Assembly (NCBI GenBank): GCA_044226975.1
Contig: JBGAFY010000001.1
Location: 1 to 38,107, forward strand
DNA from: Rhabdochlamydiaceae bacterium
GTDB lineage: Bacteria; Chlamydiota; Chlamydiia; Chlamydiales; Rhabdochlamydiaceae
Length of the DNA stretch: 38,107 bases
Direction of reading: 5' to 3'
Part shown: positions 1-38,107 of the stretch, in pieces
Layout: each line of letters starts with the position of its first letter
Position numbering within the stretch: the first letter of the stretch is position 1
Made by a program: the position numbers and the translations under genes
The notes under the pieces: generated by a model
What the model was told of the DNA's origin: nothing
Database searches by the model: none
The model's input: the letters and a program-made list of their open reading frames with translations, nothing else

Positions 1-9000: not shown

Positions 9001-9109
9001 GTTCAAATATCTAAATTGCGAAAATTTGGTCGTTTTTTTTTCCTGCTCATGACAAAATCCAAAGAGACAAGTCTATTTCTCTTCCCATTGTCGCTTTGGA
9101 GGTATTTCT

Positions 9110-10471
9110 ATGATTCAATTCTTTTTAAGGGCCATTTCCTTAGCTTGCTGCTTTTTAATTACTCCGCTCAGCGCTAACACACCTTCGCCTACAGAAATTC
9201 ATGTGCAGCTAGCAACAGAAAGTCCACTAGAGCCTATCTATTTTGGCTCATTTGTCGATGATCAACCCTTGCTCTCTAATCAATACCTCTCAGCCTTGGA
9301 AGAAATATTAAGCTTTGATCTCAACTATAGTGGCTATATGAAGGCTATGAAAAGAGATCCGGCAAAAGAAACAGCACTCATCCAAAAAGATGTTAAAGCG
9401 GCGTTTAACCCTACTTTTTGGAAAAATTCTGGCGTCACCCATGTTATCCGATGCACGGTCAGAGAGAAAAAAATATCGGCCCAAGTGTTTTCCACTCAGA
9501 CAGGTTCTTTAAAACAATTTCCTGAGGTAACTCTTAGTGGAACCTTGCATGAAGACCGCAGAAATATCCACAAGATCGCAGATGCTATTGTAAAAGCCCT
9601 CTACAATGTTGATGGGATCGCTAGCAATCATATTTTATATTCAGCGCAAACAAATTCAAAAGATAAAGAACACTCATGGAATGCTGAAATTTGGGAATGT
9701 GACTCCGATGGCGCCAACGCACATCAGATCACAAAAGAAGGCAGTTACTGTGTAACTCCCATTTTCATGCCCGCGCGTAATGACCGCTTTCTCTATGTAT
9801 CATATAAGCTCGGTCAACCAAAAATATATATCGCTTCCTTAAAAGAAGGTAAGGGTCAACGCCTGATTGAACTACGAGGCAATCAATTTCTTCCCGCCAT
9901 CTCTCCACAAAGAGACCAACTCGCCTTTATCTGTGATGCTGGAGGCAGATCTGATTTATTCATTCAACCATTCCATCCTGAAAAAGGGGAAATAGGCAAG
10001 CCTTATCAACTCTATTCATATCCTCGCGCTACACAGGCTTCTCCAACTTTTAGCTCGGATGGGAAAAAAATTGCATTTGTATCCGACAAGGACGGCTCTC
10101 CTAGAATTTATATTATCTCTACACAGCACCAAGCGAAACGCAGTGAACCTGTTCTAATTACCAAGCAAAACAAGGAAAGTTCTTGCCCAAGCTGGTCTCC
10201 CGATGGAACGAAATTAGCATATAGTGCTAAAACAAAGGGAGTGAGGCAAATATGGATTTATGACTTCGAGAAGGGAGAAGAGAGACAGCTGACGTTCGGC
10301 CCAGGCAATAAAGAAAATCCTGCATGGGGTCCTAACAGTCTGCACCTCGTATTCAACTCGACAGATGCACAATCATGTGAGCTTTATCTATTGAACTTGA
10401 ACCAACCTGAAGCTATCAAAATTTCACGTGGCTCAGGAAAAAAACATTATCCGTCATGGGGCGGCAAGTAA
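9110..10471 (+). CDS. tolB: Tol-Pal system beta-propeller protein TolB
   Basis: 453 aa with signal peptide. Repeated propeller motifs (PAISPQRDQLAF, PTFSSDGKKIAFVSD, PSWSPDGTKLAYS, PAWGPNSLHLVF). GGAGG RBS. Confidence 0.9.
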   Translation: MIQFFLRAISLACCFLITPLSANTPSPTEIHVQLATESPLEPIYFGSFVDDQPLLSNQYLSALEEILSFDLNYSGYMKAMKRDPAKETALIQKDVKAAFNPTFWKNSGVTHVIRCTVREKKISAQVFSTQTGSLKQFPEVTLSGTLHEDRRNIHKIADAIVKALYNVDGIASNHILYSAQTNSKDKEHSWNAEIWECDSDGANAHQITKEGSYCVTPIFMPARNDRFLYVSYKLGQPKIYIASLKEGKGQRLIELRGNQFLPAISPQRDQLAFICDAGGRSDLFIQPFHPEKGEIGKPYQLYSYPRATQASPTFSSDGKKIAFVSDKDGSPRIYIISTQHQAKRSEPVLITKQNKESSCPSWSPDGTKLAYSAKTKGVRQIWIYDFEKGEERQLTFGPGNKENPAWGPNSLHLVFNSTDAQSCELYLLNLNQPEAIKISRGSGKKHYPSWGGK

Positions 10472-10566
10472 ATAAATATGCTCACTAAGAGCCTGTCGTT
10501 AGGCTCTAAAAGACAGGGATTGGAAAATCTTTTCCTTCCCGTCTCAACAAAAATTTGAGGAAGGAA

Positions 10567-11250
10567 ATGAAAAAAATACAGTATTTAAGCGTTCTCGTTC
10601 TTTCAGCTGCAGCGTTAATAGCAAGCGGCTGTAAAAAAAATAATAGCGTATGGGATGACAACCAGACTTCTGGAAAATTTAAAAATAAATCAGGCTCTAG
10701 TCTTTGGGGCTCCAAAGATGATGATCGACTTGCCTTTGATTCTGACGACTTCCAAGGCCCTGAAGAAGATGATTTTATCGCGTTAAAAGATGAAGATCTC
10801 AAATCCCAAATTTCCGATGGCGCTGTTCCCCAATCTTCCATTACCCCGGGCGACAGCCAGAGCGGAATTCCTGGAATAGGCCATTTCAGTTCGCCCTCTT
10901 CTAGCCTAGCAGCTGTTTTCCGTTCACTTCATTTTAACACTGACGACCATATACTACGCGGGCAGGAAAATCTCTCATCCTTAGAGAAGATCGCCAACTA
11001 TCTAAAGCAACACCCAAATACTTATGTCTTTGTTGAGGGACATTGCGACGAACGTGGTCCTGAAGCGTACAATCTCTCTTTGGGCGCACGCAGAGCTAAC
11101 TACGTCCGTACGCAGCTCGTCAAGTATGGTGTCAACTTAAACCAACTATTCACAATCTCTTACGGCAAAGAAAAACCTGCTGTAAATGGACATACTGAAG
11201 CGGCATGGAATGAAAACCGTCGCGCTGAATTTAAAATTTATCAGAAGTAA
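10567..11250 (+). CDS. pal: peptidoglycan-associated lipoprotein Pal (OmpA-like domain)
   Basis: ATG at 10567 after GAGGAAGG. Lipobox LIASGC. Acidic linker, then an OmpA_C domain (FNTDDHIL...VEGHCDERGPEAYNLSLGARRANYV...NRRAEFKI). Confidence 0.9.
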   Translation: MKKIQYLSVLVLSAAALIASGCKKNNSVWDDNQTSGKFKNKSGSSLWGSKDDDRLAFDSDDFQGPEEDDFIALKDEDLKSQISDGAVPQSSITPGDSQSGIPGIGHFSSPSSSLAAVFRSLHFNTDDHILRGQENLSSLEKIANYLKQHPNTYVFVEGHCDERGPEAYNLSLGARRANYVRTQLVKYGVNLNQLFTISYGKEKPAVNGHTEAAWNENRRAEFKIYQK

Positions 11251-11255
11251 TCGAT

Positions 11256-11876
11256 ATGAAAAATTTATTGATTCTTCCACTTTTAGGTCTTTTAGCTGCA
11301 TCTTGTGAGTCGCAGTTAGGCATGCACAGTTTTCATGATGGCTCGACACATGTCGCCATGGAAGAGATGAGCACAGAAATAGCCGATCTTAAGCACGCTC
11401 TCAATGCCGCGAAAGTAGAGGTCCAACTTCTCGATGAGCGTATCCGCGCACAGGAAAGTTCGACCTCATCTTTGAAAAATGGAGCTAAGACCGCGACGCC
11501 CGATTCCTTACAGAGACAGCTTAGCAACCTAGATGGAAGGATCAATCAATTAGAAAAAGTCTTAGAACGCGCTGCAACTGACCTCAAGCAAATCAATGCT
11601 GCTGTAACAAATAACTCCCAAAAAATTGAAGATCACCAACGCCAGTTAGATGAAGTTGTGAAGCTAAAATCTACGTTAATGACGATCTCACAGGCCATCA
11701 AGAAAAATAGTCTCCATGATGATGCTAAAGTCCATAAAGTGAAGTCTGGAGATTCGTTAGAAAAAATTGCTAGGCTGCATCATATTTCGATCGATTCGCT
11801 CAAGAGGTTTAATCAGCTGGAAACAGACCGTATCATTGTGGGCCAAGAATTAAAAATTCCAAATTCCCAAGACTAG
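11256..11876 (+). CDS. coiled-coil lipoprotein with C-terminal LysM domain
   Basis: 206 aa. Lipobox LLAASC, a long heptad-like region, and C-terminal LysM (HKVKSGDSLEKIARLHHISIDSLKRFNQLETDRIIVGQELKIP). Starts 5 bp after pal. Confidence 0.8.
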   Translation: MKNLLILPLLGLLAASCESQLGMHSFHDGSTHVAMEEMSTEIADLKHALNAAKVEVQLLDERIRAQESSTSSLKNGAKTATPDSLQRQLSNLDGRINQLEKVLERAATDLKQINAAVTNNSQKIEDHQRQLDEVVKLKSTLMTISQAIKKNSLHDDAKVHKVKSGDSLEKIARLHHISIDSLKRFNQLETDRIIVGQELKIPNSQD

Positions 11877-11888
11877 AACCTAACTAAT

Positions 11889-12701
11889 ATGCAAGAAGAA
11901 CGCAGACGGTCCAGTATCGGGATTTTCGATTCGGGGTTTGGCGGACTGACCGTCATGAACGCTATCCGGCATGTCCTTCCCCATGAAAATATTATTTACT
12001 TCGGCGACACTGCTAGGCTTCCCTATGGCAACAAAAGCGCTGAGACCATTGTCCGTTATTCAATTGAGAATGCAACTTTCTTAATGGATCAAGGGATAAA
12101 AATTCTCGTCATCGCTTGTAATACTGCCTGTTCATACGCAATTGAGCAGCTTGAGAGTCTCTTCGATATCCCTGTTATCGGCATCATAGCCCCCGCAGTC
12201 GAACAAGTGACAAAACTGACAAAAGGACATGTAGCGATACTTGGCACACGTGCTACCATCGCCTCAGGCGTCTATCAAAAGCATTTTTCCCACAACATAC
12301 CAGGCGCACACCTCACTGCAATCTCTTGCCCGCTCTTTGTCCCTTTGGTTGAAGAAGGCTATATCGAACATCCTATGACTGAAATTGTCGCACAAGAATA
12401 TTTGCGCCCTCTAAAGCTAAAACATAAAGAAGTCGACACTGTGCTCCTTGCATGCACTCATTACCCTTTCCTAAAAGACATTATCCAAAAAGAATTAGGC
12501 GAAGGTGTGACGCTTATAGATCCTGCTTTTAGTTGCGCAGACCATATCAAAACGGTTTTGCAACAAAAAGGGATGGTCAATGATCAAAATGAGCTGCCCC
12601 ACTACCAATTTTATGTTTCAGATGACCCTGAAAAATTCCGTTTACTTGGGAAAACTTTTTTAAACTATCCAATTGAACACGTCTTTGCTCGACCTATCTA
12701 A
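11889..12701 (+). CDS. murI: glutamate racemase
   Basis: 270 aa. IGIFDSGFGGLTV, the two catalytic Cys contexts (VIACNTAC and LLACTHYP), and GDTARLPYG. Confidence 0.9.
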   Translation: MQEERRRSSIGIFDSGFGGLTVMNAIRHVLPHENIIYFGDTARLPYGNKSAETIVRYSIENATFLMDQGIKILVIACNTACSYAIEQLESLFDIPVIGIIAPAVEQVTKLTKGHVAILGTRATIASGVYQKHFSHNIPGAHLTAISCPLFVPLVEEGYIEHPMTEIVAQEYLRPLKLKHKEVDTVLLACTHYPFLKDIIQKELGEGVTLIDPAFSCADHIKTVLQQKGMVNDQNELPHYQFYVSDDPEKFRLLGKTFLNYPIEHVFARPI

Positions 12702-12794
12702 GAGACTGTTAACGGATTCAGATTCTGTCGATTTTTTAAACTTTCTGAGCAAATTTTCAAAAAAGCGACGAATCCTGAATCCGTTAACAGTCTC
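12702..12794. mobile_element. 93-bp MITE-like hairpin element (type A, short form), copy 1
   Basis: GAGACTGTTAACGGATTCAGATTCTGTCG... pairs with ...CGACGAATCCTGAATCCGTTAACAGTCTC. The first 20 nt of the arms are perfect. Flanked by TAA (12699-12701, the murI stop) and TAA (12795-12797). Same termini as at 29345 and 38041. Confidence 0.7.
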
Positions 12795-13192
12795 TAAGAC
12801 TCTTTAAATAGAATTTATTCGAAACTCAGCCGTTATAAAGAGTTAAAGCAAAGATGAGCAAGAAGCGAAGACACAAAGATTTTAATAAATCATTTTTCTC
12901 CGCGTCTTTGAGTCCTGGCGCCTTTGCATTGATATGCGAGATTGAGCACATTATGACTGATATTAGTCGCATGTTTGACACACGAGCATACTCAATTTTT
13001 TAGTTTCGAAAGAAATCTATTATTAAATTTTTAATCGCATCCTTTTTTTTTCAGCTATACTCGAGTTTAGCCCCAGCTTGCTATGACTAAAAAATAGTAG
13101 TCAATATTATATTATTTTCAATTTTTTTAAATAACCTTATTTCTATATAAGAAGTTTCGTAATTAACATTTAATTAACTGGCAAATAATCAT

Positions 13193-13221
13193 TTGTGCTT
13201 ACAATTAATTGACCTTATAAT
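13193..13221 (+). promoter_or_regulatory. candidate sigma70-type promoter upstream of the response regulator
   Basis: TTGTGC, 17 nt, then TATAAT (13216-13221), within a 600-bp AT-rich non-coding tract. The -35 is weak and many AT-rich look-alikes lie nearby. Confidence 0.25.
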
Positions 13222-13407
13222 ACAATTCTAAGTGGAGAACTTGGACAAAGTTCCTGAAGCATTTTTTCTTCGCATTCTTTGGAGTGTTTAAAAAAAATTT
13301 AATGCTTTTTTTTGTTTAGAATGATTGAATGAATTTTTTGCACAATCAGATCTGGGAATGTTCCAGACTCTGTTGTCATTACAGGCAGTAAAATTTTGAG
13401 TGGAACA

Positions 13408-14124
13408 ATGAGCCAAAAAAAACGGATCTTACTCATCGAAGACGAAGAAGATATTGCTGCTTTGATCAAGCTTCAAGCAGAGATCTCTGGCTATAAGATG
13501 CATGTCGAAGTCGATGGCATCAACGGATATCGTGCTATCGAAAGAGAAAAGCCTGATTTGGTCATTCTCGACGTGATGTTACCTGGACAAAATGGATTTG
13601 ATGTCTGCCGTAAAATGAAAAGCAGTCCAGAATTAAAAAACATCCCTGTCATTATTTTATCTGCGAAAGGGGAAGAGTTAGACATCGTGCTCGGATTGGA
13701 ACTTGGCGCTGATGATTACGTTTCAAAACCTTTTTCACCCAAAATTTTATTCTCGCGCATCAAAGCCGTCCTCCGCAGGGGCAAAGACACTGAAAAGGCT
13801 CCCCGAGTTCTGATCTTTGGTGAATTTACTCTTGAAGTTGACCGTTATTTACTCCGTAAAGGGGATAAAATTATCGCGACTCCTCTATCTGAGTTCGGCA
13901 TCTTGCGCCGTCTCATCTCAAACCGCGGCAAGGTTTTAACACGCAACCAACTGCTTGTTGATGTCCATAACGACGATGCGTTTATCGTAGTCCGCAACAT
14001 CGACGTCGATATTGCTTCTTTGCGCAAAAAACTAGGGCCAAATTTTGATTGGATTGAAACAGTGCGTGGCGTTGGATATCGCTTCCGAGAAGAATCCATT
14101 CCGATGGTGCTCGTTAAGAAGTAG
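13408..14124 (+). CDS. OmpR/PhoB-family response regulator (no adjacent sensor kinase)
   Basis: Receiver residues are present (EDEED, LVILDVMLPG, ILSAKG, YVSKPF). The C-terminal winged helix ends in VRGVGYRF. The track ORF starts at TTG 13396 and the first ATG is at 13408. Confidence 0.85.
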   Translation: MSQKKRILLIEDEEDIAALIKLQAEISGYKMHVEVDGINGYRAIEREKPDLVILDVMLPGQNGFDVCRKMKSSPELKNIPVIILSAKGEELDIVLGLELGADDYVSKPFSPKILFSRIKAVLRRGKDTEKAPRVLIFGEFTLEVDRYLLRKGDKIIATPLSEFGILRRLISNRGKVLTRNQLLVDVHNDDAFIVVRNIDVDIASLRKKLGPNFDWIETVRGVGYRFREESIPMVLVKK

Positions 14125-15471
14125 TCCGCGATAGTACAGATTGCACGCTCTTGGGATCTAATTGGACAAAAGCCTTGGAATGCTTGCTGTAAAGAACTTG
14201 TCCTTGTTTTTTCCCTCTTCTTAAATGTTTTCTTAGAGCCGAAATAACCTCGGCTTGGCCTCTTTCTTTTGCCTGGCTAAAAAACACTGCCAATTGGCGT
14301 GCTTCATTTAATGTTTGTTCATCGATTGCTTGCTCTTTTCTCCCGCGAACAATCACATGAGCGCCTCCACAATCTGCTGCATGCAACCATAGATCATTAC
14401 CTCGGGCAAACTGAAAGGTTAGCTCTGAGTTCTCTTTTGCATTGTGACCTACGAATATCGATAGACCAGCAATTGATCTATAGTGACGAAAAGGAACTTC
14501 TTTGCGGTTTGCAAAAAGAACTTTAGTTTTTTTAGGGAACAGCTCCGCTTCAAATGCCTGCAGTTCTTCAAGTGTTGCAATGCTTTGGGCCTGGAGTAAT
14601 AGTCCTTGCCAAATCTCGCGTTCCTCCTGTGATTTTTCCAACAATTGCGCGCAGCTCTTAAAGCTTTCGTCTTTAATTTTTTTGCAGCACGGAACTTCGC
14701 TTGTGTATTTTCAGAAGGAGATTTTAAAGGATCTAAAATCAGAGTGATCAACTTACCGCCTTCCTCCCAATCCTCAATTTCGATTGAACTTATCCCTTTC
14801 TTCACTTGAAACAAATTGGATTGAAGGAGTTTTCCTTCATGCTCCAACTGCTTCCACCCTTCTCCTTTTGAAAGTTCTCCTTGATAAATGCGGCAGAGTT
14901 TCTGCAGCTTTGAAAGCTTCTTCGAGACATTTATCTGCAAATGTCTTTTAGCCTGTTTAAATGAATCTTCCTGTTCTAAATAAGCAAAGGCATTTTCAAC
15001 CCAAACGCTTCGACAGCAAAGAGGAAATTGTGTAGGTTCTTTTACTGAAGGAGGACGTGATTTTTCTTCCTTGCGATATGTCAAGAGCACGAGGCCCTTA
15101 TCGGGAAAGACCCGCAATTGGTTAGGATGCTTTGAGAACAGCTCGAATTGCAAAAAAAGAGCTTTTTTATCCTGAGAAAAATCCATTTTAATGACTCTGT
15201 CATTGGATACAGTGTAGATTTTTTCTAATCGCGCATCCTTTAAGACATTTTCCAATGCCTGTGTAAAATGAGTCAAACTACCATGAAATTTCTTTTTAAG
15301 AAGGTGCATCCGTGCGTAAGGAGACCTGAGACAAATGAGCAACTGCTCCCCTTTTTCAAAATCTAAGATCCATTTTTCTTCAGAACTCTCTTTTACTGAG
15401 ATTAGTCGCAACCCTTGAAGACGGTCCTTGACCTCTTCGCAAAGAGAAGCGAGTTCAGAAAAAGATAACAT
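14114..15471 (-). pseudogene. NFACT-family protein (RqcH/FbpA-like, NFACT-N plus coiled coil plus NFACT-R/DUF814), frame broken once
   Basis: ORF 14449-15471 carries the N-terminal NFACT-N-like region. ORF 14114-14644 carries DLWLHAADCGGAHVIVRG (the DUF814 motif). The frames join if the 7-nt run at 14677-14683 (A7 on the coding strand) is read as A8: ...FRAAKKIKDESFKSCAQLLEKSQEEREIW... Confidence 0.7.
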
Positions 15472-15500
15472 AAAAAAAACCTATGATTTAAGAACTAGGT

Positions 15501-16797
15501 ATGGACACAAAACCCAATCATACCCACATAGCAAAAAAAGATTTAGCCCAACCCTTATTTCCAGTTTATCTGACCTTCTTCTTAGATAGCTTCGGAATTG
15601 GGATGATTTATCCTTTGTTTACACCTCTGCTTCTTTTTCCTGAATATCACATCCTCTCCACAAGCATTTCTATATTGAGAAAAACCATTCTCTTAGGGCT
15701 TTTGATTTCCGCCTTTCCTTTCGCACAGTTTTTTGGTGCCCCATTGATAGGTGCAATATCAGATAGATTAGGACGCAAAAAATGTTTCCTTATCACCGTG
15801 TCCGCAACAGGCATCGGTTATTTTATTACGGGATTAGGCATTATTTTAGGTTTACTCCCCCTCATGTTCATTGGAAGGCTGTGGACGGGATTTTTTGCAG
15901 GGAACTTGACCCTTATGTCTAGCTACAATTGCTGACTTACGCCATGACAAGGAGTCGCGCGCCTCAACTTTTGGAATGATGGCAGGGTTTGGAGGTATCG
16001 GGTTTATTGCCTCAATTCTCCTAGGGAGCATCTTTTCCTATGATAAAACTTCAACTCTACTACATCCCAGTATGGCGTTTTGGTTGATGACCGTGTTCTC
16101 GGCTGTAAATCTAATATGCATTATCCGTTTTTTCCACGAGAGCCATTCAACAACACTCAAAGAAAGGACACATGTATTTAAAGGGCTAAAGCAATTCTCT
16201 TTAGCTTTTTCACATAAACCCGGCCGTATCTTATATAGCATTTATTTCTTCTTCAGCCTGGGATGGGTATGCATGGCCCAACTGACTCCTACGTATGTGT
16301 ATGAACATTTCAAGGCCACTCAAAAGACCGTGGTCTACGTTTTATTGATTATGGGTGGAATGTGGGCATTGAGTAATTTAGTCTTACAGAGATTCCTCGT
16401 ACATAAGTTCAAAATAAGCTGGATCTTATGTTTTGCTCTTCTCTGTTTAAGTATTTTGGTATCTATTATCTCAGTTGGTCTCCCTTTTGGGGTATATGCA
16501 TTTCTCTATGCAGGATCGATTATCGCTGCAGCACTGAGTTGGACAAACTGTTTGTCATTGGTCTCTTTGAAGGCAGATTTGGAAATTCAAGGAAGCATCT
16601 TAGGAATTAATCAAGCTGTCGGGACCGTCTCAGCTATATTTGGACCATTGATTGGAGGCGTTATCGCAGGCATTGACAATCAATTCGTATACCTCTTTGC
16701 GGCTTTAATGCAACTAATAGCGTTCTTAATATTGGTATTAAACCACAAATCCATCCTTCCTCCGCTTGCTTGGAAAAAACAACAAGAGCAAACTTAG
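15501..16797 (+). pseudogene. MFS transporter (drug/H+ antiporter-like), frame broken once
   Basis: The N-terminal ORF has MFS motif A (GAISDRLGRKK). The second frame is open from 15910 and reads LCLATIADLRHDKESRASTFGMMAGFGGIGFI, continuing to 16797. A single extra base in 15910-15935 explains the split. Confidence 0.7.
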
Positions 16798-16802
16798 ATT
16801 TA

Positions 16803-17177
16803 TTAACCAAACTTATTGAGTTTATCCGTTAGCAGTATCGAAAAATTATTTATTCTTTGAACAGATTTCAGGAATTCATTTTGTAATTTAAAGTCTGTTG
16901 AGTAAAATAATTTTGTTTCCATAGTCTCCTCTTCCGAAGATTCAGGATTATCAATTTGTAGATTTTCAATATCTTGTTGATGAATTTCTATATCCTCTTG
17001 AATTAGAATTTCTTTCACTTTAAAACAATGAAGATCCTTGTTTATCTGTGATAAAGAATTGATCTTCTGCGAAGCATTTCTGATTTTTTGCTGATAGGAA
17101 GTCAACTGCATTTGCTGCTCACTTGTTAGAGGATATTGATTCAAGTGCATCACAGGGATATTTCCAATAATTGACAT
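16803..17177 (-). CDS. hypothetical Gln/Glu-rich coiled-coil protein
   Basis: 124-aa ORF in an otherwise empty interval, convergent with the MFS gene. No recognisable motif. Confidence 0.4.
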   Translation of the reverse strand: MSIIGNIPVMHLNQYPLTSEQQMQLTSYQQKIRNASQKINSLSQINKDLHCFKVKEILIQEDIEIHQQDIENLQIDNPESSEEETMETKLFYSTDFKLQNEFLKSVQRINNFSILLTDKLNKFG

Positions 17178-17297
17178 GTTCCATCCGAATAAATTTTAAA
17201 ATTACGACCCAAATGATATTATTAAAATAATTTTTTAACGTCAAACTTGACTTGGAAATAAATTCCTCATAAATCTGAGTAAAAAATGGGAGTCTTT

Positions 17298-17747
17298 ATG
17301 AAAAGCATCGGCGCTGGAATCATTATCTGTTCCGTTTTACTCGCTGGTTGCGAAACACAGGCTCAAACTGGGGCTCTTGCAGGAGCTGGATTTGGAGCGC
17401 TTGCCGGAGGTTTGATCGGAGGAAACGCCGGTGGAGCTCTTATTGGGGGCGCAATTGGAGCAGGTGCCGGAGGTCTAATTGGATATGGGATGGACCAAAA
17501 TCAAAGAGAAGCAATGCAGCAAAACTCTCCTCAAACGATGAATCGGATTTATAATCGTGAGCAATTGACAACAGACGATATTTTGCAAATGACGAAGAAT
17601 GGATTATCTGATGATGTGATCATCAATCAGATAAAGGCTACTGACAGCGTATTTCATATGACAAGTTCTGAGATCATTGACCTAAAAAGATCGGGTGTTT
17701 CAGAGCATGTGCTCAATTACATGATCCGCACTGGAGAAGAGGAATGA
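17298..17747 (+). CDS. glycine-zipper lipoprotein with tandem C-terminal helical repeats
   Basis: ATG at 17298 after GGGAG. Lipobox LLAGC. Gly-zipper GALAGAGFGALAGGLIGGNAGGALIGGAIGAGAGGLIG. Two C-terminal repeats (DDILQMTKNGLSDDVIINQI and SEIIDLKRSGVSEHVLNYMI). Confidence 0.7.
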   Translation: MKSIGAGIIICSVLLAGCETQAQTGALAGAGFGALAGGLIGGNAGGALIGGAIGAGAGGLIGYGMDQNQREAMQQNSPQTMNRIYNREQLTTDDILQMTKNGLSDDVIINQIKATDSVFHMTSSEIIDLKRSGVSEHVLNYMIRTGEEE

Positions 17748-17859
17748 ATGGCTCTTGCTTGAAAAGCGTTGTCCACTTAACCTCGACAGCAGATCTTAAG
17801 AAATCTTGAATTGCACAAAGTTGAGCAACCTTTTTCCAAGAATAATTTCAAATACACAT

Positions 17860-18873
17860 ATGCATACAGAATTTGGCACACATACTAGCAGTTTTGTACG
17901 GGACCTCGACGACCTAATCGCTGAAAGAGCAAGCGAATTTCGTGTGCGGTTCATTCACGCCACAAAGTTTTATGCTCTTTTTCATGTGATCTTCGGTGCA
18001 GTGATCTTTATTGAAATACTCGCGTTCTTATTGTTCTTCTCCTTTTTTTCCAGATCCACTCTCCTCGCTGCATCCATTGCAGTCTTCTTTCTCACAGGCT
18101 TTGTCTATTTCCTTTCTCGCTTCTATTTTGAAGCAAAAAAAAATGTCGAATTTTCTTCTCTGAAAGAAGAGATGAAGCACGAATATGAAACATTAGTATC
18201 GGATGCGCCTACACCACAAGAAAAACATATGTTGGTTGCCCGTGCCATGGCGGGTTGCGATGAATCTCTCCGCGGCCTTGAAAAATTCTACTATCCTCAT
18301 TCCTCAGAAGGGCGTGCCATTGATTTGTTGATCCAGAAATTCAGCACTTGGTGTCACTGGAAAGATGTTTTGCTGATGCGCGAGCTTTTCATGGAAGAAG
18401 CCATCGCTCAAGCGATGGAATGGATTAAGAGCGACCCTCTCGATGCCCAACCTCATGCTTTGCTTGTGCAGTTACGAATGTCGCTTTATAGACACTACAT
18501 ACCCGATCTTTCTTTGCCTTGGATCCCTTCAGGATATTCTTCGCAAGAAATGCAAAATAAAATGCGCAGCACAGCAAACGCTGCGTTAGAGGAACTGAAG
18601 ATCTTAACCGAGTTCTCACCTCATGATCCTTGGGTTTTTCTCCTCAAAGGCGCTTTACATAAAGACCTCAACGAATCTGAGCAAGAGATCGAGGCGTATG
18701 ATCGTTTATGCTTCCTTCAACCATCTGATTCCACTCATTTGCTGCGTCTCGGAACGCTTTTCTTTCAACATGGGCATGCCGCAAAAGGCCTCAAAATATA
18801 CCAGCAATTGAAGAGCCTTAGCCCAGAACATGCTGAAGAACTCCTCAAATCATACAATAGACCTCTTGTGTGA
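17860..18873 (+). CDS. membrane protein with two TM helices and a C-terminal TPR-like region
   Basis: The first ATG is at 17860 (the track ORF starts at TTG 17806). Hydrophobic segments LFHVIFGAVIFIEILAFLLFF and LLAASIAVFFLTGFVYFL. TPR-like C-terminus (AYDRLCFLQPSDSTHLLRLGTLFFQHGHAAKGLKIYQQL). Confidence 0.6.
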   Translation: MHTEFGTHTSSFVRDLDDLIAERASEFRVRFIHATKFYALFHVIFGAVIFIEILAFLLFFSFFSRSTLLAASIAVFFLTGFVYFLSRFYFEAKKNVEFSSLKEEMKHEYETLVSDAPTPQEKHMLVARAMAGCDESLRGLEKFYYPHSSEGRAIDLLIQKFSTWCHWKDVLLMRELFMEEAIAQAMEWIKSDPLDAQPHALLVQLRMSLYRHYIPDLSLPWIPSGYSSQEMQNKMRSTANAALEELKILTEFSPHDPWVFLLKGALHKDLNESEQEIEAYDRLCFLQPSDSTHLLRLGTLFFQHGHAAKGLKIYQQLKSLSPEHAEELLKSYNRPLV

Positions 18874-18943
18874 CCAAGAGACTGTTCTAAAACCCATACT
18901 TGGCTGATTTCTGAAAGTTGGTATAAATAATTTCAGAGATCAT

Positions 18944-18971
18944 TTGACTTTCGCTTCAGTCTAGGTATAAT
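18944..18971 (+). promoter_or_regulatory. candidate sigma70-type promoter for the TPR/vWA operon
   Basis: TTGACT (18944-18949), 16 nt, then TATAAT (18966-18971). This is about 80 nt upstream of ATG 19054, which has a GAGGTG RBS. Confidence 0.45.
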
Positions 18972-19053
18972 CGCAAAAAATAATGTCAGTCCTAACCTTG
19001 TTTACTTGAGAGTTAGGACACCGATAAATCTAAAGCTTTGGAAGAGGTGATGC

Positions 19054-21818
19054 ATGAACAGACAATTGCAAGGGGCCTTTAAAAAAATCTCAACTTCGGC
19101 GCTTCTGGGTACAGTATGCTTTACAGCAGCGTTATCCTGTATGGACCATTCCTTTGCCGTTGATAAAATAACTGTTCAGGGACAATCCTCGGACAAAATT
19201 AGCGGGCAAGAAGCCTTAAGTGTTCGCCGTATCATCGAATTTTGGAAAGATCAAGACTACGGCTCTGCAAAAAACAGATCTTAACATTTCTTGACCGATT
19301 TAAAGACAGCAAAGCGCGAGATCAACTTTTAGCAATGCTCGGTGATCTTTATATCAACGAAGGCAACAATCGCGCCGCACTTGAGTCTTACGAGCAGATC
19401 CAAAACATTTCTGTCCTTCAAAAAACAGCCCTTCAACGCGCTGAATGTTATTTTGAACTTAAAGATTACGATAAAGCATTCCAAGCAGCAGGATTATATT
19501 CCGCCTCTCTTTCTGGCGACCGTTCTTCCAAATTACGTTGGCATTTCTTGATGGCTGAAAGCTTAGTCAAAAAAGCAGAAAAAAATGCAGATTCAAATGA
19601 AAAGAACATCCTCCTACAAAAAGCATTAGAAAATTACAGCGCCCTTGAAAATTCTCCTTATCAAGACCTCGCACTGTTTTCGATGGCGGAAATTTACATT
19701 CAGTTAGACGACAAAGTACAAGCCTCTGACGTCTACGAAAAACTAGCTAAGATCCATCCAGAAAATCAAGAAGCACTTCTTTTCCAAGCTGCAAGATGCC
19801 TTTATAATGAAAATCCTCTTTCCACAGCGCGCATCCTTGGCAATATTGCCTCAAATGGCGGACAACATGCAGAGATTGCTGCTTATGACCAAATGCAGAT
19901 CTTATTCAAAAACAAAAAATTTGAGGATTTCCTTTCTTCTTACGAGAAATTCCATACCCAAATTCCTAAGGACAAAGAGTCATTTGCTCAATACATGGCA
20001 GGTAAAAGTCAACTTGCCTTAGGAAACCGTAAAGAAGCTGCAGAACTCCTCAAGGCTTATGCCAAAGCCCAAGTTGGACCCTCGACGTATCTAAAATCTG
20101 CCCTTAACGCACTATTGAACTTAAGCGCTGAAGATCAGAGCTATGAACTTGCAGATGCAACAGCTTCGCTCTTCTCACAATTTTATCCTCAAGACAAAGA
20201 GAGAGCTGAAGCGCTTGTTCTCCACGCACAACTTAGCATGCAAGATGAAAAATACGATCAAGCAATGCAAGATATCGATGCTATCATGACAGCATTCCCA
20301 AACTACCATCAGCGAGAGGCTCTTTCTTTAGATAAAGCCCTCCTTCTTTATTATTCCGATAACTTTGAACAGGCACGGTCCTCCTTCTCACAATTCATTG
20401 AAGCCTATCCTCATTCTTCGGACGCTGCAACTGCAATGCGCTTAATGATCCATTCTTCAATTTCAAGTTTGCAAAAGGCATCGGCAGAAGATCAATCCAT
20501 CGCACAGAACAATCTTATCGATGATCTTACAAAAGTATTCTCACATCAAAACGTCTTGTCAGAATCTGATCAGCGGTCCCTTTTAAGATTGTATTTTGAC
20601 ACCATGTTAAAAACAGGTCAGGAAAAAGAAGCGCTTGTATGGCTGCAAAACAATTCAAATAAGTTCACTCCTGGACAATTGGAAGAAGCACAGCTCATCC
20701 ATGCGCAAACTCTCGTTTCAAAATATGCCGAGCCAGAAGAATTTGTCAGCCACGGTGAAGAGATTTTAAAAGACTCGCCACAGGTATATTCATTTTTGCA
20801 TATCCCTCTCTACAATAACTACATCTCTCTTGCAAGAAAGTCAGGACAAAAGGATTCCTCCCTATTACTTGACAAAGCAGCCGAACACCTTTTTGCGGCA
20901 TTTAACTCATCTCCAACTAACATCCAAAGCCAAAACCTCCAATGGCTAGCCGACTATTATTATATCCGCGCCAATGACTCTCCGGCAGCAGTAGACAATG
21001 GCCTTAAAATGTTCAATCATCTCGTTAACTTGCCTTCGTCTAAAAGCTTGCAAGATCCCGTTGCCCATGAAGAAAACCTCCTAAAGATCGCTGATCTTTT
21101 AGAAATGCAATCTGATGACAAAAACGAACAACTCCTATTGGAAGATCTATGCAGCTTGTACCAAAAAAATCCTAATGCTGGATGGAAGTTCCAAAAAAGG
21201 GCGTATTATCAATTAGGCCAAGTCTACGAAGCACAGAAAAACAACCATAAAGCTTTGGAACTCTATCAACAGATCCTTGCAGTTGATGATTCCATGAACT
21301 CTTATTTCTCAGATGCCGCAACACTCCAGTGCTGTAAAATTCTCTATGCAACACTCTCTCCCGCTGAGAAAAAGGAAGACGGTGTTCAAATACAAGAAAT
21401 CTTACAAAGCCTGAAAGATCTACAAATCAAAAGTCAGCTTGTTTCTGAGCCGTTACACATCGAAGCTGCTGTTGAATATGCTTCGATCCGTGGATCCCTT
21501 GTAGACCCAGTAGTGCAAAAAGAACGTAAGATATTCTTCCTTAAGAGGATCTTGGATGATTACAATTCCAAAGATTTTCTATCACAACAAGACAAGTACC
21601 CTCAGCAATGTGAATTATTGGACAATTATCTGAGTTTCATCCAAGCTGAGATCGTTCGTTTGGAAGGAGAAATTGCCAGTGGCAATCTTCAAAACCAAAA
21701 GGCACTGGACCTAAAATCGCAAGCTAAAAGAGATTTGGATACATTGAGCCGTAGTCAAGATCAGCTCACTCCTTATCTTTTCTCAAAAATTCAAGAGAGC
21801 CTGGAGGCACTGCGTTAA
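19054..21818 (+). pseudogene. large secreted TPR-repeat protein; the signal-peptide part is separated from the 858-aa body by one frameshift (or consensus error)
   Basis: ORF 19054-19284 encodes a signal peptide (ISTSALLGTVCFTAALSC). ORF 19242-21818 carries many TPR-like helical pairs. The frames join as ...DYGSAKKQILTFLDRF... if A6 at 19269-19274 is read as A7. Confidence 0.7.
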
Positions 21819-23575
21819 TGAACCCCGATACATGGAAAAGACGCCGCAGACTGGTCCTTCTTGGATGTTTAGCAGGATCTGCGGCCATCCATGCTCTTTT
21901 TGTGCTCTACTTATCTAGATCTAGCTCCTCAATTGATGCGAGCTCACAATCACCTCTAGCTAATAACGAGGTCCTGATAGATCTAAATGAAGTTTATAGT
22001 CCTGCTATAGCTTCGCCAGCTCATGAGGAACAAGCACAAGAATTACCAACGGTCCAAGCTCCAGAGTTGCCGTTAGCAAACAACACCCAAAAAGATACTC
22101 AAGCAAGCAATAAGCTTTTTGTCTCTCGTAAATTCGCAAAAGATCCCGCCAAAGACTCGGAAATTGCGTTTATCAAACCTCCAGAGATAGAAATTGATCA
22201 AGCAACAATTGAATCACTAGAAAGTTTGTGTCTAGATAAAGCTGCATCGATATCTTCTGATGCATTTGATGCAAATCAAGACATGCCTGTAAGTTTTACA
22301 TTCCCTCCTCTCATTGATTACAACGCTCCAAAAATAGACAAAGACAACCCTTTCTTTATTTCCAGTACGCTACAGCCTGCTCTACGCACTCTCGCTATCC
22401 ATCCACAAAGCTCTAAAGAAGACGACTTGAGTGATGTCCTTTTTTTTCCACTCGAGTCTCTCCCTACAAATAAAGCTAAAGAAGTGCCGAAAAAAGCCCC
22501 TAAATTTCGCGACTATGGCCTGAATAGCGAACTAGTCAACTGCAGTACTTATGAATCCTCTAAAGCTCCTATACAAGCAATATGCTCTGAAGACCTGGAA
22601 AAAGGGGGATATTATTTTTCTGTAAAGCTTACCCTTCCCGTCCAGAAACAAAACAGCTTCCCTCAGAACTTTTACTTCGTCATTGATAGGGCGTCCCTCA
22701 TGGACCGCCATCGTTTTGGCACCTATAAAAAAGCTGTGATCAAAGCCCTTAAATACATTCCAGAAGGTCAACATTTTAACATCCATATTATCGGCAGAAA
22801 AACTACTACGATGAGCAAAAAAAACCTCGTGGTTAATTCCAAATCGCTTTCTTTTGCCGAGGCCTTTCTAGAAAAACAGCAGGACAAGCTCCCATACTTT
22901 GCACAAGACATTTCGGCCCAAATAGAAAAAATTTACTGGCCCGAACAAGACGATGATACCCTCAACACAATTGTAGTATTAACAAATGGCAAAACATCTG
23001 CTAATGAAAGAAAGCGTTGGAAAAGTTTAGATAATTTTCTGCAATCTCACCGATCCTACAAACTTTATACCGCAGCCGTAGGCGGCGACAACGATTTGCT
23101 CTTCTTAGATTTCCTTGCTACCAAAGCAGGAGGAAGATTAGTGTACTCCGACACACACTCTTCCTTTCCAAGAAAGCTCTCCAAGCTCGTTTTAAACCTC
23201 AACAATCCACTCGTTCAAGATATTAGGGTCTTTTGTCAACCCATGCAGCCTGACGCCAAAATCGAGCTCATATCTCCAACAAACACATCTCCCGTCTACT
23301 ACTACGATGAACCCTATGTCATTTATGGCAAGGTTGATCAATTAACTGATTTTGAACTTCAACTAGAAGGCGTGAGCAAAGAAGGGATTATTTCCACTGT
23401 CATTCCCGTGAAAATGATGGAGCGCTCAAACGAAAAGGTCCAAAAGGCTGATCTCAAATTAGCCCTAAAAGGCGCCCATGCGAACATTGATAAATTTGTA
23501 GCGCAAGGGGACAAGAAGAGTTTGAAAAAAGCTAGAGCTGCAGTAGACTCCCTTGGAGTCAAAGCTTTTGAATAA
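21818..23575 (+). CDS. membrane-anchored VIT/vWA-like protein with degenerate MIDAS
   Basis: 585 aa. The start overlaps the upstream stop (TAATG). N-terminal TM LVLLGCLAGSAAIHALFVLYL and a Pro/Gln-rich linker. A vWA-like core follows: FYFVIDRASLMDRHRF...FNIHIIG...IVVLTNGKTS...LYTAAVGGDNDLLFLDFLA. DRASLM stands where DxSxS would be. Confidence 0.75.
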   Translation: MNPDTWKRRRRLVLLGCLAGSAAIHALFVLYLSRSSSSIDASSQSPLANNEVLIDLNEVYSPAIASPAHEEQAQELPTVQAPELPLANNTQKDTQASNKLFVSRKFAKDPAKDSEIAFIKPPEIEIDQATIESLESLCLDKAASISSDAFDANQDMPVSFTFPPLIDYNAPKIDKDNPFFISSTLQPALRTLAIHPQSSKEDDLSDVLFFPLESLPTNKAKEVPKKAPKFRDYGLNSELVNCSTYESSKAPIQAICSEDLEKGGYYFSVKLTLPVQKQNSFPQNFYFVIDRASLMDRHRFGTYKKAVIKALKYIPEGQHFNIHIIGRKTTTMSKKNLVVNSKSLSFAEAFLEKQQDKLPYFAQDISAQIEKIYWPEQDDDTLNTIVVLTNGKTSANERKRWKSLDNFLQSHRSYKLYTAAVGGDNDLLFLDFLATKAGGRLVYSDTHSSFPRKLSKLVLNLNNPLVQDIRVFCQPMQPDAKIELISPTNTSPVYYYDEPYVIYGKVDQLTDFELQLEGVSKEGIISTVIPVKMMERSNEKVQKADLKLALKGAHANIDKFVAQGDKKSLKKARAAVDSLGVKAFE

Positions 23576-23587
23576 TATGTATTTAAT

Positions 23588-24178
23588 ATGAGCATACGTC
23601 TAATTGGCGGGAAATATAAGGGCCGCGTCCTCAAATCCCCCAAAAACACCCTAACACGTCCCACTTCAGCCATCTTGCGCAAGTCTGTATTCGACATCTG
23701 CGCGCCCTGGATCCAAGACGCAAAATTCCTCGATGTCTTCGCTGGCAGCGGAGCAATGGGGCTAGAAGCCTTAAGCCGTGGCGCCCAAGCCTGCACTTTT
23801 ATTGAAAAAGATAGAAATGCCTTAGAATGCGTATACGCAAACATTTCTTTGCTGAAGCTGGATAAAGACTCTGCAGAAGTATTAAAGGGCGATGCCGTTG
23901 CGCAGCTAGAAAAACTCAAGAAAAAGGGATCTCAATTTGATATTGTCTATCTCGATCCCCCATATAGCGCCATCATCGACTCCATCCCACTTGCAGCCTA
24001 CGTATTGAAATTGATCGACCAAAGCGAGCTTTTAGTGCCTGGAGCGATCATCTTTGTTGAAGAGGCTTTCCCTTCAACTATGCATCTCGATCAAATCCAA
24101 TTGCATAAGTTGCGTTACATAGGACATAGGCAGTTCAGTAAAACCCTTTTACATGAGTTCAGAACCCAAGAGGATTAA
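23588..24178 (+). CDS. rsmD: 16S rRNA (guanine966-N2)-methyltransferase
   Basis: 196 aa. RPTSAILRKSVFDI, the SAM motif LDVFAGSGAMGLEALSRGA, and VYLDPPY. The conserved rsmD-coaD pairing supports the call. Confidence 0.85.
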   Translation: MSIRLIGGKYKGRVLKSPKNTLTRPTSAILRKSVFDICAPWIQDAKFLDVFAGSGAMGLEALSRGAQACTFIEKDRNALECVYANISLLKLDKDSAEVLKGDAVAQLEKLKKKGSQFDIVYLDPPYSAIIDSIPLAAYVLKLIDQSELLVPGAIIFVEEAFPSTMHLDQIQLHKLRYIGHRQFSKTLLHEFRTQED

Positions 24179-24219
24179 GTCGAAAATCGACGAACCCTTA
24201 ACTACGCAAGAGGTCTAAT

Positions 24220-24702
24220 ATGAAACGAGCTCTTTTTCCTGGGACATTTGATCCTCCGACCCTTGGCCATTTAGACATCATTGAAAGAGCGATGAAGATC
24301 TGTGATGAGTTGGTCATTGGGATCGCGGTGAATTATTCTAAAGGAGAACAGCATCTATTTTCCTTAGAAGAAAAGATCGCAATGCTCAAGAAGGTCACTG
24401 CGCATATCCCCAATGTAAAAATTGTCCATTTTTCACAGCTTGTCGTGGATTTTGCCAAAGAAAACGAGATTAATTTTATCATTCGTGGGCTACGAGCCTT
24501 TTCAGACTTTGAATATGAATTTCGAATGGCCCTTGCCAACCGGAAAATGGGAGGAGTGGAAACAACTTTTCTCATGGCAGATGAAAAGCATGGACACATC
24601 AGTTCCAGCTTAATCCGTGAACTAGGCCATTATGGTTCTCGGTTCCATGAGTTCGTCCCTCACGTTATTGAAGAGCAGGTCTACAAAAAGCTGAAAAGAT
24701 AG
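24220..24702 (+). CDS. coaD: phosphopantetheine adenylyltransferase
   Basis: 160 aa. LFPGTFDPPTLGHLDIIERA (the T/HxGH motif), RGLRAFSDFEYE and ISSSLIRE. Confidence 0.92.
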   Translation: MKRALFPGTFDPPTLGHLDIIERAMKICDELVIGIAVNYSKGEQHLFSLEEKIAMLKKVTAHIPNVKIVHFSQLVVDFAKENEINFIIRGLRAFSDFEYEFRMALANRKMGGVETTFLMADEKHGHISSSLIRELGHYGSRFHEFVPHVIEEQVYKKLKR

Positions 24703-24749
24703 TGAATCAAGAAGAAACTTTTTTAGCTGATGTTTAGCCGCAACGAAAT

Positions 24750-24779
24750 GTCCCTTTCTCGCTCTCGCGAGAAAGGGAC
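24750..24779. terminator. hairpin between convergent coaD and the MORN-repeat gene (probable bidirectional terminator)
   Basis: Perfect 13-bp stem GTCCCTTTCTCGC / GCGAGAAAGGGAC with a 4-nt loop. It lies between the stop codons at 24702 (+) and 24788 (-). Confidence 0.6.
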
Positions 24780-24787
24780 ATGTATGG

Positions 24788-27403
24788 CTAGACTTTCTTT
24801 CCCTTATTGAAACGCACTTCAGTCACATTTCCTTCTGGAGTAAAGTTCTTCTTTATCCCATCGATCTGGTCTTCGACGAAGACTTGGAAACAACGCGGCT
24901 TGCCATCATCATAGTACTTATTGAGCTTACCGTGACGCATCCCATCTTTATATTCGCCTTCAAACACCAGGGCACCGCCCTCATTAAATTCTTGGGCTTT
25001 ACCATGGAGCTTCCCATTTACGTAGGGATAAACGCTTGCAAGCGAACCTTCTTCATGATAGGTGCGCTCTTCTCCGTCTTTCTCATCCTGGCGGAAAGAA
25101 ACTTCCTTAAATATTTTTCCATTTGGGAAGTATTGGACAGCAACGCCCTCTTTTTTGTCTTCATGAAATGGGACTCGCATATAGATACGGCCTTTAGCAT
25201 CATAAACTTCTGCAATCCCTTCTTTTTTTCCTTGAGAATATAACGTCTTGGAAACAAGAACTCCCATCATGTTAAATTCTTTTGCTTCCCCTTCAGCTTT
25301 GTCGTTTTTAAAAGGTACCTCTAGCGCCAAGACTTTTCCAGCATCTGCTCTCTCGGGATAGAAGATATGATGAAGGCCTTCTTTGACATTGTTCTTATAT
25401 TGGAAAACGATCTCTTTGCCCTCAGGAGACCTCTCAAAAAACCGACCGTCGAGCTTTCCATCTTTATAAAAGGCTTCTTCAACAAGAATGCCCTCATTGT
25501 TCCACATTGCCTTACGTCCATCCAGGTCGCCATTTTTGTATTGGGCCAAGGATTGCAACGTCCCGTTTGGATAATATGTCTTTTGCTCTCCATCAAGCTG
25601 AGCATTGGAGTTATAATGAAAGCGATGTGCAATTTGAGGAGCAGAAACACCTACAAGGACATCTTTAGAAAAATATTCAACTTGCTCGCCCACTGGCTTT
25701 CCTTTATGGAAATTCTTTATGACATGAATTGCGCCATCTGAAAACCATCCTTTGACTTCGCCATCAAGCAGATCATTTTCATAATGAGCTGTTCCTTTAT
25801 GCTGGCCATTTGCATGGTACTCGTCAAGCCGCCCGTATTTCTTTCCTGATTTGAGCTCTACGCGTTCTTTTATATGATCTTTGCCATACCAAGTAGTAAA
25901 GATTCCATTTGGCTCGCCATCTACAAAAGAGCCTTCTCCAATCAAATCGCCTTTATCATTCCATTCGCGATGCAGGCCTTGTTTTTTTCCTGCAACAAAG
26001 GCGCCCTCAGCTTGTTTTGTCCCATTTGCATGCCAATAATGGATTGTTCCCTCGAGATTTCCATGGACGTAATTTTCTTCAAATTTTACTTTCCCATCTG
26101 CAAACCATTCTTTGCATAATCCATGCTTCTCATCCGCTACATGCTCTAAGCGAAGATAGGGAGCACCGTCCTCATAAAACTCTTCATGGACTCCTTGTTT
26201 TTTCCCGTGGTCATAAAAAGTATGAACCTTCAATTTTCCATTAGCGTGATATTCTTTCTGTTCTCCAGTCAGCTCGCCATTTTCATAGTGGTAGTCTGTT
26301 AGCAATTGCCCATCATTGTTCCACGTTCTAATTTGTCCATGAGGCTTATTGTCTACTAAGAAAAATTCTGAGAGGATTTGACCTTTTTCATCCCATTCGC
26401 GGATTGGCTCTTTTAAATTCCCTTTTTCGTCATAAAGGGCAAGATATGCCTGTTTTCCATTTGGATGGTTTCTCCAATAAATCCCATAACATTTCCCTTC
26501 TTTGAATTCTCCTTCACCAAGCAATTTCCCATCTTCAGCATAGAACTGTTCTTTTCCTTGCTTCAGCCCATCTTTATATTGGGCTTTATAGCTCTGTTTG
26601 CCATTTGCGTGATAACGCATATGTACACCAGATGGCTTTCCATGGATGAAGTCTTGGACCTCTTGTATTTCGCGATTCTCGTAGTAGACTGTTGCTGCAG
26701 GGTTTTTGCCATCAGAATGCAAAACTCCATTGAGATAACGTCTAGAGGCTTTCAATACACCGCTTGGGTACCATTCTAAAGCCGTTCCATGAGGCAAGCC
26801 TTTTTCAAATGGAGTTAAAGATCCGCGGATTTCTTTTGGGTAATATTTGATGCAGTCGCCTTGCAATGCCCCATTTTCAAACATCCCTTCTTCTAATTTT
26901 TCCCCATTTTCATAAAATGAGACAGCAGGTCCATGTTGCAAGCCATTTACAAACTCAGCTTTTGATTTTACCTGGCCATTAGGATGGTATAAATAAGTAT
27001 GCCCATGGAGGCCTCCCTCTTTGAAATAGGCAATGCTCTCAGGCGTTCCAGACTGGTAGAAGACAACGCTTGCACCATGCGGCACATATTCACTGTTCCA
27101 CTGCTCGACAATCTTAGATCCGGCAGGAGCTTTTATTAGATCTGTTTCACTACGGATTGCACCATTGGAAAAGAAATGGACTTCTTTGACAGCAACTTCA
27201 TCGGGGTCTCCCGCATGCTCAAAAAATAAGATCTTTTCAGGCTGGCCATTATCATAACTGGCGAGAATTTTAGGACGCCATTGTGGCTCCCTTGCTTTTA
27301 GGCCATAAGCACTCGATGGAACTTGAGAGACTGCAGCGTTTGAAGCTTGCGGAGCAGCTAAAGTAAAACAAACTAAGGTAATAGCAAAAGGTAACCAACG
27401 CAT
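24788..27403 (-). CDS. secreted MORN-variant (YwqK-like) repeat protein, about 871 aa
   Basis: ATG at 27403 gives the signal peptide MRWLPFAITLVCFTLAAPQASNA (the track ORF starts at TTG 27466). The rest is more than 30 tandem units of about 23 aa, of the form G..xG....YY.NG....E..Y..G..HG. Confidence 0.85.
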   Translation of the reverse strand: MRWLPFAITLVCFTLAAPQASNAAVSQVPSSAYGLKAREPQWRPKILASYDNGQPEKILFFEHAGDPDEVAVKEVHFFSNGAIRSETDLIKAPAGSKIVEQWNSEYVPHGASVVFYQSGTPESIAYFKEGGLHGHTYLYHPNGQVKSKAEFVNGLQHGPAVSFYENGEKLEEGMFENGALQGDCIKYYPKEIRGSLTPFEKGLPHGTALEWYPSGVLKASRRYLNGVLHSDGKNPAATVYYENREIQEVQDFIHGKPSGVHMRYHANGKQSYKAQYKDGLKQGKEQFYAEDGKLLGEGEFKEGKCYGIYWRNHPNGKQAYLALYDEKGNLKEPIREWDEKGQILSEFFLVDNKPHGQIRTWNNDGQLLTDYHYENGELTGEQKEYHANGKLKVHTFYDHGKKQGVHEEFYEDGAPYLRLEHVADEKHGLCKEWFADGKVKFEENYVHGNLEGTIHYWHANGTKQAEGAFVAGKKQGLHREWNDKGDLIGEGSFVDGEPNGIFTTWYGKDHIKERVELKSGKKYGRLDEYHANGQHKGTAHYENDLLDGEVKGWFSDGAIHVIKNFHKGKPVGEQVEYFSKDVLVGVSAPQIAHRFHYNSNAQLDGEQKTYYPNGTLQSLAQYKNGDLDGRKAMWNNEGILVEEAFYKDGKLDGRFFERSPEGKEIVFQYKNNVKEGLHHIFYPERADAGKVLALEVPFKNDKAEGEAKEFNMMGVLVSKTLYSQGKKEGIAEVYDAKGRIYMRVPFHEDKKEGVAVQYFPNGKIFKEVSFRQDEKDGEERTYHEEGSLASVYPYVNGKLHGKAQEFNEGGALVFEGEYKDGMRHGKLNKYYDDGKPRCFQVFVEDQIDGIKKNFTPEGNVTEVRFNKGKKV

Positions 27404-27476
27404 AATAACTCTCTTATTGTAGGAAACATTACGACCTACGATAAGCCATCTATCCCTAAGAAACAAGAGTGGATCT

Positions 27477-27517
27477 AAGAAGAAAAACGCAACGCCCTCA
27501 TAACGAGAGCGTTGCGT
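27477..27517 (-). terminator. rho-independent terminator after the small membrane protein gene
   Basis: 9-bp stem ACGCAACGC (27487-27495) / GCGTTGCGT (27509-27517). On the minus strand it is followed by TTTTCTTCTT. Confidence 0.55.
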
Positions 27518-27533
27518 AATTTAAGAAAAGAAT

Positions 27534-27860
27534 TTACGAGAAAAAACCAACCCAGCACAACAAGAGACCGAAAATTAGCGGTACTAATGACCATGTTGTT
27601 AGGGATTTTTCCATTGATGCCATCATTTTTACTTTGTACTTAGGAGCAAACAATAAGACGATACCACGAATAATCATGATCCAGCCCAAGATTGTGACGA
27701 GCACTGCGAGCTGCATTGTCCACATGTTATATTCGCTTAAAATTACCAAGCCAATCAGCAGGTTCGTTACACCTAGAAAGTAGATGGCTGTAGATGATTT
27801 GCGAATCATTTCTAAAATATGCTTTGCATGGTCGCTGCAGAGAAGCATCCATAAGCCCAT
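27534..27860 (-). CDS. small multi-pass membrane protein; the 5' end is possibly frameshifted
   Basis: 108 aa and mostly hydrophobic. An upstream ORF fragment (MSNSTWLSMIF..., from about 27912) would join in frame if the 6-nt run at 27879-27884 were 5 nt, giving MSNSTWLSMIFGPYFVIMGLWMLL... Confidence 0.6.
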   Translation of the reverse strand: MGLWMLLCSDHAKHILEMIRKSSTAIYFLGVTNLLIGLVILSEYNMWTMQLAVLVTILGWIMIIRGIVLLFAPKYKVKMMASMEKSLTTWSLVPLIFGLLLCWVGFFS

Positions 27861-27979
27861 AATAACAAAGTAAGGGCCAAAAAATCATGGATAACCAAGT
27901 AGAATTTGACATAAACAACTCCTAATTATGATGTGACTCTTAATTACATCCTATGAGGACAATGTTATTATTTGTCAAA

Positions 27980-38107: not shown

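Follow-up and report, generated by a model that had tools for sequence, protein, structure and literature searches.

Tourist-type MITEs such as mPing (PIF/Harbinger) are small, non-autonomous elements that are associated with an IS5-related DDE transposase, duplicate a TWA target (TAA or TTA), and prefer genic neighborhoods. In Neisseria, the Correia elements (NEMIS) form palindromic MITEs of ~100 to 160 bp with many copies near genes, size variants that arise by internal deletion, and co-transcription with the neighboring genes; they duplicate TA, and promoter, IHF-site, and RNase III effects have been reported for them. The IS5 family itself is recognized in ISfinder by a short duplication at a TA-centered palindromic target and by GAG/GGC-type ends. 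For intracellular bacteria, MITECca01 has been described from the Cardinium endosymbiont of Oedothorax gibbosus, an IS982-derived element of ~240 bp that was reported to be limited to one strain, and its authors stated in 2022 that, to their knowledge, such a MITE had previously been unreported for endosymbionts (PMC9769881). In the literature searched, we found no description of a MITE for Chlamydiae and nothing specific on the IS1031 and IS427 types.

Here, we analyzed a 93-bp hairpin element (copy 1) at the end of the glutamate racemase gene murI in a stretch of 38,107 nucleotides from a Rhabdochlamydiaceae bacterium (GenBank assembly GCA_044226975.1, contig JBGAFY010000001.1), referred to as the window. 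Copy 1 is very probably a MITE that arose by internal deletion from a ~170-bp foldback element with many copies in one group of environmental Chlamydiales, was mobilized in trans by an IS5-family transposase, and duplicated TAA at its target. The family apparently represents a miniature transposon of environmental chlamydiae that has not been described before. Mechanistically, it comes closest to the Tourist elements, including mPing, and among bacterial elements it most resembles the Correia elements. The former, however, are eukaryotic and without sequence relationship to the chlamydial element, which is an almost wholly perfect foldback instead of having just short TIRs, and the latter differ from this TWA element in their TA duplication and in their TIRs. 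MITECca01 (PMC9769881) is similar in that it derives from an IS, multiplied within an intracellular bacterium, and was recognized by TIRs in common with its parental IS, but it has an IS982 parent and was reported from one strain only, which belongs to another phylum, whereas the chlamydial family is found in several MAGs and many metagenomes.

The gene content of the window is that of a member of the environmental Chlamydiales, as judged from Pfam scans of its ORFs (Table 1), and the best named relatives of its secretin belong to Rhabdochlamydiaceae, Chlamydiales, and Simkania (61 to 63% identity). The murI region shows 92 to 93% DNA identity to contig JBGAFT010000001.1 of MAG_MBR_H125.77 (locus L056). 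Eukaryote-like domains, which are typical of amoeba-associated chlamydiae, occur in the F-box-like protein (7383-7997) and in the MORN-repeat protein of 892 amino acids (24788-27466). The first-pass annotation of this DNA had described the element as non-autonomous, and this was confirmed: Pfam scans revealed no transposase among 38 window ORFs, to which most of the long ones belong, and the copies themselves are without coding capacity and crossed only by short chance ORFs. Furthermore, Rfam and tRNA scans identified no known RNA gene; Rfam 15 gave 0 matches in the window at gathering score, and on the element only sub-threshold, generic hairpin (miRNA precursor) matches.

Table 1. Coordinates of the element copies and the surrounding features in the window
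Feature	Position	Strand	Remark
sdhA, tatD, tolQ/R-tolB-pal, LysM protein, murI, response regulator			Pfam scans
F-box-like protein, MORN-repeat protein, gspD-E-F-pseudopilin cluster			Pfam scans
Type B palindromic element, 168 bp	8836..9003	.	Interior 79% identical to Type A; termini GAACCTATCTCACTAAAA
murI-like glutamate racemase gene	11889..12701	+	ORF list; Pfam PF01177 Asp_Glu_race, 75 bits, E 8e-21
murI TAA stop, left copy of the target-site duplication	12699-12701	+	Sequence
MITE copy 1, 93 bp, internal-deletion form of the 170-bp family	12702..12794	.	Outer helix kept, inner hairpin missing
Left TIR of copy 1, GAGACTGTTAACGGATTCAG	12702..12721	+	Sequence
Right TIR of copy 1, exact reverse complement of the left TIR	12775..12794	-	Sequence
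Right-hand TAA of the 3-bp target-site duplication	12795..12797	+	Sequence
MITE copy 2, 169 bp, full-length	29345..29513	.	On the gspF TAA stop (minus strand), separating gspF from the first pseudopilin gene
MITE copy 3, partial, B-end first	38043..38107	.	One terminus mismatch; element runs past the window end

Copy 1 reads GAGACTGTTAACGGATTCAG ... CTGAATCCGTTAACAGTCTC and directly abuts the TAA of murI, which is found again at its far end. The near-perfect hairpin that had been noticed at this stop codon was supported by the exact 20-nt inverted termini and by the predicted RNA fold of positions 12690 to 12810 (-48.1 kcal/mol, z = -9.5), a stability that 0 of 200 shuffles reached. The 20-mer terminus has five matches in the window at one mismatch or less, compared with 0 in 100 shuffles, and the claim of at least three copies in 38 kb held, since the 93-bp copy, the 169-bp copy (copy 2), and a copy at the window end (copy 3) were all recovered. 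Copy 2 likewise has exact 20-nt TIRs and folds at -92.9 kcal/mol (z = -14.6). It is flanked by TTA at positions 29342 to 29344 and 29515 to 29517, with an extra C at 29514, and had been assigned a 4-bp CTTA duplication. This assignment was dropped upon comparison with the related locus L187, where the site reads CCTAA directly followed by GAGACTG and the run just upstream is one T shorter. Since L187 is without the extra base, the duplication at copy 2 is TTA, and the window has a 1-nt indel there. For copy 3, the presence of the element was confirmed, and the start at 38041 after TTAA, as given before, proved ambiguous: the copy begins either at 38041, with GAGA-TA-CTG behind a TAA flank, or at 38043, with GATACTG behind an AGA flank. 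In locus L032, a terminus of the GATACTG form was found as well, and its flank is TTA.

To follow the element beyond the window, the genome-wide census proposed in the first-pass annotation was carried out by scanning one genome per species with the 17-mer ACTGTTAACGGATTCAG, which yielded 66 stretches. About 24 of them are lone matches in unrelated taxa, with mismatches at the three remaining bases of the terminus and without a second, paired terminus; by our own arithmetic, roughly 70 chance matches are expected for a 17-mer in 596 Gb. At least 28 sites were found in a single related MAG of ~2 Mb (JBGAFT01), and the remaining matches lie in a few MAGs labeled Rhabdochlamydiaceae, Chlamydiales, "Verrucomicrobiae," or "bacterium." In metagenomes, scanning with GAGACTGTTAACGGATT gave at least 120 stretches. 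Among the matches listed, the sizes of the family range from 50 to 173 bp with a mode of 170 bp, and short forms of 50 to 144 bp are present besides the 170-bp form. In the 93-bp form, the junction (...GCAAATTTTC joined to AAAAAAGCG) lies between two short direct repeats of the 170-bp form, AATTTTC and AATTCTC. Copy 1, the copy in L056, and an unrelated metagenome copy (L144) have this junction in common, so that the 93-bp form either spreads as a subfamily or has arisen repeatedly by deletion. Beside the 24 single-ended copies in the genome loci sampled, no transposase was found; these copies are MITEs that are either truncated or split by other DNA.

The repeated TAA at copy 1 had been taken for a target-site duplication, and the flanks of the other family members agree with this. 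A perfect 3-bp repeat surrounds 15 of the 18 complete genome copies (TTA in 8, TAA in 6, and TGA in 1) and, among the matches listed, 38 of 44 distinct complete metagenome copies (TAA in 24, TTA in 13, and AAA in 1). Pooling of both sets gave duplications at 53 of 62 complete copies among the matches listed (TAA, 30; TTA, 21; TGA, 1; AAA, 1), i.e., TWA in 51. The target logo built from the 53 reconstructed sites is a palindromic Y-TWA-R, with C at position -1 and G at position +1 in about half of the sites. The 3-bp duplication at Y-TWA-R is a real transposition footprint.

We also compared sites with and without the element in close relatives. The murI end of L056 reads ...CCATCTAA, then GGTTCTTTA..., without an element at the stop codon; the call of an empty site (CCATCTAAGGTTCTTTA) is based on the TAA and ~10 conserved bases. 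After removal of the element and one TAA, the window reads ...CTATCTAAGACTCTTTA.... Since the murI site is empty in this 92%-identical relative, the comparison, which the first-pass annotation had named as a test that could refute it, favors insertion over a conserved structural repeat. L056 has a 93-bp copy of its own ~250 bp downstream of the murI stop, which is 91.6% identical and has the same junction and TTA flanks; the window has no element there. The ~200 to 220 bp on the 3' side of the murI MITE (window 12798-13016) are unalignable to L056, and the flanking genes align gap-free. An inversion of this spacer as the cause of the different position of the L056 copy found no support, as direct and reverse-complement alignments scored equally and both were poor.

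At the site of copy 2, the gspF TAA of L187 (GspD 98% identical, DNA 92%) is immediately followed by the element, inside which the contig stops. In L188 (80%) and L189 (69%), the site is empty, and gspF ends with TAG, followed by 7 to 17 bp and the ATG of the pseudopilin gene. A further copy of 84 bp lies downstream of an RF-1-domain gene in L187 and is missing from the window. The presence of the element changes on a time scale of ~8% DNA divergence. Tourist elements were reported to excise more precisely than Stowaway elements (PMC4561436), and precise excision of this kind would fit the clean empty sites of the chlamydial element.

With these data, a REP/BIME-like host palindrome that is conserved in place and spread by a RAYT-type enzyme or by recombination, rather than inserted, appears extremely unlikely. 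The chlamydial element is indeed a palindromic, intergenic, multi-copy sequence with strong conservation of pairing, as are the short intergenic palindromes of the REP/BIME type, and minimal forms of 34 to 53 bp exist. Nevertheless, REP/BIME sequences differ from a family that has duplications, IS-type TIRs, and presence/absence polymorphism. The 3-bp repeats at 53 of the 62 copies among the matches listed, the identity of the termini to those of a DDE-type IS (see below), and the filled and empty orthologous sites of close relatives all argue against this reading, which is largely refuted; moreover, a GTAG/CGTC head was not seen on inspection of the sequences, nor was a RAYT-like gene among the window ORFs scanned.

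A search for an IS with matching TIRs, as suggested at the outset, led to a candidate parent in locus L167. There, the single pair of inverted termini at that spacing among the matches listed encloses an IS of 877 bp (1321-2197) with two overlapping reading frames joined at a AAAAAAAG run (A7G slippery run). The conceptual, joined transposase of 269 amino acids matched the IS5-family model NF033580 with 227 bits (cut-off 110) over model positions 2 to 257 of 258, as well as Pfam DUF4096 (PF13340) and DDE_Tnp_1 (PF01609). Small IS5 elements of this model, with transposases of ~260 amino acids, are those that we take to be the IS427 and IS1031 groups of ISfinder, and the A7G two-frame organization presumably points to the IS427 type. 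The ends of the IS are GAGACTGTTAACGGATTC and GAGACTGTTAACGGATTT, and at both of them the IS and MITE termini are identical over 17 to 18 nt (17-bp terminus, GAGACTGTTAACGGATT). The family, which had not been recognized before, is now placed by these termini. Like the small IS5-family ISs of NF033580, the window element has GAG termini, a 3-bp TNA/TWA duplication, and a palindromic Y-TWA-R target; it differs in being non-coding and in having only the 17 to 18 terminal nt in common with the IS. Since the MITE and IS interiors show no similarity outside these nucleotides, the link between the two rests on the termini and the common target.

The complete copy in L167, the sole one among the matches listed, has imperfect flanks (TTG/TTA). 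In another metagenome, two long contigs terminate in identical IS ends, with flanks TTA and TAA. One of these contigs is chlamydial, as its NrdB shows 88 to 90% identity to its counterparts in MAGs of Chlamydiia, Chlamydiota, and Rhabdochlamydiaceae. A search of both IS-terminated contig stretches revealed no MITE copies, and no IS of the L167 type was found in ~220 kb of JBGAFT01 sampled. The closest named transposase is that of Neochlamydia sp. S13 (56% identity), which belongs to an IS of 857 bp with GAGACATTCTCTGAATTA termini (GAGAC...), the same slippery run and overall architecture, and a TAA/TAA duplication. In a further relative, with an 84% identical transposase, the end reads TTA followed by GAGACTTTAACGGAAA. 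Another candidate for the parent, a 1134-bp repeat of L029 and L037, was rejected, since it is an unrelated, IS903-like IS5-family IS (NF033579) with GGCTTTGTTGCGTAA termini. Its copies (L029 1290-2422 and L037 2990-4123; JBGAFT010000003.1) are 99% identical and encode a transposase of 318 amino acids (NF033579 at 287 bits), and each of them sits inside a MITE copy of the family studied here (Type A).

Taken together, the element is small and non-coding and has TIRs, a fixed-length duplication, dispersed polymorphic copies, and termini in common with an autonomous IS, all of which characterize MITEs; the match of the parent transposase to IS5 models, the 3-bp duplication at Y-TWA-R, and the GAGAC... 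ends characterize IS5 derivatives. From the identical termini and the target, we infer that the window element is a non-autonomous partner of this IS5-family lineage and was mobilized by its enzyme. The element encodes nothing and was most likely moved in trans by the DDE transposase of the 877-bp IS; an IS of the L167 type, or a close relative, would supply the transposase, and movement would be of the cut-and-paste kind. The transposase would cut with a 3-nt stagger at Y-TWA-R, and repair would duplicate TWA. At copy 1, the target was the TAA stop of murI, and the left TAA still terminates murI, so that the insertion is harmless.

All three window copies had been noted next to gene ends, and insertion sites were analyzed across the family. 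Pre-insertion sequences were rebuilt for 42 copies with a perfect duplication and enough flank, and ORFs were defined, crudely, as stop-to-stop frames with a minimum of 100 codons, irrespective of the reading frame. The TAA stop of such a frame was the target in 8 of 42 insertions, and 5 more overlap a stop (13 of 42 overall). Outside long frames, 13 of 30 insertions (43%) use or overlap a stop, compared with 14% of control TAA/TTA sites outside long frames (binomial p = 1e-4), and 8 of 30 (27%) use a TAA stop, compared with 9% (p = 0.005). The pattern of placement at gene ends is real. In the simplest reading, the preferred target TAA doubles as a stop codon, which is restored by the duplication, and intragenic insertions are purged by selection. 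Since the stop is restored, stop-codon insertions would be neutral, survive, and become enriched; this is a transposon whose own duplication restores the codon that it hits.

The alignment of 42 full-length copies comprised 69 base pairs, with 96.3% of the cells paired. Two-sided changes were observed at 31 of the 69 pairs (264 cells). None of 500 shuffles reached any of five pairing measures, and pairing was 37 to 54% when partners were slid by 1 to 3 columns. The TIRs are conserved in all 42 copies; positions 1 to 17 are nearly invariant, as expected for a transposase-binding site, and covariation is seen from position 18 on. Single-sided G-U states are rare except at one pair, which fits complementarity that is kept at the DNA level. 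Such a strict interior palindrome is beyond the needs of a passive transposon relic, and candidates for its upkeep are selection on the hairpin, as DNA or as RNA, and arm-to-arm correction.

Copy 1 had also been proposed as the likely terminator of murI, and this proposal was not borne out. A consensus scan revealed no terminator-like site at copy 1 (12702-12794) or copy 2 (29345-29513), and no T-run is found behind the stem in either orientation; the sequence after the stem of copy 1 is TAAGACTCTTTAAATAG. Since the element is palindromic, both strands have the T-rich arm on the 5' side and the A-rich arm on the 3' side, the reverse of the order in a terminator. Copy 2 is internal to the gspD-E-F-pseudopilin operon and precedes the next start codon and its GAGGAAA by 15 bp. 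Judged by its sequence, the element is not a canonical intrinsic terminator, i.e., a G+C-rich stem-loop with a T/U run directly behind it. Effects on transcription, if any, would be a by-product, and a long, perfect hairpin in a transcript may cause polymerase pausing, block exonucleases, or attract RNase III.

We further considered whether the hairpin acts, or has been co-opted, as a transcription terminator or 3'-end stabilizer of murI, which we regard as improbable. The hairpin abuts the murI stop with a very stable stem (-48 kcal/mol), a simple scan places the next terminator-like site after murI not before 13351, and both the enrichment of insertions at or over stop codons and the compensatory changes in the stem would be in line with such a function. 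The enrichment, however, is accounted for by the TAA target together with purifying selection, and covariation with few G-U intermediates points to complementarity at the DNA level rather than the RNA level. In addition to the lack of a terminator-like call at copies 1 and 2, of a T-run behind the stem, and of the arm composition of a terminator, copy 2 is kept mid-operon in L187 with intact gspE and gspF, where a strong terminator would be costly, and the murI stop of the 92%-identical relative is without the element. The preferred reading of copy 1 is that of an inserted MITE.

Besides Type A, the window contains a palindromic element with a related interior and other termini (Type B; Table 1), which looks like a second MITE family with the same foldback module. 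The Type B termini GAACCTATCTCACTAAAA were found in about 12 other loci, including minimal forms of 34 bp and 44 bp, and 5 of 6 complete Type B copies have a 2-bp flanking repeat. A hybrid with one Type B and one Type A terminus, followed by TTA, lies directly upstream of an RF-1-domain gene in L187 (positions 1 to 113, orthologous to window ~36417). These findings suggest a modular foldback interior that was joined to termini of different kinds. Type B-like termini (GAACCTATCTCAC...) also adjoin Type A termini in L059 (1318-1340) and L084 (~1674), with only TAA or TCA between them, which suggests that one element inserted into the end of the other.

These observations bear on the possibility that the MITE was moved by a transposase other than that of the L167 type and that its interior is an independent module that takes its termini from various ISs. 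The short stretch of 17 to 18 nt in common between IS and MITE, the sibling family with the same interior, unrelated termini, and a 2-bp flanking repeat, the hybrid element, and the ~220 kb of JBGAFT01 in which the IS was unseen would all be compatible with it. On the other hand, the 17-nt match to the IS is exact at both ends, the IS ends are located in the same TTA/TAA targets, and the chlamydial relative duplicates TAA. We consider this possibility quite improbable; moreover, it concerns the origin of the interior and leaves an IS5-type enzyme acting on Type A termini untouched. Returning to a MITE mobilized by the IS5-family transposase, the interior foldback may in addition be a selected module that, together with landing on TAA stops, would make the element a mobile supplier of 3'-end hairpins (as mRNA stabilizer, RNase III site, or DNA cruciform), or it may be an arm-correcting palindrome. 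Its largely intact pairing with two-sided changes, and its occurrence in two families that differ in termini and duplication length as well as in at least one hybrid, would be in line with a selected module, but we regard this extension as speculative and unlikely.

The data add a well-defined MITE family with a candidate parent IS, a target rule, and size variants to the environmental Chlamydiota. In practical terms, the elements break short-read contigs, as seen for L187, which ends inside one, produce spurious ORF extensions, and serve as presence/absence markers between ~92%-identical strains. The sole feature beyond routine is the covarying interior that is common to two families with different termini.

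Several genes of the window are split by frameshifts, namely, the first pseudopilin gene, gspF, and gspE (28945-32290), the NFACT gene (14114-15471), and the MFS gene (15501-16797), all of which are intact in the relatives L187, L189, and L056. Of the indels between the window and L187, 37 of 37 fall into gspE-gspF and 0 into gspD, with uniform substitution levels; the split genes are either real pseudogenes or local assembly errors. Finally, at positions 36420 to 36583 of the window, the arms of a perfect inverted repeat of 33 bp enclose 98 bp (DNA fold of -56 kcal/mol, z = -12). This palindrome begins exactly where the homology to L187 ends, is unrelated in sequence to Types A and B, and represents a third kind of palindromic insertion.
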